From: Smithella sp.
Lineage (GTDB): Bacteria; Desulfobacterota; Syntrophia; Syntrophales; Smithellaceae
Length of the DNA stretch: 64,000 bases
Assembly: GCA_017993615.1 (NCBI GenBank)
Contig: JAGOMJ010000007.1
Span: forward strand, 1,587 to 65,586
Direction of reading: 5' to 3'
The translations under genes were made by a program, and so were the position numbers. Positions within the stretch are counted from its first letter, which is position 1. The number at the start of each line of letters is the position of its first letter. Below, one piece after another: positions 1 through 64,000 of the stretch. The notes under the pieces are model-generated. The model saw nothing but the letters and a program-made list of their open reading frames with translations. It had not been told where the DNA came from and did no database searches.

Positions 1-1
1 A

Positions 2-1693
2 CTGATGGCCTGCCGTGTAGGGGTCCCGCGCTTCCAGGGCGGAAATGAGCACCTGTATGGTGGTACCGACGGCCTTTTTCAGGCTCTCCAGTGTTTTTTG
101 CAGCTTTTCATCGGCTATTTTTCTCTCCGTTATATCGTGGGCAATGCCTCTGAATCCTTTCGGGTTACCCGAAGAATCTCTCAAAAGGGATATAAATCCT
201 TCAATATACTTTCTCGTGCCGTCTTTTCCACGGATTTGCCACTCCAGATCCCTGTAGGGTTCTCCGGTCATATAAACCTGATGGAAGGCGCGATACACTT
301 TTTTCCGTTCTTCCGCGTCCGTGTAGATTTTATTACTCATGCCCGTCAATTCGTCTCTGGAGTATCCAAGGACCCGGCACACAGTATCATTAAAGAACGT
401 AAAGTTTCCGAAGAGGTCGGTTTCAAAATAGCCTTCCTTGATGTCCTCCAGAATCGTCCTGTACTTCTCTTCACTCTGACGCAGTTTATCTTCCGCTATT
501 TTGCGATCCGTGATATTTCTCGCCTCACCTAAAATGGAAATCGGTTCATTATTTTCATTGCGTATAAAATTAAAGGAACATTCCCCCCATATCGTTTTAC
601 CTTCTTTAGTCCGGAATTCCAGTTCCAGTGTTCTATATTGAGAATCCAGAGAAGCCAGATTAAAGGCTTTCGGCATCCTATTGGTAATAAACTCCATGGC
701 TTTTCTGACCGACTCGGGAGTAAGCAGTTGATCCAAAGGCAATATTTTTATTTCTTCAAACGAATATCCCGTGATTCTTTCCACGGACGGGCTGACATAA
801 GTAATCTGCATGTTCATATCCATCATCCAGACCTGATCTTTCATGTGATCGGCCAGAAGACGGTATTTTTCCTCACTCGCCTTCAGAGCTTCTTGAGCAA
901 GTTTGCGGTCGGTGATATCCCGGGTTTCTCCCAAAAGAGATACCGGTTTCCCATTTTTATCGCGGATAAAATGCAGGCGGTTCTCGATCCATATTTTATG
1001 GCCGTCCTTGTGATAGGCTTCCAGTTCCATGATGTAGTTCGTGCCGGTTGGAGGAGGCTTGCTGTTCATCGCTTTCTCCAATTCTTTCATGAATGTTTCC
1101 ACGACTTTCCTGTAGGAGTCTGCCGTAAAAAGTTGCCTCATTTTGATCTGGCTGATTTCATCCAGAGCATATCCGTATATTTTCTCCACGGAAGGACTGA
1201 TGTAGATAAGGTTGAGGTTCAAATCCATAACCCAGACATGTTCCGAGATGTTGTCCGCCAACAGCCGGTAGAGCGCTTCACTTTCTCTCAGTGCCTCTTC
1301 CGCCTGCTTACGTTCGGTGATATCATGAACAATGCCTTTGAAACCTGTTGGTTTCCCCGAAGCATCCTTGATCAAGGATACGGAGGTTTCAATATATTTT
1401 TTATTTCCGTCTTTCCTGATGAGCTGCCAATCGAACGCTTTGGTCGATTCTCCCGTTTTATAGACCCTGTTGAAGGTCTCAAAAAGTTTTTTTGCATTTT
1501 CTTTGTCGGTAAATTGACGGTTATTCATTCCCCGCATTTCATCCGGAGCATATCCCAGAATCCGGCACATCGCCTTGTTGAAGAATGTAAAGTTGCCGGC
1601 AAGATCCACTTCATAGTATCCCTCTTCAATGGCTTCCAGAAGGGATCCGTATTGTTCTTCGTTTTCACTTGACTGTCTGTTTTGCTGTTCCAT
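2..1693 (-). CDS. multi-PAS sensor protein with C-terminal HD-GYP-type domain (C-terminus runs off the left window edge)
   Basis: My own translation of the minus strand from ATG 1693 (AGGA about 7 nt upstream) is stop-free down to nt 2. It shows four PAS-like modules joined by linkers of the type DITERKQAEEALRESEALYRLL / DITDRKLAQEALKASEEKYRLL and ends ...ALEARDPYTAGHQ, the start of an HD/HD-GYP domain. It is absent from the ORF track because there is no stop inside the window. Plus-strand ORFs 5..532 and 638..1672 are its antisense shadows. Confidence 0.8.
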   Translation of the reverse strand, partial: MEQQNRQSSENEEQYGSLLEAIEEGYYEVDLAGNFTFFNKAMCRILGYAPDEMRGMNNRQFTDKENAKKLFETFNRVYKTGESTKAFDWQLIRKDGNKKYIETSVSLIKDASGKPTGFKGIVHDITERKQAEEALRESEALYRLLADNISEHVWVMDLNLNLIYISPSVEKIYGYALDEISQIKMRQLFTADSYRKVVETFMKELEKAMNSKPPPTGTNYIMELEAYHKDGHKIWIENRLHFIRDKNGKPVSLLGETRDITDRKLAQEALKASEEKYRLLADHMKDQVWMMDMNMQITYVSPSVERITGYSFEEIKILPLDQLLTPESVRKAMEFITNRMPKAFNLASLDSQYRTLELEFRTKEGKTIWGECSFNFIRNENNEPISILGEARNITDRKIAEDKLRQSEEKYRTILEDIKEGYFETDLFGNFTFFNDTVCRVLGYSRDELTGMSNKIYTDAEERKKVYRAFHQVYMTGEPYRDLEWQIRGKDGTRKYIEGFISLLRDSSGNPKGFRGIAHDITERKIADEKLQKTLESLKKAVGTTIQVLISALEARDPYTAGHQ

Positions 1694-1978
1694 TTTTTCC
1701 TGTCTTCCTTACATGTGGAAATGGCGCCGATCAATGTCGGGTTCAGACCTTTATTCATTCATCATGAAAACGGTATATAAATAAAGGTTTTGTGTCAAAG
1801 AATAAAATTCCGGATACTTTCAGTTTTGGATATTGAAACGTATCATCCGATTGTTATTCAGAAAGACCACGATGACGCTATTTCCCCAATACCGTCAGAA
1901 CGGTGAAACAATATACCTTGCATCAACATCGGCCTGTTCACACAAATGATCAAATTTTATATACCGTTTTGATATCCA

Positions 1979-2179
1979 TCACGTTCTGACTGTTTTCCTG
2001 AATTCTCTGTGATTGAACGCCTCCAGCAGTTCCGTATCAGACATTTCATTGTACCCTTTCCAGCCGTTATGAAGAATACGCACCAGAAATTTGATGCTCT
2101 TTTCCTGCGACAAGCCATCCAAATCAGAATCTACCAGTTTTTTAATGATCTCCTCCCTGCTGATTTCATTTTTTGTCAT
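1979..2179 (-). CDS. small hypothetical protein (66 aa)
   Basis: Complete ORF with a GGGAGGA Shine-Dalgarno about 8 nt upstream of the ATG. No recognisable family. Confidence 0.5.
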   Translation of the reverse strand: MTKNEISREEIIKKLVDSDLDGLSQEKSIKFLVRILHNGWKGYNEMSDTELLEAFNHREFRKTVRT

Positions 2180-2341
2180 AAACCTGTTCCTCCCTGATAA
2201 AAAATAAACCGGACATCACAACAGGATTTATTAATCAGTGCACGACAACTTCACGGAAGGTTGAATGGTTAAATAATTTACATCTATGATACTGGTTATA
2301 TTAAGTTTAGCACGGCTTTTCTGAAAAATCCAGCAGCTGAT

Positions 2342-3574
2342 CTAAATATTATCCCGCTCCTTGTTCAGAATATAGACGAACGCGATTTTAAGTGTGGCTT
2401 CAACAGCTTCCGGCTCGATATGCTCAACGTTGTCCTGAAGAGTGTGATAGACCATTCCGTCCCGGATTAAATTCGTCGGCATACCGATGAGCGTTGTCGC
2501 TTCTACGCCTGCCTTGGCAAATTCCGCCGCATCCGTGGCGCCGCCTCCGGGCGTTATTGCAAAGAGCCGCGTCCGGTATCCGAGTTGATCAGCCACTGCC
2601 TTGCATTCCCGGGCCATGTTTTTAGACAGACGAACGACGCTGTTAATATCTCTAGTGAGAAACTGGAGTTCACCGAGGTTGTAGATGCTGTCGATATTGA
2701 AATGATACGTCGGCATCTTCAGCAAGGCGCCTCGATGCCGTTTTACAAAAGCCCGCGCGCCTCGAAGACCGGCCTCTTCCGCATCGGCGCTTAGAAACAT
2801 CAGACGGGTATTTTTCAGAAGCCCCGCACCGTTTTGCCTTGCCCTGTTGAAAATTTCCGCAAGTTTAATAATCGCCGCGACTGCAATCATGTTATCACCG
2901 GCTCCCGGAGTGCCCTTCTCACTTATAAAGAAATACATCGGGGCAACAAAAATCAGACCGGCAAAAACACCGTAGCGTAAATAGGGGACGAAGGCGGGAT
3001 CGGCGCCGCTATAGGACCGGTGATACACCCAAATCCAGGAGAGAACCAATGCGGCAAAAATGATTATGACGGCCGTCATGATCCGGACGGCATATAATTT
3101 CTGATGATGTGCGAGAAACCTGAATTCATGCGCGCTGTCGTGATGCCCGCTCAGGATGATCTGTTGTTTGACCTCGCCTTCCGGTTCTATGGTTCCGATA
3201 ACGTTGTACCCTTTCATTTTCCTGTAAAAAGGATCCAGCATTTCCCAGTAAAATATTGATTCGCCCAACATGATGAAAGCACCCAAAAGGTAGCCGGCCG
3301 CACCGGCAACGACATAATCAAAATACAGCAAAAACGAGGACAGGATGTAGATCACGACGACAACCTTGAAAAACCCCAGAAACGCTTTGGGGTGAATATC
3401 AAATTCCTCCATGCTTACGGAATCGCAGTGCTTATTCATTTCATTCATAATGAGAACAGCCGCTTTTTTACAGGATTCACTCCCTGCGAGACGCGCACCG
3501 GATTCCTCTATAATGTTCCCGGTAAAACAAAGCGTTTCCTGAACATCAGCCGGTGTAATTTTTATGTCTTCCAC
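2342..3574 (-). CDS. M28-family zinc metallopeptidase with membrane-spanning insertions
   Basis: Motifs SGHHDSAHE, GAGDNMIAVA, SADAEEAGLRGARAF, GGGATDAAEF and YHTLQD match the M28 aminopeptidase metal-ligand pattern. Several long hydrophobic stretches interrupt the catalytic domain. Confidence 0.75.
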   Translation of the reverse strand: MEDIKITPADVQETLCFTGNIIEESGARLAGSESCKKAAVLIMNEMNKHCDSVSMEEFDIHPKAFLGFFKVVVVIYILSSFLLYFDYVVAGAAGYLLGAFIMLGESIFYWEMLDPFYRKMKGYNVIGTIEPEGEVKQQIILSGHHDSAHEFRFLAHHQKLYAVRIMTAVIIIFAALVLSWIWVYHRSYSGADPAFVPYLRYGVFAGLIFVAPMYFFISEKGTPGAGDNMIAVAAIIKLAEIFNRARQNGAGLLKNTRLMFLSADAEEAGLRGARAFVKRHRGALLKMPTYHFNIDSIYNLGELQFLTRDINSVVRLSKNMARECKAVADQLGYRTRLFAITPGGGATDAAEFAKAGVEATTLIGMPTNLIRDGMVYHTLQDNVEHIEPEAVEATLKIAFVYILNKERDNI

Positions 3575-3728
3575 AGTATGCCTCCTGGTTTCTGAAAATT
3601 AAAACCGATCTGCCCATAAATGCTGAAGCTTTCCCGAACTATTTTCTATTATGGTGCTTTACGTAACATAAAAGACGGAAAGAAAGAAGTGATGAATTCG
3701 GCTGGCGACAATCCCGGAAGTGCTTACT

Positions 3729-3770
3729 GAAAAAAAGACCAGCCTCGATCTTTGAAAATCAAGGCTGGTC
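3729..3770 (-). terminator. rho-independent terminator of the 3800..4381 gene
   Basis: On the minus strand, GACCAGCC(3763-3770)/GGCTGGTC(3737-3744) form an 8-bp stem followed by a T-run (plus-strand A-run 3730-3736). Confidence 0.6.
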
Positions 3771-3799
3771 GTATATCCCACGTCTTAGCGGTTGACTCG

Positions 3800-4381
3800 T
3801 TAACGTCTGTCTCTTCTTTCGGACGTCCTGAAATCACCTCGGCTTTTGACGTTATGCTGCATCGCGGGCTTCGTCATGGCCGGTCGCGTGTTGCTTCTGT
3901 ATTGCGGCGCAGGGGCTCTCTTTGTTATTTTTTTAACTCCATAGCTTTGTTTATCCCAGTGCCGGTTTTTCTCCCAGACATGCCAATTGCGTTGGATGTC
4001 CTGATATGACCTCCGCTGGGGTTCCCAGCGATATCCATTCCACGTTTTATGCCTGTAATTCTGTCGCCAATCGGCAGGAACATATCTCTGGAAAGACGGC
4101 TGATAGGGATGATAAGCCCAATCTCTGTCGTAGTATCTTGATCGGTACCAGCGGTTATTCCAAGGACGCCACCACCAGCCCGCGTGAAAAAATATGTCTT
4201 CTCCAATGTCGGCTACGGCATAGACATCAGTGTCCGGTATGACCACCAGATGTGGCGGCGACGGAAAGACAACCGGTAGAGGCAAAGGAATATTCACATG
4301 GACCCTTACATCGGCCATTGCCGAAACCGGCATCAATACAATCAGCGTCAGCAACAGAGCCTTGTAAACCTTATTTTTCAT
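3800..4381 (-). CDS. secreted hypothetical protein, Trp/Arg/Tyr-rich
   Basis: N-terminal signal peptide MKNKVYKALLLTLIVLMPVSAMA. The mature part has a biased W/R/Y-rich composition. A terminator lies downstream. Confidence 0.6.
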   Translation of the reverse strand: MKNKVYKALLLTLIVLMPVSAMADVRVHVNIPLPLPVVFPSPPHLVVIPDTDVYAVADIGEDIFFHAGWWWRPWNNRWYRSRYYDRDWAYHPYQPSFQRYVPADWRQNYRHKTWNGYRWEPQRRSYQDIQRNWHVWEKNRHWDKQSYGVKKITKRAPAPQYRSNTRPAMTKPAMQHNVKSRGDFRTSERRDRR

Positions 4382-4459
4382 TTTATGTTCTCCTTTTTGT
4401 TTATTCTAATAACATGTTGCATCATCCATATTTCCGGAATGAAAAAAACATCCGGCTCA

Positions 4460-4948
4460 TTACGGTAAGTAGAGGCAATTCCCATGACCATTCCATTGCT
4501 CACCCCTTTTCCCGCCGCGCGGACCGAATCCGCTTTTTTTGTTCCATCCGCATTTGGCCAGTTTTTCCTTCTGTTTGGGTGTCAAAATTTTGTTCACCTC
4601 AAAGCGGTAAGCGGTTTTATTATCCTCCAGTTGATCCCGCAGCACCCTTACTTCTTTTTGTTTGGCCATAATCTTGTTTTTATCCGGATCGACCTGCAGC
4701 CATAACTTACGCAATGCAGCAGATTTGTCGCGTATCTTTTCCCGCAGGGGGTGCACCGCCTTAAAATGCTGCAACTGCAAGGCATCAAGTTTTGTTTTCT
4801 GATCTTCAGTCACATTCAATTCTTCCAAAACGACTCCCCGACAATATCCGGACTTTTTCCCCGGACCCGGCCCCCACGCAAATGCCTGAGACGTCAAAAG
4901 CAACCCCAGAAATACGGCGATCATTGTAAATGTTATTTTCTTCATCAC
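4460..4948 (-). CDS. periplasmic Spy/CpxP-family (LTXXQ-motif) protein
   Basis: Signal peptide MMKKITFTMIAVFLGLLLTSQAFA. LNVTEDQ and LTPKQ (LTXXQ-like) motifs sit in a helical, K/E-rich protein of typical size. Confidence 0.6.
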   Translation of the reverse strand: MMKKITFTMIAVFLGLLLTSQAFAWGPGPGKKSGYCRGVVLEELNVTEDQKTKLDALQLQHFKAVHPLREKIRDKSAALRKLWLQVDPDKNKIMAKQKEVRVLRDQLEDNKTAYRFEVNKILTPKQKEKLAKCGWNKKSGFGPRGGKRGEQWNGHGNCLYLP

Positions 4949-5511
4949 TTGTCTCCTTTTTTTAAAGTTACCCTCTTGAACAGCAAAGCCCGTGCCATAA
5001 AATGTAAGCGATTGTAATAATTAAACTAATTAGTTTTATCGCTATTTTCCTAACATCATTTTACAGATCATGGGTGGGCATATTGTACCCATTTCGGATA
5101 CAAAACCGGACCCATCGTAACCACAAATGACTATCAGGTAAGAATCTCTTAACTTGTCGGCAAATGTTCAGTTTCTCATTTTTTAAAACGTCGAAGTTGT
5201 AAAACAAAGCAAATTGGTAGGATATGCCTTTTCTGATGATATGGGTTTGTTTTCAAAGACAAAGGGTAGTAAAAAAAGCTCTCATTGAAAAAAAGGTATC
5301 CTCGCCACTATACATACAGGATGGGATGCATAGCTTAGACACCTTGGGGGGATTCGGCGAGGATGATTTCTTATAATACAAATATAATAATTTATCAACC
5401 TATATAAAATAAAATTTTCCGCCACCCTGTTATTATCACATAACATCACAGAAACCGGAGTGAAAAAAAACAGGCCCTGTGCATAACGATTCCGGATATC
5501 GGCCATTTTCA

Positions 5512-6066
5512 TCAGGGGCAGGCGCCCCGCTCCCTGGCCCATGACAATAATTCGCAGTTTTTCAGTTCGCATGCTTTTTGCGCATCATTACAGCACTGCT
5601 TTTTGTCGCCCTGAAGAAAATAAACAATGCCCCGGTTATTGTACGCATCGGCATAATCAGGCTTCAGACTGATGGCATGGTTAAAGTTATTGATGGCTCG
5701 CTGATATTGCCCAAGATTGGCGTACGCCACGCCCATCTTGTCAAATATTTTCGTCAAAGAATTTTCATCGTTTGTAAAAAGCAACGCCAGATTATAATCC
5801 TGTATTGCACGTTGATAGTCGCCCGTCTGATTGTACGCCATGCCTCTGCTGATGTAAGCGTTTGCATAATTCGGCTGTTGTTCAATGGCCTTGTCGAGAT
5901 ATGCCATGGCTTCTTTCACTTCAATAAATTTTTTCCCGTCCCATAAACCATCCGCTCTGTTAAACCAGTCAGCAGCTGTAGACGTTTCACCCATGGCAAG
6001 AGAGCCGGAAAATATTATCATCAATAAAACGTATACGATATTTCTGAACATTTCAATCTGCCCCAC
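5512..6066 (-). CDS. secreted tetratricopeptide (TPR) repeat protein
   Basis: Signal-peptide-like N-terminus. Repeated TPR signatures (AYISRGMAYNQTGDYQRAIQDYN, MGVAYANLGQYQRAINNFNHAISLKPDYADAYNNRG). Confidence 0.8.
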   Translation of the reverse strand: MGQIEMFRNIVYVLLMIIFSGSLAMGETSTAADWFNRADGLWDGKKFIEVKEAMAYLDKAIEQQPNYANAYISRGMAYNQTGDYQRAIQDYNLALLFTNDENSLTKIFDKMGVAYANLGQYQRAINNFNHAISLKPDYADAYNNRGIVYFLQGDKKQCCNDAQKACELKNCELLSWARERGACP

Positions 6067-6292
6067 GGCAATCTTGCGGTTTTTGTTTTTTCAGGAAAAG
6101 AGTCAAACATTGTGCGACGTAAGCGTTCCTCCTCTATTGCATTACAGGCAAATCCCTTTTTCATATTTATGTGCCAAATGATTGTTACAATTGTACACCG
6201 ACCCGTGTCAAATTCAAATCCTCCTTGACCACAAAAAAGAATCGACCGGTAGAATATCTGATCGGCCACCTTCTAAATTTGTGGAACGTTTT

Positions 6293-7192
6293 TCATTTTC
6301 GCCAATCCAGCCACATAATATAAACAATCATAAAAATGCTGTATATTGCGGAGGGAATGGCCGCTTCCTTCTCAAAAAGCGTGATGGCCAGTCCTCCCGC
6401 AATGCCCTGATTTTTCAGCGTTCCCAAAAGAAGAAGACTGACCATATTTTTTTTGTCGATTCTGCAAAAAGCACAAATTCTTTGAATGAACCATCCTAAA
6501 ACAAACGTTGTACAAAAAGAAATGACCGCTACGGAAAAGACCGTTAAAGGATTACTGAAAATCAAATCACGGTTTACGCCGATCATGGAATATAAAACAA
6601 TAAAAAAACCCCAGTCGGTCAGAAAACCACGAACAGAAGAGAGTTTCTCCTGCCAATTGAAATAGAGAATCAGCCGGGACAGTATCAGCGGCAAAACAAT
6701 GAGCAGGAGCATAATTTGCAGAAGTTTATAGGGATCTTCAAACACGGTCCCGATAAAAATCCATAAAATGACCGGCATGATCAGCAAGGCGGCAATGTAA
6801 GATGCAACGGTGCCGGACAGTGTGTAATCAACATTACCTTCCAGTATTGCCGTGAACGGAATCACTGCCACCGCGGGCGGCACGGACGCAATAAGAACAA
6901 AGCCAATCCACAGATTTTTATCTTCAATGAGCAAAGCCGACAAACACAACAGGACACCGGCCAGAATGATATAACTCATAAACATTCCGGCAAGGGATGG
7001 TTTCAGTATGGCACGCGGATTCAGAAAGTAATTATTGGGAACATTGACCGTTGCCAGCGTCATCACCAATGCCAGGGCGGGAATCATCAAAACTTTGGTC
7101 CATTCCGCCGGCTGCGGCAAAAAAAGACCCAAGATCATCGCAAGAATAAAAATAAAATTACGATTATTCAGAACTTTCATCGCCATTAGCAT
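6293..7192 (-). CDS. polytopic membrane transporter, bile acid:Na+ symporter/ACR3-like fold (tentative)
   Basis: 299 aa with about 9-10 hydrophobic segments. The GTLKNQGIAGGLA motif resembles BASS/ACR3-type carriers. Family assignment is uncertain. Confidence 0.55.
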   Translation of the reverse strand: MLMAMKVLNNRNFIFILAMILGLFLPQPAEWTKVLMIPALALVMTLATVNVPNNYFLNPRAILKPSLAGMFMSYIILAGVLLCLSALLIEDKNLWIGFVLIASVPPAVAVIPFTAILEGNVDYTLSGTVASYIAALLIMPVILWIFIGTVFEDPYKLLQIMLLLIVLPLILSRLILYFNWQEKLSSVRGFLTDWGFFIVLYSMIGVNRDLIFSNPLTVFSVAVISFCTTFVLGWFIQRICAFCRIDKKNMVSLLLLGTLKNQGIAGGLAITLFEKEAAIPSAIYSIFMIVYIMWLDWRK

Positions 7193-7519
7193 AGGATGTC
7201 CTCTCCGGATTCGACAAGATACATAAGGTCGTCGCCTGCTCTGCGCAAAAGGGAAAGTTTCATAGCGTTGCCGGGTAAAAAGACCCTTCCATGCAATAGT
7301 CCGCCTGACGTCTGTGTCCTATAAATAATTTCGGAAATATGTTCCGGAAAACTGAAAAAGCGGGAAAGATTCGGGTTGGTTCACCGCTACACTGTCACAC
7401 GAGACAATGACTCCTTCTCGCTGTTTGTTTTTTCAGCCGTTTAAATTATGTTCCCAGACTCACTTCATCCGCGCTATTGCCGGTCCCCTTCCGGCGACAC
7501 ATTCTTCAATCAATTCTTT

Positions 7520-7548
7520 AAAAAAACAATGCCGGGGTTCTGCCGGCA
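7520..7548 (-). terminator. rho-independent terminator of the 7573..7788 gene
   Basis: Minus strand reads TGCCGGCAGAACCCCGGCA, then TTG, then TTTTTTT: a 6-bp GC stem with a 7-nt loop and a T-run. Confidence 0.6.
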
Positions 7549-7572
7549 GAATAGGAGCGCCACACATTTTCT

Positions 7573-7788
7573 TTATGACGAGGCAGAACCTTCTTCGGTA
7601 CTTTGCGTTTTCTCATCTTCCTGTTTCATGGCTTCCCGCTTTGCTCGATCCTTATTAAGCTCCTGCAGCAGGTCATTGGTATAATGCAGCAATCGTTCCG
7701 CTTCGCTTTCCAGTTTTCGCATTCCCTTTTCCAGGGCATCGCCTTCCAGCTCAATGTCGATTAAGTCATCATCAATTTCTTCATTCAT
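7573..7788 (-). CDS. small acidic coiled-coil protein (71 aa)
   Basis: Complete ORF with its own terminator. Strongly acidic, heptad-like sequence. No recognised family. Confidence 0.5.
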   Translation of the reverse strand: MNEEIDDDLIDIELEGDALEKGMRKLESEAERLLHYTNDLLQELNKDRAKREAMKQEDEKTQSTEEGSASS

Positions 7789-7970
7789 TATGACTACTCC
7801 CTTTCACAATCCGGTGGATCATCATTCGATCTCATCAGCCGGCCCACGTGGCCCGAAAACGATATTTTTTCCATAAAAATATTTCCGATTCTGAAGAATT
7901 TTTTTACGCACATTTCATCCTTTCAAAACGTTAATGCCCTCATGGAAACACTGTATCCCATACCAGTTTT

Positions 7971-8405
7971 CTACGATGTTTTCACCGAATCTTTTCTAGG
8001 GATCGAACGCCTAACCATCTCTTTTTGCTCATAGGCCAGACAAATAATCCGCCAACCGCCGTCACGACAGCATAATGTCAGAACATCAATACCTTTGCGA
8101 ATTTCTCTTTCTGCCGTCAGGATGTAATTGGCTTTGATGACGGCAATATTGCCGTGTCTGTTAATTTTTACATGATGCCATTTTTCATCAAATAATGCAT
8201 TTTCAGCGGCATATTCGCGTTGCTCCGTTATACCTTCGGTTATGCTGACAAATGAAACAGGGTTTCCCTTTTGCACCCGCACCATGATCGCCCGTTTATC
8301 AAACAAATCCATCCATTCATCCAAACGTTTTTGCGAATACAGCCGGGGATAAAGTTCAACAATGCTTTCAAGACTGTAGGGCTGCCGATCATTTCGTTTT
8401 TGCAT
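7971..8405 (-). CDS. NTF2/SnoaL-like (DUF4440-like) protein
   Basis: The size and pattern of the core (MQKRNDRQPY...GGWRIICLAYEQ) resemble the NTF2-like fold. I prefer the internal ATG at 8405, because the track start at 8516 would overlap the upstream gene and encodes an Arg/Ser-rich low-complexity extension. Confidence 0.45.
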   Translation of the reverse strand: MQKRNDRQPYSLESIVELYPRLYSQKRLDEWMDLFDKRAIMVRVQKGNPVSFVSITEGITEQREYAAENALFDEKWHHVKINRHGNIAVIKANYILTAEREIRKGIDVLTLCCRDGGWRIICLAYEQKEMVRRSIPRKDSVKTS

Positions 8406-8470
8406 AATTCCCTGTCTTTCGCGATGACCTGTTGCTCTGATTTTTTTTGAGTAAAAATGAAATACCCTTA

Positions 8471-8971
8471 TTATTTTTCCAGAACATGAACTTCTCCTGC
8501 TTCGTTGACCTGCCATTTTTTATTGACCTTCTGAAGACGGAATCGGATCACCAGCACTTCGTCATTTAGGACTCCATCGGCCTGAATCGCTTTTACATAC
8601 GCTGTGGCAACGGCTTGCGCTGCCGGAAGCTCAAGCGTTTCAATTTCCAGATCCTCGAGTTCGACCGAAAGATTTTTGTAATAGCCTCGGGCCGTCATCA
8701 GGTATACCGGAACATCATGTCGGACAACAGCCCTGGAAATTCCGTAGCTCGGAATATCAACCTGACAGTTTTCGGCCATCCCTTCCTGAATGCGTCTGAT
8801 GCGATGCGCCACCGCCAGTTCGTTTTCCCCTGTTGACCATTCCAGTTCTTTCGCCAGTGCCTGCAAATGTTTTTTAACCGCTCGGGCCTCCCAATCAACA
8901 AAAAATAAGAAATACACCGCAAAAGCCGAAACAAGAATCAATCCCATTGCCAGATATTTTCTTTTTACCAT
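8471..8971 (-). CDS. membrane-anchored hypothetical protein (NTF2-like C-terminal part?)
   Basis: N-terminal TM helix YLAMGLILVSAFAVYFLFFV followed by a soluble domain. Overlaps the lepB stop by 7 nt, suggesting an operon. Confidence 0.55.
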   Translation of the reverse strand: MVKRKYLAMGLILVSAFAVYFLFFVDWEARAVKKHLQALAKELEWSTGENELAVAHRIRRIQEGMAENCQVDIPSYGISRAVVRHDVPVYLMTARGYYKNLSVELEDLEIETLELPAAQAVATAYVKAIQADGVLNDEVLVIRFRLQKVNKKWQVNEAGEVHVLEK

Positions 8972-9462
8972 AACGGCACTCCCACGATACGGCTGACCGG
9001 CGCCTGTCCGAAGGTATGCGCTTCAGCAGGCATTGCGCGATTGTCTCCCACAACATACACGTGATCCGGTTTGACGATAATAGGTTCAAGGTTCCAGTTA
9101 CTTTTTTTCTTGACGTAGGGTTCATTAATTTTTTTGTCGTCCACGAAAAGAATCCCTTTGCTGAATTCAACGCGCTGCCCCGAAACCGCCACAACGCGCT
9201 TCAAAAGCATGATCCTTTGTCCCGCCATCCGCACCGTCACAACATCCGGCGGTGCCGGTGAGGCAAACATATAACGCAGGGCAAAACAGAAATTGAACGA
9301 TCCGGTAACATAGGTCGGCGCCATGCTCTCGCCCTGAATACGAAAAGGAATGAAAACATATTTAAACAGAATAAAAGCTACCGCAGCCACGGCGGCAAGG
9401 CGCAGCACATAGCGAGCGGTTATGTCAGGGAAGAAGAATCTTCTGATGGCCGTTTTGTTCAT
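8965..9462 (-). CDS. lepB: signal peptidase I
   Basis: S26 motifs GESMAPTY, LLKRVVAVSGQRVEF and VYVVGDNRAMP. Start placed at ATG 9462 (MNKTAIRRFFF, then a TM helix). The track start at 9513 is a TTG with no SD and would overlap the upstream small ORF. Confidence 0.85.
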   Translation of the reverse strand: MNKTAIRRFFFPDITARYVLRLAAVAAVAFILFKYVFIPFRIQGESMAPTYVTGSFNFCFALRYMFASPAPPDVVTVRMAGQRIMLLKRVVAVSGQRVEFSKGILFVDDKKINEPYVKKKSNWNLEPIIVKPDHVYVVGDNRAMPAEAHTFGQAPVSRIVGVPLW

Positions 9463-9499
9463 GAATCCTTGACGCTTTTTGGGAAATCTTTCCTCTTGT

Positions 9500-9670
9500 T
9501 TATTTCTTGACAATATAAATCACGACGAGAATGGCCAGCACGATAAAAATTGCGCCATAGCCTGTTTCCGTAACGCCGCTCCATCTAAACACATCTCCGA
9601 TAATTTCCGCTCCCATGGCATCGAACGCCCGGATAATATAATGGCCGATTTCATTTGCGACTTTATCCAT
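9500..9670 (-). CDS. small tail-anchored membrane protein (56 aa), below the ORF-track cutoff
   Basis: My own translation: MDKVANEIGHYIIRAFDAMGAEIIGDVFRWSGVTETGYGAIFIVLAILVVIYIVKK. GGGAGGA sits 6 nt upstream of ATG 9670. C-terminal TM helix with a KK tail. The 61-aa track ORF 9520..9705 in another frame has a TTG start and no SD. Confidence 0.55.
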   Translation of the reverse strand: MDKVANEIGHYIIRAFDAMGAEIIGDVFRWSGVTETGYGAIFIVLAILVVIYIVKK

Positions 9671-9763
9671 GTTTTATCCTCCCGATTTCCTGCAAATCCG
9701 CTCAACCGGCACTCGTATCATAATCATAAAACGTCGCCCCGCGTATTTTCATCGTTATACCCG

Positions 9764-11092
9764 TCATCGGCCATTCATGATGCCCTCGGCGGCGATCATG
9801 CCGGACATGGCCGCTCCCACAATACCGCGGCTTTTGCCGGTACCGTCCCCTGCGACAAAGATGCCTTTGACGTTTGTTTCCAGATAATGGTCGGTCGGGA
9901 AATGCGTATCGAAAAATTTTATTTCCGGCGCATACATTAACGTTGACGGATGCAAAATGCCCGGGATGATTTTGTCCAGCGATTTGAGCGATTCCCACAG
10001 ATTGTCCATGATGCGTGCGGGCATGGCCAGGGTGATGTCGCCGGGGGTTGCGCTGCAGGTCGCCCTGCAGACTTCAAAATGCCGCGCCGTGCTGTTGAAC
10101 GTGGACAGCGAACTTCTCCTGCCTTCGCGGAAATCCCCGATGCGCTGGACGATCGGCTTGCCGCCTCCGAGCAGGAAAAATTGTTTGGCAATACTCAATC
10201 CGAATTCCGTAGTATCCGAATAAGGTTTGGTCAGGGCAACGGTGTTGATCAGGGCAAAATTGGTATTCTTTGTTTTCTTCCCTGACAGGGCATCGCCATT
10301 GACCAGTTTAAAATCACCGTAGCTTTCCACCCGGACCCGCCCGCCGGGATTGGTACAAAACGTCCTGACCTTATCGCCGTGGCGTCCCGTCGTAAAAATA
10401 AACTTTGGATCGTAAACGATACCGGTCACAAAGTCGTAGAATTTTCTGTTGAGCTCCAGGCGGATCCCCACATCGATCGGACCGAAATTATTCCGGATGT
10501 CCAGTGCTCTGGCGATATCGCGGAACCAGTAGGCGCCGCTGCGGCCCGGAGCGGCCAGAATGACCGGCGCGCAACAGCTCTTTCGTTTTTTATCGATGCG
10601 GCAGAGCAGTCGGAAGGAGCCCTCCCGTTTTTTTTCGACGGACTCGACCTCTGTGCTCAGCAGAAAATCGGTTTTTTTCAGCTGTCCCCGCAGATAATCC
10701 ACCAGAGCCCTGCCGTTATCCGTTCCCCAGTGCCACTGTTCGGGCGCAATAAACTGTGCACCGTGTTCGGCGGCCATATCCGCCAGAGCCCGAAGATTAT
10801 TTCTGTTATCGGTAAAGGTAACCTGACGGCAGCGCGGAAATCCCGTAAATATACGCTTGATTTCCAGCATCATACCCTCCGCCGTTACACGGTCGATTTG
10901 CAGTTCATCGATGTCCAGACCGACGCGGTAATCGAAGTTTAGTTTGCCGTCGTTGAGAAGTCCGCCGGCGGGATATGGATTGCGATCGATGACGGCTATG
11001 TCGTCCATTCCGAGTTTTTCCAGCCGAAGCGCAGCAAACAGCCCTGCCGGACCGGAACCGATAATCAAGATTTTATAGTTTTTCATTTGCAT
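9764..11092 (-). CDS. FAD-dependent oxidoreductase (COG2509-like)
   Basis: N-terminal dinucleotide-binding motif KILIIGSGPAGLFAA and a C-terminal GIFVAGDGTGKSRGIVGAAMSG motif. Start chosen at MQMKNYK. Confidence 0.8.
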   Translation of the reverse strand: MQMKNYKILIIGSGPAGLFAALRLEKLGMDDIAVIDRNPYPAGGLLNDGKLNFDYRVGLDIDELQIDRVTAEGMMLEIKRIFTGFPRCRQVTFTDNRNNLRALADMAAEHGAQFIAPEQWHWGTDNGRALVDYLRGQLKKTDFLLSTEVESVEKKREGSFRLLCRIDKKRKSCCAPVILAAPGRSGAYWFRDIARALDIRNNFGPIDVGIRLELNRKFYDFVTGIVYDPKFIFTTGRHGDKVRTFCTNPGGRVRVESYGDFKLVNGDALSGKKTKNTNFALINTVALTKPYSDTTEFGLSIAKQFFLLGGGKPIVQRIGDFREGRRSSLSTFNSTARHFEVCRATCSATPGDITLAMPARIMDNLWESLKSLDKIIPGILHPSTLMYAPEIKFFDTHFPTDHYLETNVKGIFVAGDGTGKSRGIVGAAMSGMIAAEGIMNGR

Positions 11093-11445
11093 CACATTAA
11101 AGACGAAAAGCATTTACACCGGTTATAAGAATGACGGCCTTTTGACCCCAATCCAGGCATGACCAATCTTCACGGACACTTTTTTCTTATTTTACATAAT
11201 TAGCGCCGGTTATCAAGTCATGTTATTTTATCAATGATACCCTGTATTTTCTCCATCTACAAATCGGCATGTCCGCTGTTTGCCACATGACACAGCAAGA
11301 GAGATCTATTGTTTTTTTCATGCGGGATGCCTATAATATAATTACAATCTTCAGTCAAAGGAGGTGATAAGATCAGCGCAAAAAAAAGCAGTTGGTGTGA
11401 GTCACTTATCTGTTTTGGTGATCATACGTGAAAGGAGGGATGGTC

Positions 11446-11892
11446 ATGTTTGCACCAAAAAGAATTCTCGTACCGACAGATTTCTCCGATTACTCCGATG
11501 AAGCCTTGAAACAGGCGTTGGAACTCGCAAAACAATACCACTCGAAAGTTTATCTGCTTCACGTCGCAAATCCGGTAACACAATGCACAGCCGATTATTG
11601 TCTGGATGTGGACACGTTCAAGAAAGCCGAAGAAAGCACAATGATTAAAGCAAGGGATATGATGCAACAAGAGCTGCAGAAATTCCCTGAATCCCAGGAG
11701 ATCGAAATTATCAGTGATATCAGAGAGGGAGAACCGGTGGCAGAAATTCTGAAAGAACAGGAAGAAAAAGGTGTGGACTTAATCGTGATGCCGTCGCACG
11801 GCAGATCAGGACTCTTGAAGAGGCTCATGGGTCAGATTGCCGAGAAGGTCATGGAGGCAACCAAGACCCCTGTTCTGCTTGTGCACCACTGA
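11446..11892 (+). CDS. universal stress protein (UspA family)
   Basis: ILVPTDFSDYSDEAL...DLIVMPSHGRSGLLKRLMGQIAEKVM...PVLLV is the canonical Usp pattern. AGGAGG sits 7 nt upstream of ATG 11446. Confidence 0.85.
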   Translation: MFAPKRILVPTDFSDYSDEALKQALELAKQYHSKVYLLHVANPVTQCTADYCLDVDTFKKAEESTMIKARDMMQQELQKFPESQEIEIISDIREGEPVAEILKEQEEKGVDLIVMPSHGRSGLLKRLMGQIAEKVMEATKTPVLLVHH

Positions 11893-11921
11893 TGGGTTCG
11901 AAAAATCAAGAAGCAATGACA

Positions 11922-11950
11922 CAAGGCGGTGTTGAATCAACACCGCCTTG
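11922..11950. terminator. bidirectional hairpin between convergent usp and ubiB-like genes
   Basis: CAAGGCGGTGTTGA / TCAACACCGCCTTG form a perfect 14-bp stem with a 1-nt gap (realistically a shorter stem around a 3-5 nt loop). No strong U-run on either side. Confidence 0.45.
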
Positions 11951-11957
11951 ATCTTGT

Positions 11958-13676
11958 TCAGAGCATCCCTTTTTTCAGGATGGCGATCAGAAGCCAGCCG
12001 CCCAGAACAGCGGCTGCGGAAAACCCGATCAACCCGATGAGGGATATTCCATACACCAGCGGCGGGGTGCTGTAGGCGAGAAGATACGCGGAACCGATGA
12101 TCAGGGCGGCAATGATAATGGAAAAGGACAGACGGTTGCCGGCCTGATCAAGATCGCGCAAAAAGGTATCGATCCATCGCATTTCCATATTGATGGTCAT
12201 TTTGTTCTGACGAATCAGTCTGGTTACCTGCAACACTTCCCGGGGAAGGGCCTGAATCATATGCATGGATTCGGACACAACGGTCAATAAATCCGCGGCG
12301 ATTTTTTCCGGCGCATATCGGGCCAGTTTCGCCCGTTTAATAAAAGGCTCGGCGTAGGCAATCATATCGAATTCCGGATCGAGCAGGCGGGCGATGCCCT
12401 CCATCGCGGCGAAGGCTTTCATCATTAAAAATATAACCGGGGGGATTCTGATTTTATTGCTGGTGGCAATATCGAGCAAATCCTGGATCAAACGGGCCAG
12501 ATCAATGTCTTTGAGCGATTTGAAAAGATGCCTGCCCATAAAATCATCAATCTCTCTTTCCAGCAGGCGGATATCCGGTTCATCATCGTATTCTCCAAGC
12601 TCCAGCATCAGCCGCGCACATTGTTCCGCATCTTTTCTGCCGAGCGTTTCCATAATATCCACGAAGAGTGCGCGTTGCCGTTTGTCCACGGAACCGGTCA
12701 TGCCGAAATCGAGAACACAAATGACGTTGTTCGGCAGGACAAAGACGTTACCCGGATGCGGATCGGCATGGAAAAACCCGAATTCAAAAACCTGTTTTAT
12801 AACGAAATGAGCGCCGCGGGAGGTGATTTTTTTAAGATCCATGCCGGCCTTTTCAAGTTTTTCCATATCCGACACCTTGATGCCGTCCACATATTCCATG
12901 GTGAGAACCCGCCTGCCGGACAGTTCTGAAAAGACTTTGGGAATGTAGATGGTTCTGTCGCTGAGGAACTGTCCGGCAACACGTTCCATGCTGGAAGCTT
13001 CAGTGGTAAAATCCAGCTCTCTTTCCAATGTTCGGGCAAATTCTTCGACGACACGGGTGGGCTTCTGAAATGATATTTCTTCGATGTTTTTCTCCATCAG
13101 CGACGCCAGATGGAGCATGATCTCTAGATCGACTTCGATGATTTTTTTGAGTCCCGGCCGCTGGATTTTAACGGCAACAACCTCGCCGTCATTGAGCACG
13201 GCCTTATGCACCTGCGCGATGGAGGCGGAAGCCAAAGGCTTCTCCTCAAACGACAAGAAAAAATTATCCAGATCACCGCCGAGCTCGGATTCGATAATTG
13301 CTTTCGCCTCGGAGAAGGGGAAAGGCGGCACGTTATCCTGGAGTTTTTCGAATTCCTGGATAACATCCGCAGGAACAAGGTCCGGACGCGTGGAAAGAAT
13401 CTGGGCGAATTTGATGAATGTCGGACCGAGTTCTTCAAAAAGCAGCCGCACCCGTTCCGGACGGCTTAATCTTTCAACATTTTCGCGCTGATGACGGGAA
13501 ATCATCTGAAGACCGATCTCGATATACTGATCGATTTTCAGTCTTTCCACCAGATCATCAAATCCATATCTGAAAAGAATGGAGAGGATTTGTCGATAGC
13601 GGCTGAAATTGCGGTACGTCCGACCCAGCACACCTATTTTTTTGATGCTTAACATTCCGCTGAAATCCTCTTGCAC
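11958..13676 (-). CDS. ABC1/UbiB-family atypical kinase
   Basis: LGPTFIKFAQILSTRPDLVP, ASIAQVH, AVKIQRPG and FFHADPHPGNVF motifs, with C-terminal TM helices. Confidence 0.85.
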   Translation of the reverse strand: MQEDFSGMLSIKKIGVLGRTYRNFSRYRQILSILFRYGFDDLVERLKIDQYIEIGLQMISRHQRENVERLSRPERVRLLFEELGPTFIKFAQILSTRPDLVPADVIQEFEKLQDNVPPFPFSEAKAIIESELGGDLDNFFLSFEEKPLASASIAQVHKAVLNDGEVVAVKIQRPGLKKIIEVDLEIMLHLASLMEKNIEEISFQKPTRVVEEFARTLERELDFTTEASSMERVAGQFLSDRTIYIPKVFSELSGRRVLTMEYVDGIKVSDMEKLEKAGMDLKKITSRGAHFVIKQVFEFGFFHADPHPGNVFVLPNNVICVLDFGMTGSVDKRQRALFVDIMETLGRKDAEQCARLMLELGEYDDEPDIRLLEREIDDFMGRHLFKSLKDIDLARLIQDLLDIATSNKIRIPPVIFLMMKAFAAMEGIARLLDPEFDMIAYAEPFIKRAKLARYAPEKIAADLLTVVSESMHMIQALPREVLQVTRLIRQNKMTINMEMRWIDTFLRDLDQAGNRLSFSIIIAALIIGSAYLLAYSTPPLVYGISLIGLIGFSAAAVLGGWLLIAILKKGML

Positions 13677-13722
13677 GTTCTGAAGCCGTTTGCGCCGGGC
13701 AACAGATCCAGGATACCCGGAC

Positions 13723-14022
13723 TTATTTCTTGCGGGCTTTTTTCAAATTGCCGATCTCTTTCTTAAGGGCATTGAGTTCTTTCCTGCTGGCAATATCCGC
13801 GCTGGCCATGTAGTCGGCGATGCCCTTTTGAATTGTTTTTTCCATGTCACGTCTGGACTGCTCGTATTTCTTTGTCAAATCGGCTACAAATTTTCTGCCT
13901 TCTGCTTCGCTCATCTTACTTTTTTTGATGATGTCTTTGGCCACGGTTTCCATTTCCGAGCGGGTTTTCAGAGCAAGGCCGATTCCTGTCAACATAACTT
14001 TTTTCATCATTTCAAACGGCAT
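13723..14022 (-). CDS. phasin-like small helical protein (COG3937-like)
   Basis: 99 aa, K/E-rich and helical, immediately upstream of the UbiB-family gene in the same orientation, a pairing seen in many bacteria. Family call is from composition and context. Confidence 0.5.
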   Translation of the reverse strand: MPFEMMKKVMLTGIGLALKTRSEMETVAKDIIKKSKMSEAEGRKFVADLTKKYEQSRRDMEKTIQKGIADYMASADIASRKELNALKKEIGNLKKARKK

Positions 14023-14119
14023 AATGTCCTCCTTGTTGAATGGTTGATGGTCATTTTACTTTAAACCGCTTACGATGATTCGCCTGTGTCCCGTTGATCA
14101 TTGATTAACGTCTTCTTTG

Positions 14120-14148
14120 AATATAAGGAAGTTACTTTTACGTGTCAA
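14120..14148 (-). promoter_or_regulatory. sigma70-type promoter for the phasin-like/ubiB-like operon
   Basis: Minus strand reads TTGACA, a 17-nt spacer, then TATATT, about 95 nt upstream of ATG 14022. Confidence 0.4.
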
Positions 14149-14233
14149 TTGATTTCTGAATAATGACCGCCTCTTCAACCGGTAAAACACTCTTCAACTC
14201 ACTCCGGCACATTTTCCGTCATGCGCAATTGAC

Positions 14234-15253
14234 TCAATGCGTATTCAACACATCGATTCCGGTGATGTAAGCTTCCATAAAATGAACTTTCATAAAGTGG
14301 GAGCTGTTATACCGCCTTCCCGTGAACTGCTTATATTTTTCATAAAAGCCCGGCAGGTGGCGCGGTGAAAATCTCACTTCCTTGCCGACATGTTTAAACC
14401 CCAGCAATCGATACGGCGGTTGTGCAATCGGTCCGCCTTGAGCCTTCTCAACTCTGACATCGGCAAATCTCGGTGCCGGTATGGGATCTTCGGTATTGAC
14501 AAAACGGAATAACGCGAGAGAATCGCTCTTCCTTTTGATTTTTTGGGCCCGAAGACAAGATTCATGTCCATAGCGTGCCGCAAAATACCGGTTGCCAATG
14601 GGCGGAGCGCCAAATGTATGGGAAAGAATTCTGTTCCGGGAAACATTGTAACAGTCGCATAATCGCGCGGCATAAAGCGTTGCCATGGCTCCGCCCAGGC
14701 TATGTCCGATAATCCAGAAGAAACATTGCTTTCTTTTAAGTTCATCTCCCAGCATCTGAAGCAGGTTGCCTTTCAACGGACCGTCCTTGAAAATAACGCG
14801 TCTGCTCCAGTCTTCAAAATCGTGAACCCTTTCAAAAATTCCATTGTGAACCTTCAGGCGGCTGAAATGAGGAAATTTTTCTTTATTCAGGAAACGCGTC
14901 ATTCGAATATCCAGATTCTGGAGCCAGTCCTGGACCTGGTCCGACCCTCTGAACACAATGACAACCAGCGCTTTGGCTCCTTCCGGGGTCTGAATACCGC
15001 GGCATCCGATCAGCGCCTGTAAATGGTTGTGGTAAAATAACTGGACATCGAAGAAACCAAGTGTCAGCAGCGTTTCCGCATAACGCGGATCGTTGTAATA
15101 ACTGTCCCGGGCAAGATAAGCCGCAATCCCTGTTTTTTGTGCATCAAGACGGCCGAGTCTTTCCGCAGCAAACATCATGTTCCAGTCCAGGTATCCATGA
15201 TAGATATCGTCCAGCATGATGGTGTGTGTCTCCCGTCTTTCAAAACATCCCAT
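14234..15253 (-). CDS. class 3 lipase-family alpha/beta hydrolase
   Basis: VVIVFRGS, the nucleophile elbow IIGHSLGGAMA, TFGAPPIGN and a downstream EDPIP match the Lipase_3 pattern. Confidence 0.8.
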   Translation of the reverse strand: MGCFERRETHTIMLDDIYHGYLDWNMMFAAERLGRLDAQKTGIAAYLARDSYYNDPRYAETLLTLGFFDVQLFYHNHLQALIGCRGIQTPEGAKALVVIVFRGSDQVQDWLQNLDIRMTRFLNKEKFPHFSRLKVHNGIFERVHDFEDWSRRVIFKDGPLKGNLLQMLGDELKRKQCFFWIIGHSLGGAMATLYAARLCDCYNVSRNRILSHTFGAPPIGNRYFAARYGHESCLRAQKIKRKSDSLALFRFVNTEDPIPAPRFADVRVEKAQGGPIAQPPYRLLGFKHVGKEVRFSPRHLPGFYEKYKQFTGRRYNSSHFMKVHFMEAYITGIDVLNTH

Positions 15254-15316
15254 TAAATCATTTTCATCGAAGCCGTTTTTTTATCAAGATCATGATGGGA
15301 AAGATATTTTTGATGC

Positions 15317-15553
15317 TTACCGGTTCAGCTTCCATTTAATCTGAAATTCCACTTCCTCTTCTGAGGTGCCACGTTCATGTTCGATGTTGATGACGGCATC
15401 GGTTGGAATTGTAATTTTTTCTCCTGCAATCTGTATACGGAATGGATGACCGGTTTCGATACAGTCAGCCAGCCGTCTCAGTTTCATGACAAACTGCCCA
15501 GCGGCATAATCTTTTTCGATATCTCTTTTCTTCTTTTTCTGTTTCTGCGGCAT
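15317..15553 (-). CDS. amphi-Trp domain protein
   Basis: 78 aa with a basic N-terminus, then LRRLADCIETGHPFRIQIAGEKITIPTDAVINIEHE...EVEFQIKW, which resembles the amphi-Trp family. Confidence 0.55.
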   Translation of the reverse strand: MPQKQKKKKRDIEKDYAAGQFVMKLRRLADCIETGHPFRIQIAGEKITIPTDAVINIEHERGTSEEEVEFQIKWKLNR

Positions 15554-15631
15554 CTGATTTTTACCTTTCCATTGAATAATTTTGGCCCTTTGAGACCCTC
15601 CTCAAACGGCCCGGCCCTTCAGCGGCTTATC

Positions 15632-16036
15632 TTACAGAAAACTAATTTCCTTGGCCGACGCCGTCACGACATAACAACGTTCATTATTGGATCCGGCATC
15701 CGCCGGCACAAGGAAGAACCCCGGACGTCCGGGTTGATAGCCTGTCGTGGTGCCGATCAGAACTTCCCCGTCCTTGAAAACCACTTTGATCTTGCGCCCG
15801 ACAACCGGTTGCGATGCATTAAACTCGTTGGTTTTGACGTGCTGCGGATTGCCTGCCAGATCTTTCACAAAGAATAACGCTTTCATATCCTTCGTGAACA
15901 CTTCCAACGCCTTGGTTCCCGGCGCGGCCGCCGATTCGGTTACGTGAAAAACGTCTTTTCCCGGAAAAAAATCTGCGGTTGTTCCCTTGATCATTTTTCC
16001 ATTTGCCAATCGTGCCACTACTTTATTCACAAGCAT
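15632..16036 (-). CDS. hypothetical protein with an internal duplication of a small beta-rich module
   Basis: Two related halves: VVARLANGKMIKGTTADFFPGKDVFHV and IKVVFKDGEVLIGTTTGYQPGRPGFFLVPAD. The family is common in deltaproteobacterial genomes, and I am not certain of its name. Confidence 0.6.
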   Translation of the reverse strand: MLVNKVVARLANGKMIKGTTADFFPGKDVFHVTESAAAPGTKALEVFTKDMKALFFVKDLAGNPQHVKTNEFNASQPVVGRKIKVVFKDGEVLIGTTTGYQPGRPGFFLVPADAGSNNERCYVVTASAKEISFL

Positions 16037-16126
16037 TCCTCTTCAATAATTCCATGAGACATTCATTTCAATCTCTGCGCCCGGACAATTACCAATGATC
16101 ATTTCTGCCCCCGGCTCGCAACAGGA

Positions 16127-16585
16127 TCACTGTTTCTTCGAGCAAACTTCTTTTTGAAGGGCCGCCGCTGGAGAGCCAGGGTTGATAATAAACATTTTCT
16201 TTTCACCTTTATCGACATCGAAATATAACGACTCTCCGTCGCTGTCAAAATGGCTGATGGACAATACCGTTATACCTTTTTTCCCGCAATCGATCGCATA
16301 CCGGCATGTTTTATGCGCAAGCTTGTCATACCCTTTCATGGACAGTCCATCCTTGATTCTGGACTGCAGTTCTATCGTTCTGCCCATATCGGAATAGACT
16401 TGTTTTGCCCAGACCTCAACCGTATAATTTGCCGCGTCCACTTTTACCCTGTTCTGATCATACCAATAGACATTCCCGTCGGCATCTTTATGGTACTGAA
16501 CCCAATCGGACGCCTCTTTTTCGCAACCGGCAAATACAAAAACAAATAACGTCAACACGCATAATATCGATTTTAGTGCTTTCAT
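16127..16585 (-). CDS. lipoprotein (possibly adhesin-E-like fold)
   Basis: Lipobox FVFAGC after a signal peptide. Small W/Y-rich beta-type sequence. Confidence 0.65.
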   Translation of the reverse strand: MKALKSILCVLTLFVFVFAGCEKEASDWVQYHKDADGNVYWYDQNRVKVDAANYTVEVWAKQVYSDMGRTIELQSRIKDGLSMKGYDKLAHKTCRYAIDCGKKGITVLSISHFDSDGESLYFDVDKGEKKMFIINPGSPAAALQKEVCSKKQ

Positions 16586-16699
16586 GCTTCACCCCTTTTT
16601 TGTGACCGATTCATTCATCCTGCCGTAATTCCCAGAATCGAATGTTCTCAACATACATCGGCAATAAATATTTATACCATATATTGAAGGAAAGTAGAA

Positions 16700-18694
16700 C
16701 TAACCCATTTCCAGCAATATTTTGTTCAGCTCTCTGATTTCGTCCCGCAGTTCGGCGGCGTGCTCGAATTCCATATTTTTTGCGGCCTGCTTCATTTCTC
16801 TGGTCAGTTTTGCAATGAAAGCCGGGAGGTCTTCTTCCTTTAGCGGAGCGACTCTTTCGGACACGGTTGCAGGTAACGTTACATAATCGGCTTCGTAAAT
16901 CGATCCCAGAACACTGCTGATCGATTTTTTAATGGTCTCAGGGGTGATGTTATTTTCTTCATTGTATTTCTGCTGAATGGCGCGCCGCCGTTTTGTCTCA
17001 TCCAAACAGGCTTGAATCGAGTGGGTCATCTTATCAGCATACATGATGACTTTCCCGGAAACATTGCGCGCGGCGCGGCCGCTGGTCTGGATGAGTGAAC
17101 GTTCCGATCGCAGGAATCCCTCTTTGTCTGCATCAAGAATGGCCACCAACGACACTTCGGGAATGTCCAATCCTTCCCGCAGCAGGTTGACGCCGATCAG
17201 GACGTCAAAAACGCCCCGACGAAGATCGCGGATAATGTCCACCCGCTCCAACGTGTGTACATCGGAGTGAAGATAGCGCACCTTGATATCCAGACCGGCG
17301 TAGTAATCCGTCAGATTTTCCGCCATACGTTTCGTCAGCGTCGTCACGAGCACCTTTTCATTTTTTTCAATCCGCGCTCTGATTTCCGCCAGAAGATCAT
17401 CAACCTGATTCGTGGCCGGTTTGACTTCGATCTCCGGATCCATCAATCCTGTCGGACGGATGATCTGCTCGACACGGATACCTTTCGCTTTGGCCATTTC
17501 ATACTGCGCCGGCGTCGCCGAAACATAGATGCGCTGATTGGGCAGGGCTTCGTATTCGTCAAAACGCAATGGACGGTTGTCCAGCGCGGAGGGAAGGCGG
17601 AATCCATATTTGACCAGCGTCTCCTTGCGGGAACGGTCGCCGCGGTACATACCGGCCAGTTGCGGCAGTGTCGCGTGGCTTTCATCAATAATAATCAGGG
17701 CATCCTGCGGCAGATATTCCATCAATGTCGGCGGCGGTTGACCGGGTTTGCGTCCGGTTAAATGACGGGAATAATTTTCGATACCCTGACAATACCCCAT
17801 CTCCTCCATCATTTCCAGATCGAAGTTGGTGCGCTGCTCCAGCCTTTGCGTCTCCAACAGTTTATTCTGGTCTCTGTATTCGGCAAGCGTCAGTGCCAGT
17901 TCCCGGCGAATGTCATGAATCGCCCGTTGCAGATTTTCACGGGAAGAAACATAATGGCTTCCGGGATAAACAGCAGTCTTATGGATGACGCCTATCTTTT
18001 TGCTTCGCAACGGATCAATCAACGTCATCGATTCGATCATATCACCGAAAAATTCGATTCGTAAGGCCTGTTCGTCTTCATAAGGCGGAAAGATCTCCAC
18101 GATATCGCCGCGGACGCGGAACGTCCCGCGATGAAAATCGATATCGTTTCTCTCATACTGAATTTCAATCAGCCGTTTCAGCAGTTCATCCCGTGAGAAT
18201 TCCTTGCCCGCTTCCAGCTGGACGATCATTCCCAGATAGGCCTCCGGCGATCCCAAACCGTAAATACAGGAAACGCTGGCGACGATAATAACATCGCGCC
18301 GTGTCAAAAGAGCATGGGTTGCCGCATGGCGCAGTTTATCGATTTCCTCGTTGATGGCCGAATCCTTTTCGATATACGTGTCGGTTACCGGCAGGTAGGC
18401 TTCCGGCTGGTAGTAATCATAATAACTGACAAAATATTCCACGGCGTTTTCAGGGAAGAGTCCCTTGAATTCTTCATACAACTGCGCCGCCAGTGTTTTA
18501 TTGTGCGCAATAATCAGCGCCGGACGCTGAACGCGTTCGATGACATTGGCAATCGTAAACGTCTTGCCGGAACCGGTTACCCCGAGAAGGACCTGATGTT
18601 CATTGCCCTTTTCCAGACCTTGCACCAGACGATCAATCGCCTGAGGCTGGTCCCCGGCCGGAACAAAATCCGTTATCATTGAAAGTTTCTTCAT
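16700..18694 (-). CDS. uvrB: excinuclease ABC subunit B
   Basis: [23 protein letters not shown], the full helicase motifs and the C-terminal UVR domain ([12 protein letters not shown]). Confidence 0.97.
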
Positions 18695-18749
18695 ATGCTA
18701 TGATTGTTTTAAATGATCGGATTTGTTGCTGCGCGAAGAAGCGGATGGC

Positions 18750-19067
18750 TTATTTACTTCGCTGCAAATTACTCTGCCAGCGATAAGCGGCTTCCCAGCT
18801 TTTTGTGTTTTTGTATTCTTCATAAACCAGATCATTGATGGCGCGGGACATAAATGACGCAAATGTTTCTTTGGGAACGATCATACGGTATGCATAATCG
18901 GTTTGGGGAGTATCCAGCACCTCGCCGTGAAATTGACACTGTTTTTTCAGTAAATCCTGTAATTTATCCAGATCATCTTTACTGTGCGCTCTGACTAAAA
19001 GCTCATCTTCTTTACACGGTTCCTTGGTCACTACCGAATAAAAACCTGTTTTAAGATAAAGCCACAT
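18750..19067 (-). CDS. hypothetical protein (105 aa)
   Basis: Complete ORF with AAGGGGA upstream of the ATG. No recognised family. Confidence 0.5.
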   Translation of the reverse strand: MWLYLKTGFYSVVTKEPCKEDELLVRAHSKDDLDKLQDLLKKQCQFHGEVLDTPQTDYAYRMIVPKETFASFMSRAINDLVYEEYKNTKSWEAAYRWQSNLQRSK

Positions 19068-19426
19068 CGTTTCCCCTTGCGTTTTTCCTCAATGGCAAAT
19101 ACGCGCGCTAGTCCGTTAAAAAAACGTCTTCAGATCTTCACTAATCATGGATGATCATTTCAATTTCAAATTCAAACGTATTAAGTTTATCATAAAATCA
19201 ATATTTTGAAAATGAAAGTTGAATCAAAAGATACGCGTCACCGGTCATCGCTCTGCCGTGACGGCTGTAAATTTTTTTCACTTTTATGGACTGTTCAAAA
19301 AATACTGACACCATGGGCGTGCAAGAGCGGGATCATACGCATCTGCGAAACATGGACCAAGCGATCTATACAAAACGATATCTAACGTGGCGACGTTCAG
19401 AGAATGCGATCTTTCAACAGATCTCT

Positions 19427-21517
19427 TTAAAGAAAGAGAACGGGCTCCCTGAGGATCGTTTCTCTTGCCCTTTGCGCGCATCCGGCAATGTCGGGATATG
19501 TATCTTTAAGCGATGCGATCTGCCGCAGATTATCCGCCGTGCGCAAAACCAGCGTTGCCATATCGCCTTCAGCGATTCCGGTGGCTTTAATGACGGAATC
19601 CCAGCCATATCCCTGCGCCCAGAGATACATGGCCACGCCCGCCAGCGTGTGGAGTCTGGCGGGCGCAAATCCGGCGTTTTCCATCCGATGGATCAGAGGC
19701 CGGACGGCCAGCATGACCTTTTTAAACGCAAGAGCAAGCTTCGGCGGCAAATCTTTTACAGTCATTTTCATATCATTGTCCCGATCATAGGCTAACAACG
19801 CCACAAGAGCGGCCAGAATCTTTTCATTGTCCTGAGGAAACGCGTTTTCCCGCAGGCACTGAGCCACCAATAACGGATAATCGAGACGCAGTTTTGACGC
19901 CCAGCATCCGTCATCAGTCAACGCTCCGGATTCATCCACAAATCCTTCCTGCTTCAGAAATTTCAGGTGGCGGGAAAAATCTTTCCAGAGCGACTGGGCC
20001 GCGGAAAAGTCTGCGCTTTCATGCCGGCTGTTTTGCTGATATGCCGCGAGCGACCGCTCGAATATCTTGCGGACATCGTCCGGCGTCTGGGACAAAAGCA
20101 GATTCAGGACCATTGCGAAATCGTTTTTCAACCGGCTTAAAATATCCTCCGGTTTTTGAAACAACAAACCCCGGATGTGATTCAGGTTCATGAATTTCCC
20201 GGTAACTGTCAGCATGAAGCCGATGTTGTCCTGCCCGCGGCGTCCCGCGCGTCCGGTCATCTGGCGGAATTCTGTAGCCGTCAGCGGACTGAAATCACTG
20301 CCGTTGAACAAATCGGAGTTGAAAAGGACGATGGTTCGAGCCGGGAAATTAACGCCCGCGGCAATGGTGGATGTTGCAAAGATCACGCGCAGATGTCCTC
20401 TGTTCATCATTTCTTCCACCAGCATTTTCCACGCGGGCAGCTGTCCACCGTGATGAGACGCCAGTCCCATCGATCTTAAAACTTTCAATTGCCGGTGCCT
20501 GGCCAGCGTGGGGAAACGTCCCAGCAGTTCATCCAGTGAATATGAAAACACCGTGGCATTCTGAAGCGGCTGCAGCATTCCGCGCGCAGTGAGCGCCGCA
20601 TCGCATTCCGCGCGCGATTTCAGAAAAAATATTGCCGGCAGCAGATTGAACTTTTCCAGTACCCGGATGATGCCGATGTAATCCGGCATTTTCCCGCCGC
20701 GCAATCTTTTCTCATCGGTTCTTCTGATGAAATCGGCAACAGGCGGGGATACTTTTTTCCCTTCCAGAAAAGGATGAAGACAACCGGATGGATGCAGAAA
20801 AAGGGGATAAAGCGGCACCGGACGTTTGTCTTCCGCAACGACAGCGCAGGATTTCTTGCGAATGGATTCCAGCCAGTGTGCAATTTCTTCGCCGTTACCG
20901 ATGGTTGCTGACAAAAGCAGCAGGTGAATCCGCGCGGGAAGATAAATCATGATTTCTTCCCAGACAACGCCGCGATCGGTGTCGCCCAGGAAATGCGCCT
21001 CGTCCAGAATGACCAGATCGCAGTTCAAGTCTTTTCCCTGATGCATGGCATCGTAGAGTTGATTGCGCAGGATTTCGGTAGTGCCGACAATGATCGGCGC
21101 CTCGGTGTTTTCTTTGGTATCGCCGGTGATGATACCGACATTTTCCGTATCGAAATGCAGGCCGAATTCAATCCATTTGGAATTGGATAACGCTTTCAGA
21201 GGCGACGCGTACCAGGCACGTCCGCCTTTTTCCAGGACGGATAAAATGGCTTCCCGCGCAATCCATGTTTTTCCTGAACCCGTGGGCGCGATGACCAGAC
21301 AATCGGTTTTTTTGATTGCCTCCAAAGCTTTGACCTGAAATTCATCGGGAACAAAAGGGGCTGGATACGGCTTGCCGATCCTGGATAAAGTGCTTTTCAG
21401 CGCGGGAACGATTTCAGGCCTGTAAAAAGCAGCATGGCTGTTGCTTTTGGATTTCCTTCGGAGGTTCGCGTGCCGGTAATGAAAGGGCTTCTTTTTTCTC
21501 TCAATTTTTTTCTGCAT
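19427..21517 (-). CDS. Ski2/HelY-like DEAH-box superfamily 2 helicase
   Basis: Walker A APTGSGKT, DEAH box (LVILDEAHFLGD), SAT, and motif VI QMTGRAGRRGQD. Confidence 0.85.
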   Translation of the reverse strand: MQKKIERKKKPFHYRHANLRRKSKSNSHAAFYRPEIVPALKSTLSRIGKPYPAPFVPDEFQVKALEAIKKTDCLVIAPTGSGKTWIAREAILSVLEKGGRAWYASPLKALSNSKWIEFGLHFDTENVGIITGDTKENTEAPIIVGTTEILRNQLYDAMHQGKDLNCDLVILDEAHFLGDTDRGVVWEEIMIYLPARIHLLLLSATIGNGEEIAHWLESIRKKSCAVVAEDKRPVPLYPLFLHPSGCLHPFLEGKKVSPPVADFIRRTDEKRLRGGKMPDYIGIIRVLEKFNLLPAIFFLKSRAECDAALTARGMLQPLQNATVFSYSLDELLGRFPTLARHRQLKVLRSMGLASHHGGQLPAWKMLVEEMMNRGHLRVIFATSTIAAGVNFPARTIVLFNSDLFNGSDFSPLTATEFRQMTGRAGRRGQDNIGFMLTVTGKFMNLNHIRGLLFQKPEDILSRLKNDFAMVLNLLLSQTPDDVRKIFERSLAAYQQNSRHESADFSAAQSLWKDFSRHLKFLKQEGFVDESGALTDDGCWASKLRLDYPLLVAQCLRENAFPQDNEKILAALVALLAYDRDNDMKMTVKDLPPKLALAFKKVMLAVRPLIHRMENAGFAPARLHTLAGVAMYLWAQGYGWDSVIKATGIAEGDMATLVLRTADNLRQIASLKDTYPDIAGCAQRARETILREPVLFL

Positions 21518-21568
21518 TTCAGTTATGCTTTTGAGAAAAGAGGACTGTGCCGCACAAGGAAATATTTT

Positions 21569-22852
21569 TTACTCGATTTCTACGATTAAATACTTTTTCT
21601 TTCCTTTTCTCACGCGAATTTCTTCGGCATCGCCAAAATCGGCAAGCGTCAGTTTTTCATCAATGGATTTCACCTGACGGTCATTGATGTAAATACCGCC
21701 CTGTTCAATCAGGCGTTTCGTTTCGGAGATGGATTGCGTCAACGCAGCTTTGGCTAAGGCTCCGCATATCTGGACGCCGGATTTCAAATCCTTTCGGGGA
21801 ATCTTATAGCGGGGGATGGCCGATGTATCGCTGGCGGCTGCCGTGCGGGGAATGTTGCAGGACGGAAACATACCGGTCTCCACCGGACGGGAATGAAATG
21901 CCTCCGCGGACGCGCGCCACGCATCTTCAGCGGCTTTTGCTCCGTGCGTAACTTTTGTCGCTTCGAAAGCGAGCACCGTCTTGGCCATGTTCAGTTGAGC
22001 ATCCTTTAAATTTTTCACAGCGCTGATTTCGTCCAGCGGCAGGAACGTGAACAGTTTTAAAAATCGTTCCACATCGGCGTCGTCGCAATTGACCCAGTAC
22101 TGATAATATTCATAAGGACTGGTTAAAGCGCCGTCCAGCCAGACCGTGCCTTTTTCGGTCTTCCCCATCTTCTGCCCCAGGGACGTGGTAATGAGCGGGA
22201 ACGTCACAGCATGGGCGTCTTTGGCGGCAATCTTGCGGATCAGCTCGGTGCCGGCCAGCATATTGCCCCACTGGTCGTTGCCGCCCATCTGCAGCGCACA
22301 TCCGTAATTCTGGAACAGATGAAAGAAATCGTAAGCCTGAAGAACCATGTAATTGAATTCGATGAAGTTCAGGCCTTTTTCCATCCTGATTTTATAGCTT
22401 TCCGCCGCCAGCATCCGGTTGACGCTGAAATGGCGGCCGACATCCCTCAAAAAATCGATGTAGTTTAATTTCGTCAGCCAGTCGGCATTGTTTAAAAGAA
22501 GTGCCTTACCGTCCGAAAAGTCGAGGTATTTGGAAAGCTGTTGTTTGATGCAATTGGCGTTGTAGTCGATCTGTTCGCGGGTGAGAACCTGACGCATTTC
22601 GGTTTTGCCGCTGGGATCGCCGATCAGGCCGGTACCGCCTCCAACCAGCGCGATGGGTTTGTTGCCGCTTTGCTGCATGTGCGCCAGAGACATAATGGGC
22701 ACCAGCGACCCGATATGCAGGCTGGTCGCCGTGGGATCGAATCCGATGTAACAGGTCACCGGACCTTTCGCAAAAAGTTCTTGAATCAAGCCTTCATCGG
22801 TGATCTGCTCGACGAAACCTCTTTCTTTTAAAATATCGTAAGCATTTTTCAT
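21569..22852 (-). CDS. tyrS: tyrosine--tRNA ligase
   Basis: HIGS motif (SLHIGSLVP), KMGKT (KMSKS-type), and a C-terminal S4-like domain. Confidence 0.95.
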   Translation of the reverse strand: MKNAYDILKERGFVEQITDEGLIQELFAKGPVTCYIGFDPTATSLHIGSLVPIMSLAHMQQSGNKPIALVGGGTGLIGDPSGKTEMRQVLTREQIDYNANCIKQQLSKYLDFSDGKALLLNNADWLTKLNYIDFLRDVGRHFSVNRMLAAESYKIRMEKGLNFIEFNYMVLQAYDFFHLFQNYGCALQMGGNDQWGNMLAGTELIRKIAAKDAHAVTFPLITTSLGQKMGKTEKGTVWLDGALTSPYEYYQYWVNCDDADVERFLKLFTFLPLDEISAVKNLKDAQLNMAKTVLAFEATKVTHGAKAAEDAWRASAEAFHSRPVETGMFPSCNIPRTAAASDTSAIPRYKIPRKDLKSGVQICGALAKAALTQSISETKRLIEQGGIYINDRQVKSIDEKLTLADFGDAEEIRVRKGKKKYLIVEIE

Positions 22853-22865
22853 TGCATCCAGCCTC

Positions 22866-23660
22866 TTACGAATCCTTCAGTTTGACGCTGATTCTATCAA
22901 TGGATTTTGCCTTGCCGCTGTCAACATCAATATCCATAATGACGCCCTGCATTCTTAAATCGTCTTTTGCCAAATCGAACTTGTTCGGCATCTGGGTTAA
23001 AAATCGCTCGATAATAGCTTCTTTCCGGATACCGATGACGGAATCAAAAGGCCCCGTCATGCCCGCGTCACTGATATACGCCGTTCCGTTCGGCAAAATT
23101 TCCTCGTCAGCGGTCTGCACATGCGTATGGGTCCCCAAGACTGCGGATACCTCGCCGTCAAGATACCAGCCCAGCGCTTTTTTCTCGGAGGTTGCCTCCG
23201 CATGCATGTCTACAATAATGACTTTTGTTTTTTCTCTCAATTCCGCAACTTTGTTTTTCGCCGTGATAAAAGGACAATCGACCGCCTGCATAAAGATCCG
23301 TCCGATCAGGTTGAGGACACCCACATAGCCGCCCGTTTTCAAAGGGACAAGAACCGCTCCCGCGCCCGGCGCCGTGGCCGGATAATTGGCCGGCCGTAAA
23401 AGCCGGTCGGATTCTCCGATAAACTCCAGGACTTCTCTTTTGTTCCAGATATGATTGCCGGATGTCAGCACGTCAATGTCATCCCTGAAGAGTTCTTCCA
23501 TGATTTTCTTGGTCACCCCGAATCCGGCGGCTCCATTTTCACAATTGGCGATGACAAAGTCAATTTTTTTTCTGGCCTTCAGGTCGGGTAACAGTTCCCT
23601 GACCGCCATGCGGCCGGGGCTGCCCACAATGTCACCGATAAATAAAATTTTCATTTGCAT
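22866..23660 (-). CDS. YmdB-like metallophosphoesterase (TIGR00282 family)
   Basis: KILFIGDIVG, ANCENGAAG, GNHIW and DMHAEATSEK motifs. The position directly downstream of rny is the conserved context. Confidence 0.85.
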   Translation of the reverse strand: MQMKILFIGDIVGSPGRMAVRELLPDLKARKKIDFVIANCENGAAGFGVTKKIMEELFRDDIDVLTSGNHIWNKREVLEFIGESDRLLRPANYPATAPGAGAVLVPLKTGGYVGVLNLIGRIFMQAVDCPFITAKNKVAELREKTKVIIVDMHAEATSEKKALGWYLDGEVSAVLGTHTHVQTADEEILPNGTAYISDAGMTGPFDSVIGIRKEAIIERFLTQMPNKFDLAKDDLRMQGVIMDIDVDSGKAKSIDRISVKLKDS

Positions 23661-23684
23661 CGTTCCTTTCCCATACCGGAAAAA

Positions 23685-25253
23685 TTACTTGGCAAAATCA
23701 GAAACTCTTGTTTCCCTGATGACGGTCACCTTGATCTGGCCCGGATAAGTAAGTTCGTTTTCAATTTTCTTGACGATATCCTTACACAGCATCGTGGCAT
23801 CATTTTCGGATATTTTTTCATTTTCCACAAGAATACGGATTTCACGACCGGCCTGGATGGCAAAGCATTTATCGACACCATTGAAGGAATTGGCAATTTT
23901 TTCCAGCTCTTCCAGACGTTTGACGTATGTTTCGAGCATCTCGCGACGCGCTCCCGGTCTGGCAGCAGAAAGCGTATCCGCCGCCTGTACGAGAACGCCG
24001 AGCAGGGTATTGTTGCGTCCGTCATCATGATGCGTTGCTATCGCCTGAACAATACGCGGATTTTCACCGAAACGCTTGGCGTAATCGGCGCCGATGGCTG
24101 CATGCGTGCCTTCGACTTTATGGTCTATTGCCTTGCCGATATCGTGCAAAAGACCGGCACGCTTGGCTTCCCGGACATTCATTTTCAGTTCCGACGCCAT
24201 GATACCGGTCAAATAGGCAACATCAATAGAATGCTGCAAAACATTCTGAGAATAACTGGTACGGTACTTCAGCGATCCCAGCAGATTGATGATTTCCGGA
24301 TGGATGTCGTGCACACCGGCGTCAAAGGATGCCTTTTCACCCGTTTCCCTGACGATCTGCTCGACCTCTGTCCTGACTTTCTTGACGATATCTTCGATAC
24401 GGCCGGGATGAATCCGTCCGTCCTGAATCAGGCGCTCTAGCGAAATTCTCGCCACCTCGCGTCTGACCGGATCGAAACTCGACAAAACAACCGCTTCCGG
24501 CGTATCGTCAATGATCAAATCAATTCCCGTGGCCGCTTCAATGGCGCGGATATTGCGGCCCTCACGGCCGATGATCCGCCCTTTCATTTCTTCGCTGGGC
24601 AGACTGACCGCCGAAACTGTTTTTTCCGCCACTACATCGCCGGCATACCGCTGAATCGCATAGGAAATAATTTCCTGTGCTTTTTTGTCGGCGGTCAGCT
24701 TGGCATCGTCTTCAATCTTGCGGACAAGCGCTGCGGCATCCTGTTTGGCTTCCGCTTCCATGGATTTAATCAGCAGGTTTTTCGCTTCCTCGGGAGAGAT
24801 ACCCGCTATCTTTTCGAGTCTCTCCTGTTGTTCATGAAGCGCTGCATCCAGTTTACGACGTTTGTCTTCAAGGGATTGCTCTTTACTGCTGATTGATTTT
24901 TCCCTGGATTCAACCGACGACTCCTTTTGCGCCAGAGCATCGGTTTTCTTATCCAGATTTTCTTCCTTGGTGCGAATGCGTTTTTCACGCGCTTCGAAAT
25001 CGTTTCTTCTTTCCTTCGATTCAGCATCAAATTCGGCTTTCATCTTCAGGAGATTTTCCTTGGCCTGAAGAACCGCTTCCTTCTTGATTGTTTCAGCCTC
25101 TTTCTTGGCCTCTTCCGCCATGCGAGCCATCAAATTCTTGGATGATCTGATTTCTTTGGCCGCAATGGACTGCTTCAAAATGAAGCCGATAATGATCCCT
25201 GAAACAACCGCTACAACTAAAACCAGCACTGATAAAAAACTGGCATCAAACAT
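23685..25253 (-). CDS. rny: ribonuclease Y
   Basis: N-terminal TM helix, long coiled-coil, KH domain ([13 protein letters not shown]) and HD domain (HSIDVA...LLHDIGK). Confidence 0.95.
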
Positions 25254-25454
25254 ATCATGTTACCTCCTTGGTGCCCTTCCGGAAACCTCATTCCCCGACC
25301 TGATCACAGTCAATTTCAAGAATATAAACTTCTTTTCCGGTTGAGCTATATTTAACCACGGCGCGCATCAATGGTTCAGATGCTTCACCTCGGTGTTTGG
25401 CGTTTTTATTGATTTTCTAAAGGCTGGAAAGAATTGATGTTGATGAACAGATAA

Positions 25455-25655
25455 AAAAGACCCCCGCCTATGCCGTGTTAATCACCTTTTTTGAACCTTT
25501 TAACAAGGTGGGAACCGGTATTGGTTGTTTCAGGCTTTCTGCTTCCCGACCAGCTCAGGAAAAAGCGGACATGCACACCACAATCAAGGATAAGGTCCCA
25601 AGGTCAAAATGTTGGCTCAAAAACAAATGTCAATCACGCACATCGCAGGGGCTAA
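25455..25655 (-). ncRNA. ssrS: 6S RNA
   Basis: The minus-strand transcript starts about 15 nt after the zapA stop, as in the E. coli zapA-ssrS arrangement. Its segments parallel the E. coli 6S sequence I recall: UGAGCCAACAUUUUGACC vs UGAGCCGAUAUUUCAUACC, AAAGCCUGAAAC vs GAAGCCUUAAAAC, and CACCUUGUUAAAAGGUUCAAAAAAGGU vs CACCUUGAACCAAGGGUUCAAGGGU. The 5' GCCCCUGC pairs with the 3' GGCGGGGGUC closing stem, followed by UUUUUU. Ends are approximate. Confidence 0.75.
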
Positions 25656-25667
25656 TAAAAAAAGTTT

Positions 25668-25946
25668 CTAACTTGTTTCCTCTATAAGCTGAATTAATTC
25701 TTCGGCCCTGTTTTCCAATTTGTCACAGAGCTCTTTGTTAACTTTTTTTAACTTTAAAAACTCCTCTGAAATGTTCAAAGCTGCCAGGATGGCAACGTTC
25801 AATGTCTTCAAACCGTTGCCCGAATGTAATATCTCATCCACCTTTTTATTTAAAAACTGAACAACTTCGGCCACCTGCTCATCCTCCGAATCGCTCAAAA
25901 CAGAAAGTTCCTGGCCTAATATTGTTATATTGTAACTGTTTTTCAA
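25668..25946 (-). CDS. zapA: cell division protein ZapA
   Basis: 92 aa. The N-terminal ITILGQELSVLSD...VAEVVQFLNKKVDEI and the C-terminal coiled coil are typical of ZapA. Confidence 0.8.
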   Translation of the reverse strand: MKNSYNITILGQELSVLSDSEDEQVAEVVQFLNKKVDEILHSGNGLKTLNVAILAALNISEEFLKLKKVNKELCDKLENRAEELIQLIEETS

Positions 25947-25964
25947 AACACACGCCCTGGAAGC

Positions 25965-26240
25965 TTATTTTGCTGAATTTACATCTGCAATTAAATCAAG
26001 CAGTGAATCTACCCTCGCGCGTACGCTGTTCCTTTCCTCATCCAATACCTTTATCTTTCCGTTCAACTTTTCTATTTCCGCCTCTTTATTTTTTAATGTA
26101 TCCTCCAATGTCTTAATTTGATTTTTTAAAGAAACTTTCTCTTCAACAATAGCTTTAATTTTCTCTTCGAGCTTTGAAAATTTTTCGAGTTCCACAGTAG
26201 AATTTACCTTTCCTTCATTAAATAAAGTATGATTTTCCAT
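25965..26240 (-). CDS. ZapB-like coiled-coil protein
   Basis: 91 aa, entirely heptad-like (LEEKIKAIVEEKVSLKNQIKTLEDTLKNKEAEIEKL), immediately upstream of zapA. Confidence 0.5.
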   Translation of the reverse strand: MENHTLFNEGKVNSTVELEKFSKLEEKIKAIVEEKVSLKNQIKTLEDTLKNKEAEIEKLNGKIKVLDEERNSVRARVDSLLDLIADVNSAK

Positions 26241-26295
26241 AGTTTCTTTTTCCTTATTTTATGCCAATTTATCGCATTAATGTCAAGTCCTTATT

Positions 26296-27285
26296 TTAGA
26301 TTTTTTCCGTATTCAGCAAATGAAAATAATTATTTAGTGCCTCAAAGATTTCTTGTTCGTTATTAACCTTGCCGGCCATTTCCCGGAACCGGTGTGAATT
26401 GTCCAAACCTTTGGTATACCAGAGAATATGCTTACGAAAACTTTTTCCGGCCAGTTTGACACCGAGCATCCGGGCTTCCATTTTCCAATGATTTTCAATC
26501 ATTTCCCGACGTTGATTCAGCGAGGGATGGCATTCAATTTCGCCTCCCCGCAGTGCTTGAGAAATTCCTTTGAAAATCCATGGATTGCCCAATGCAGCCC
26601 TCCCCACCATCACCGCGTCGCAGTCAGTTTCAGCAAGCATTTGGACTGCATCCTGCGGTTGACGGATGTCCCCATTACCAATGACCAGTGTTTTAACCGC
26701 TTTTTTGACTTCCGCGATGATTTTCCAATCGGCATGACCGCTGTAACCCTGGTCAGCCGTGCGGCCATGTATGGTAATTGCGTCGGCTCCCGAATCCTCC
26801 GCTATCTTTGCAATTTGCACAGCATTGATAGACGACTGATTCCATCCTGAACGAATCTTTACCGTAACCGGAATAATAACGGCTTTTTTTACCGCTTTAA
26901 TTATCCGGGCAGCAAGATCGGGATCTTTCATCAAGATAGCTCCGGCACCGGTTTTAATCACTTTTTTCACCGGACAGCCCATGTTGATATCAATTAAATC
27001 CACCCCGGTATCCGCCACGATCCTCGCTGCCCCAGCCATGACCTGTGGATCAGCGCCAAAAATTTGCGCTCCGAGCGGGCGGTCCTCCGGACAGGTTTGA
27101 AGATACTCGTACGTTTTTCTGGTGTTTCGGACAAGACCATTGGAACTGATCATCTCCGTATAGGCCAGGGAACATCCTTGAGATCGGGCGATTAAACGGA
27201 AAGGTAAATCGGAAATTCCCGCCAGAGGCGCAAGCAGAGCTCCTTTTTTTGCGACTGCTTCGATTATGTTGTTTATATTTTTCAA
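26296..27285 (-). CDS. dus: tRNA-dihydrouridine synthase
   Basis: LAPLAGISDLPFR, DINMGCP, IPVTVKIR and ITIHGRT motifs of the Dus family. Confidence 0.9.
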   Translation of the reverse strand: MKNINNIIEAVAKKGALLAPLAGISDLPFRLIARSQGCSLAYTEMISSNGLVRNTRKTYEYLQTCPEDRPLGAQIFGADPQVMAGAARIVADTGVDLIDINMGCPVKKVIKTGAGAILMKDPDLAARIIKAVKKAVIIPVTVKIRSGWNQSSINAVQIAKIAEDSGADAITIHGRTADQGYSGHADWKIIAEVKKAVKTLVIGNGDIRQPQDAVQMLAETDCDAVMVGRAALGNPWIFKGISQALRGGEIECHPSLNQRREMIENHWKMEARMLGVKLAGKSFRKHILWYTKGLDNSHRFREMAGKVNNEQEIFEALNNYFHLLNTEKI

Positions 27286-27334
27286 ACCAATAATTACCTA
27301 GCTGACTGAAAAATAAAATATCACGCACAACTAT

Positions 27335-27360
27335 GTCATGCCGTTGAAGAACGGCATCCA
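27335..27360 (+). repeat. REP-like palindromic element, copy 1
   Basis: GTCATGCCGTTGAAGAACGGCATCCA: an 8-bp perfect stem ATGCCGTT/AACGGCAT with a GAAG loop, the same architecture as copies 2-4. Confidence 0.7.
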
Positions 27361-27499
27361 AGAATAACTGGATATACCCTATAGGGGCACCATGGCCGGC
27401 CTTCGTAACCTGAAGGTCATCTGCGACCGGTATGACCGAAAAATAATTGTTTCACTTTAATGTTAATATCAGGACAGAAACAAATAAAACAGAAAATTT

Positions 27500-28261
27500 T
27501 CAGCCTTTTCGGAGATACTTTTCCGCGCGGGTGAGTTCTTCCAGCGTGTTGATTCCCATCACTTCAACGTAATCGTCAGCGATAAATGATTTTACCTTCT
27601 GGCCTTCACAAACGGCTATTTCAACAATATCGGTCAGATAATATTCCTGTTGCCGGTTGTTATTGGTCACTTTTCCCAAAGCATGAAACAAAAACTCTGT
27701 ATCCACACAATAAATGCCGGTATTGATTTCCCCGATTTTTTTCTCCTCTTCCGTGGCATCCCTATGCTCGACTATTTTCAAAACATTGCCCTTGCTGTCC
27801 TTTACGATGCGGCCATAGGCATGAGGATGCGGTGGAATGGTTGTCAACACAGAAACGACCGCTTTTTCGGCGACATGATTATCCACCAGCGATTTGATTG
27901 TCGCCGGTTTTAAAAGCGGCACATCGCCGCAAAGAATTACGGTAAAGCCTTTGTAATCAGTCAGTACATCCTTCGCCTGTAAAACGGCATGCCCCGTTCC
28001 CAACTGCGGATTCTGTTCGACAAAAATACAGCCGTTGGCGGCAAATGTTTCCCTGACTCTCTCCGCCTGATGGCCGATCACGGCTACAATCTTTTCGACG
28101 CCAACCGCTCTTGCCGCTTCGATGGAATAATAAAGCAGGGGCTTTCCGTTCAACTCATGCAGAACCTTGGCCTTATCCGATTTCATTCGGGTACCCTTCC
28201 CCGCCGCCAGTATCAACGCACAAAATTTCGTTTCGTTCACCTTATCAAACATCTCCTTCAA
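27500..28261 (-). CDS. sugar-1-phosphate nucleotidyltransferase, GlmU N-terminal-domain-like (no LbH acetyltransferase domain)
   Basis: ALILAAGKGTRMKS, LHELNGKPLL, QLGTGHAV and VILCGDVPL are GlmU-type pyrophosphorylase motifs. At 253 aa, only the nucleotidyltransferase domain is present. Confidence 0.8.
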   Translation of the reverse strand: MKEMFDKVNETKFCALILAAGKGTRMKSDKAKVLHELNGKPLLYYSIEAARAVGVEKIVAVIGHQAERVRETFAANGCIFVEQNPQLGTGHAVLQAKDVLTDYKGFTVILCGDVPLLKPATIKSLVDNHVAEKAVVSVLTTIPPHPHAYGRIVKDSKGNVLKIVEHRDATEEEKKIGEINTGIYCVDTEFLFHALGKVTNNNRQQEYYLTDIVEIAVCEGQKVKSFIADDYVEVMGINTLEELTRAEKYLRKG

Positions 28262-28298
28262 TCGTCATACCAACGAAGGTCGGTATCCTGTATTTTAA
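28177..28298 (+). repeat. direct repeat A flanking the AbiE module (5' end plus upstream region of the nucleotidyltransferase gene plus REP copy 2)
   Basis: Aligns with 29600..29718. The 34-nt core 28188-28221 differs at one position from 29616-29649, and the flanks are alignable with indels. Confidence 0.8.
28264..28288 (+). repeat. REP-like palindromic element, copy 2
   Basis: GTCATACCAACGAAGGTCGGTATCC: stem ATACCxAC/GTCGGTAT with one mismatch. Confidence 0.7.
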
Positions 28299-28301
28299 AT
28301 T

Positions 28302-28964
28302 CTACCTGAGTTTATCCCTCAGGTTCGCCTCCAGAATGCGGAATCCGTTTTCCACATAATACTTTCGTTCCGAGACATCAAGCAACGAACCTAGCTTTAC
28401 TGAAAAATCCTTTTTGCCCAATTTCCCCAGTTTCGTAAGCATTTGGGTGATAACCTCATGATCGGCATTCAAAACAATCCCGCGTTTTACTAGAAATTCT
28501 ATATCATATGCGTCGCGTATTTCCCGGCGGTCAAGAAAGGCTTCGATTTTTGAAGTCATCATATCTTTTAGCGCCACGGTTTTCAACATCACCTGAACCG
28601 GCGCGTGCGGACTGTAGGCGATGCTCGTTTCTGTCTTGACGTTCTTTACCGTTTTCCGTATCTCAATTTTCAGCGACCGTGGAAACTGCGGCGATTTCAA
28701 TTCGAACAGAATTGTAAAATGCTTATTGGCGGAATCGGCTATTTTGTAAAACTGGCCCAGATATTTTTCCATCCGGCTATAGTATTTTGCCCAATCCATC
28801 TCCCTAACTACCCAGAAATCCAGATCAACTGAATAACGATTCAGTCCATGACACAAGCGCAACATGGTGCCGCCGCCGAAAATCAAGTTGGCCAGAAACC
28901 GCCCGCTTTGAAGTCTGTTTAAAACTTCCAGCTCAAATTGTTCATGTTGAATCAAATCCAGCAT
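28302..28964 (-). CDS. abiEii: AbiEii/AbiGii-family nucleotidyltransferase toxin (type IV TA)
   Basis: FGGGTMLRLCHGLNRYSVDLDFW is the DUF1814 nucleotidyltransferase signature. Overlaps the upstream antitoxin gene by 13 nt. Confidence 0.85.
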   Translation of the reverse strand: MLDLIQHEQFELEVLNRLQSGRFLANLIFGGGTMLRLCHGLNRYSVDLDFWVVREMDWAKYYSRMEKYLGQFYKIADSANKHFTILFELKSPQFPRSLKIEIRKTVKNVKTETSIAYSPHAPVQVMLKTVALKDMMTSKIEAFLDRREIRDAYDIEFLVKRGIVLNADHEVITQMLTKLGKLGKKDFSVKLGSLLDVSERKYYVENGFRILEANLRDKLR

Positions 28965-29548
28965 AATCTTTTAACCGTCTCTTTTGTTTTTTGCGGATAG
29001 ATTTTGATGATGCTCCTGAGCTTCTTGATATCCAGCTTCTTCATATCCAGAGAATCAACATCGAACTTATATTTGCCGAACGAATAAAGATAGGCAGCGT
29101 CCACAAACGCTTTCTCTTTAGTGGCGATGAAGATGCCATCCGTTTTAACAAAATCACCATAGTATCGGGCCTGAACTTTGACATAATTGAAGACCGCTTC
29201 CCTTACATTGTAAACAATCGAACGTTTCAGGCAAATATTTTCCTGATAGTTGTTCTGCGCCTGCGTCGTTACTTCATAATAAGCCAGAGCCGACATCAGG
29301 GAAATATAGGAAGGAACCTGCAGGATATTGGCGATTTTGAAAAAATCCTGACGATTAAGATTTTCCCACTTCCAGGCGGTGGTATAAAAACCTTTTTTCA
29401 ATCTTATCAGCACCCCCTGCCGGACATAGCGGCTGCACAATACGCGGGCGGATGCCGTTTGCATTCCCAAACTCTGCGCCACATCTTCGAGGGTAAAGCA
29501 GGTTTTCCTGCTCAATTCCTGCAATTCTGCCATATTTTTACTAAGCAT
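28952..29548 (-). CDS. abiEi: AbiEi-family antitoxin/transcriptional regulator
   Basis: N-terminal winged-helix-like region (FTLEDVAQSLGMQTASARVLCSRYVRQGVLIRLKKGFY) and a C-terminal domain (YISLMSALAYYEVT). Gene order and overlap with abiEii are canonical. Confidence 0.8.
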   Translation of the reverse strand: MLSKNMAELQELSRKTCFTLEDVAQSLGMQTASARVLCSRYVRQGVLIRLKKGFYTTAWKWENLNRQDFFKIANILQVPSYISLMSALAYYEVTTQAQNNYQENICLKRSIVYNVREAVFNYVKVQARYYGDFVKTDGIFIATKEKAFVDAAYLYSFGKYKFDVDSLDMKKLDIKKLRSIIKIYPQKTKETVKRLCWI

Positions 29549-29569
29549 ATATAGTTATCACTTTTGTTA

Positions 29570-29597
29570 ATTATATATACTTTGCAAAATTTTGCAA
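29570..29597 (-). promoter_or_regulatory. candidate abiEi promoter with overlapping palindromic operator
   Basis: Minus strand reads TTGCAA, a 16-nt spacer, then TATAAT. The perfect 16-nt palindrome TTGCAAAATTTTGCAA (29582-29597) covers the -35 box and part of the spacer. Confidence 0.45.
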
Positions 29598-29605
29598 GCC
29601 CGGAT

Positions 29606-29650
29606 TTATTTCATGCGGGTACCCTTCCCCGCCGCCAATATCAACGCACT
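29606..29650 (-). pseudogene. relic 5' fragment of a GlmU-like nucleotidyltransferase gene
   Basis: The minus strand encodes S-ALILAAGKGTRMK then a stop. This is identical in amino acids to residues ALILAAGKGTRMK of the intact gene at 27500..28261. There is no start codon or continuation. Confidence 0.75.
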
Positions 29651-29680
29651 TTCCTACACCTTATCAATCCTTATTCGTTT

Positions 29681-29705
29681 GTCATACCGGCGCAGGCCGG
29701 TATCC
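29681..29705 (+). repeat. REP-like palindromic element, copy 3
   Basis: GTCATACCGGCGCAGGCCGGTATCC: stem ATACCGGC/GCCGGTAT around a GCAG loop. Translates as VIPAQAGIQ in spurious ORF 29564..29947. Confidence 0.75.
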
Positions 29706-29721
29706 AGTATTTTAAAATTAA

Positions 29722-30921
29722 TTATGCCTTATTATTGTGGGGGAAAAATAATAGTCTATCTGGGAATTTAAGTTTCTTTTTCAATGTATCTATAGATGCT
29801 TCTTCCCCCAACGATTCGACGATGTCTTTAATTTTTCCCGCATCTCCCATGTTGGGCTTCCCAAACGTTAATAAATCTATTTCAAGGTTCTTAAGAATCG
29901 GACTTAATATTCTCAAGTATTCATCCCGAGGACATCCACCTGCGTAAAAAACTAGAATGTCATATTGTCCTCTTCTAATTAATCTTGACGTTGTATCTTG
30001 CCATTTCTCATTAATAATATTTTCATTACCTTTGATTTCTAGATCGTAATGATCAATATCATCGGAAGGATTAACCAGCCCATGTTTGGTCGTAAGAATA
30101 ACAAATTTACATCCCAAATCACTTGCGACATTTCTAACGGCTCCAACCCACTTTGCGCTTGGGAAGAAATATTCTGCTTTATATTTGTCTTTCTTTTGTG
30201 ATGCCGGACTCGCATCGGCAGAGCACAGAATTATTCTGTTAAGTTGATATGGTCCTATGGTCTCGTCTTTTGCTTCTTTGACTCTGGTTTTATCCAAAAC
30301 AATATTGTTTTGAACAGGCATAATGACATTATCATGAGGTTCCTCCATCCATAATATAAATTCACCATCCAATGGTAATTTATATTGTTCTCGGAACCAC
30401 TTCTGGAGAGAGATATATTCGTTATAATCACCAAGTCGACTCCACGGTTTTGACGGGACAGGAGCACCTCTTTTTTTAATTTTATCTAAAATTATATTGT
30501 CAATAGGAACATGACAAAACTCATATAAACCAGAATAACCGGGTAATCTTTTCTCACCCACACAAAATATATACTTAAAAGTCATGTTTATCCATTTCTG
30601 TGCCTGCCCAATGGAAAAATTAATGAAATCATTTTCTTTATATAAATTTTTTAAATGAAGGCATTTTTCTTTATGCCATTTATCAAATTCTTCGTGGTCA
30701 TTTAATGACTCTTTTTTTATATCTATGAAAATTGAGAGCAGATATTTTACGGCTCTATCAAATAAATCTTGTTTATTTTTGTGATCATCCATTCCATGAA
30801 GGGTTCTATTGAAATCGCGATAGGCTCTATTGATACATGATTTTATTAAATCATTTTTGGTCCCAAAATAGAGACGGATTAAATACTCTTCCCAATCTTG
30901 TCTTGTTAAATCTGATTTCAT
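29722..30921 (-). CDS. orphan two-domain protein: unknown helical N-domain plus DUF6884/YaaA-like C-domain (tentative)
   Basis: 399-aa ORF with AAGGA 8 nt upstream of the ATG. Markedly AT-rich relative to its neighbours. The C-terminal pattern ILCSADASPASQKKDKYKAEYFFPSAKW...CKFVILTTKHGLVNPSDDIDHYDLEI resembles the DUF6884/YaaA signature (C-S...K...A..F...ILSxKxGLxxPxxxIxxYD). N-domain motifs GQAQKWINMTFKY and CHVPIDN are not recognised. Confidence 0.7.
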   Translation of the reverse strand: MKSDLTRQDWEEYLIRLYFGTKNDLIKSCINRAYRDFNRTLHGMDDHKNKQDLFDRAVKYLLSIFIDIKKESLNDHEEFDKWHKEKCLHLKNLYKENDFINFSIGQAQKWINMTFKYIFCVGEKRLPGYSGLYEFCHVPIDNIILDKIKKRGAPVPSKPWSRLGDYNEYISLQKWFREQYKLPLDGEFILWMEEPHDNVIMPVQNNIVLDKTRVKEAKDETIGPYQLNRIILCSADASPASQKKDKYKAEYFFPSAKWVGAVRNVASDLGCKFVILTTKHGLVNPSDDIDHYDLEIKGNENIINEKWQDTTSRLIRRGQYDILVFYAGGCPRDEYLRILSPILKNLEIDLLTFGKPNMGDAGKIKDIVESLGEEASIDTLKKKLKFPDRLLFFPHNNKA

Positions 30922-31001
30922 TTAATAATCCTTGATTATCTCATCTACACTTATCAAAATCACTCCAATTATTAATAATCTTTTTTGAACAAAAACATTT
31001 A

Positions 31002-31028
31002 CTGGATTCCCGCCTGCGCGGGAATGAC
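31002..31028 (-). repeat. REP-like palindromic element, copy 4 (inverted orientation)
   Basis: Plus strand reads CTGGATTCCCGCCTGCGCGGGAATGAC, so the minus strand reads GTCATTCCCGCGCAGGCGGGAATCCAG. Translates as IPACAGMT in spurious ORF 30985..31182. Confidence 0.75.
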
Positions 31029-31038
31029 AAAAAGATAT

Positions 31039-32319
31039 TTATTTGTTCCCCTCTTGAATAAAAGGCGCGATTACCGTCACTTCCTTAATCGATTTCTGGT
31101 CGGCGTTTTCAATAATAAACGTCACATCGCCATACTGATAATATTCTTTTATTCGGGGAATTTTACCCATCTGATACATTAGAAAGCCGCCTACGGTTTC
31201 ATAATTCCCTTCGGGGAATTTCGCTTTAACCAATTGCCGCAGAGTTCCTATTTCCAGCCTGCCTGACACAAGATAACGTCCTTCAGCAATTTTTCTGTAA
31301 AGCTTTTCTCCCGACACGTATTCATCAATTGTTCCGACGATTTCTTCGCCGATATCCTCAATGGTGACAACGCCGGTCGCGCCACCGTATTCATCCACCA
31401 CCACCGCCATCTGCTCGTCTCTTTTTTGCATTGCTGCGAGCAGTTCGCTGACCTTTTTTGTTTCCGGAACATAAAAGACATCTTTGCGCATGCAGGAGGC
31501 AACCGTCGCTTCGCCGACACCTTCGCCTTTCTCCTTGTCCTTGAGGAGCATTTCAAAAAGATCGAAGTAGCGTAAAATGCCGACGATGTTGTAAACGGTA
31601 TCTTCATAAACGGGAATGCGCATGTATTTTTTATCGGCCACAACACCTACGGCTTCGGAAATTTTCATGGAAGCGGACAGCGCCGTCAAAGCGGAAACCG
31701 GCACCATGATTTTCATGGCCGTAAGTTCGGAGAAATCAAACACCCGGCTGACCATTTCCTTCTCACGCGTCAGGATATCGCCCCCTTTTGTTTTTTCGCC
31801 CAAGATGTATTTGAGGCCTTCCTTGGTAATGTGCGAGGACTGCCCGCTTCTGGTATCGGAAGAGAAATGCACCGTGCTTCTGGAAACGGCCGCGATCACG
31901 AAGGCGATCGGATAAAAAAGTATCGATGAAAAACGGATAAACCAGGCAACACGCATCGCCATGGCTTCCGCGTAGTAAAGAAATATGCTGCGGGCAATGA
32001 TCATGAGAAACAGCGTGGGAATCATGATCAGGAAAGCGATTTTTTCGCCGCGTGCCGGACCGTAAAAAGAAATTAAAAGACCGGTGATAAGCGTTGAAGC
32101 GATGATGATCGCCAGATTGGTCCCGACAAGTGCCGTCGAGATAAACCATTCCGGCTTTTCTTTGAGCTTGACGGCCTGGTGGGCGGATGTTGACCCCTGA
32201 TGCGCTCGGTTTTTCAGTTTATTGATATCGGAAGCAAAAAGCGCTACTTCACCGCCGGAATAAAGCATTTCCAGCATCAGACAAAACAATATGGCTGCGA
32301 CGATTAAATATAGGCTCAT
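31039..32319 (-). CDS. CNNM/CorC-HlyC family transporter-associated protein (DUF21 + CBS pair + CorC_HlyC)
   Basis: N-terminal DUF21 TM domain (SGGEVALFAS), CBS pair, and a C-terminal CorC domain (FPEGNYETVGGFLM...VTFIIENADQKSIKEV). Confidence 0.85.
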   Translation of the reverse strand: MSLYLIVAAILFCLMLEMLYSGGEVALFASDINKLKNRAHQGSTSAHQAVKLKEKPEWFISTALVGTNLAIIIASTLITGLLISFYGPARGEKIAFLIMIPTLFLMIIARSIFLYYAEAMAMRVAWFIRFSSILFYPIAFVIAAVSRSTVHFSSDTRSGQSSHITKEGLKYILGEKTKGGDILTREKEMVSRVFDFSELTAMKIMVPVSALTALSASMKISEAVGVVADKKYMRIPVYEDTVYNIVGILRYFDLFEMLLKDKEKGEGVGEATVASCMRKDVFYVPETKKVSELLAAMQKRDEQMAVVVDEYGGATGVVTIEDIGEEIVGTIDEYVSGEKLYRKIAEGRYLVSGRLEIGTLRQLVKAKFPEGNYETVGGFLMYQMGKIPRIKEYYQYGDVTFIIENADQKSIKEVTVIAPFIQEGNK

Positions 32320-33584
32320 GACTCTTCAGGTTCCTCAACTGTTTTTTTCGTAATCCTGACCTTCAATATTCTTGTTTTGCCGACATCATGCACGCAAAAG
32401 ATATATCCGTCCAGATGCGCCTCTTCGCCCTTCTGCGGTATTTTACCGAAAAGATGAAGCACCAGTCCGCCGACGGTGTCAAACTCGTCTTCCGGCAATT
32501 CCGCTTCCAGAAGCTTATTGCACTGCTCGACCGACATACTCCCGGGGACAATAACCGATTGCTCGTCGATTTTTTCACAACCGTCGCAAACCATTTCCTC
32601 ATCACCTTCCGGCTCTTCAAAAAGATGTTCCAGAATATGCTCCAGCGTAATCATGCCGGAAACGCCGCCATATTCGTCCACCACAATGGCGATCTGAATA
32701 AAATTTTTCTGAAAATCGTGCAGCAGACCATTGATTGTTTTTTGTTCGGGCACGAAAAACGGTCTGACCAAAAGATTGTAAATACCGGTCTGAGATCTGC
32801 CGCGCCAGACATTATTGAGCAAATCCCTCGCAAACAGGATTCCGACGATATCGTCTCTATCCTCCCGATAAACCGGAACCCGTTCCTGCCGGGCGGCGGC
32901 GATGGATTGAAGCATCTCCCCGACCGGCATATCCAGCGGAAGACAAAACATGTCCACACGGGGCACCATGATATCCGTCACCGGCCTGTCTCCGAGTTCG
33001 AATATTTTATTGATCAATTCTTTCTGGGCCTCATTCACAACGCCTTCGAGACTTCCGACATCGACAAGCGTTTTGAATTCGTGTTCCATAATGACTTCCG
33101 ATTCCTCGGATTTATTAACCCCGTAACGCCGCAGGAAAAGACCGGATACTTTTTCCAGGGCTGAAACGATAGGAGACTCGATTCGCGAAATGGCCATCAA
33201 GAGCGGAGACACCAGCGAGGAAATCTGCATCGGGTAGGTTACGCCAAAAGTTTTGGGAATAGCTTCGCCGACAAAAAGCAAAACGACGGTTGTAAAAACA
33301 ATCGACACCCATTGCCCGCTGCTACCGAAAAGCCCGATAAAAAAAGACGCCGCCAGGATGGAAATGCTGACGTTGACCACTTCATTGCTGGTTACGATTG
33401 TAATCAACAACCGGCGCTGGTTGGAAAGCAGTTTGACGACGTAATTAAAAAAAGGGTAATTGTTTTGTTGCATCTTATGCAGATGCAAATCCCGCAGTGA
33501 AAGCAAAGCGGCTTCCGATGACGAAAAAAATCCGGAAAGCGTGAAAAGAAGGATTAAAACAACTATGTCGGAATTCCAGCCCAA
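32316..33584 (-). CDS. CNNM/CorC-HlyC family protein, tandem paralog
   Basis: Same architecture (SSSEAALLSL; CBS pair; DEFDTVGGLVLHLFGKIP...ILKVRI). Its stop overlaps the downstream paralog's start by 4 nt. Confidence 0.85.
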   Translation of the reverse strand: MGWNSDIVVLILLFTLSGFFSSSEAALLSLRDLHLHKMQQNNYPFFNYVVKLLSNQRRLLITIVTSNEVVNVSISILAASFFIGLFGSSGQWVSIVFTTVVLLFVGEAIPKTFGVTYPMQISSLVSPLLMAISRIESPIVSALEKVSGLFLRRYGVNKSEESEVIMEHEFKTLVDVGSLEGVVNEAQKELINKIFELGDRPVTDIMVPRVDMFCLPLDMPVGEMLQSIAAARQERVPVYREDRDDIVGILFARDLLNNVWRGRSQTGIYNLLVRPFFVPEQKTINGLLHDFQKNFIQIAIVVDEYGGVSGMITLEHILEHLFEEPEGDEEMVCDGCEKIDEQSVIVPGSMSVEQCNKLLEAELPEDEFDTVGGLVLHLFGKIPQKGEEAHLDGYIFCVHDVGKTRILKVRITKKTVEEPEES

Positions 33585-33803
33585 TACCCAGACACCTCAT
33601 CTCATGAATTGAAACTTTTGCATAACTATCAAACTGTCTTTTCGACCAAAAACTATCATCCGGCAATAATATTGAATGTAGATTTCCCGTCGCTTTGCTC
33701 CCCGAAATGACCCAAGAGAAGTTATACCAAGATTTCTAACCTTGGTTATTAATTTAACAGATTCTGTCAAAAAAAGAAACATTGCCTTCGTTTGAATATT
33801 CCA

Positions 33804-33832
33804 TTGACAGCCCAATCTATTCTCTTTATAAA
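33804..33832 (+). promoter_or_regulatory. sigma70-type promoter of purD
   Basis: TTGACA (33804-33809), a 17-nt spacer, then TATAAA (33827-33832), about 35 nt upstream of ATG 33867. Confidence 0.45.
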
Positions 33833-33866
33833 AGCGAAAAATCCAAAAGCCCGACAGGAGATCCCC

Positions 33867-35198
33867 ATGCCCAATATATTACTGCTCGGAAACGGCGCCC
33901 GCGAACACGCACTGGCTGAAGCGATTACACGCTCCGGACAAAAGCCCAGCTTATTCTCTTTCATGAAATCCAATAACCCAGGCATCGCTTCTCTTTCAGA
34001 AAAAACCTTGATTGGTTCTTATGCCGATCTTGACGCGATTACAAAATTTGCCACGGAAAATAAAATCGAATTTGCCGTAATCGGGCCGGAAGATCCTTTA
34101 AATAACGGCGTTGCGGACGCGCTGGCCAAAATAAATATTCCCGCCGTAGGACCGACAAAATCGCTGGCCCGGCTGGAAACGTCCAAATCGTTCACCAGGA
34201 ATCTAGTCAGCAAATACAATATTCCCGGTAATCCGCAGTTTAAAGTATTTAAAACGCTCGATGGCGTCGAAGATTTTCTCAATCAGTTGGAAGGCATCGT
34301 TTTGAAACCGGACGGACTGACGGGCGGCAAGGGCGTTCAGGTCCAGGGAGATCATTTTGATTCAAAAAAAGAAGCGTTGAAACTATGCGCACAGATACTG
34401 GCCGGAGGCGCTTCGCTGGTGATTGAAGAAAAGTTCGACGGGGAAGAATTTTCGCTGCAATGCCTGTGCGACGGGAAGACAGTTGTCGCTACTCCGCTCG
34501 TGCAGGATCACAAGAGAAGATTTGACGGTGACAAGGGCCCCAATACCGGAGGCATGGGCTCTTATTCACTGGCGGACCATTCGATGCCTTTTTTGAGACC
34601 GCAGGATCTGCATGACGGACTGGAAATCACCCGTCAGGTCGCAGAAGCACTTTTGAAAGAAACGGGCAGTCCCTACAAAGGCGTCATGTATGGAGGATTC
34701 ATCGCCACGAAGGACGGCGTCAAGCTCTTGGAATACAACGCACGGTTCGGCGATCCGGAAGCCATGAATATTCTGCCGCTTCTCAAAACCGATTTCGTGG
34801 ATGTGTGCCGGCACATCATTGCAGGAACTCTGGATCAAATAGAAATAGAGTTTGATAAGAAGGCTACGGTTTGCAAATATGTTGTGCCGAAGGGCTACGG
34901 CCTACCCGCCGACCATCCCGATGCCGCCTCATCCAGGGCGAAAATTGAAGTGGGGAATGTGGGCCGGGCCAGGCTATATTATTCATCTGTGGATCAGAAG
35001 GATGACGGCTTGTATTTGAGCTCTTCACGCGCCATCGGCATTGTCGGAATTGCCGATAATCTGGCGGATGCCCGGAAAATTGCCGAGGAAGGGGTAAAGG
35101 CCGTCAAAGGTCCCGTTGCTTATCGCGAAGACATCGGCACCGACGCGCTCATCCAGAAACGTATCGATCACATGAAGAAGATACGAAAAGACGCTTAA
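33867..35198 (+). CDS. purD: phosphoribosylamine--glycine ligase
   Basis: ILLLGNGAREHALA, the ATP-grasp core (VLKPDGLTGGKGV, EEFSLQ) and NTGGMGSY. Start moved to ATG 33867 (CAGGAG SD). The track start at 33792 is a TTG inside the promoter region. Confidence 0.92.
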   Translation: MPNILLLGNGAREHALAEAITRSGQKPSLFSFMKSNNPGIASLSEKTLIGSYADLDAITKFATENKIEFAVIGPEDPLNNGVADALAKINIPAVGPTKSLARLETSKSFTRNLVSKYNIPGNPQFKVFKTLDGVEDFLNQLEGIVLKPDGLTGGKGVQVQGDHFDSKKEALKLCAQILAGGASLVIEEKFDGEEFSLQCLCDGKTVVATPLVQDHKRRFDGDKGPNTGGMGSYSLADHSMPFLRPQDLHDGLEITRQVAEALLKETGSPYKGVMYGGFIATKDGVKLLEYNARFGDPEAMNILPLLKTDFVDVCRHIIAGTLDQIEIEFDKKATVCKYVVPKGYGLPADHPDAASSRAKIEVGNVGRARLYYSSVDQKDDGLYLSSSRAIGIVGIADNLADARKIAEEGVKAVKGPVAYREDIGTDALIQKRIDHMKKIRKDA

Positions 35199-35248
35199 AG
35201 AGTTTTTTATTTCTTTTGCCGGAATACTCCAATTTTACGGAGCGTTTA

Positions 35249-36385
35249 ATGCCAAACAATTCTACGACCACGCCCTATGTCCGCCTCGGCTTTCTGGATT
35301 CCCTGCGCTGTTTCGCAATCATTTATGTGGTCATCAGTCACCTGATCCTGATTCCTCAACCTAATCTCGCAATTCCCGAATGGCTTGCGCCGTTTTTAAT
35401 CAACGGCGGCGACGCCGGCGTCAGTCTCTTCTTTGTCTTGAGCGCGTTCTCCCTCTCCTATGCCATGGACAAACGCGCGAAAGAGAAACGGCTTCTGCGC
35501 AATTTTTATGTCAGACGCTTTTTCCGAATCGCGCCTCTGTTTTATTTGCTGATGCTGCTGTACTGGATTCGCGATGCCGCTGTTTTTGGTGTATTTCATC
35601 CTTTCTCTGAAATTCTCGTCAACGCCTCGCTTTTGTTTAATCTGGTGCCATCCTGTATAACCGGATTTGTGTGGGCCAGCTGGGCCATCGGTGTCGTTAC
35701 CGTACTTTATCTGATTTTCCCTGTCATCCACAGATACATCCGCAACCTGCACGGGGCGCTGGCTTTATTTATATTTTCCATTCTGACCTCGTGGAGCTGG
35801 TCGTATTTTGTCAAATATTACGGCGTGGCAACCGGATATCTGAAAGCGGATGACGTCGGCTTCGTCTGGGGGTTCGGTTTCCTTCAACACCTGCCGGTAT
35901 TTGCCTGCGGCATTATCGTCTATCACCTGTTCTTTGATTACTTCAGCAAAACAAACCAAAAGTCCCGGCAAACTTACGGGATGCTATTCATTCTTGCTTT
36001 TATATTTTTTTATGGTGTCCTGCTTACTGAAAACATACAAAACATCATGTGGGGGAAAAAGATTCTGCACGGCATCTGCTTTTCTTTGCTGGCGCTGGGT
36101 TTGGGATTGAAGCCTTTTAATTTTCTGGTCAACGACAAAACCGCTTCCTTGGGTAGGACAAGTTACTCGATGTACTTATTCCATCCCCTTCTTATTTTTA
36201 CCGTGATTCCCGTCTATCGCCGGATCTACAATTTCATTCCGACAGACATGCTGGGATATTTATCGTCGCTACTGATTACACTTTTTTTACTCACTATTAT
36301 ATCGCTCTTATCTTACAGATATATTGAACGCACGGGAATGGCTATGGGAGAAAAATTTATCGTTAAAAGACATCCAGACAACTGA
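35249..36385 (+). CDS. acyltransferase family 3 (OafA/YrhL-like) membrane protein
   Basis: LGFLDSLRCFAIIYVVISH and about 10 TM segments are typical of Acyl_transf_3. ATG 35249 has GGAG 6 nt upstream. Confidence 0.75.
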   Translation: MPNNSTTTPYVRLGFLDSLRCFAIIYVVISHLILIPQPNLAIPEWLAPFLINGGDAGVSLFFVLSAFSLSYAMDKRAKEKRLLRNFYVRRFFRIAPLFYLLMLLYWIRDAAVFGVFHPFSEILVNASLLFNLVPSCITGFVWASWAIGVVTVLYLIFPVIHRYIRNLHGALALFIFSILTSWSWSYFVKYYGVATGYLKADDVGFVWGFGFLQHLPVFACGIIVYHLFFDYFSKTNQKSRQTYGMLFILAFIFFYGVLLTENIQNIMWGKKILHGICFSLLALGLGLKPFNFLVNDKTASLGRTSYSMYLFHPLLIFTVIPVYRRIYNFIPTDMLGYLSSLLITLFLLTIISLLSYRYIERTGMAMGEKFIVKRHPDN

Positions 36386-36420
36386 AGAGATCAAAACAAT
36401 ACTTTTATCTCAAATACTTC

Positions 36421-37068
36421 TTATAATGCTAACTTCCCTATCAAGGAACCAATCGAAAAACTAATCTCCGGAACCGGCACCATACAGACGAAAAGACAAC
36501 ACATTGCCAGAAATCTATAAACTCTCTTGCGTGTTCGTGTCAATGTTTCTTGATTTATAATGCTATCGCTCGCTTGATCCCACCGGAAAGTGCCTCTTTT
36601 TTTATAATATCGACTGGAAAGCCAGTAACCAATAATAAAACCGTGAAAAGTAAAAATGTAAAAATAATAGCCAAACCAAAAAAGATAAATTGATCTTTTG
36701 AAGGCATTATAAAAGTTAAGTTTTCTTCCTTCACGATCTGCAATCTTGATTTTAAATAATATTTTACCCGGAGTTGCCCCTAAAACACTTACGGAAAAAA
36801 CCTCGTAAAGAAAGAATGCTAAGGACATCATCGCGAAAAAGATGAGATAAACTTGCCAGAAATGAGGATTTGTTAAATGACTAATATCCTGCAGATCTCG
36901 TTTGTGTATTGTACCTGAAACCCAAGAACCAATTCCAGAGAAAATCCATATCAAGAAACATAATACCGCTTGCAAAAACAAATCTATGCATCTTGCCCAG
37001 AAGCGATCCCAGCGCAGAGGATACTGCGTGGCTTTTTGATCCTGATTCCCGATATCAAACATATGCAA
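36421..37068 (-). CDS. RDD-family membrane protein
   Basis: RWDRFWARCIDLFLQ (RDD-type motif) followed by TM helices. The gene is AT-rich. Confidence 0.6.
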   Translation of the reverse strand: MHMFDIGNQDQKATQYPLRWDRFWARCIDLFLQAVLCFLIWIFSGIGSWVSGTIHKRDLQDISHLTNPHFWQVYLIFFAMMSLAFFLYEVFSVSVLGATPGKILFKIKIADREGRKLNFYNAFKRSIYLFWFGYYFYIFTFHGFIIGYWLSSRYYKKRGTFRWDQASDSIINQETLTRTRKRVYRFLAMCCLFVCMVPVPEISFSIGSLIGKLAL

Positions 37069-37085
37069 AAAAATTGCCGCACTAT

Positions 37086-38138
37086 TTAGTATCTTGTCAC
37101 GTGATGCTCGGCCAATCCGAAAAAATCGGTAATCGGATATATTCTATTGTTGTTGTCCTTGAATCGTCCGTTATAGAGGCCGAACGGCTGGTGAAAATCG
37201 GATCCGATCAGCCCGATGCTGATTTTTTCGGCTCTTTCACCGGAAGGCGTAAATATTAAATCCATGCATCCATCATTCGTTTTGACTTCCCAGGGATGCA
37301 GGACATTCTGTTCATCGAATTTAAATCGCGCCGCGTTGAGGCAGTATATTTTTCCGTCCACCCACATGCAGTTTTCGTTGAAATTCCCGTCATCGGTAAT
37401 CATGTTCTGACAGAGATTAAAAGCGAGGAGATCTCCGTATTCGTTGTACCCCGCGGCCGTCGCCCATTTCCAGAAACTGACATAAGGGTAATATGTTTTC
37501 TGTTCGTCCATCAGGGCGACATCCCATTCCCGGTTAACCTTGATGCTATCCCTGCCCAGCATAATTTCACCTTCCGCCGGCGCAACAACCTTATGCGTGT
37601 AAAAAGGACGGAAAGGCGTGACCGGAGAAACCTGCACCAGCGGTTCTATCCCATTGAGGTCTTCCAGAACTTTAATTTCCCCTTGAACAGCCGGCAGATC
37701 TTTTTTGCCGTCGATGTCCATGATGATTTTATGATAGCCCTGTTGCAATCTGTTTTCAATATAAAGTCGGTAACCTTTTTTTTTGAATTCGCAGTGGCCA
37801 TCATAAACCTGTGCAGCAACATTCGCCGCACCGCCCGGTAATTGCACACTGTGTTCGAAACGCTTATTCTCATTTCTGTCGTAGGCATAAAAAAAGGAGA
37901 CTCCCATAAACTTGGCGTCAAAGATCACCATGCCAAAATAATAGTTGGACGTGATGATACCGAAATGCTGCCATTCCTTGAGACGGAATTTCTTCCAGAA
38001 TGCGGGAACGCCGGATGAAGACGAATAAAGCGGCACGTCAAGAATATTCACATCGCGAAAAGGCGTGCGAAACGTCCCGAAATGAATCGTTCCGTCTTTT
38101 TCCACCATCTTTGAGGGAGTTTCTGTTACTTTTCTCAT
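37086..38138 (-). CDS. hypothetical protein (possibly DUF2804-like)
   Basis: 350-aa soluble, beta-rich sequence. The family recollection is weak. Confidence 0.5.
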   Translation of the reverse strand: MRKVTETPSKMVEKDGTIHFGTFRTPFRDVNILDVPLYSSSSGVPAFWKKFRLKEWQHFGIITSNYYFGMVIFDAKFMGVSFFYAYDRNENKRFEHSVQLPGGAANVAAQVYDGHCEFKKKGYRLYIENRLQQGYHKIIMDIDGKKDLPAVQGEIKVLEDLNGIEPLVQVSPVTPFRPFYTHKVVAPAEGEIMLGRDSIKVNREWDVALMDEQKTYYPYVSFWKWATAAGYNEYGDLLAFNLCQNMITDDGNFNENCMWVDGKIYCLNAARFKFDEQNVLHPWEVKTNDGCMDLIFTPSGERAEKISIGLIGSDFHQPFGLYNGRFKDNNNRIYPITDFFGLAEHHVTRY

Positions 38139-38158
38139 ATCGCGTCTTGTTTATTGCA

Positions 38159-38692
38159 TTAAACCTTCGCAAGCTTCGGGAAATTTTCATCCAGGGCAGT
38201 ATTCCATTTATCCAGTGCCGGTTTGATTTTTTCCAACAGCGGCGCAACATCTCCTTCAATTTTCACGGAGATGATTTTATCGCCCTGGGCGATTTTGTTG
38301 ACCACAGCCTGATCGGCATCGCTGACCACTTCACCGAATACCGTGTGTTTGTCGTCCAGCCACGGGGTATCCACGTGCGTGATGAAAAACTGGCTGCCGT
38401 TGGTCTGCGGCCCGGCGTTGGCCATCGACAGAATACCGGACTTATTGTGACGCAATTCTTTGACAAATTCGTCTTGAAATCTGTATCCGGGTCCACCGCG
38501 GCCGTCGCCAAATGGACATCCGCCCTGAATCATGAAATCTGGGATTACCCGATGAAATTTTAAACCATCGTAATAACCGCGCCTCGCCAGGTTGACAAAA
38601 TTTCCCACCGTAACCGGCGTCTGATCTGCAAATAGTTTTAAATTGATTGTCCCCTTGCTGGTTTCAATAACCGCTTTTAAATCACTTGCCAT
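38159..38692 (-). CDS. ppiB: cyclophilin-type peptidyl-prolyl cis-trans isomerase
   Basis: [33 protein letters not shown] and HTVFGEV are cyclophilin signatures. Confidence 0.92.
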
Positions 38693-38816
38693 TTTAATCT
38701 CCTGTTAAGATGTGAAGTGTCCCCTCCCCCTTGCAACGCTTCGGGGATAATTCGACTGATGCTTTAATAAACCGTTATTTTTCGAAACGTAGCGCCGGAA
38801 AATCCCAGAGCGAATT

Positions 38817-38843
38817 GTCCCGCCACCTTCGGGTGGCTGGGAC
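38817..38843. other. strong GC hairpin with UUCG tetraloop in the ppiB/sigma divergent intergenic region
   Basis: GTCCCGCCACC-TTCG-GGTGGC(T)GGGAC: an 11-bp stem with one bulge and no adjacent U-run. Confidence 0.4.
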
Positions 38844-39131
38844 AAACATCATTACGTTCGTTCTCAACGAGTTTCGTTAAACTTTAAAGATTGGCCATGA
38901 ATAAGTCAAGACAAAAAGGATAATGTGCCGTCTTTACCCGCATTTACGCCCCCGGCTCTTCAGGTTCCGCCTTGCACTTTTAAACTCATGTTTGTCTTGC
39001 TTTTTATTTCATTTCATATTCTCCTGCCGGGAAAAGAACACAACGCAGCCTCTGGAGTTAAAATAGTGAAATAATAATATTATTTTAGTAGATAATCACC
39101 TGAACATGATTTTTTCTGTCACAGAGGTGAA

Positions 39132-40058
39132 TTGCAATTGTATAAGTGGAGTATGTCAAACGAACAGAAAAACATAATGCTCAACCCCTTGAGCCAAAAT
39201 ACCGGGAATGACAATCCGGATGCTATTCTTATTCAGCATGCTCTGGACGGCAACAGAAAATCCCTGGAGCAACTGGTGGCCGACCATCAGCCATGGATTT
39301 ATAACATCGCGTTCAAGATGATCATGGATCATGACGACGCGGCGGACATCACCCAGGAAATACTCATTAAAATCATCACGAATCTGGCATCCTACAACCC
39401 CGACAGAGGAAATTTCAGGACGTGGGCCTACCGGATTGTGGTCAATCATGTGCTTAATATGAAAAAAAGGAAGTTTGAAACGCGGATCTATGACTTCGAC
39501 CGCTACATTGCCGCCATTGAAAATTTTCCGGATGACAGCTCATTTACGCATCCCGACGCGGGCCTTCTGGCCGAAGAAGTCAAAACCGGCTGCATGATGG
39601 GTATGCTGCTGTGCCTGAAGCGCACCGAGAGAATTGCTTTTCTTCTGGGAGCCGTTTTTGCCGTGTCCGATGCCGTCGGAAGCGAGTTGATGGATATATC
39701 GCGGGAAAATTTCCGGCAACTGCTTTCGCGCAGCCGGCGCAAGGTATTTAATTACATGAACGGAACCTGCGGCCATATGAACCCCGCCAACAAGTGTCGC
39801 TGCTCGCACAAAGTGAAGTCCTTTCTCGACCTGGGCATGCTGGATTCCGCAATACTCAGGTATCACCGCCCGAACTCGCGCATGGTGAAGGACATGCTGG
39901 GCTCCCGGCTCGAAAGGTTTCACCTGTCCTACTATGAACCCTTCCTGGCGTTATTCAGGGAGCAGCCTTTTTATGATCCGCCGGATGTTACATCCTGGCT
40001 GGACGATATCCTGAGGCAGGAGGATCTCAAAGCGATTTTCAACCTCGGGGAAGAATGA
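39132..40058 (+). CDS. ECF-type sigma-70 family factor with Cys-rich C-terminal extension
   Basis: Region 2 (DAADITQEILIKII...FRTWAYRIVVNHVLN) and region 4 (ERIAFLLGAVFAVSDAVGSELMDISRENFRQLLSRSRRKV), then CGHMNPANKCRCSHK and about 90 further residues. The start is uncertain: TTG 39132, TTG 39138 (better SD spacing) or ATG 39153. Confidence 0.8.
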   Translation: MQLYKWSMSNEQKNIMLNPLSQNTGNDNPDAILIQHALDGNRKSLEQLVADHQPWIYNIAFKMIMDHDDAADITQEILIKIITNLASYNPDRGNFRTWAYRIVVNHVLNMKKRKFETRIYDFDRYIAAIENFPDDSSFTHPDAGLLAEEVKTGCMMGMLLCLKRTERIAFLLGAVFAVSDAVGSELMDISRENFRQLLSRSRRKVFNYMNGTCGHMNPANKCRCSHKVKSFLDLGMLDSAILRYHRPNSRMVKDMLGSRLERFHLSYYEPFLALFREQPFYDPPDVTSWLDDILRQEDLKAIFNLGEE

Positions 40059-40115
40059 TGCAAACCCGCAATCGTTGGAAAAAATTAAATACGGGTAAGA
40101 AAGGAGACGTGTTGC

Positions 40116-40751
40116 ATGAATCACTTTAAGAAATACTTTTTAACATTTTTGCTGGTGACGTGTTTACCGATCATCGGCTGGGCAAGCGATCAGCAGGAAA
40201 TAACTGCTGCTATCGATTATCCCCAGTTGGAAAAACGCATTGCGGATCTCTCCGTCACGAACATGAAGGGCGAGGAGGTTGCTTTTGAATCCCTTTGGAA
40301 ACACAATCGCGTTGTGCTGGTGTTTATACGCCATTTCGGGTGAATGTTCGCCAGGCAGCGGGCTGCTGCCTTAATGGAGATAAAAAAACAAATCGAGGCA
40401 AACGGAGCAAAAATCTTGATTATCGGGAGCGGCACACCCGAGCAGGCAAAGACATTTGCCGAGAATTTCAACGTCGAACTTGATATCTATGTCGATGAAT
40501 CTCTTCAGACATACAATGCCTTTTCGCTTGAGCGCGGATTCTTCAAGACCCTGGGGTGGAAATCACTCAAGTGCGGTGTTAGAGCCATGCAGAGCGGCTT
40601 CCACCAGGGCTTGAGCGCCGGTGACCTCTGGCAACAAGGCGGGGTATTTGTCCTGGGTCCGGGCAAACAAATCGTTTATCAGCATGTGGAACAATACGCG
40701 GGCGAGCCGCTCGAAAAAGACGAGGTTTTGCAGGCGATTAAAAAAAGATAA
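40116..40751 (+). CDS. secreted PRXL2/AhpC-TSA_2-family thiol oxidoreductase selenoprotein (in-frame UGA = Sec at 40341-40343)
   Basis: Track ORFs 40116..40343 and 40344..40751 are in the same frame, separated only by TGA. The TGA falls exactly where this family has its active-site Cys (VVLVFIRHFG-U-MFARQ vs the family pattern F.RHFGC..CR). A hairpin lies 10 nt downstream. Neither half would be a complete domain on its own. N-terminal signal peptide. Confidence 0.8.
40353..40371 (+). promoter_or_regulatory. bacterial SECIS-like hairpin
   Basis: AGGCAGC-GGGCU-GCUGCCU: a 7-bp stem with a G-rich apical loop, starting 10 nt after the UGA, within the usual SECIS distance. Confidence 0.6.
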
Positions 40752-41032
40752 GCCACTGGTTCACCCGCAGCCGGAACATGCATTGGCGGCATAACCAAAA
40801 CACCACAGGCGGGAGAAGGTGTCGCTCCAGGATTAAACCGGGGCGGCGCCTTTTCTCCTCTTCAAACATTATATTAAAAAGTCAACACACTGCCTTTCGG
40901 AAAAGAAATCTTAACGCATCAGGATTCCTCGCCTAAAATATTGTCCTGAAATTGCCTGATGATCAACGCAGACATGAAATATCGCCAATTAAGATTTGAT
41001 TCCTTTCGCTGGTATAGGATATACAGACCACG

Positions 41033-42112
41033 ATGATGAAGGATACCGACAAAATCAAAAAGCTTCTGAACCGCCGACTGCTGGCCTGGTACAACCGCAA
41101 TCAACGCTTGCTTCCCTGGCGCAAAACAAATGATCCTTACCGTATCTGGATTTCGGAAATTATGCTTCAGCAAACCCAGGTGGATACGGTAATTCCATAC
41201 TATTATCGTTTTCTGGAAACATTCCCGTCCGTTTCCTCACTGGCTCGCGCCCCTTTGCAGGATGTGCTGAAAGTCTGGGAAAATCTGGGTTATTATTCAC
41301 GGGCCCGAAATCTTCACGCTGCCGCCAAGGTTATTGTGGAAAAATTCGGTGGGCAAATCCCTGACAAATTGGAAGAAATAAAAACTCTCCCCGGAATCGG
41401 CCAATACTCATCCGGTGCCATCTTAAGCATCGCTTATAAACAGGCGTTTCCTGCCGTGGATGGAAATGTCCGCCGGATTTTGTGCCGTGTATTTGCCATC
41501 CGCAAACCGGTGGACGACGCACGGGAACAAAAACAATTGCAGGAGCTCGCCGCGTCGCTGATTCCCGTCAACCATCCGGGTGATTTCAACCAGGCCCTGA
41601 TGGATCTGGGAGCGACAATCTGTAAAGCCAAAAATCCCGACTGTTCCCGTTGTCCCGTGGCCAACCTTTGTCAGGCTCGAATCAAAAGTTTACAAAACGT
41701 TTTGCCTATAATCAAAAAGACTCCCGCAATCCCGCATCGACAGGCAGCAGCAGCCGTCATCCGCAATGCAAAAGGCAGGTTACTGCTCGTTCAACGCCCT
41801 GCATCAGGATTATTGGCATCTTTGTGGAAACTGCCCGGCGGTTTCGTTGAAACGGGTGAAGATATTGAAAGAAGTTTAAGGCGAAGCGTTAAAGAAGAAC
41901 TTGGCATTTCCATCCAGACGGAAAAACATCTGGCCTCGGTCAATCATACGTATACGCACTTCCGCATAACCCTTCACGCCTACAATTGCCGTTTGTTGAA
42001 AAGCTCTCCCAAACCTATCGGGTGCCAGAACTCGCGATTTGTATCACCTGTCGATTTAAAAAAGTTGCCCATGTCGAAGATCGACAGATTGATTCTGGAT
42101 GAAATCTTATGA
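41033..42112 (+). CDS. mutY: A/G-specific adenine DNA glycosylase
   Basis: WYNRNQRLLPWR, ISEIMLQQTQV, HhH-GPD (LPGIGQYSSGAI, DGNVRR), the 4Fe-4S cluster CKAKNPDCSRCPVANLC, and a C-terminal NUDIX-like domain. Confidence 0.93.
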   Translation: MMKDTDKIKKLLNRRLLAWYNRNQRLLPWRKTNDPYRIWISEIMLQQTQVDTVIPYYYRFLETFPSVSSLARAPLQDVLKVWENLGYYSRARNLHAAAKVIVEKFGGQIPDKLEEIKTLPGIGQYSSGAILSIAYKQAFPAVDGNVRRILCRVFAIRKPVDDAREQKQLQELAASLIPVNHPGDFNQALMDLGATICKAKNPDCSRCPVANLCQARIKSLQNVLPIIKKTPAIPHRQAAAAVIRNAKGRLLLVQRPASGLLASLWKLPGGFVETGEDIERSLRRSVKEELGISIQTEKHLASVNHTYTHFRITLHAYNCRLLKSSPKPIGCQNSRFVSPVDLKKLPMSKIDRLILDEIL

Positions 42113-42423
42113 CGTTATTTTTGCATATTGAGAAAATCAATTCGAGTAACAAAGGACATGTGCCTTTTCTTTACCATACTTCACCTCTTCAAAACTCAAT
42201 CGTGCACAGAAGAAAATCATCACGAGTGCTTTACACCTCAACAGAAGCCTTGACACACAGGGCACCGTTTCATATATTCGCCCCGCGAGAAGAACGCGCT
42301 TATCCATATTGATAAGATGTTGAGAGCGGGGAAATATTAAATGCCATATGCCGTATCAAAAAATCACCCGAGCTGTTAACGGTAAACGTCCATTATTCTG
42401 TTCAATATTCTTGGCCCGATTGA

Positions 42424-43173
42424 ATGATGAAGAACAAAAATTTGGTTATAGCCGCTGTCGGAGACAGCTCCCTGCACAAACAATGGAAAAGCGGCAACCC
42501 CGCCTTTGATTTGATCCTCATTTATTACGGCAATAGCGATTTGATTTTTTTCGACTATACAAAAGATGCCTTGATATGCATCAAACAACATGGTCAGAAA
42601 TTTCCTTTAATCAAATCCTTTATTGAAACGAATTTGGAACTCGTATCTCAATATGACTATGTTTGGCTTCCCGATGATGACATTTCCATATCAGCGGGTG
42701 ATCTGGACCGTCTTTTTGATACAGCCCGGACATACTCTCTACAGATTTGCCAGTCCGCGTTAGTATCCTTACACGGCGATGTATCGCATGCCATAACGAA
42801 ACCGGAAAGAGAAAACACGTTAAGATTTACAAACTTTGTCGAAGTCATGATGCCGCTGTTCGATGTTAACACTCTCTTGTTTCTCCGTAATGATTTCGAT
42901 CTTTCCCAATCCGGCTGGGGCCTGGATGCAACATGGTCTCACCGGTTGAATTCCCCGAAAGATAAAATAGCCATTATTGACGATATCACCGCCGTACACA
43001 CCAAACCCGTCGGCAGCGATTATTCAAGATTCAAAATAAAGCCGGAGACAGAACTGAAGCATCTGCTGGAAAAATACAATATCGCTTTTATAATAAAAAG
43101 TTATTCATCCATATTGAAAAATGGAGGGCATAAAATCCCGTGGTACAGAAAATTTTTCAGGTTTTCATCTTAG
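42424..43173 (+). CDS. DUF707-family protein (glycosyltransferase-like)
   Basis: VIAAVGDSSLHKQW...YDYVWLPDDDI...GWGLD resembles DUF707. G+C is lower than the surroundings. Confidence 0.55.
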   Translation: MMKNKNLVIAAVGDSSLHKQWKSGNPAFDLILIYYGNSDLIFFDYTKDALICIKQHGQKFPLIKSFIETNLELVSQYDYVWLPDDDISISAGDLDRLFDTARTYSLQICQSALVSLHGDVSHAITKPERENTLRFTNFVEVMMPLFDVNTLLFLRNDFDLSQSGWGLDATWSHRLNSPKDKIAIIDDITAVHTKPVGSDYSRFKIKPETELKHLLEKYNIAFIIKSYSSILKNGGHKIPWYRKFFRFSS

Positions 43174-43233
43174 AATAATAATGAGTATGTAAACGTTTTT
43201 TGACTTCCGATCTTTCTGTTTGCTGTCTGCATT

Positions 43234-43258
43234 CGGGCGAGTCTTTTGGACTCGCCCG
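43234..43258. terminator. bidirectional terminator hairpin between the convergent DUF707 gene and purH
   Basis: CGGGCGAGTC-TTTTG-GACTCGCCCG: a perfect 10-bp stem with a T-rich plus-strand tail. Confidence 0.55.
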
Positions 43259-43314
43259 TCTTGATTATGGTCAATTTTTTTTATTCCTGTTCCTGCGCCA
43301 GCATGACAGAAATA

Positions 43315-44499
43315 TCAATGGTGGAACAGGCGCAGGCCGCAAAACGCCATCACGATCCTGTATTTGTTGCAGGTGTCGATGACCTGCTGGTCGCGGATCG
43401 ACCCCCCCGGTTCGACAATGGCGGTTACGCCGCTGCGGCGGGCGCGTTCGATATTATCGCCAAACGGGAAGAACGCGTCGCTTCCCAGGCAAACGCCGGT
43501 TACCTTGCTGAGCCATTTCTGCTTTTGCACCCTGGTCAGGGATTTGGGCTGCTTCGTAAATGTTTGGCCCCAGACATCATCGCCGATGACATCTTCCGGT
43601 GTTTCGCCCAGATAAACATCAATGGCGTTGTCGCGGTTGGGTTTGGCAACATCGTCGCGGAAAGGCAGATTCAACACTTTCGGCATATGGCGCAGTTGCC
43701 AGTTGTCGGCTTTCTGTCCGGCAAGCCGCGTGCAGTGAATGCGGCTCTGCTGTCCGGCGCCGACACCGATAACCTGGCCGTCCTGTACATAGCAAACGCT
43801 GTTGGACTGTGTGTATTTCAAGGTAATCAACGCAAGTACGAGATCGCGTTTCTGCGCGTCGGTCAGTGTTTTGTTTTCGGTTACAATGTTTTCCAGCATG
43901 CGGCTGTCGATTTTCAAGTCGTTTCGTCCCTGCTCGAACGTGATGCCGTACACCTGCTTGTGTTCCAGGGAAACGGGCACGTAATCGGGATTGATCTTCA
44001 CCACGTTGTAATTGCCGCTTTTTTTGGATTTCAAGATTTCCAGAGCTTCCGGCTCATAACCCGGCGCGATGATTCCGTCAGTAACTTCATTTTTGATTAT
44101 TTTAGCCGCGGACACGTCGCACGCATCGGAAAGCGCAATCCAGTCGCCGAAACTGCTCATGCGGTCGGCGCCGCGGGCGCGCGCGTAGGCACAGGCCAGC
44201 GGGGAGAGCTTTATTTTGGAATCGATGTGATACATTTTGCGCAACACTCTGTCCAAAGGATAACCCAGAGCAGCGCCTGCGGGAGATACATGTTTAAAGG
44301 AGGCTGCCGCCACCATGCCGGTATTTTCCTTGAGTTCTTTGACCAACTGCCAGCTGTTGAAGGCGTCCAAAAAGTTGATATAGCCGGGCTTGCCGTTTAA
44401 GACGTCCACGGGCAGATGGCTGCCGTCCGCCATGAAGATTCTCGCCGGTTTCTGATTGGGATTGCAGCCGTATTTCAGTTGTATTTCGTTCATGATCAT
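43315..44499 (-). CDS. purH: AICAR formyltransferase, stand-alone (PurH transformylase domain only)
   Basis: LKYGCNPNQ, ASFKHVSPAGAA, YARARGADRMSSFGD and AIVEPGGSIRD. There is no MGS-like IMP cyclohydrolase domain. Confidence 0.88.
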   Translation of the reverse strand: MIMNEIQLKYGCNPNQKPARIFMADGSHLPVDVLNGKPGYINFLDAFNSWQLVKELKENTGMVAAASFKHVSPAGAALGYPLDRVLRKMYHIDSKIKLSPLACAYARARGADRMSSFGDWIALSDACDVSAAKIIKNEVTDGIIAPGYEPEALEILKSKKSGNYNVVKINPDYVPVSLEHKQVYGITFEQGRNDLKIDSRMLENIVTENKTLTDAQKRDLVLALITLKYTQSNSVCYVQDGQVIGVGAGQQSRIHCTRLAGQKADNWQLRHMPKVLNLPFRDDVAKPNRDNAIDVYLGETPEDVIGDDVWGQTFTKQPKSLTRVQKQKWLSKVTGVCLGSDAFFPFGDNIERARRSGVTAIVEPGGSIRDQQVIDTCNKYRIVMAFCGLRLFHH

Positions 44500-45224
44500 T
44501 CCTCCACTGCTTTATATTTGTTAATAATGACGTCTTTACAGGTTTGCGTCTTGAGATCGACGGCGCGCACAAAAAGACTGACTTTGTTTTCTTCATTTAA
44601 TGCATCCCAGAGTTTTGCAGCATACCGGTCGGGATCTTCTTCATCGATTATGACGCGCATCGGTTCGCCCTGAAAGCTTGGAATCGGCGTGCCGTTGCAT
44701 TTATAAGTGCTGATAAAGTGTCCCTCGCCGGACAGCGGCTGAGCATAATTGAAGGTAAAACGCTGCACGCTTTTCTCATCCCCGCCGCAACTTTTTAAAA
44801 TATTGATCTTGTAAGCGCCTGTTTTCATATCCACCATACCGGAAATACGCGGCGTCCAGTTGGGACTGTCGTCTTCAAACGTGCGGGTATTTAACGCGGC
44901 TTCGAAATGAAAGCCCGGAAATTTGTTTTGCGACATGAAATCATAGATTGTATTGGTCTGATCACCGTTGGTCACGATGGTTGTTTTGGCAAAGATCAGT
45001 ACCGGATTGTAAATAATCAGATGCGGATCGGTCATTTTGGACGGGTCGGCAGCCTTGGTGCGGATGCCCCCTTCAATTGGATCAAATACACGGTTACGGC
45101 TGTTGGTGCTTCTGCCCATGATGAAGTAGGCAATCACGGCTTTGCCGCCGGGCGTCATCCCGATACAAATACCGCGTCCCGGATAATCGTTGCCGGCCAG
45201 AAATTCATATAAATTATTTTTCAT
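44496..45224 (-). CDS. purO: PurO-type (archaeal-type) IMP cyclohydrolase
   Basis: YPGRGICIGMTPGGKAVIAYFIMGRSTNSRNRVF resembles the PurO family. Its stop overlaps the purH start by 4 nt. Confidence 0.75.
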   Translation of the reverse strand: MKNNLYEFLAGNDYPGRGICIGMTPGGKAVIAYFIMGRSTNSRNRVFDPIEGGIRTKAADPSKMTDPHLIIYNPVLIFAKTTIVTNGDQTNTIYDFMSQNKFPGFHFEAALNTRTFEDDSPNWTPRISGMVDMKTGAYKINILKSCGGDEKSVQRFTFNYAQPLSGEGHFISTYKCNGTPIPSFQGEPMRVIIDEEDPDRYAAKLWDALNEENKVSLFVRAVDLKTQTCKDVIINKYKAVEE

Positions 45225-45267
45225 TTTTTACATCTCTCCTTGAGTGCGGGTAAGAAATTTTGGCGGG

Positions 45268-45296
45268 AGTATATGAAGATCATATTGTTATGTCAA
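45268..45296 (-). promoter_or_regulatory. sigma70-type promoter of purO-purH
   Basis: Minus strand reads TTGACA, a 17-nt spacer, then TATACT, about 45 nt upstream of ATG 45224. Confidence 0.45.
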
Positions 45297-45332
45297 CTGG
45301 ATTTGGGAAAAAGATCGATTTTATAATAACTA

Positions 45333-45361
45333 TTGCAAATGAAGGCCCGATGCGTTAGATA
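45333..45361 (+). promoter_or_regulatory. candidate sigma70-type promoter of purE-tsaC
   Basis: TTGCAA, a 17-nt spacer, then TAGATA, about 45 nt upstream of ATG 45408. Confidence 0.35.
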
Positions 45362-45407
45362 TAAAAAATAATAAAAAGCAATAATATCAGCCAATAAAGG
45401 AGCCTGC

Positions 45408-45929
45408 ATGAAAGCAAAAATCGTCAAGAGGAATGCCTTGGTCAGTGTGGTAATGGGCAGCGATTCGGATCTTCCCGTTATGACCGAAGCCGCAAAGGTA
45501 CTGGAAGAATTCGGCATCGCTCATGAACTGATTTTGACGTCGGCACATCGCACGCCGCTTCGCACAACACAATTTGCTTCAGCTGCAGCCGGGCGCGGCA
45601 TCAAGGTGATTATTGTCGGCGCCGGAGCGGCGGCTCATCTGGCCGGTGTGATTGCCTCTCAGACGCCCCTGCCTGTCATCGGCGTTCCGATTGACGCTAC
45701 CGCTTTAAACGGACTTGATGCGCTTCTTTCCACCGTGCAGATGCCCGGAGGCATTCCCGTGGCTACTATGGCTATCGGAAAAGCCGGTGCCAAAAACGCC
45801 GCACTGTTTGCCGTTCGCATGCTTGCGCTTGACAACAAGACATTGGGAAAGAAACTCCGCGATTACATCCGGAAAATGGCTAAAGACGTGGAGAAAAAGC
45901 AGGAAAATCTCACATGCCGGAAATCCTGA
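45408..45929 (+). CDS. purE: 5-(carboxyamino)imidazole ribonucleotide mutase
   Basis: VSVVMGSDSDLPVM, SAHRTP, AGAAAHLAGV and PVIGVP. AAAGGAG SD. Confidence 0.93.
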   Translation: MKAKIVKRNALVSVVMGSDSDLPVMTEAAKVLEEFGIAHELILTSAHRTPLRTTQFASAAAGRGIKVIIVGAGAAAHLAGVIASQTPLPVIGVPIDATALNGLDALLSTVQMPGGIPVATMAIGKAGAKNAALFAVRMLALDNKTLGKKLRDYIRKMAKDVEKKQENLTCRKS

Positions 45930-46552
45930 AGCCGGGAACGGACATTTCCGAAGACGCAATGATCAGTCGCGCCGTAAAAATCCTGACGGACGGCGGTATC
46001 ATTGCCTATCCGACGGAAACGTTTTACGGTCTGGGAGTTGATGCCACCCATGAAGAAGCCATCGGTAAAATCTTCGCCGTCAAAGGCCGGAATTTTAAAA
46101 ATCCCGTCTCTTTAATCATCGCAAAACCGGAAGATATCAATGTGCTGGTCACGGATGTACCGGAAACGGCAAAAAAACTGATCGACGCGTTCTGGCCGGG
46201 TGCGCTGACCATTGTTTTTCAGGCGTCAGACACCCTGTCGCCGCTGCTGACGGCGGGAACCGGCAAGATCGGTCTGCGTGTTTCGTCTGATCCAATCGCT
46301 CTGAAAATCGTTCAAAACATAAAAAAACCCCTGACCGCCACCAGCGCCAATTTATCCGGCGCGCCGGAATGCTCGACGGCTTCAGAAGTTGCCGGACAAA
46401 TCGGCGGCAAAATTGACGCAATTCTGGACGGGGGGAAAACGCCGGGCGGGGCATCATCCACTCTGATTGATGTTACGTTGAATCCGCCGGTCGTCCTTCG
46501 TGAAGGATCCATCAGCAGGCAATCGATTAAAGAACATCTTCACGTCATTTGA
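45914..46552 (+). CDS. tsaC: L-threonylcarbamoyladenylate synthase (TsaC/YrdC/Sua5 family)
   Basis: GGIIAYPTETFYGLGVDA, KGRNFKNP, PGALT, TSANLSG and STLIDV. Confidence 0.9.
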   Translation: MPEILKPGTDISEDAMISRAVKILTDGGIIAYPTETFYGLGVDATHEEAIGKIFAVKGRNFKNPVSLIIAKPEDINVLVTDVPETAKKLIDAFWPGALTIVFQASDTLSPLLTAGTGKIGLRVSSDPIALKIVQNIKKPLTATSANLSGAPECSTASEVAGQIGGKIDAILDGGKTPGGASSTLIDVTLNPPVVLREGSISRQSIKEHLHVI

Positions 46553-46698
46553 TCAGCAAGTAAAAGCCCCTTCACATCGAAGTTTCATCGTAACGGATAT
46601 GATTTTTTTTGGGTGAGTCGTAACCAAATCGGCGACTGGCATCGGCCATCAGAGGGGTGATGCAGTCATTGAATCGGAGCGTAGCTTCATCAAACGCG

Positions 46699-48003
46699 TT
46701 ATTTATTCATTCGCAAAATCATGATATCGCTGTTTCTCTCTTTCCAAAAGCTGATCTTTTGAATACCGATCCCTTCCATCAGCGGAACGTCGCGTGTGCA
46801 GGCCACGGCAAAAATGTGGGTATCTGTCGCAAATAGCGCGATAGCCATATGACCGGAAACTCCGTAATTCTGATTTCGAATGACTTTACCGTCTTCGTCC
46901 GGTCGCCGTATACACAATACATAACCGGGTTTTATCATCGCCCGCGCGTTCTTTTTCGTTATTTTCTCTACAGGGATGAACACCGAGTTAAGCCAGCCGT
47001 ATTCAGGAGTGGCGGCGTAACCTGTGTGGCGTATTCCCGTCCCGGTTTTAATTCTGAAAAACTGCATCACGTCATACGAGGTCACCGGATATTGCGTTTG
47101 CAATACTTGGTGAAATATCCAGGAAGAGCAATCTTCAGGATTGGCTATGCCCTTGGAGGATTTTCTGGCGCCGTAGCCGATGGCATAATAACCGCTGTGC
47201 GGGAACCCCAGTTCCCCCTGCGAGGGGCTGGAAGCACCTTTATAATAATAGGTAAATGATTCAAAATCCGGATGAATCGATGACCTGCTGATTTTTCCCG
47301 GCATCGGAATAGTATGAAAGATAATGCTGGAATTTGACCACGTTCCGCCGGATAACTTTAATGCCGACACATTGGCGCGGTCGCCTCTCAAAGCGACCAG
47401 CATGGTAATCAGGGCTCCTTTAAAGCATGTGGGTTTGAATGATCCGGGCACAATGTCGTCCTCTTTGGTCCGTTCAAGTCTGGTGATTTCAGATAGCGAC
47501 GTTTCAAATTCCTCCGGCAGGATACCGTTGACCATGTCTTCAATATATTCTTCCACAATGTCTTCAGAACCTTTAATCACTTCCAGCAATTCATTTTTTT
47601 TGCACAATTCATACCCGTGATCTTTTTCTTTCGCCTCCGCGTTTTTCAGTCGCTCATTAAAGGCGCTAATGATTTCAAGGTCGCGACCTATCCTCTCCAG
47701 CACCAGATCTTCAAATTCGCCGACGGACAAGCCGCTTTTCTTAAATCGCTGGCTCAAAATCTTGAGCAATTGTCTGGTTTCCCTGAGGGTCAGTTTTCTG
47801 TGGCGCTCTTCAATATCAAAGGCTCTCTTGACCATACCCGTTGACTGTAATTTCACTTTTGCAACGCGCATCATCTCCTGATCCGTTATATCTTCCGCGC
47901 TGTAATCCTCCTCGTCTGAATCGGACAAATAAACCTGATTGATTGAACAGGCTTGCAACAATAACACCATGCTCATCAGCGCGACGCATAAGATGATTCT
48001 CAT
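46699..48003 (-). CDS. lipoprotein with C-terminal papain-like (NlpC/P60 or YiiX-like) Cys-His domain
   Basis: Signal peptide with lipobox MRIILCVALMSMVLLLQAC. The C-terminal EDCSSWIFHQV ... GHMAIAL pattern fits a Cys/His papain-like amidase. Start chosen at the ATG giving the canonical lipoprotein signal. Confidence 0.55.
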   Translation of the reverse strand: MRIILCVALMSMVLLLQACSINQVYLSDSDEEDYSAEDITDQEMMRVAKVKLQSTGMVKRAFDIEERHRKLTLRETRQLLKILSQRFKKSGLSVGEFEDLVLERIGRDLEIISAFNERLKNAEAKEKDHGYELCKKNELLEVIKGSEDIVEEYIEDMVNGILPEEFETSLSEITRLERTKEDDIVPGSFKPTCFKGALITMLVALRGDRANVSALKLSGGTWSNSSIIFHTIPMPGKISRSSIHPDFESFTYYYKGASSPSQGELGFPHSGYYAIGYGARKSSKGIANPEDCSSWIFHQVLQTQYPVTSYDVMQFFRIKTGTGIRHTGYAATPEYGWLNSVFIPVEKITKKNARAMIKPGYVLCIRRPDEDGKVIRNQNYGVSGHMAIALFATDTHIFAVACTRDVPLMEGIGIQKISFWKERNSDIMILRMNK

Positions 48004-48212
48004 ATTGAAATATTTATCCATCACATTTGCCATCATTGTCCGCCGCCATTTAAAAATATTTTTTTACCCTGATATTGCCCCGAAGCATAAAAGACACCCT
48101 GCTTTCGTGTCAAGAAAATCTTGAACACCGGATACCATGATCATACATCCATGTCCCCGATAAACACAATTTTCGTCTAAACGACCTGCTGCTTCATTGC
48201 AGAAAAAATCAT

Positions 48213-49091
48213 TTACAGTCCGCGCATGTGATCCGGACGCAACATCCGCTCATCTCTGTTTTTCAAAACTTCATCGACCATGGCGATCATTTTCTGTTTG
48301 TCTTTCTGCAGCGTCCCCACAACCGGAAGATAATTGGAGGCATGCGTGCCGACAAATTTCATATTGTCGGCGGTGATATTCTCGAATATCTGCTTCATTT
48401 CTTCCAGGGTTTCAAAGGCGTCCAGCAATTCAAACTCGCCCCGCTGCACCTGACGGTACAGCACCGTGCCCGGAACAGGCGTCACGGTAAGCGCGGCCAG
48501 ATACTGCGGTTTCATTTCATTGCAGATTTTTGCCGTGGCCAGAGCATGCCGTCGAGAGGCCTTTCCTCGCCCGGCCAGGCCCAGAAGCACCATCGCGGAC
48601 AGATTGATTCCCGCCGCGATCAGGTTCCGACCAGCCTGGAGCATTTCTTCATAACCGACGCCTTTTTTAATTTTTTTCAAAAGTTCGTCATCGCCTGTTT
48701 CCACACCGATATATGCCTTGGTCAAACCGGCAGCCCGGAGGGTTTGCAATTCTTCCAGGGATTTGGACAGCGTACTTTGCGGTCCGACATAGCTTCCGAC
48801 ATGGCGCAGCGACGGAAATGTCCCGTACAGCTTTTTCAGAATGGTCAGCAGCATGTCTGTTTTCAGCGCAATCGCGTCGCCGTCGCAGAGAAAAACTTTT
48901 TCCAGATCGCCGTAATGGTCTTTGGCCATGGCAATGTCTTCCATGATTTCGTCAAGCGACCGTTCCCTGTACTTTTTGTCCTTGTACATACCGCAGAAGG
49001 TGCATTGATTATGCGAGCAGCCGACCGTGCACTGCAGAAGATAACTGTTGGCTTCACTGAACGGCCGGAAAATATTTCCTTCGTATCTCAA
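48213..49091 (-). CDS. radical SAM-family protein (uncharacterised subfamily)
   Basis: IFRPFSEANSYLLQCTVGCSHNQCTFCGMY, then FLCDGDA and IGVETGDDELL, fit a TIM-barrel radical SAM core. The Cys spacing is C-x3-C-x4-C-x2-C. Confidence 0.7.
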   Translation of the reverse strand: MRYEGNIFRPFSEANSYLLQCTVGCSHNQCTFCGMYKDKKYRERSLDEIMEDIAMAKDHYGDLEKVFLCDGDAIALKTDMLLTILKKLYGTFPSLRHVGSYVGPQSTLSKSLEELQTLRAAGLTKAYIGVETGDDELLKKIKKGVGYEEMLQAGRNLIAAGINLSAMVLLGLAGRGKASRRHALATAKICNEMKPQYLAALTVTPVPGTVLYRQVQRGEFELLDAFETLEEMKQIFENITADNMKFVGTHASNYLPVVGTLQKDKQKMIAMVDEVLKNRDERMLRPDHMRGL

Positions 49092-49161
49092 TTTTGACTC
49101 CTTTCAATCGGGGACGAATGCGTGCTGATTTTTTGAATACTGCGGTCAATGAATATCCCGA

Positions 49162-50223
49162 TCAGGGCTCAAGGAGACGTTCCGCGCCGATGGTCATGAC
49201 CGTTGTCTTGATGACACCCGAGGGTTCGCTGGGGAAAACAATCATGAAAGGGATCTGTCCGTTGGGCATAATCCTGTCGTTGGCGTTATTAAGACCTTCC
49301 GGACGAAGCAGTTTCATTAAAATTTCTTCTTCAGACAAATTAATCAGTTCTTCATCGGTCAGGATATTCCCCGCGTAACTGGAACGTTCACCCAAAACGA
49401 CCGAGTAGGCATCCACGATTTCACCTTTCACCTGAACCCGGGACAGCGGGAAATCCGCACGATTCAGCGCCGTGCCTTCGAGAACACCGATCTGGCCTAG
49501 AATGTAATTGTTGATTCTGCGGTAACGCACATTCTGAAGCTTCACCATCTGGTTGATATAAGCCCCTGATGTCGGCAGTTCCGGAGCGCCTCTTAATTCG
49601 CTGATCTTTTTGAAGAGATATTCACCGCTGCCGACCAGCTGTGCGCCATATTGCGGTAAAATGAAGAAATAGATCAACAGCGGTATAACCCCTATGACCA
49701 GAACCGACCAGAGAGCCGTTTTCCAGATTCTGCCGGAACCTTTCGGGAGCGTTTTCTTCTGATGGTCGGTCTCTTCAACATTGACTTCTTGTTCCTCTTG
49801 TACGATGTCACCCGTCTGTCCGTCTGCTTCGCCGACTTTTTCATCCCGGAAAGTGGCGATGTCCAGATCGATCCCTTCGCGGTCACGCTTTCTGGCCGTC
49901 ATGATCTTATCGATGGATTTCAGAACGTGCTCGTCTCTGCGGATGATGGAAGGCGCTTCTTCTGGCGGCACTGACACCGTTTCGGAAGGAGCTGTTTTTT
50001 CTTCCTCGTTGACCGGTTTCGTTTCAAGGTCCGGTTCGGTCAGCGGAAGCGCACCGGAATCGGTTCTTTTCGCAAAAGGATTTTCCTGAAAATACACATG
50101 GCCGCAACGGCTGCATCTGAGCCAGATACCGCTTCCCTGCATATGCGAATCATCGAAGCGAAACTTTGTCCGGCATTGCCGGCATTGAATAATCATAACG
50201 TCTGTCCTTACTGCTTGCGACAC
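49162..50223 (-). CDS. MJ0042-type zinc-ribbon protein with TM helix and DUF3426-like C-domain
   Basis: IIQCRQCRTKFRF...LRCSRCGHVY zinc ribbon, a low-complexity linker, one TM helix and a C-terminal beta domain. The start may be the internal ATG at 50196. Confidence 0.7.
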   Translation of the reverse strand: MSQAVRTDVMIIQCRQCRTKFRFDDSHMQGSGIWLRCSRCGHVYFQENPFAKRTDSGALPLTEPDLETKPVNEEEKTAPSETVSVPPEEAPSIIRRDEHVLKSIDKIMTARKRDREGIDLDIATFRDEKVGEADGQTGDIVQEEQEVNVEETDHQKKTLPKGSGRIWKTALWSVLVIGVIPLLIYFFILPQYGAQLVGSGEYLFKKISELRGAPELPTSGAYINQMVKLQNVRYRRINNYILGQIGVLEGTALNRADFPLSRVQVKGEIVDAYSVVLGERSSYAGNILTDEELINLSEEEILMKLLRPEGLNNANDRIMPNGQIPFMIVFPSEPSGVIKTTVMTIGAERLLEP

Positions 50224-50277
50224 GGTGCTTTCAAAAATTGCATGATGAATTTCTGAAAGTTTCTCTGATATTATGTC

Positions 50278-50811
50278 TTACAGTTTATTCGAATGAATAG
50301 TATAAATATCAGGAGAAAAGCGGTACATTTCATTAAAATCGAGTCCATAACCTACCACGAAGCCGTCGTCAATGGTAAACCCCACATAATCGGCCTCCAA
50401 AGGCACTTTTCTCCTCTTCCGTTTATCCAGAAAAACACATGTTTTGAGAGATTTAGGATTTCTTTCCTTCAGCCACTCCACAAAATACTGCATAGTGAGT
50501 CCGGTGTCCAGAATATCCTCGACAATCAAAATATCCTTGTCTTTGATGGATGTTTCAATATCCTTCGTGAGGACGACTTTGCCGGAGCTCTCAGATCCGG
50601 CGCCGTAACTGGCCAGCCTTGCAAAATCCACCCTGCAGGGAATGTTGATTTCCCGAATCAAATCGGCCATGAAAATAAAAGCGCCCTTCAGTACGCCGAT
50701 CAAAATCAATTCTTTTCCTGCATAATCTTTGGATATTTGATTCGCCATTTCCCGTACCCGTTTTTGAATGGTTTCTTTGGGAAAAAGAATCTTTCTGGAC
50801 GCCTGATCCAT
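50278..50811 (-). CDS. hpt: hypoxanthine phosphoribosyltransferase
   Basis: LIGVLKGAFIFMADL and the PRPP motif ILIVEDILDTGLT. Confidence 0.93.
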   Translation of the reverse strand: MDQASRKILFPKETIQKRVREMANQISKDYAGKELILIGVLKGAFIFMADLIREINIPCRVDFARLASYGAGSESSGKVVLTKDIETSIKDKDILIVEDILDTGLTMQYFVEWLKERNPKSLKTCVFLDKRKRRKVPLEADYVGFTIDDGFVVGYGLDFNEMYRFSPDIYTIHSNKL

Positions 50812-51000
50812 TGCACATCCCCTTAAATTGCTTATAAATTACCCAAAAGGGTATTAAGATTATCCAAAGTCGTTGTGTTATGTCAATAAAAATTATCCTC
50901 TGAGCATCAGACGAAATTCCGGAGTGCGGCTTTGCATATTTCTCGGCGTGAAAAATTCGGGCAACGCATCATACCGTCTGTTATTTGTACTCAGCAAACC

Positions 51001-51819
51001 TCATGAAACATGCCGCTTATATGTGGATACAAATTTTTCAATATTGGCCCAGATCATCTTCTCCGCTTCCTCCAGTTGGACCGCACTTTTAAAAGAAGAA
51101 CATAGACTCAATAAAATCGAATTCAGCACAGAAACCTCTCTGCCGAATTTTTCGTACTCGATATGACTGATCATGTATTGCGAGCCGTCAAAGTAATATT
51201 TGCCCAGACGATTCGCTTCCTGCGACCGAAACGGCCAGTTCAGTTTCCAGCCAAAATAATCCAGGGCAATTTCTTTTAACTCGTCATGATCGAAAACGTC
51301 CGGTTTGAGTTCGGCGCCGACCCTGTCGGCAATGAGACGAAAATACTGAACAACCAGATCAATATCCGTCAGCACCAGACCATACAGATACCAGTCGTCA
51401 ATGATTTTGATCAGAATTTGAGACTGGGACTGCGGAATAAAATAATGACTGGGACAGAGATGCCCCGCGCACAGTTCGCGACCGTAAAACGAAACATCGC
51501 GCATATCGCACCCTGCGTTTTGTTCCGGATGCACAAGACAGCCGACTTTCTTTTCATCGTGATCGAGAAACCCCAGATATTCGCAGCAGTGAATCACGTC
51601 ATATCTCTTTTTGAAATCTTCCGCGACCAGCGTTTCAGTCGCATAGCGCTTAAGATCGGCTGGACTTTTTACTGTTTCACGGAAACGTTTGGTGCGCGAA
51701 CGCAGACGCCGTGCAAGAGAAGAACGGGAGCTGTCCACGTAATTATAAAGTCCGCAACACGCGCCGCAGGATTTTCCCTTATCCGGCTGACAAAGGACGA
51801 AAATATTGGAATTCGACAT
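51001..51819 (-). CDS. YkgJ-like cysteine-cluster protein (tentative)
   Basis: The N-terminal KSCGACCGLYN motif resembles the CxxCxxCC zinc/iron-chelating domain. Further conserved Cys/His residues (HCCEYLG, CLVHPE, CAGHLCPSH). Confidence 0.5.
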   Translation of the reverse strand: MSNSNIFVLCQPDKGKSCGACCGLYNYVDSSRSSLARRLRSRTKRFRETVKSPADLKRYATETLVAEDFKKRYDVIHCCEYLGFLDHDEKKVGCLVHPEQNAGCDMRDVSFYGRELCAGHLCPSHYFIPQSQSQILIKIIDDWYLYGLVLTDIDLVVQYFRLIADRVGAELKPDVFDHDELKEIALDYFGWKLNWPFRSQEANRLGKYYFDGSQYMISHIEYEKFGREVSVLNSILLSLCSSFKSAVQLEEAEKMIWANIEKFVSTYKRHVS

Positions 51820-51989
51820 AAATAATTATCCGGTCTGTATAATGATTATCAGATCTGATGAACCTGTAAAATACTTGTTGATTGCTCTCTTTCATAATTT
51901 CGGCGAAGGCCGGAGTCTCTTTTTTGCAGCATTTTCCGGACACCGGTCCGCACCGGTGTGACGTCTTCAAACAACATTACAATACTTCC

Positions 51990-52847
51990 TTACTCGAACA
52001 CGATAGTCTTCGATCCGTAAACGAGTATTCTGTTTTCCAGATGCAGGCGTAAAGCCCTCGCCAAGACAATTCTTTCCAGATCCTTGCTTTTTCTCTGAAT
52101 ATCAGTCACCGTGTCACGATGGCTGATTTTCACGACATCCTGCGCAATAATCGGCCCCTCATCCAGCTGCGCCGTCACATAATGGCCGGTTGCGCCGATA
52201 ATTTTGACACCGCGGTCATAGGCCTGCTGGTAAGGATTCCTGCCGGCAAAGGCTGGCAGAAACGAGTGGTGAATGTTAATGATCCTGCTGGGATAATATT
52301 TGAGAAAGTTGCCGCTGAGAATCTGCATATAGCGCGCCAGCACCACGAGATCGATATGGAGATCCCGCAGCAGCCTCAGCTCTTTCTTTTCCTGCTGCTT
52401 TTTATTTTTTCCCGTTACGGGAAAATAAAAATACTGCATCCCGTACTGTTCCGCCAGATCGCGGGCATCCTCATGGTTACTGATGACCGCTTTGATATCG
52501 GCCGCCAGCTCTCCCATGTCCCGACGAAGAATCAGATCGTGCAGGCAATGCAGATGCCTGGAAACAAAAATCGCCGCGCGCGGGACGTAATCGGTAAAAT
52601 GCAAATCCCATTTCATCTGATATTGTTTGGCCAGCGGCGCGAACGCTACGGGAATGTCGTCACGATCCAAAGCAAACCCGTTGAGCTCCCATTCAACGCG
52701 CATGAAGAAAAGCTTTTCCGCCTTTGCCGTATATTGATCGGCGTGCACAATATTGCCGTCGAAACGGAAAATAAAATCGGATATTCTGGCCACTAGTCCC
52801 TTGCTGTCGGCGCAGGACAAAAGCAAAACAGCATTGACATTATTCAT
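51990..52847 (-). CDS. purU: formyltetrahydrofolate deformylase
   Basis: N-terminal ACT domain (LLLSCADSKGLVARISDFI) and a formyltransferase domain (LARYMQIL, IINIHHSFLPAF, GATGHYV). Confidence 0.92.
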   Translation of the reverse strand: MNNVNAVLLLSCADSKGLVARISDFIFRFDGNIVHADQYTAKAEKLFFMRVEWELNGFALDRDDIPVAFAPLAKQYQMKWDLHFTDYVPRAAIFVSRHLHCLHDLILRRDMGELAADIKAVISNHEDARDLAEQYGMQYFYFPVTGKNKKQQEKKELRLLRDLHIDLVVLARYMQILSGNFLKYYPSRIINIHHSFLPAFAGRNPYQQAYDRGVKIIGATGHYVTAQLDEGPIIAQDVVKISHRDTVTDIQRKSKDLERIVLARALRLHLENRILVYGSKTIVFE

Positions 52848-52950
52848 AAAACATTCACCAGTTTCCTCTGCGAGCTACGTATAAAAGGATTAAAGTTGCA
52901 GGTCAAGTATAAAAATGTTAATAACCGTCTTGTAAACCAAATGGATTGAG

Positions 52951-53358
52951 ATGAGCAAAATGAAACTGATTGAAGAAATAAAATTAGATAACGGGCTGGA
53001 TTTAAGAATTTTCGATTTGTCCCGTTCCATAGCGACAGATACGGTCAAGGTGGAAGTTTCCTTCCAAACAAACGTTTTACTGAAAGAATCTTTTTTCACC
53101 AGCACGGAAGATTATCGTCTGGTAAAAAATATTATGGGCGACGAACTGGCTTACGAACACACCATGGAAAGAACGTTCGTGTCCAAAGACAATGAAGATT
53201 CGACCCGCAATGAGTTAATCAGCACATTTAAGCATAATTCTTTAGGATATCTCTCCGCCGCGAATTTTGCTCAAAAAATGGCATTATCCAAGCTCAGGGA
53301 AATAAAAAGCAATCCGCATAAATACAGATCCCACGCTCAATCCGACAAAAAAGCATAG
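52951..53358 (+). CDS. hypothetical protein (135 aa)
   Basis: Complete ORF ending 12 nt before the radical SAM ORF. No recognised family. Confidence 0.5.
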   Translation: MSKMKLIEEIKLDNGLDLRIFDLSRSIATDTVKVEVSFQTNVLLKESFFTSTEDYRLVKNIMGDELAYEHTMERTFVSKDNEDSTRNELISTFKHNSLGYLSAANFAQKMALSKLREIKSNPHKYRSHAQSDKKA

Positions 53359-53393
53359 ATCCGGGACCTTTGCCCAAAAAGGAAAAAATCATT

Positions 53394-55871
53394 ATGCGCC
53401 ACGGCAAAATCGATGAGCTTTTATCTTCCGCCGAGAAACCCAGCCGTTACATCGGCACGGAAGTAAACGCCGTCCGTAAAGATAAAGCCGATGTTCGCTT
53501 TCTGCTGGCCTTTCCGGACACGTACGAAGTCGGCATGTCGCATCTCGGATTGCAGATTCTCTATTCGATTATCAATGACATCCCTTACGCGTCAGCAGAA
53601 CGTTGTTTTGCGCCCTGGCCGGACCGGGAAAAAATACTGCGTGACAAAAAATTGCCGTTGACGTCTTTGGAGCGTCAAATCCCGCTTCAGAATTTTGACA
53701 TGATCGGTTTTTCACTGCAATACGAACTTTCCTATACCAATATGCTCAATATGCTGGACCTGGGAGGTATCCCGATTGACCGTAAAGAACGCCGGGACGG
53801 ACATCCGCTGATTATTGCAGGCGGTCCCTGCTGTTTTAATCCCGCGCCGCTTGCTGATTTTATCGATGCGTTCGTTATCGGCGAAGGCGAAGAAATCGTC
53901 GGCGATATTGTTGCAGCCGTCCGCGAAGGCAAAATAAAATCCATCTCCCGAAACGGGCTGCTTGGCGAACTGGCGAACATACCCGGCATGTATGTTCCCG
54001 CCGTTCATCATGACAATGAAATCATCAAAAAACGAACCGTCAGCGATCTCAATGCCTGGAGGCATCCCCTCAAACCCGTTGTTCCGCTGATGCAAACCAT
54101 TCACGACCGCATCACGCTGGAAATCGCGCGCGGTTGCACCCGCGGCTGCCGGTTCTGCCAGGCGGGAATGATCTGGCGGCCTTATCGCGAAAGAAACGCC
54201 GCCCTGCTTATGGAAATGGCTGAAAAGATGCTCGCGGCAACCGGCCATGAAGAAATATCGCTTTTATCCCTCAGCTCCGGCGACTACAGTTGTCTAGAAC
54301 CTTTGGTAAAGGGCCTGATGAACCGGTATTGTCAAAAACGGGTGGCGTTGGCCCTCCCTTCCCTGCGTGTGGAATCCCTCAACACGACTTTAATGGAAGA
54401 AATCAGGCGCACGCGCAAGACCAGTTTCACCCTCGCGCCCGAAGCGGGAACGGACAAAATGCGTCTGGTTATCAACAAGGGCAACACCTCCGAAGATTTA
54501 CTTTCCACCGCGGATAAAATATTTGCCGCCGGCTGGAAATCCATCAAGCTCTATTTCATGCTGGGCCTGCCTCATGAAACACAGGAGGACTGGGAAGGCA
54601 TCGTCAATCTCAGCCATGAAACCCTGCGCGCGGCAAAAAACCGCGGTCAGGTTACCATCAGTCTTTCCACCTTCGTCCCCAAACCGCATACTCCCTTTCA
54701 ATGGGAAAAACAGATTTCACTGGCAGAAACTTATGAAAGGCAGGATTTCATCCGCACGCGGATCAAAAACCGCAATCTCAGCGTCAAATGGCACGACGCG
54801 CGGATGAGTTTTCTGGAAGGCATTTTTTCGCGCGGCAATGAGCAAGCGGGAAAACTTCTGGGAAATGCGTTTCGCAAAGGTTGCCGCTTCGACGGTTGGT
54901 CTGATATTCTGCGTTTCAACCTCTGGGAAGAAGCCATCGCCGAGTCGGACATTTATCCCGACGACTACCTTCGCGAACGCGGGACTGACGAAAAATTGCC
55001 ATGGGGCAACATTGACTGCGGCGTGAGCCGTGAATTCCTTTTGGAGGAAAAGCAGAAAGCGTTTCAGCAGACGGCAACAGCAGATTGCCGGTTTGAGACT
55101 TGCCGGAATTGCGGAGCATGCGATTTTTCGATCACGAAAAATATTCTCGCCGCAGACAACGAAAACAAATCTGTGTTGCCATCGTCTTTGGCACCCGAGA
55201 CTTCTTCGGCACAAGAAGAAAAATATCGGGTTATGTTTAATAAAATGGAAAGCGCCGGATTCCTGTCTCATCTGGAACTAGCCACCGCTCTGGTTCGCGC
55301 CTTGCGCCGCAGCAGCATCAACCTTGCTTATACCGGTGGTTTTCATCCGCATCCCAAGATTTCCTTTGCCACGGCAACCGCTGTAGGCATGGAAAGCAGA
55401 CAGGAATATATGGACATCAACGCACAGGAATATTCATGCAGTCTGGATTTATTAAGAACTGAAATCAACACTCTGCTTCCCACAGGTATTAAAATTTTGG
55501 AAATCAGAAAGCTATCTCCGGAAGAAAATGCTATCGCTCAAGCGACAAGGGGATTCGAATATGAACTGCAACTGCCTGCCGCTACCGACGCTCCCCGAAT
55601 GAGCGCCATAAAAGCAAACATCGATCAATTTCTGGCGGCATCCAATTTCAACATCAAGAAAATATCCAAAGGGAAAACCATAACCAAAGACATTCGTCCT
55701 TTTGTGCAAATGCTTTCCCTAGACCGTGACAAGAAAATAATAAAATTTATCGTATCCTTTGTTCAGGAAGGTTCGGCCAGGCCTGTCGATATCATCGCCC
55801 ACATCCTGAAATCCGACCCCGACGAATCGCGTCAAATCAGGGTGGTCAAAACCAAAACACTGCTCGGATAG
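53394..55871 (+). CDS. TIGR03960-type radical SAM protein fused to a TIGR03936/DUF2344 domain
   Basis: KPSRYIGTEVN, the B12-binding-like N-region, ARGCTRGCRFCQAG (CxxxCxxC), and a C-terminal DUF2344-like part (FLSHLE...GFHPHPKISFA). ATG 53394 is preferred over the track TTG at 53370. Confidence 0.85.
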   Translation: MRHGKIDELLSSAEKPSRYIGTEVNAVRKDKADVRFLLAFPDTYEVGMSHLGLQILYSIINDIPYASAERCFAPWPDREKILRDKKLPLTSLERQIPLQNFDMIGFSLQYELSYTNMLNMLDLGGIPIDRKERRDGHPLIIAGGPCCFNPAPLADFIDAFVIGEGEEIVGDIVAAVREGKIKSISRNGLLGELANIPGMYVPAVHHDNEIIKKRTVSDLNAWRHPLKPVVPLMQTIHDRITLEIARGCTRGCRFCQAGMIWRPYRERNAALLMEMAEKMLAATGHEEISLLSLSSGDYSCLEPLVKGLMNRYCQKRVALALPSLRVESLNTTLMEEIRRTRKTSFTLAPEAGTDKMRLVINKGNTSEDLLSTADKIFAAGWKSIKLYFMLGLPHETQEDWEGIVNLSHETLRAAKNRGQVTISLSTFVPKPHTPFQWEKQISLAETYERQDFIRTRIKNRNLSVKWHDARMSFLEGIFSRGNEQAGKLLGNAFRKGCRFDGWSDILRFNLWEEAIAESDIYPDDYLRERGTDEKLPWGNIDCGVSREFLLEEKQKAFQQTATADCRFETCRNCGACDFSITKNILAADNENKSVLPSSLAPETSSAQEEKYRVMFNKMESAGFLSHLELATALVRALRRSSINLAYTGGFHPHPKISFATATAVGMESRQEYMDINAQEYSCSLDLLRTEINTLLPTGIKILEIRKLSPEENAIAQATRGFEYELQLPAATDAPRMSAIKANIDQFLAASNFNIKKISKGKTITKDIRPFVQMLSLDRDKKIIKFIVSFVQEGSARPVDIIAHILKSDPDESRQIRVVKTKTLLG

Positions 55872-55892
55872 CTTTATCAATAAGGAGAGCTT

Positions 55893-56594
55893 GTGAGAAT
55901 TTGGGACGTCAATCCCGGTTATTTAAACCGGCAAAGCTTATTGGGTGAACACCGCGAGCTGCACGCGATTGTTTCCATCATCCAGCACAATAAAAAAGGA
56001 TATTCGCGGCATCCGGAAACGCTGCGCTGGCATGGTTTCGGCTGGGCATTGAGCCAGCGCCACAGATTACTGGCGGCGGAAATGAATCTGCGCGGTTTCA
56101 CGGACAGGTCGCCGGCGATGATCAAAACGCAACCGCAAAAATGGCCGCATGTATTTGTCGATTCTCCGACGTCTCAATTCTCCATCCTGAAAAAGAAATA
56201 CGTCAACAAAGAACAGGGACGCATTCCGTTGCCCAATAGTGTTCAGCAGCTATGGGCGCAGCATCAATATTCGGTCATGGCGCGCGATGAAGCTGAATAC
56301 AAATACATCGGCGGTTGGGTGACATCCCGGAAAAGCGGCAAGGGAATCCATGAGATTTATCCGGAACTGGTTTCGCTGCTTCGCTGCCCGCCCGTCGAAG
56401 CCAATCTCAGAAACGCTCTTGAACAGATGTGGAATTTCGTTTGCGCGTACGCGCCGCATCCCGCAACCGCCATGAAAAAAGAATCTTCACGACATCTTTT
56501 GAAGCAGATACAGCGCACGGCCGTTTTGCATGATATTGTCTACCTGAAAGAATCAACGGCGCTGGGTGAATTGCCGGCGTGGCAGATTGGATGA
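55893..56594 (+). CDS. pyrimidine-dimer DNA glycosylase (DenV/endonuclease V family) with C-terminal extension
   Basis: MRIWDVNPGYLNRQSLLGEHRELHAI...HPETLRW matches the Pyr_excise N-terminus. GTG start with AAGGAG 5 nt upstream. About 130 extra C-terminal residues. Confidence 0.7.
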   Translation: MRIWDVNPGYLNRQSLLGEHRELHAIVSIIQHNKKGYSRHPETLRWHGFGWALSQRHRLLAAEMNLRGFTDRSPAMIKTQPQKWPHVFVDSPTSQFSILKKKYVNKEQGRIPLPNSVQQLWAQHQYSVMARDEAEYKYIGGWVTSRKSGKGIHEIYPELVSLLRCPPVEANLRNALEQMWNFVCAYAPHPATAMKKESSRHLLKQIQRTAVLHDIVYLKESTALGELPAWQIG

Positions 56595-56612
56595 AACAAT
56601 CATCCGTATCTT

Positions 56613-57317
56613 TTATTTTTTCCTCGAACCGCAATGGTCTTTCTGCAGTTTCTTTTGCTCTTGACGCAGCATCTTGAAAAACGTCTCCCGCATCCTCATG
56701 GGAATTTTGCTCACCCTGTACCCGCTGCAAATCGCCAGAAGATACGCCAGAGAATATCTTTCCAGAATTTCAACATTATGAACGGCGCGATCCATGTCGT
56801 GACCTAAAACCAGCGCGCCGTGATTCTGAATCAGGAAGGCATTGTTGCCGTTTTTGATGTGTCGGAGAACATTGTTTTTCAGAGGCACGGATCCCGAAGG
56901 AGCATAAGGAATGACCGCCACCGTTTTGCCCAGAAAACGCACCTGCTCATCAAACAGCGCCGGCAGCGGCGTTTTGATAATTGTCAGCGCGCCCGCATAA
57001 ACCTGATGTGTGTGGATAACGGCGTTGACATCGCCGCGTGTTCTATAAACGGCACCGTGCAAAGCCGCTTCCATGGATGGTTTCCATGGCCCCGAAAGCA
57101 CGTTGAGGTGTTCATCAAGAATACAAATATCGGCCGCGGTCATGGTCATGTAATTGCGATTGGACGGTGTTATGGCAAAAGCATTTTCTTTTTTAATCCG
57201 CACGGAAATATTGCCGCCGGTTGCCGCAAGATAACCCTTTTCAACAAGCTTTTGCGCTGTTTTCACGATCAGACGCCTGTCTGAATTAAATTGCCTCATG
57301 GAGTTTCTCCATTCCAA
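56613..57317 (-). CDS. class II aldolase/adducin-family protein
   Basis: GGNISVR, AVIHTHQVYA and IQNHGALVLG motifs. Confidence 0.85.
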   Translation of the reverse strand: MEWRNSMRQFNSDRRLIVKTAQKLVEKGYLAATGGNISVRIKKENAFAITPSNRNYMTMTAADICILDEHLNVLSGPWKPSMEAALHGAVYRTRGDVNAVIHTHQVYAGALTIIKTPLPALFDEQVRFLGKTVAVIPYAPSGSVPLKNNVLRHIKNGNNAFLIQNHGALVLGHDMDRAVHNVEILERYSLAYLLAICSGYRVSKIPMRMRETFFKMLRQEQKKLQKDHCGSRKK

Positions 57318-57412
57318 ATAGCATTAAGATCAGCCGAGTTTTTTGGACTCTACGGATTATTTTTATTTGCGGCCAGGTCAAAAAGGCTTGGCTGAACGGG
57401 GGAATCAGTTCA

Positions 57413-58282
57413 CTAAAAAATCAGTTTAAGTTCTTTGGGTAAAATCCTGAAGGAAAAATTGTTTCGCTTTTCTTTTTCCGGATCGCCGTTGCGCTGCAGC
57501 AATTGCTCCGTTGAAGTGGTGATATCAATTTCTTTCGCTTTGTAATACTCTCCCATTCTGTTCCCCCCCGCAAGAGAAGTTGCCAAAGCATAGAGCGTGC
57601 CGATGGGTCCGGCATTCAGGATCAGCAAATGCAAATATCCGTCATCAAATTGAGCATGAGGGACAACCTTGAATCCGTAGCCGTAGTAGGGAAGTTTTGT
57701 AATAACGGCGGTCAGAGAGTTGAAGGTTCTTATTTCCTTTTTGTCCATCAAAACACGCAAATCAGCCTTGATGTATCCGTCAAATAAAATTTTTAATGTC
57801 GACAGACCATAGGCGGTAAAACCGGTCAAATTATTTTCCAGATAGTTATCGCGTTCTAACAGAATACTTCCTTCAATGCCGATGCTCGCGAACAAGGCTT
57901 TTGTTTTCCCGTCGCAGCAAATGACATCCAGCAAATATTCTTTGCCTTTCTGAATCAACAGAGCATTTTCTTTGGGACAACGGGGAAGGTTGAAGGTATG
58001 GCGCAGGACATCGCCGGAACCGAACGGCAGAAATCCCAGAGGGATGTCTCTGGAAACGCTGTTCATCACCAGTGAAAAGGTTCCGTCCCCACCGGCGACA
58101 AGCAGCCTGGCCACTTTTTGGGAAAGGTCATGCGCTGCAGTGCTGAATTCTTCGGGAGATTTTGTATCGAGACCGGCAATGGTGGCGTCTTTTAAAATAC
58201 CGGCTACTTCTTTTAAAATTTTGATTTTGTCATCTACAGAGCGTTTGCCGGAAACAGGGTTCGCGATAATGCCGTATTTCAT
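57413..58282 (-). CDS. diacylglycerol/lipid kinase family protein (YegS/BmrU-like)
   Basis: IIANPVSGK, VAGGDGT and LPFGSGD motifs. Confidence 0.85.
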   Translation of the reverse strand: MKYGIIANPVSGKRSVDDKIKILKEVAGILKDATIAGLDTKSPEEFSTAAHDLSQKVARLLVAGGDGTFSLVMNSVSRDIPLGFLPFGSGDVLRHTFNLPRCPKENALLIQKGKEYLLDVICCDGKTKALFASIGIEGSILLERDNYLENNLTGFTAYGLSTLKILFDGYIKADLRVLMDKKEIRTFNSLTAVITKLPYYGYGFKVVPHAQFDDGYLHLLILNAGPIGTLYALATSLAGGNRMGEYYKAKEIDITTSTEQLLQRNGDPEKEKRNNFSFRILPKELKLIF

Positions 58283-58419
58283 GTCAAATCATCTCACTGC
58301 CACATTGTATTTTCGAACGAGGAGCAAGTTTTGATGGAGCAAATATAAGTGCCGTGATTTTTTATGTCAAGAAAATAATCGCGCACCAACAAACGCTATT
58401 TTCTTAATTGACGAATTTC

Positions 58420-59247
58420 CTAAAGTTTGTCCAGCCCGAACTTCCGGGAAAGCAGTCTGTCCGTAAACGTACGGGGCAATTTGGCGACAAAGGGATACAT
58501 CGTCGCCCCCTTTCCGATGCGGATGATTCTCGGTGTTTTACTTTTCACGAGTTTGTCGACAAGTTGTCTCGCGAAGACGTCCGTGGGTGTCGCACCCTGT
58601 TGCGACATGTGCGCACGATCGACAATAAAATCGGTTATCGGGGCATAGGGCGTTTTTCGGAAACGTTCAAGCCCTTTGTCGGCGTTATCCGATAAATTTG
58701 ACCTGATGCCGCCCGGTTGAACGGTAATCACGTCGATCCCGAAAGGTTTCAGTTCCATGCGCAACACATCGGAATAGGAGGTCACCGCCGCTTTGGTGGA
58801 ACAGTACGCGCCCGAAAAAGGCGTATTCAGAACACCGGAGATGCTGCTGATATTGACAATTTTTCCCGATGTTCTTTTGATCATGTGCGGCACAACCGCA
58901 TGGGTCAAAGCCGCCAGTCCGATGACGTTTGTTTCAAACTCCCTGCGCAACTCGCTGATTTCCAGTTCCGACAAGGGGCCGATGAGCAGAAGACCGGCGT
59001 TATTAATCAGCATGTCAATTTTACCGGCGTTGGCCATGACCGATTCCACGCAGGTTTTAATCGATTTTTCATCCGTTACGTCGAGGGCGGCGGTTTGCAC
59101 ATTTGGCGCTTTCAGATCCTCAATGGCCGCATGGTCGCGGGCAGTGGCAAACACCTGCCAGCCGCGTTTCGCCAGTTCCGTGGTCAGGAAACGTCCGATT
59201 CCCGTTGAACATCCGCTGATGAGCGCCACTGGTGCGCCAGCATTCAT
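58420..59247 (-). CDS. short-chain dehydrogenase/reductase (SDR)
   Basis: ALISGCSTGIG, NNAG and the YCSTKAA catalytic motif. Confidence 0.9.
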   Translation of the reverse strand: MNAGAPVALISGCSTGIGRFLTTELAKRGWQVFATARDHAAIEDLKAPNVQTAALDVTDEKSIKTCVESVMANAGKIDMLINNAGLLLIGPLSELEISELRREFETNVIGLAALTHAVVPHMIKRTSGKIVNISSISGVLNTPFSGAYCSTKAAVTSYSDVLRMELKPFGIDVITVQPGGIRSNLSDNADKGLERFRKTPYAPITDFIVDRAHMSQQGATPTDVFARQLVDKLVKSKTPRIIRIGKGATMYPFVAKLPRTFTDRLLSRKFGLDKL

Positions 59248-59521
59248 GATAAACCTCCTTGGTTGAACTGTATGATTTTAACGGCACATGGTTCTTACAG
59301 TATATGGTTGTGTTCGTATTTTTTTCTTATTTCATAACTGCGCAGAAAAATAAACAGTATTTTTCAAATTCGTTTTTGCCCCGACATGGTGAAATTGTTT
59401 CTTGCCAGTGCACCGTATCACGGCATAAAATGTTTCTATTTTTTTACTTTTCATATGATATCAGCAACTTATCCATTTTTCGCAGAAATAGAAATATTTC
59501 TCCTGTCCGGATTAAAATTTA

Positions 59522-59550
59522 TTGACAAACGGGGACGTTTTGTCTATAAA
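59522..59550 (+). promoter_or_regulatory. sigma70-type promoter of rplU-rpmA
   Basis: TTGACA, a 17-nt spacer, then TATAAA, about 36 nt upstream of ATG 59586. Confidence 0.5.
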
Positions 59551-59585
59551 GATCAGTCTTAATTCAATTTTCATAAGGATACGTT

Positions 59586-59897
59586 ATGTACGCAGTGATT
59601 AAAACAGGAGCAAAACAGCACAAGGTAAGCGAAGGCGACATTTTATCCGTCGAGAAACTGGACGGGAATAAAGGCGATGAAGTCGTTTTCAGCGATGTGC
59701 TGATGGTCTCCGACGATAAAGAGATAAAAGTCGGCAAACCTTTTGTGGACGGCGCCAAAGTTGTCGGTGAAATTATCGCCCAGAAGAAAGGACCGAAACT
59801 TACTGTTTACCATATGAAAAGACGGAAAGGTTTCCATAAAAAAACCGGTCATCGTCAAAATCTAACCAGCATGAAAATTAAGAAAATTTCGATATAA
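59586..59897 (+). CDS. rplU: 50S ribosomal protein L21
   Basis: [18 protein letters not shown]... is the canonical L21 N-terminus. Confidence 0.97.
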
Positions 59898-59909
59898 GCG
59901 GAGGAAGTC

Positions 59910-60164
59910 ATGGCACATAAAAAAGGTCAGGGAAGTTCCCGCAATGGCAGAGACAGCAATTCCCAGAGACGCGGAATTAAGGTATTCGGCGGAGAACAAA
60001 TTCACGCCGGCTCGATCATTGTGCGACAGGTAGGAACAAAAATTCACCCGGGCAACAACGTGGGAATGGGCAAAGATTTCACTCTTTTTTCCCTGATTAA
60101 CGGCGTTGTAAAATATGAAAGACTTGATAAGACGAGGAAGAAAGTAAGCGTTTACGCAGCATAA
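59910..60164 (+). CDS. rpmA: 50S ribosomal protein L27
   Basis: [24 protein letters not shown]... is the canonical L27. Confidence 0.97.
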
Positions 60165-60195
60165 GAATATTCGATCGGATCGATTACAACCATTT

Positions 60196-60226
60196 AAGGC
60201 GCTTACTTCAAGCGCCTTTTGTTTTT
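60196..60226 (+). terminator. rho-independent terminator/attenuator after rpmA
   Basis: AAGGCGCT-TACTTCA-AGCGCCTT followed by TTGTTTTT. Confidence 0.65.
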
Positions 60227-60359
60227 AATGAGGCTCCAATTCCAAAAACGAAGTGCATTGGAATTGGCTAGCCGGATTATCCCGCGTATGCGGAATAAGG
60301 GATCAACGTATTAAATATAGTTTATCTTAACTCAAAAGAACATACGGCTGAACAAGGTT

Positions 60360-61355
60360 ATGAAATTCGTCGATGAAGCAAAAATTTATGTCAAGGCCGG
60401 ACACGGCGGAAGCGGTTGCGTGAGTTTCCGGAGGGAAAAATTTGTCCCGAAAGGTGGTCCGGACGGAGGAGACGGCGGCAAAGGCGGCGATGTCATCTTT
60501 CGCACAACGGAAAGTCATCACACGCTGTTGGACTTAAAATACAAGCAGCATCAAATCGCCAAGAACGGCGGCCACGGTTCCGGCAATCACCGCACCGGGA
60601 AAAGTGCTCCGGATCTGGAAATCTCCGTTCCGGTGGGAACAATCATCAAAAATTTTGATACCGGAGAAGAGCTTGCCGATCTGTCAAAAGCGGGACAGAC
60701 GTATATTGCCGCACGTGGCGGCATCGGCGGCAAGGGCAATTCTCACTTTGCCACCTCAACGCATCAGACGCCCCGCTTCGCCCAGGAAGGAATGGAAGGC
60801 GATGAATTCACGCTCAAACTCGAACTGAAACTTCTGGCCGATGTGGGCATTATCGGTTTCCCCAATGCGGGCAAATCGACCTTTATCTCCCGTGTTTCCG
60901 CAGCCAAACCCAAGATTGCCGATTACCCCTTCACCACGCTTACGCCGCATCTGGGCGTCGTGCAATATGCAGACGATAAAAATTTTGTCATTGCCGACAT
61001 TCCCGGACTGATTCCGGGCGCTCATGAGGGCATGGGCATGGGCGATAAATTTCTGAAACACGTCGAAAGAACGTCATTGCTGTTGCATATTATCGATGTC
61101 TCCATGACCCCCCATACCGACGCCTGGTCCAATTTCTCAACGATTAACGACGAGCTGAAAAAATATAACCCGGCTCTGGCCGAAAAAGAGCAAATCGCAG
61201 CGATCAACAAAATTGATCTTCCGTTTGTCCGGGAAAAAATCAAAAAAGAAGTTGCTCTATTCAAAAAAAAGGGCATAATATTACACGCTTTTTCAGCAGT
61301 CACCGGCGAAGGGGTAAAGGAAATATTAAACAGGATTGCTGAAAAGTTAAAATAA
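60360..61355 (+). CDS. obg: GTPase Obg/CgtA
   Basis: MKFVDEAKIYVKAGHGGSGCVSFRREKF, a glycine-rich Obg fold, and G-domain motifs GFPNAGKST, DIPG and NKID. Confidence 0.96.
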   Translation: MKFVDEAKIYVKAGHGGSGCVSFRREKFVPKGGPDGGDGGKGGDVIFRTTESHHTLLDLKYKQHQIAKNGGHGSGNHRTGKSAPDLEISVPVGTIIKNFDTGEELADLSKAGQTYIAARGGIGGKGNSHFATSTHQTPRFAQEGMEGDEFTLKLELKLLADVGIIGFPNAGKSTFISRVSAAKPKIADYPFTTLTPHLGVVQYADDKNFVIADIPGLIPGAHEGMGMGDKFLKHVERTSLLLHIIDVSMTPHTDAWSNFSTINDELKKYNPALAEKEQIAAINKIDLPFVREKIKKEVALFKKKGIILHAFSAVTGEGVKEILNRIAEKLK

Positions 61356-61374
61356 ACCGGTTAGAGTTGATGTC

Positions 61375-62520
61375 ATGGAAAATATTCGGCAAAATATCAT
61401 CACGCGCGCAAAAAAAATTCTGATCAAAGTCGGTTCGGCCGTACTGACGGGAGATGACGGTCTCGATCTGAAAATCATCGATTCTCTGGTGCTGGAAATG
61501 GCGAATCTCGCCAAGAAAGGTTATGCGGTCGTGCTGGTAACCTCCGGAGCGATTGTCTCGGGAAAACACCGGTTGAAGATCACGGAAAATCTGAAAAGTA
61601 TTCCTGAAAAACAGGCTGCCGCAGCCATCGGTCAGGGCAGATTGATGCGCGTCTATTCCAAAGCCTTCGAGAAAAACGGTATTTATGTGGCGCAGATTCT
61701 TTTGACGCTTTCCGATTTGACCGATCGCCAGCGATACCTGAATATCCGCAACACCCTTTCCACACTGATGGCGTGGGGAACGATTCCCATTATCAATGAA
61801 AATGACACGGTTGCAGTGGATGAAATAAAATTCGGCGACAATGACAATCTCGCCGCGATGATTGCTAATATTATCGAAGCCGATCTCTTTATTAACCTGA
61901 CCAGCATTGACGGCCTCTACACCTGCAATCCGGCCTCATCCAAGAAATCGAAATTGATCAGTGTCGTCTCTGAATTTTCTGAAGAAATTGAAGCCGCGGC
62001 GACTGAAGAAACATCCTCCTCGGGAACGGGAGGAATGAAAAGCAAGGTTCAAGCCGCCAAGAAAGTGACGGCTATCGGCATTCCCTGCATCATCGCGCCC
62101 GGAAAAAAGAAAAATATCCTGACGGATATTATGACGGGCCGCGAAATCGGAACCTTATTTTTACCCATGACGGATCGTTTGAACAGCAAGAAGTACTGGA
62201 TCGCTTTCACCCTGCGTCCCCGCGGCAAACTCGTGATCGACGACGGGGCGAAAAAAGCACTGCTGGAAGAGGGCAAGAGCCTTCTTCCTTCAGGAATCAT
62301 TGACATTGAGGGGCGCTTTGACCACGGAGACCCGGTCATCTGCGTGGACAACAATGGTGCGATCCTGGCGAAAGGACTGGTGAATTATAATTCCATAGAA
62401 ATTAATAAAATCAAAGGATTAAAAACAAAACAAATCGGTCAGGTTCTCGGACACAAGGATTATGATGAAATCATTCATCGCGACAATATGGCCGTCACCG
62501 GACAACATTACAAAAAATAA
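61375..62520 (+). CDS. proB: glutamate 5-kinase (with PUA domain)
   Basis: ILIKVGSAVLT, VTSGA, NENDTV, FGDNDNLAA and a C-terminal PUA domain (LLPSGI...GDPV). Confidence 0.95.
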   Translation: MENIRQNIITRAKKILIKVGSAVLTGDDGLDLKIIDSLVLEMANLAKKGYAVVLVTSGAIVSGKHRLKITENLKSIPEKQAAAAIGQGRLMRVYSKAFEKNGIYVAQILLTLSDLTDRQRYLNIRNTLSTLMAWGTIPIINENDTVAVDEIKFGDNDNLAAMIANIIEADLFINLTSIDGLYTCNPASSKKSKLISVVSEFSEEIEAAATEETSSSGTGGMKSKVQAAKKVTAIGIPCIIAPGKKKNILTDIMTGREIGTLFLPMTDRLNSKKYWIAFTLRPRGKLVIDDGAKKALLEEGKSLLPSGIIDIEGRFDHGDPVICVDNNGAILAKGLVNYNSIEINKIKGLKTKQIGQVLGHKDYDEIIHRDNMAVTGQHYKK

Positions 62521-62539
62521 CGCGGAAAAGTAACGTCAC

Positions 62540-63019
62540 ATGCTGAAAGATTATCAAATGCAGTTGCTGGGTTTTCTCGAGCAATTGGAAATGGAAATCT
62601 CCAATCTCTATAAATCGTTCGCCGAGCAATTTCCCGGACATCAGGATCTCTGGGCTGAGATGAGCCGGGAAGAATTGCAACACGCCGAATACGTCCGCAC
62701 TTTAAAAGCATTCGCGTTGAGCGGCCATGTGACCTTTGATGAAAAAATGACCAAAACCTACACGATTCGATCGATTATCGATGATATCCGCGATAAATAT
62801 AAAAAGACAGAGAACCATCAATACTCCGTCGTCAACGCTTTATCGTTCAGCCTCAGCCTGGAGCAATCCATCATCGAACACAAATTTTATAATTATTTCA
62901 GTTCAAATGATCCCGGTGCGGTCCTGCTGATCAATAACATCAGAGAAGAAACCTCGGCGCATGAATCGCAGGTAAAAAAAGCCCTGGATGAAGAAAAAAA
63001 ACGGATAACTGTTCGGTAA
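62540..63019 (+). CDS. ferritin-like/rubrerythrin-like four-helix-bundle protein
   Basis: ExxH-type motifs EELQHAE and LEQSIIEHK sit in a 159-aa helical protein. Confidence 0.5.
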   Translation: MLKDYQMQLLGFLEQLEMEISNLYKSFAEQFPGHQDLWAEMSREELQHAEYVRTLKAFALSGHVTFDEKMTKTYTIRSIIDDIRDKYKKTENHQYSVVNALSFSLSLEQSIIEHKFYNYFSSNDPGAVLLINNIREETSAHESQVKKALDEEKKRITVR

Positions 63020-63045
63020 TGATCTTTCGTTTCAATCCCTAAAAA

Positions 63046-63456
63046 CTAATTTTTTTCATCAATGGCCAGGTTGGCCAGTTTGTCTGCATGGCTGTTGTAC
63101 AGACGCGCGACATGTTTCACCTCAACGCGATCAAAAGACACCAGAAGATGACGGACTTCTTTCATGAGTGTCTGTAGATTTTCATTCTTGACACGGTAGG
63201 CGCCGTTGATTTGTTTGGCCAGAAGCTCCGAATCCAAAAATATTTGAAGGTTTCTATATCCCTGAGACAGGGCACCTTTGAGTCCCAGAATAAGCGCTTT
63301 GTATTCGGCAATATTATTGGTGCAGTGACCGAGATATTCCTTTCCTTCCCAAATCACATGATCAGCATCATCGGTGATTACAGCCCCCGCGCCCCCGATG
63401 CCCGGATTCCCCCGGCAGGCGCCGTCGCTGAACAGTTTGTAATATTTTTCAGACAT
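63046..63456 (-). CDS. rnhA: ribonuclease HI
   Basis: FSDGACRGNPGIGGAG, NNIAEYKALI, DSELL and NSHADKLAN are the RNase H catalytic motifs. Confidence 0.9.
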   Translation of the reverse strand: MSEKYYKLFSDGACRGNPGIGGAGAVITDDADHVIWEGKEYLGHCTNNIAEYKALILGLKGALSQGYRNLQIFLDSELLAKQINGAYRVKNENLQTLMKEVRHLLVSFDRVEVKHVARLYNSHADKLANLAIDEKN

Positions 63457-63461
63457 ATCCC

Positions 63462-64000
63462 TTATGATGGCTTGACCATATCCTTAAAATAGATAATCCG
63501 ATTGCAGTTCGGGCAACTGAACAACTCCTCCGACTTCTGGACTTCGTTATAGAGTTGAGGGGGGATGTTCATGTGGCACCCGTTGCAGACCGATTTCCAG
63601 ACCGATATCACGCCAACGCCTCTGTTTCGTTTTTTGATTCTTTCGTATCGGACCAGCAGATCTTCAGGAACATTTTTCTGTAAATCCCCTCTTTTTTGTT
63701 CCCAGTTCGCCGCATCGGTGTCCACGGCATTCAATTCATCTTCGATCGTTTTCTTTTCCTGTTCGTATTGATGTCTTCTCTCTTTCAATACGTCGTCATC
63801 TTTTTTGACCAGCACAGAAAGTTTATCCAATTCATCCAGTATGGAAATGATCGAGGTTTCAATTTCGCCACGCGATTTTTCTGCAATCTCAATTTCTTTG
63901 AGCATCGCCTGATATTCCTTATTATTTTTAACTTCCAGCATTCTTTCTTTGGTTTTGACTATGCTTTCGTTGATTTTCTTGATTTTATTTTCGCTATCCG
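63462..64000 (-). CDS. DUF164/COG1579-like coiled-coil protein with C-terminal C4 zinc ribbon (N-terminus beyond the right window edge)
   Basis: CNGCHMNIPPQ...FSCPNCNRIIY zinc ribbon after a long coiled coil. The frame stays open upstream of the track ATG (63941) to nt 64000 (DSENKIKKINESIVKTKER-M...), so the gene is probably truncated by the window. Confidence 0.75.
   Translation of the reverse strand, partial: DSENKIKKINESIVKTKERMLEVKNNKEYQAMLKEIEIAEKSRGEIETSIISILDELDKLSVLVKKDDDVLKERRHQYEQEKKTIEDELNAVDTDAANWEQKRGDLQKNVPEDLLVRYERIKKRNRGVGVISVWKSVCNGCHMNIPPQLYNEVQKSEELFSCPNCNRIIYFKDMVKPS

Follow-up and report, generated by a model that had tools for sequence, protein, structure and literature searches.

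A foreign two-domain gene of Smithella joining a widespread helical domain to a divergent DUF6884 domain: a candidate reader or effector for non-canonical DNA bases

Within the window, i.e., the whole 64-kb stretch of Smithella DNA that was analysed, a gene for a two-domain protein of 399 amino acids lies between a gene for a CNNM/CorC protein and an AbiEi/AbiEii type IV toxin–antitoxin cassette, followed by a gene for a GlmU-like nucleotidyltransferase (Table 1). The original prediction, made from the sequence alone, had named the AbiE module, and both Pfam and PADLOC matches agree with it. The same prediction described the 399-aa gene as the most compositionally foreign of the window, which is also the outcome of a whole-ORF comparison: with 33.8% G+C and 28.7% GC3, against window medians of 47.4% and 53.6%, respectively, it ranks lowest in G+C among the 62 non-overlapping ORFs that encode 100 aa or more. 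The contrast with the flanking sequences is somewhat smaller than the 23–38% versus 50–55% G+C first estimated, although the low G+C itself stands, since 300-nt windows give 28–38% inside the gene and about 42–52% in the flanks.

Table 1. Features of the locus of the 399-aa gene (positions of the window).
Feature	Position	Strand	Basis or remark
CNNM/CorC	31039-32319		neighbour of the 399-aa gene
REP-like hairpin GTCATTCCCGCGCAGGCGGGAATCC	31004..31028	(-)	between the CorC stop codon and the 399-aa gene
399-aa two-domain protein CDS, complete	29722..30921	(-)	ATG start; stop codon 29722-29724; ORF list
N-terminal helical domain, aa 1-195	30337..30921	(-)	alignments A3, A6; domain-only AlphaFold2 model
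Inter-domain linker, aa 196-219	30265..30336	(-)	pLDDT <50 for aa 195-215; poorly conserved (alignment A1)
C-terminal DUF6884-type alpha/beta domain, aa 220-399	29725..30264	(-)	Pfam PF21818, PADLOC, BFVD Foldseek, alignments A1, A4
REP-like hairpin GTCATACCGGCGCAGGCCGGTATCC	29681..29705	(+)	just 3' of the stop of the 399-aa gene; inverted relative to the upstream copy
Direct repeat, 90-100 bp, upstream copy	29628..29716	(+)	repeat search, families D1, D2, D4; aligned strings
Direct repeat, partner copy	28200-28299		
Promoter-like site of abiEi	29597-29570		10/12 positions matched
AbiEi/AbiEii type IV toxin-antitoxin cassette	28302..29548	(-)	Pfam AbiEi_4, AbiEii; PADLOC AbiEii 2e-95
AbiEi	28952-29548		neighbour of the 399-aa gene
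AbiEii	28302-28964		neighbour of the 399-aa gene
REP-like element, third copy, degenerate	28264-28288	(+)	pattern search
GlmU-like nucleotidyltransferase	27500-28261		neighbour of the 399-aa gene

The two palindromes that had been noticed on either side of the gene are indeed present and correspond to the REP-like element GTCATWCCSGCGMAGGCSGGWATCC, of which pattern search detects three copies in 64 kb versus none expected by chance. An integron cassette was also considered for this arrangement and set aside, as no integrase was seen and the flanking hairpins are REP-like elements of 25 nt. A second type of repeat delimits the AbiE cassette, which is bracketed by the two copies of a direct repeat in which a duplicated glmU-like 5' end is accompanied by a REP-like hairpin, an arrangement from which it follows that the 399-aa gene abutted glmU before AbiE was inserted. 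AbiE accompanies members of this protein family only at the two Smithella loci described below, and AbiE genes are absent from all homologue neighbourhoods examined outside this genus. On these sequence comparisons, AbiE is judged to be a separate insertion that provides context for the 399-aa gene only. Thus, the adjacency that had been taken as a clue to function carries little weight, because the cassette possesses its own direct repeats and is missing near the homologues from outside Smithella. The broader picture of a foreign gene in a small variable islet is in line with the lowest G+C, the REP-like hairpins, and the AbiE repeats.

The protein is identical on 262 blocks of public assemblies, with the same context every time, and a second Smithella species keeps an orthologue with the same neighbours and with both flanking hairpins at corresponding places. 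The dN/dS ratio between these orthologues is 0.18, with values of 0.15–0.18 for the two domains and 0.44 for the linker, and dozens of alignment columns are invariant among homologues that share 44–66% identity. Judged by these substitution patterns, the gene is functional, with both domains constrained and a relaxed linker. In neither Smithella species has its foreign composition drifted towards that of the host. In both of them the gene occupies a single fixed locus, unlike a rapidly turning-over defence gene, an observation that counts against a defensive role. The AlphaFold2 model of the whole protein (pLDDT 91.5) displays nine helices between aa 7 and 192, a disordered segment at aa 195–215, and an alpha/beta domain at aa 230–393, in agreement with the two-domain layout proposed initially. 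The protein matches none of the ATPase, nuclease, methylase, or kinase families of Pfam, NCBIfam, and PADLOC.

The N-terminal domain is modelled with nine helices also when predicted separately (pLDDT 93.7, pTM 0.90). Residues R39, H83, G105-Q-A-Q-K109-W110, N112, M113, K116, H137, D141, and E187 are invariant throughout its family, while Y34, D36, T40, D80, P139, W160, S161, Y166, Y169, and W191 are nearly so. In the model, G105-Q-A-Q-K109 opens the helix formed by residues 104–121, and P-I-D141-N opens the helix of residues 142–149. The original prediction was unable to place this half in any family, and the same result was obtained with Pfam (E up to 10), NCBIfam, PADLOC, and PHROGs, as well as against PDB sequences, for which phmmer and profiles of 39 and 137 sequences gave zero matches at E up to 10. 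Foldseek searches of the PDB yielded nothing below E 0.01 for the whole model and nothing below E 2 for the N-domain alone (best E 2.1 and best TM 0.32, neither significant), and no match to this domain was returned from BFVD. By sequence and model searches alike, the N-domain thus appears to belong to no described family. A Cys-based zinc site was considered for it and dropped, because C29, C87, and C136 vary within the wider family. Despite being called an orphan in the original prediction, the protein is composed of two halves that both belong to large families, the N-domain family counting 3,785 cluster representatives and the C-domain occurring as a stand-alone protein in over 120 clusters.

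The C-terminal half had been likened to DUF6884/YaaA-type proteins, and its assignment to DUF6884 is substantiated by Pfam PF21818, which is matched at 32.9 bits by the whole protein and at 34.8 bits by the C-domain alone (cut-off, 30), and also by 21 of 73 homologues. The second profile suggested for this comparison, PF03883 (YaaA/DUF328), does not match the 399-aa protein at E up to 1, and a single one of the 73 homologues matches it (6.4e-5). In BFVD, Foldseek relates the C-domain to phage DUF6884/YaaA proteins with E values from 1.3e-5 to 3.3e-3, a probability of 1.0, and target TM-scores of 0.33–0.60, five of the seven best matches being proteins named DUF6884 or YaaA, whereas the whole model finds only weak UDG-like and flavodoxin-like matches in the PDB. 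Both the profile and the fold matches identify this half as a divergent DUF6884 domain. Its subfamily is characterized by the motifs L-C233-S-A-D236-A-S-P-x-S241-Q242, W258-V-G, R263-N264, I-L-T-T-x-H-G281, P-Y292-D293, F-Y-A-G-G, and F-G-x-P-x-M-x-D-x-G-K. The DUF6884 family motifs are CxxxK and LSAxxG (PMC11701544). The first one is incomplete in the C-domain, where C233 is invariant and an invariant Ala (L-C-S-A-D-A) replaces the Lys that is kept in DpdC, in L056_3, and in the 138-aa protein of locus L013. The second aligns as I-L-T-T-K-H-G, with Leu and Gly kept and Ser-Ala changed to Thr-Thr throughout the subfamily. Therefore, the chemistry of this domain, lacking the CxxxK lysine and carrying LTTxHG instead of LSAxxG, need not resemble that of DpdC.

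The same C-domain subfamily is found in other fusions. In P0016 and P0056, it is joined to a partner domain (B) that resembles HhH-GPD glycosylases: when it is searched as a single sequence against the PDB, HhH-GPD glycosylases account for all five best matches (lowest E 0.003), and the alignment spans G-I-G-x-K...D-R-H-I. This signal was lost with a mixed profile of four sequences, so that the single-sequence result alone stands. Another partner domain (C) has no Pfam or PDB match, neither as a single sequence nor as a profile of 49 sequences. Comparisons of the N-domain with the two other partner domains by hhalign were not significant (E 0.36, 0.49, and 0.1). A pattern P-I-D-N ... D-Y ... 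E-x3-W common to the N-domain and the other partner domains is a visual resemblance only.

Relatives of the 399-aa gene exhibit a sporadic, patchy distribution, with 264 matches in many phyla among 185,579 species, and phage-borne copies exist. P0002, with 66% identity the nearest of the full-length homologues, is located among Shedu and toxin–antitoxin genes, and three genes (approximately 2 kb) downstream of it a 138-aa DUF6884 gene is followed by a GIY_YIG_3 gene. P0024 adjoins a SACS/NOV_C protein and a ResIII helicase. Whereas these and some other relatives occupy defence and mobile-element contexts, several N-only and C-only homologues are found among housekeeping genes, and stand-alone C-domain genes also occur in unremarkable contexts. 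Most N-family genes are solitary. Directly next to 74 genomic N-family genes, no family is represented by more than 2 of 120 proteins, and the adjoining genes include many housekeeping genes and some restriction or PDC genes. Moreover, the neighbourhoods examined revealed no operon partner conserved with N-only or C-only genes. The proposal of a defence gene is plausible, yet it has to be weighed against the very heterogeneous neighbours of the N family, housekeeping genes included. Foreign, AT-rich, sporadic, and with defence-type neighbours in its relatives, the gene is accessory in character.

One N-family subclade is embedded in dpd/que clusters for 7-deazaguanine DNA modification. In species-representative genomes, four independent loci (L038/L039, L041, L042, and L049) place the N gene beside modification genes, namely queC/D/E, Vut_1, dpdA, dpdB, or dpdC, and dpdC is divergent from the N gene in L049, L124, and L127. 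At L056, the N gene precedes a DUF6884 gene of 153 aa, another case of adjacent N and DUF6884 genes. A metagenome scan targeted to this subclade provided a near group of 17 loci with at least 48% identity to the L049 protein, ten of which contain que/dpd genes and two more a linked SbcCD-like pair, while the remaining five are on contigs of at most 4.5 kb. By contrast, none of the 63 more distant loci of the same scan contains genes of this kind. The clusters of the subclade include an island type with a DpdA–DpdC fusion and an SbcCD-like pair, of which no description was found in the literature searched. The Smithella N-domain falls outside the dpd-linked subclade, with about 41% identity to the L049 protein, and tblastn detected no QueC/D/E, DpdA/B/C, or Vut_1 in the window. 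For the 399-aa protein, a role directed at DNA is the natural reading.

We consider that the 399-aa protein may combine a reader and an effector of non-canonical DNA bases in one chain and would probably serve in defence as a modification-dependent enzyme, and assign to this reading a probability of roughly 0.4. Such an enzyme would act on individual bases in double-stranded DNA. The C-domain would bind the duplex and flip a base into a pocket, which may be lined by the invariant residues C233, D236, S241, Q242, W258, R263, N264, G281, Y292, and D293. The N-domain would contribute a further step of catalysis or recognition, for which base excision as performed by HhH-type glycosylases is the most likely candidate, with K109, D141, E187, and W191 as a candidate active-site set. 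The likely substrate would be a purine outside the canonical set, for example a derivative of 7-deazaguanine. Since no dpd/que genes are found near the gene, its most likely role would be to attack foreign (phage) DNA in a modification-dependent manner, much as the Dag and Brig glycosylases do.

An alternative that we regard as unlikely is a DpdC-like writer or converter that modifies the DNA of its own host, in place of a defence effector. Its DUF6884 domain would change the chemistry of a base that is already part of the DNA, with the N-domain as an accessory modification or targeting module and the other genes elsewhere in the genome. In favour of this alternative are the stable inheritance in two Smithella species, the retention of the family's invariant cysteine, and the company of dpdA/B/C and queC/D/E, not only restriction-type genes, kept by the N genes of dpd islands; moreover, DpdC, the sole biochemically defined DUF6884 protein, converts bases. 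However, dpdA, dpdB, and que genes are absent from the window, the lysine of CxxxK is missing, N-family genes mostly stand alone, and the fusion of this C-domain to a glycosylase-like domain fits base removal better than conversion. Rather improbable is a YaaA/YfjM-like protein of DNA damage or stress that binds abasic sites, ribonucleotides, or oxidised bases and helps repair with no anti-phage role. The kinship of DUF6884 with YaaA, a DNA-binding oxidative-stress protein, speaks for it, as do the fixed locus under purifying selection and the homologues among housekeeping genes, and abasic and RNA-base lesions captured YfjM in a pull-down (PMC11701544). Nevertheless, it leaves the embedding in dpd/que clusters unexplained and is at odds with the sporadic distribution across phyla, a strongly foreign composition with no drift to that of the host in two species, the relatives in defence or mobile-element contexts, and the phage-borne copies. 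It is highly improbable that the protein serves the neighbouring AbiEi/AbiEii module as a third component, be it a sensor, a regulator, or an extra toxin. Although the gene is located 173 bp upstream of abiEi in the same orientation and the trio stays together in the second Smithella species, a separate promoter-like site precedes abiEi (Table 1), the cassette has its own direct repeats next to a gene that earlier abutted glmU, and AbiE is missing from the other homologue neighbourhoods examined. Finally, a decaying or functionless mobile-element remnant keeping an open reading frame, as an AT-rich, repeat-flanked gene with no annotated function might suggest, is effectively refuted by the constraint on both domains; the confident model, the invariant columns, and the identical protein on 262 assembly blocks also speak against it.

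Phages use 7-deazaguanine DNA modifications to escape restriction, and bacteria use them in the Dpd system. These modifications are a current frontier, and glycosylases targeting them were described only in 2025. Against this background, a large uncharacterised N family with one subclade consistently within dpd/que clusters, together with the fusion to a DpdC-type domain, provides the testable hypothesis that both families cooperate on modified DNA bases. A bolder extension, which we hold to be doubtful, is that the N-domain represents a new widespread class of DNA-base enzymes or readers (approximately 3,800 clusters at 50% identity) and an unrecognised part of Dpd-like islands, fused in Smithella to a lysine-less DUF6884 domain as a self-contained sensor–effector that would detect and then destroy or rewrite 7-deazapurine-modified DNA, in a mechanistically new form of modification-dependent immunity and not as one more HhH glycosylase. 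If confirmed, these ideas would provide a new component for Dpd-like systems, a function for thousands of hypothetical proteins, and possibly a reagent to detect or cut 7-deazapurine-modified DNA.

Among the known systems, the first comparison concerns DpdC, which belongs to DUF6884 (PMC11888242). Acting alone in vitro, it transforms preQ0-DNA into ADG-DNA directly on the base in duplex DNA (PMC10164549), so that the view of DUF6884 as a family without a biochemical role, adopted in the original prediction, is outdated. DpdC and the C-domain share the DUF6884 core, in which the conserved Cys terminates a beta strand and is followed by ...F-V-I-L-(S/T)-x-x-x-G-L-V-x-P...I-x-P-Y-(D/E), and N-domain relatives adjoin dpdC. 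However, DpdC contains about 310 aa, carries CxxxK as C-T-G-R-K, has a long C-terminal extension, and is encoded in a dpdA/dpdB/que context, whereas the 399-aa protein has C-S-A-D-A without the lysine, an unrelated N-terminal domain, no dpd neighbours, and motifs of its own (SQ, W-V-G, R-N, F-Y-A-G-G, and P-x-M-x-D-x-G-K). The PADLOC DpdC model matches it weakly (E 0.007, 13.8 bits, 46 residues), in contrast to 4e-84 for a true DpdC neighbour. Neither model match, length, and architecture nor dpd clustering thus supports a functional orthologue of DpdC. The phage enzymes DpdL, DpdM, and DpdN were set aside as members of different families, namely a QueD paralogue, DUF3109, and a formyltransferase.

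PDC-M57 is a PADLOC candidate system for whose mechanism no paper was found. The profile of its component A (PDC-M57A) matches aa 241–350 of the C-domain at 5e-6, although PDC-M57 is a multi-gene system and the 399-aa protein has no nuclease partner. The DUF6884 and GIY-YIG pair near P0002 may correspond to PDC-M57.

YfjM of B. subtilis and YaaA of E. coli (DUF328, PDB 5caj) are DNA-binding proteins of the "cantaloupe" fold and belong to the superfamily of the C-domain, YaaA being the more distant of the two. For YfjM, which they place in the same superfamily, the Pfam curators envisage a cleft for DNA binding like that of YaaA, along with base flipping (PMC11701544). A phage protein named YaaA is present among the BFVD fold matches of the C-domain (E 1.4e-3), yet no YaaA chain appears among the 50 best PDB Foldseek matches of the whole model, and both YaaA and YfjM are single-domain proteins, unlike the two-domain 399-aa protein.

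The remaining comparison is with the defence-associated DNA glycosylases, namely Dag1–Dag17 of the HhH superfamily and Brig1/Brig2 of the UDG superfamily. As for family membership, no significant fold or sequence match relates the N-domain to glycosylases in Pfam, PDB profiles, or Foldseek, and neither its motif nor the taxa or accessions of its homologues were found in the tables of locus tags and accessions of the Dag preprint. Furthermore, Dags consist of a single domain, whereas the 399-aa protein has an additional DUF6884 domain. The likeness to HhH-GPD proteins lies in the all-helical N-domain, with MagIII, hOGG1, and the AGOG-like 1xg7 as weak, non-significant PDB neighbours, and in four residues, K109, D141, E187, and W191, that follow the same order as K118, D132, D184, and W188 of Dag1 (the latter by its published description). 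The acid-x3-Trp spacing is common to both, a resemblance rather than an alignment, while the Lys-to-Asp spacing is 32 residues in the N-domain versus 14 in Dag1, and that of EndoIII differs too. The HhH-fold Dags destroy 7-deazaguanine-modified phage DNA, escape sequence searches, and are located in AT-rich mobile contexts (bioRxiv 10.1101/2025.10.29.685425). The 399-aa gene of Smithella may work like the genes for Dag and Brig, which are small, AT-rich, sequence-orphan, and horizontally mobile and whose products recognise modified bases of phage DNA.

The 399-residue protein joins two modules that homologue searches find independently of each other. In the AlphaFold2 model (pLDDT 91.5, 73-sequence alignment), nine helices between residues 7 and 192 are followed by a disordered linker (195–215) and an alpha/beta domain (230–393), which bears out the two domains of the original prediction. 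The full architecture is present in twelve proteins (44–66% identity), the N-domain stands alone in about 50 clusters of roughly 220 aa, and the C-domain is elsewhere joined to unrelated sequences. The closest full-length homologue (P0002, 66% identity) has, in addition, an HD-like domain at its C-terminus (Pfam E 0.0015), and near its gene (L013:7960-14020, JGI Ga0247842_10003772) lie a DUF4160/DUF2442 pair, a Shedu SduA_C gene, a CopG/PIN pair and a 138-aa DUF6884 gene that overlaps with one for GIY_YIG_3. In our main reading, to which we give a probability of roughly 0.4, we infer that the protein would bind DNA, flip a non-canonical base and remove or alter it, which in Smithella would serve as a modification-dependent defence. 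Its main weaknesses are the lack of a significant fold match for the N-domain, the loss of the C-domain motif lysine and the heterogeneous neighbourhoods of most relatives.

The N-domain has no meaningful match in Pfam (to E 10), NCBIfam, PADLOC or PHROGs, PDB searches with its 39- and 137-sequence profiles give no match at E up to 10, and the model of this domain alone (pLDDT 93.7, pTM 0.90) has no significant Foldseek neighbour, in agreement with the earlier view that this half could not be placed. The non-significant Foldseek ranking is topped by HhH-GPD glycosylases (MagIII, E 2.1; hOGG1; AGOG-like 1xg7), the best TM among them being 0.32 for 1xg7. An exhaustive profile search (E up to 1e-3) shows a large undescribed family with 3,785 representatives of 50%-identity clusters, most of ~200 aa. 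Of 185,579 species genomes, 264, spread over many phyla, contain the family's strict motif GQAQKW[ILV]N, as do 20 viral contigs; sequenced plasmids and cultured phages almost lack it, with one match per collection. R39, H83, G105-Q-A-Q-K109-W, N112, M113, K116, H137, D141 and E187 are invariant among 39 sequences; among 137, G105, Q108, N112 and H137 still are, and most others nearly so. Y34, D36, T40, D80, P139, W160, S161, Y166, Y169 and W191 are also nearly invariant, and the conserved residues look like a putative active or ligand-binding site. DUF6508, a family for which no paper was found in the literature, is joined to the C-terminal end of the N-domain in P0063, P0318 and P0334 (Pfam 1e-8 to 2e-7). 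Other N-domain proteins have unannotated extensions of 100–150 aa at the N-terminus, and these extensions belong to at least three unrelated groups.

The genes directly next to 74 genomic N-family genes vary widely: housekeeping genes are common, and no Pfam family is shared by more than two of 120 neighbour proteins. Stand-alone C-domain genes are likewise solitary. Some neighbours of N-family genes are restriction or candidate-defence genes (type III REase, type I S subunit, type II MTases, PDC-S01, PDC-S11, PDC-S18, DpdC). Four genomic loci, independent of one another, place 7-deazaguanine DNA-modification genes beside the N gene. The N gene adjoins dpdC, dpdB', dpdA, dpdB, queC, queD and queE in L041 and L049; the order is helicase, Vut_1, N, a 135-aa gene overlapping N by 4 nt and queC in L042 (Paenibacillus tyrfis), and Mre11/SbcD-like gene, SbcC-like gene, N, queC, Vut_1 and queD in L038/L039. 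A metagenome scan seeded with the N proteins of these loci yielded 17 loci with 48% identity or more to the L049 protein. Of these, 10 have que/dpd genes, two have an SbcCD-like pair and a sequence end just past N, and five are contigs of ≤4.5 kb; none of 63 more distant loci in the same scan has que/dpd genes. One N-family clade is, as these loci show, an integral part of 7-deazaguanine DNA-modification islands.

In the SbcCD-type island, a transglycosylase and a DUF6884 domain share one protein (Pfam TGT plus DUF6884, 8e-42), and the flanks hold NERD-UvrD, REase_MTES_1575-helicase and HerA-like genes. Two metagenome contigs of this type (L138:4207-16518 on SXGR01078311.1; L129, SXGU01002447.1) run from Mre11/SbcD-like, SbcC-like ATPase and N-family genes through queC, Vut_1 (YhhQ-like), queD and queE to the TGT–DUF6884 fusion, which unites DpdA with DpdC in a single chain; an unassigned 406-aa gene and one for a HerA-like ATPase come next, and NERD-UvrD and AAA_11/12-REase_MTES_1575 genes lie on the flanks. 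The arrangement resembles a compact Dpd-like system that lacks DpdB, and no description of it was found in the literature. In dpdABC-type islands, the gene after the N-family gene encodes a conserved 250-aa protein without Pfam match (L127:8684-9433, L049:6628-7380), and integrase-, excisionase- and primase-like genes (assigned from sequence and size) make these islands look like integrative elements. Moreover, 12–13 related viral contigs (L106-L120, IMG/VR, e.g., L108:6001-6606) carry an N-family gene directly 3' of a probable large terminase gene, read from sequence, and 5' of a conserved 291-aa gene; their flanks hold no que/dpd genes, and their N proteins are nearest to one from a Candidatus Cloacimonas MAG (L103).

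Since the N gene adjoins dpdC in L049, L124 and L127 and a 153-aa DUF6884 gene in L056, N-family and DUF6884 genes are neighbours in two settings; in Smithella the two domains are fused, and the families thus recur both as neighbours and as a fusion. The target's own N-domain is only ~41% identical to the dpd-linked clade, and the 64-kb window contains no que/dpd genes. That the target is a modification enzyme for host DNA is unlikely.

The C-domain passes the Pfam threshold for DUF6884, matches the PADLOC candidate PDC-M57A (5e-6) and, weakly, DpdC, and has phage DUF6884 and YaaA proteins as its best structural neighbours in BFVD (probability 1.0), so the DUF6884/YaaA-type assignment holds. 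Its subfamily also forms stand-alone ~180-aa proteins in more than 120 clusters. In the light of the literature, the premise that the biochemical role of DUF6884 was unknown no longer fully holds: the family is YaaA-like, with CxxxK and LSAxxG motifs and a positively charged cleft, its member YfjM has an AlphaFold3 model with base flipping (PMC11701544), and DpdC belongs to it (PMC11888242). In an alignment that includes DpdC and two canonical DUF6884 proteins, the subfamily of the target retains the cysteine and the ...ILxxxxGLVxP...PYD core, whereas the motif lysine is replaced by alanine (L-C-S-A-D-A-S-P-x-S-Q) and LSAxxG by LTTxHG. The C-domain is shown to be a divergent member of a known family within a DNA-acting superfamily, with a pocket that these motifs predict to be remodelled. 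The target is not a DpdC orthologue. A lesion-handling protein like YaaA or YfjM would fit the superfamily; we consider this reading rather improbable.

Features of the target gene and its surroundings in the window
Feature	Position	Strand	Source or remark
Target gene	29722-30921	-	ATG start, 399 aa; ORF listing of window
REP-like element GTCATWCCSGCGMAGGCSGGWATCC	29681-29705	+	pattern search
REP-like element GTCATWCCSGCGMAGGCSGGWATCC	31004-31028	-	pattern search
REP-like element, degenerate third copy	28264-28288	+	pattern search
Direct repeat, ~90-100 bp	28200-28299 and 29628-29716		copies bracket 1.4-kb AbiEi/AbiEii cassette
CNNM/CorC gene	upstream of target	same as target	
AbiEi, AbiEii	downstream of target	same as target	PADLOC AbiEii 2e-95
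GlmU-like nucleotidyltransferase gene	beyond AbiEi/AbiEii	same as target	

The two palindromes reported around the target are copies of one element, found only three times in 64 kb against none expected by chance, and AbiEi/AbiEii are confirmed beside the target. Within the direct repeat lie the leader and first codons of the glmU-like gene (…CALILAAGKGTRMK), together with the REP-like hairpin; the repeat looks like a target duplication or recombination footprint of AbiE insertion. Because the bracketing repeat carries these glmU 5' elements, the AbiE cassette was inserted separately into the 5' region of glmU; until then, the target adjoined glmU directly. abiEi also has a good promoter-like site of its own. 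An AbiE accessory role, which adjacency on the same strand might suggest, is consequently very improbable.

Sliding 300-nt windows give 28–38% G+C in the target against roughly 42–52% on both sides; with 33.8% G+C and 28.7% GC3, it has the lowest G+C among 62 non-overlapping ORFs of ≥100 aa (medians 47.4% and 53.6%), as expected of the AT-rich, compositionally most foreign gene originally described. The identical protein recurs in the same context on all 262 assembly blocks that carry it, most of them from anaerobic-digester metagenomes. A second species (labelled uncultured Smithella sp.) conserves the order CorC, target, AbiEi, AbiEii, GlmU, Dus, with 82.5% aa identity in the target, again 33.8% G+C and hairpins at corresponding positions. 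Between the two species, the target has a dN/dS (Nei–Gojobori) of 0.18 overall, with 0.18 in the N-domain, 0.44 in the linker and 0.15 in the C-domain; its neighbours have 0.07–0.11. The target is a functional gene, conserved, selected and horizontally acquired, that was already resident when the species split; a dead remnant, for which foreign composition could speak, is hardly credible. The target's dS (0.56; 29722-30921 versus L024:6001-7218) is lower than that of its neighbours (0.79–1.62), which, with the constant G+C, suggests strong compositional or codon constraint, or later gene exchange between lineages.

Base removal or alteration, as the main reading proposes, can be compared with other fusions of this C-domain subfamily. 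In P0016, P0056, P0026 and P0018, its partner is a family whose five best PDB matches (P0016) are all HhH-GPD glycosylases (three Ogg2-type, best E 0.003; 3fhg; MagIII), the alignment passing through G-I-G-x-K ... D-R-H-I. A further family, without Pfam or PDB match, forms the C-terminal ~250 aa of P0023, P0024 and P0030; it is sizeable and also stands alone as unannotated ~226-aa proteins (P0337-P0454), with motifs GLVxaSKvLFavlPEvAlPiDN, TiDYgdii and EIxxWE. If interchangeable partners have similar functions, the N-domain would serve to excise or recognise bases; this is an argument by analogy, since profile–profile comparison links none of the three partners. No paper on the architecture, the N-domain family or the association of that family with Dpd-type islands was found in the literature on DUF6884, PDC-M57, DUF6508, DpdC/DpdA and recent 7-deazaguanine defence, and all three appear to be undescribed. 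A bolder reading, in which there would be a new class of enzymes and a Dpd component so far overlooked, is doubtful. The target would fall among enzymes that read or excise modified DNA bases. These include the Dag proteins of a 2025 preprint, widespread HhH-fold defence glycosylases that destroy 7-deazaguanine-modified phage DNA, whose genes are invisible to sequence searches and lie in AT-rich, mobile contexts; Dag1 requires K118, D184 and W188, and D132 contributes (bioRxiv 10.1101/2025.10.29.685425). Compared by published residues only, K109, D141, E187 and W191 of the N-domain follow the same order, with the same acid-x3-Trp spacing.

Follow-up and report, generated by a model that had tools for sequence, protein, structure and literature searches.

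A split PRXL2/AhpC-TSA_2 family gene of Smithella sp. probably encodes a selenoprotein

Background

Is the TGA at positions 40341-40343 of the DNA studied here the end of a gene, or is it a codon within one? The question arises in a 64,000-nucleotide stretch of DNA from Smithella sp., the whole of which is referred to below as the window. Two open reading frames (ORFs), 40116..40343 (75 aa) and 40344..40751 (135 aa), lie in one frame on the forward strand, and this TGA is the only thing that separates them. When the two are conceptually read through, the junction is VVLVFIRHFG-*-MFARQRAA. The initial annotation of this DNA had proposed that the pair is a single gene, a hidden selenoprotein of the PRXL2/AhpC-TSA_2 family with selenocysteine (Sec) at the TGA. 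The coordinates and the junction have been checked in the sequence and are as described there.

Other readings of the same letters can be put forward. Does the TGA end translation, so that the locus holds a pseudogene or two genes? Or, has a cysteine codon been corrupted during sequencing or assembly? If the UGA is indeed read through, is it Sec or Cys that is inserted? Here these readings are weighed through domain and structure matches, the conservation of the codon and its flanks in relatives, the RNA hairpin that follows it, and the published gene content of Smithella and its relatives.

Results

The locus and its reading frame

The proposed coding sequence occupies 40116..40751 on the forward strand, ending in a true stop, the TAA at 40749..40751 (+). 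It would be the complete coding sequence of a selenoprotein, a 211-residue precursor with Sec at residue 76 that belongs to the thioredoxin-fold PRXL2/AhpC-TSA_2 family, as supported by the domain matches and by the purifying selection found on both halves. A Shine-Dalgarno sequence, AAAGGAGA, can be read at 40100..40107 (+), 9 nt upstream of the start codon. On inspection of the sequence, no comparably spaced Shine-Dalgarno was found before the ATG at 40344.

On the same strand, 58 nt upstream, is a sigma-70-family gene (39132..40058, +) that has region 2 only and a Cys-rich C-terminal extension. The two genes may be co-transcribed, and regulation of the selenoprotein gene by this neighbour was considered. 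The adjacency is present in L088-L091 and L093 (the numbers designate loci in our comparisons) and absent in L092. As it has been lost in this 88%-identical relative, no functional link is claimed.

Accuracy of the sequence and use of TGA in the window

A TGA is one base from TGC or TGT, and the locus might be an ordinary Cys-type gene in which sequencing or assembly has introduced an error. Four independent assemblies from different studies, including anaerobic-digester metagenomes, have the same TGA and show 0-1 differences over the gene, the single difference being at a synonymous-scale site. In the assembly collection, 355 blocks index exactly this 135-aa product. In addition, the orthologues of other genera all carry TGA too. 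The agreement of the four assemblies and the 355-block indexing refute an error, and we regard its probability as negligible.

Reassignment of UGA was likewise rejected, because TGA is the ordinary stop of 21 of the 55 long ORFs in the window. The window has 37 listed pairs of ORFs that are joined by a TGA, and only 40116-40751 looks real. The 30 long ORFs with Pfam annotation are housekeeping genes, including UvrB, TyrRS, RNase Y, Dus, PurD, AICARFT, MutY, Obg and ProB. This UvrB matches proteins of NCBI MAGs named Smithella sp. at 100% identity.

Protein family and active site

The joined 211-residue product was searched with Cys written at the TGA. It matched PF13911 (AhpC-TSA_2) with 82 bits, against a gathering score of 27, and had a secondary match to PF00578 of 38.7 bits over residues 40-139, which spans the TGA. 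The 75-aa N-terminal half by itself matched no Pfam family. This is in keeping with the earlier view that neither half is a complete domain, since one half matches nothing in Pfam and the matches of the joined protein cross the TGA. The best of the NCBIfam models, again with Sec as Cys, was NF040769, 'SelL-related redox protein', at residues 41-207; its score of 116.6 bits is a near miss that does not reach the curated cutoff of 120 bits.

The fold was assigned through a sequence match to the PDB, in which the family profile found the crystal structure of PRXL2B (9us9) with E = 8e-22 over residues 44-203. The RRFG-C-VV-C-R of PRXL2B corresponds column for column to the RHFG-U-MF-A-R of the joined protein. 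A deposited mutant of PRXL2B, 9usa, carries Ser in place of precisely these two Cys. Because of this alignment and this mutant, the UGA (40341..40343, +), the proposed codon for Sec76, can be assigned to the nucleophile of a CxxC enzyme with the thioredoxin fold. Approximately 60 Cys-type homologues align in the same manner as PRXL2B, with the UGA column at the conserved first Cys of RHFG-C-xx-C-R, which was the redox-active position that the initial annotation had assigned to it. The R-x-x-G-C nucleophile motif of the PRXL2/AhpC-TSA_2 proteins is present, with Sec replacing Cys.

The second, resolving Cys of the CxxC is missing from the Smithella protein. In the alignment its place is taken by Ala79, encoded by GCC at 40350..40352 (+), and the motif is U-M-F-A, the U-x-x-A that had been reported for this locus. 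Within the Smithella/Desulfobacterales clade the fourth residue of the motif is mostly A, S or T, with C in L005/L013 only; the orthologues L001 and L006 have exactly UxxS. The mature protein otherwise has a single Cys, C153, and this is not conserved. Typical peroxiredoxins (PF00578) have a PxxxT/SxxC motif, with T/S at -3 from the peroxidatic Cys. That motif is absent from this protein, which has F-I-R-H-F-G-U and no Thr or Ser at -3.

Conservation of the UGA across relatives

Were the TGA a real stop, the locus would be a pseudogene, or it would encode two small proteins, a secreted peptide of 75 aa and a cytoplasmic fragment of 135 aa, with a TGA-ATG stop-start overlap to couple them. Gene callers everywhere annotate the locus in that way, an ATG directly follows the TGA in the window, and TGA is an ordinary stop codon in the Smithella genome. 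However, the 135-aa frame lacks a spaced Shine-Dalgarno at its ATG, as noted above, the fold is incomplete in either half and is interrupted at the catalytic residue, and the relatives of the gene also argue against such a reading.

In a database of 5.8 billion proteins, 35 of 36 homologues are gene calls of 124-193 aa that correspond to the C-terminal 48-64% of the query only. The DNA of six such homologues was inspected, and each has upstream, in frame with the called gene, an orphan ORF that ends in TGA at the identical column, with the junction FLRHFG-TGA-MF[A/S/C]RQQAA. A scan of GTDB, using one genome per species, returned 80 loci, the best of which has 53% identity; the window's own species was not among them. 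All 12 of the close loci have the TGA and all are from Desulfobacterales, including Desulforapulum autotrophicum and Desulfatitalea alkaliphila, and two more distant loci (L020 and L021) have a TGA followed by xxC. About 60 loci have TGC or TGT in that column and read RHFG-C-x-x-C-R-E. These Cys-type loci span Armatimonadota, Bacteroidota, Actinomycetota, Cyanobacteria, Chloroflexota, Acidobacteriota and others. Overall, the TGA is in one column (RHFG-TGA-xF-x-R) in 25 of 25 independent Sec-type loci from several phyla, at identities from 88% to about 35% (the loci counted are L001, L003-L021, L092-L094 and L096, L002 being a duplicate of L001).

Against four orthologues, the Nei-Gojobori method gives dN/dS of 0.14-0.22 over the 45 codons that precede the TGA and of 0.13-0.20 over the 120 that follow. 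Purifying selection is equal on both halves, with omega of about 0.15-0.2. Furthermore, the codon following the TGA is not Met in L016, L018, L020, L021 and L096, where it is Leu, Ile or Ala, and a separate downstream gene is therefore impossible at those loci. Homologues that end at this position as genuine short proteins, which the initial annotation had raised as an objection to its own proposal, are not what is seen: the TGA and both of its flanks are kept at every one of the Sec-type loci. The conservation of the UGA, the selection on both sides of it and the missing start codons together exclude a pseudogene, two genes and a genuine short protein, and we hold it to be highly improbable that the TGA acts as a real stop.

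The hairpin downstream of the UGA

A SECIS-like hairpin is present at 40353..40371 (+), composed of a 5' arm AGGCAGC (40353-40359), a loop GGGCU (40360-40364) and a 3' arm GCUGCCU (40365-40371). It begins 9 nt after the UGA, a spacing that is fixed across loci, and its core at 40354-40370 (+) is kept among orthologues in the cross-locus comparison. For this comparison, 17 distinct sequences of the Smithella/Desulfobacterales clade, each of 48 nt from the UGA, were aligned free of gaps. RNAalifold, to which the stem was not supplied, returned a 6-bp stem of columns 14-19 with 25-30 and a 5-nt loop; for the 7-bp version of the stem, 95% of cells are paired across the 17 sequences. The pair 15-29 is GC in 11 of the 17 and UA in the other 6, and is never unpaired. 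None of 500 column shuffles gave a covariation score as high as that observed. Column 15 falls on the third, synonymous position of an Arg codon and column 29 on the second position of a codon for Ala, Asp or Glu, so the co-variation is hard to ascribe to constraint on the protein. In the loop, G21 and G22 are invariant. The third-codon position 27, in the stem, is U in 17/17, and the third-codon position 24, in the loop, is variable. The 7-bp hairpin with a G-rich loop that had been reported here, in the position of a SECIS, is upheld by the compensatory pair, the invariant loop GG and the RNAalifold stem. A conserved, co-varying hairpin after the TGA also speaks against a real stop.

When each locus is measured against synonymous recoding with its own codon usage, Sec-type loci are more structured than Cys-type loci (mean z of -1.45 versus -0.46; Mann-Whitney p = 0.0012). 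In the distant Sec-type locus L096, from an organism of 67% GC, these columns are occupied by another stem sequence, GUGAGC/GCUCAC, around the loop AGGUC. Taken alone, the Smithella hairpin is not significant, with z = -1.22 against dinucleotide shuffles and z = -1.86 against synonymous recoding, and the support for it therefore comes from the comparison across loci. It is a short hairpin and its conservation is partly entangled with that of the conserved peptide RQQAAA.

Bacterial SECIS elements, by criteria of the bSECISearch type, are stem-loops that lie just 3' of the UGA, at about 16-37 nt, and whose apical loop contains a G. In the bacterial model the loop begins about 17 nt after the UGA, and the loop G of E. 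coli fdhF is at about +23. Judged by sequence, the candidate element, a stem of 6-7 bp at +14..+30 with a G-containing loop, agrees with this model. No Rfam SECIS match was found, either in the whole window at the gathering threshold or in 40250-40480 at E <= 10. Rfam has little coverage of bacterial SECIS elements, and the lack of a match is therefore no argument against the hairpin. All that was returned were chance miRNA and snoRNA matches.

Selenocysteine or cysteine at the UGA

No selA, selB, selD or tRNA-Sec was found in the 64-kb window, in which no tRNA at all was found. Indirect support for the machinery comes from the literature. A complete set of selA, selB, selC and selD has been reported in a Smithella composite genome (Mukai et al., PMC5389517). 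In the counts of Peng et al. 2016, D. autotrophicum HRM2 has 32 selenoproteins, Syntrophus aciditrophicus 16 and D. oleovorans Hxd3 13, and two of the species counted in that study carry orthologues of the Smithella gene.

The Smithella composite genome also has a selC* tRNA-Cys, and selB* is found beside selC* in Syntrophobacterales and Desulfobacterales (Mukai et al., PMC5389517). In E. coli, tRNA-Cys(UCA) is able to suppress an opal Sec codon (Mukai et al., PMC5389517). Since selC* and selB* are reported in these lineages, Cys could enter at such a UGA under some conditions. The UGA would then be recoded to Cys, or to Sec and Cys in proportions that depend on selenium. This would be done by the selC* tRNA-Cys, which in some lineages has a UCA anticodon, with a second SelB, selB*, acting on the same hairpin, and the full-length product would have Cys76. 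However, the canonical Sec apparatus is complete in all of the selC*-bearing genomes (Mukai et al., PMC5389517), and a TGC or TGT, as in the approximately 60 Cys-type relatives, would be the simpler way to encode Cys. In addition, the resolving Cys has been lost mainly inside the TGA clade, which suggests that the chemistry is specific to selenium. Recoding to Cys is for these reasons considered unlikely. Sec at the UGA is the reading that we prefer: very probably, 40116-40751 is a single gene for a 211-residue precursor of a PF13911 oxidoreductase of the PRXL2/AhpC-TSA_2 type, in which the UGA at 40341-40343 is decoded as Sec.

Export signals

The N-terminus of the Smithella protein, read by eye, has an n-h-c layout made up of a K-rich segment, a hydrophobic core of 15 residues, and GWA then SD. 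From these features, residues 1-23 (40116..40184, +) are a predicted Sec-type signal peptide, MNHFKKYFLTFLLVTCLPIIGWA then SDQQ, and it is conserved in the 88%-identical L092 as MNRFKRYFVAVLLLLCLPVIGWA then NPEQ. The protein would probably be exported through the Sec translocon and cleaved after Ala23. The signal peptide claimed in the initial annotation is thus supported by features that can be seen by eye. The accompanying remark that periplasmic selenoproteins are uncommon was overstated, as precedents exist: selenoprotein substrate-binding proteins and lipoproteins with signal peptides have been described (Haft and Gwadz).

Among the orthologues, also by eye, L001 has a similar signal peptide and lipoboxes can be recognized in L003, L004/L008, L007, L009, L010, L014 and L017. 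The lipobox forms are LTGC, ASGC, AAGC and VMGC, and L015 has a lipobox-like LTTC. No signal peptide was seen by eye in L005/L013, L006, L016, L018-L021, L094 or L096. In this small sample, all of the forms with an export signal are UxxA or UxxS, and those without one are mixed (C, S, T, A) and often UxxC.

Public annotation of the family

In every public source examined, the gene calls are split or truncated, as had been foreseen for automated annotation of this gene. The D. oleivorans orthologue, for example, is in RefSeq as WP_232362734.1, a 134-aa 'peroxiredoxin-like family protein', and in GenBank as Dole_1319, of 144 aa. How far does this extend? A HMMER search with the C-terminal half against 1.84 billion cluster representatives gave 890 matches. 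Among the best 150 of these 890, the RHFGC motif of an intact active site is present in 26, about 50 open exactly with MFCREQ..., immediately after the Sec column, and in most of the others the call begins at whichever start codon comes next. For two of these distant clusters the DNA was examined, and both have RHFG-TGA-[M/I]FCREQ and a hairpin. Because intact active sites are few and starts after the Sec column are many among these best 150, and because of what the DNA of the two clusters contains, we conclude that the Sec form of the PF13911 family, mostly UxxC, is far commoner and more diverse than the single UxxS entry in the selenoprotein catalogues suggests. Protein databases systematically hide the active site of the Sec-form PF13911 proteins.

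Discussion

The features of the locus fit into a standard scheme of bacterial Sec insertion. Translation starts at the ATG at 40116, behind a Shine-Dalgarno sequence that is a good one by its sequence. At the UGA, as in the standard bacterial SECIS mechanism, SelB-GTP-Sec-tRNA(Sec) would be recruited by the hairpin (40353-40371), whose apical GG is conserved, and Sec76 would be inserted. The ribosome would then proceed to the TAA at 40749. The precursor would be exported by way of its N-terminal signal peptide, as set out above, and several of the orthologues would instead be anchored to lipid through their lipobox. In the alignment, Sec76 holds the nucleophilic first-Cys place of RxxG-C-xx-C. 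With Ala in place of the resolving Cys and no conserved Cys elsewhere, the protein is probably a one-selenol enzyme. It may reduce peroxides, or else disulfide or sulfenyl substrates, with a thiol partner from outside the protein resolving the selenenic acid or selenenylsulfide intermediate.

The members that bear export signals, the Smithella gene and its Desulfobacterales orthologues with signal peptides or lipoboxes, may also be a functionally distinct group of periplasmic or lipid-anchored one-selenol enzymes. Their UGA could in addition be decoded with Sec or Cys according to selenium supply through selC*/selB*. We put this forward as a speculation that is rather doubtful. If it were true, the group would represent a new extracytoplasmic selenol defence against peroxides or sulfur species, or a redox relay, in strict anaerobes. 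More directly, Smithella is a key syntroph in anaerobic digesters, and its selenoproteome gains an apparently exported single-selenol protein of the thioredoxin fold. This opens no long-standing question, as earlier work has already described the family, the recoding mechanism and selenoproteins that are exported.

How does the Smithella protein compare with known systems? A close parallel in gene structure is MccSep, the periplasmic multihaem protein of Geobacter sulfurreducens (bioRxiv 10.1101/2025.11.18.688581), which was also mis-annotated as two genes at a UGA and has a SECIS-like hairpin within 30 nt. The signal peptide of MccSep is cleaved and its periplasmic location has been shown experimentally, whereas export of the Smithella protein is predicted from sequence. 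The two are unrelated in fold and chemistry, MccSep being a cytochrome c polysulfide reductase.

Two families of Prx-like selenoproteins are nearer in fold. SelL is found in marine bacteria too, and the model for SelL-related redox proteins, NF040769, is the best NCBIfam match of the Smithella protein. However, SelL has a UxxU diselenide motif and the Smithella gene has one UGA and Ala in the fourth position; membership of SelL was rejected on account of the single UGA. The 'Prx-like thiol:disulfide oxidoreductase' of Geobacter, Syntrophus and others (pfam00578, UxxC/UxxU) resembles the Smithella protein in its thioredoxin fold, in having Sec first in the redox motif, and in its anaerobic hosts. 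It differs in that its family is pfam00578, where PF13911 is the primary match here, and in the sequence that flanks the Sec, which is RHFG-U in the Smithella protein.

In eukaryotes the relatives are the SelU/PRXL2 proteins, SelU1-3 being equivalent to PRXL2A-C. PRXL2B (FAM213B, prostamide/prostaglandin F synthase) is clearly homologous to the Smithella protein over residues 44-203. As in the bacterial family, both Sec and Cys forms of the vertebrate SelU/PRXL2 proteins exist. Unlike the Smithella gene, the Sec forms in eukaryotes have their SECIS in the 3'-UTR and the second Cys is kept. PRXL2B is also unlike the Smithella protein in being cytosolic and thioredoxin-dependent, and its prostaglandins are not a bacterial substrate.

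The closest known system is the family itself. The proteins of pfam13911, equivalent to cd02970 PRX_like2 and named 'AhpC/TSA family protein' or 'peroxiredoxin-like family protein', are listed as a predicted selenoprotein family with the motif UxxS (PMC9312934, PMC13188914). Both of these sources (Zhang et al. 2022 and a 2026 AEM review, respectively) credit Zhang and Gladyshev 2007, a metagenome study of the delta-proteobacterial symbionts of Olavius that also remarks on the mis-annotation of essentially all selenoprotein genes. The catalogued family and the Smithella protein are alike in their domain, in a single Sec that opens a U-x-x-small motif, and in their hosts, which are delta-proteobacterial sulfate reducers and syntrophs. 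The catalogued exemplars CAB1081847.1 and MDX2448127.1 are presumably of the same clade as the Smithella gene. The catalogued motif is UxxS, in contrast to the UxxA of the Smithella protein, and the two catalogues mention neither the forms with a signal peptide or lipobox nor the large population of UxxC Sec proteins. The proposal of a hidden selenoprotein, encoded by one gene across the UGA, is supported, but its novelty was overstated. Since the family had already been catalogued, the present result is a routine repair of annotation and not a discovery, with modest additions to what is known of these proteins: the UxxA motif, the signal-peptide and lipobox forms, and the extent to which the family is truncated in the databases.

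Export signal and active-site motif

The N-termini of a small sample of Sec-type relatives (loci L001-L021, L092, L094 and L096) were compared with the residue at the resolving position of the active-site motif. Wherever a signal peptide or lipobox is present, the motif is UxxA or UxxS, without the resolving Cys, and in members without an export signal the fourth motif residue is mixed, with UxxC frequent. In these sequences, export and one-selenol chemistry may possibly be linked in Sec-type proteins.

Truncated, extended and variant family members

Among the nearest cluster representatives (P0172-P0318; the best 150 of 890 matches in the representative library), 124 of 150 are missing the active-site motif because their gene calls start past the TGA. 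Most database entries of this family are therefore without their active site. In some close relatives the C-terminus is extended by a low-complexity tail rich in Pro and Thr. The extra segments of P0004-P0006 (L092, 3001-3513), of P0022, which has a C-terminal PF14237 domain, and of P0172, which is 294 aa long, represent domains or tails added onto the Sec-type protein.

L021, a MAG labelled Spirochaetaceae (HK-STAS-MYXO-51), has Sec-type (RHFG-TGA-LFCRE) and Cys-type (RHFG-TGC-IFCRE) paralogues of this family approximately 1.6 kb apart (positions about 4190 and about 5803). L093 (3001-3396) lies on a contig that is almost identical to the window, but its selenoprotein gene is frameshifted in the C-terminal half and the product, P0008, ends ...SARPLATRRGICPESG.... 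Either the assembly is wrong here or this strain's copy is decaying.

Gene neighbourhood and other features of the window

The selenoprotein gene (40116-40751, + strand) starts 58 nt downstream of a sigma-70-family ORF on the same strand (39132-40058), which has a Pfam match to region 2 only and a long C-terminal extension bearing a Cys/His-rich patch (GTCGHMNPANKCRCSHK). This adjacency is retained in L088-L091 and L093; in L092, the 88%-identical relative, a GGDEF gene is in place of the sigma-factor ORF.

A 6S/SsrS RNA, matching Rfam RF00013 over its full length (91.7 bits), is present at 25457-25654 on the - strand, and no other Rfam hit reached the gathering threshold anywhere in the window. 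Also on the - strand, an AICAR transformylase domain gene (PF01808, 43315-44499) adjoins a separate IMP cyclohydrolase-like gene of the archaeal PurO type (PF07826, 44496-45224). Unlike bacterial PurH, which is fused, the window has PF01808 and PF07826 as two genes.
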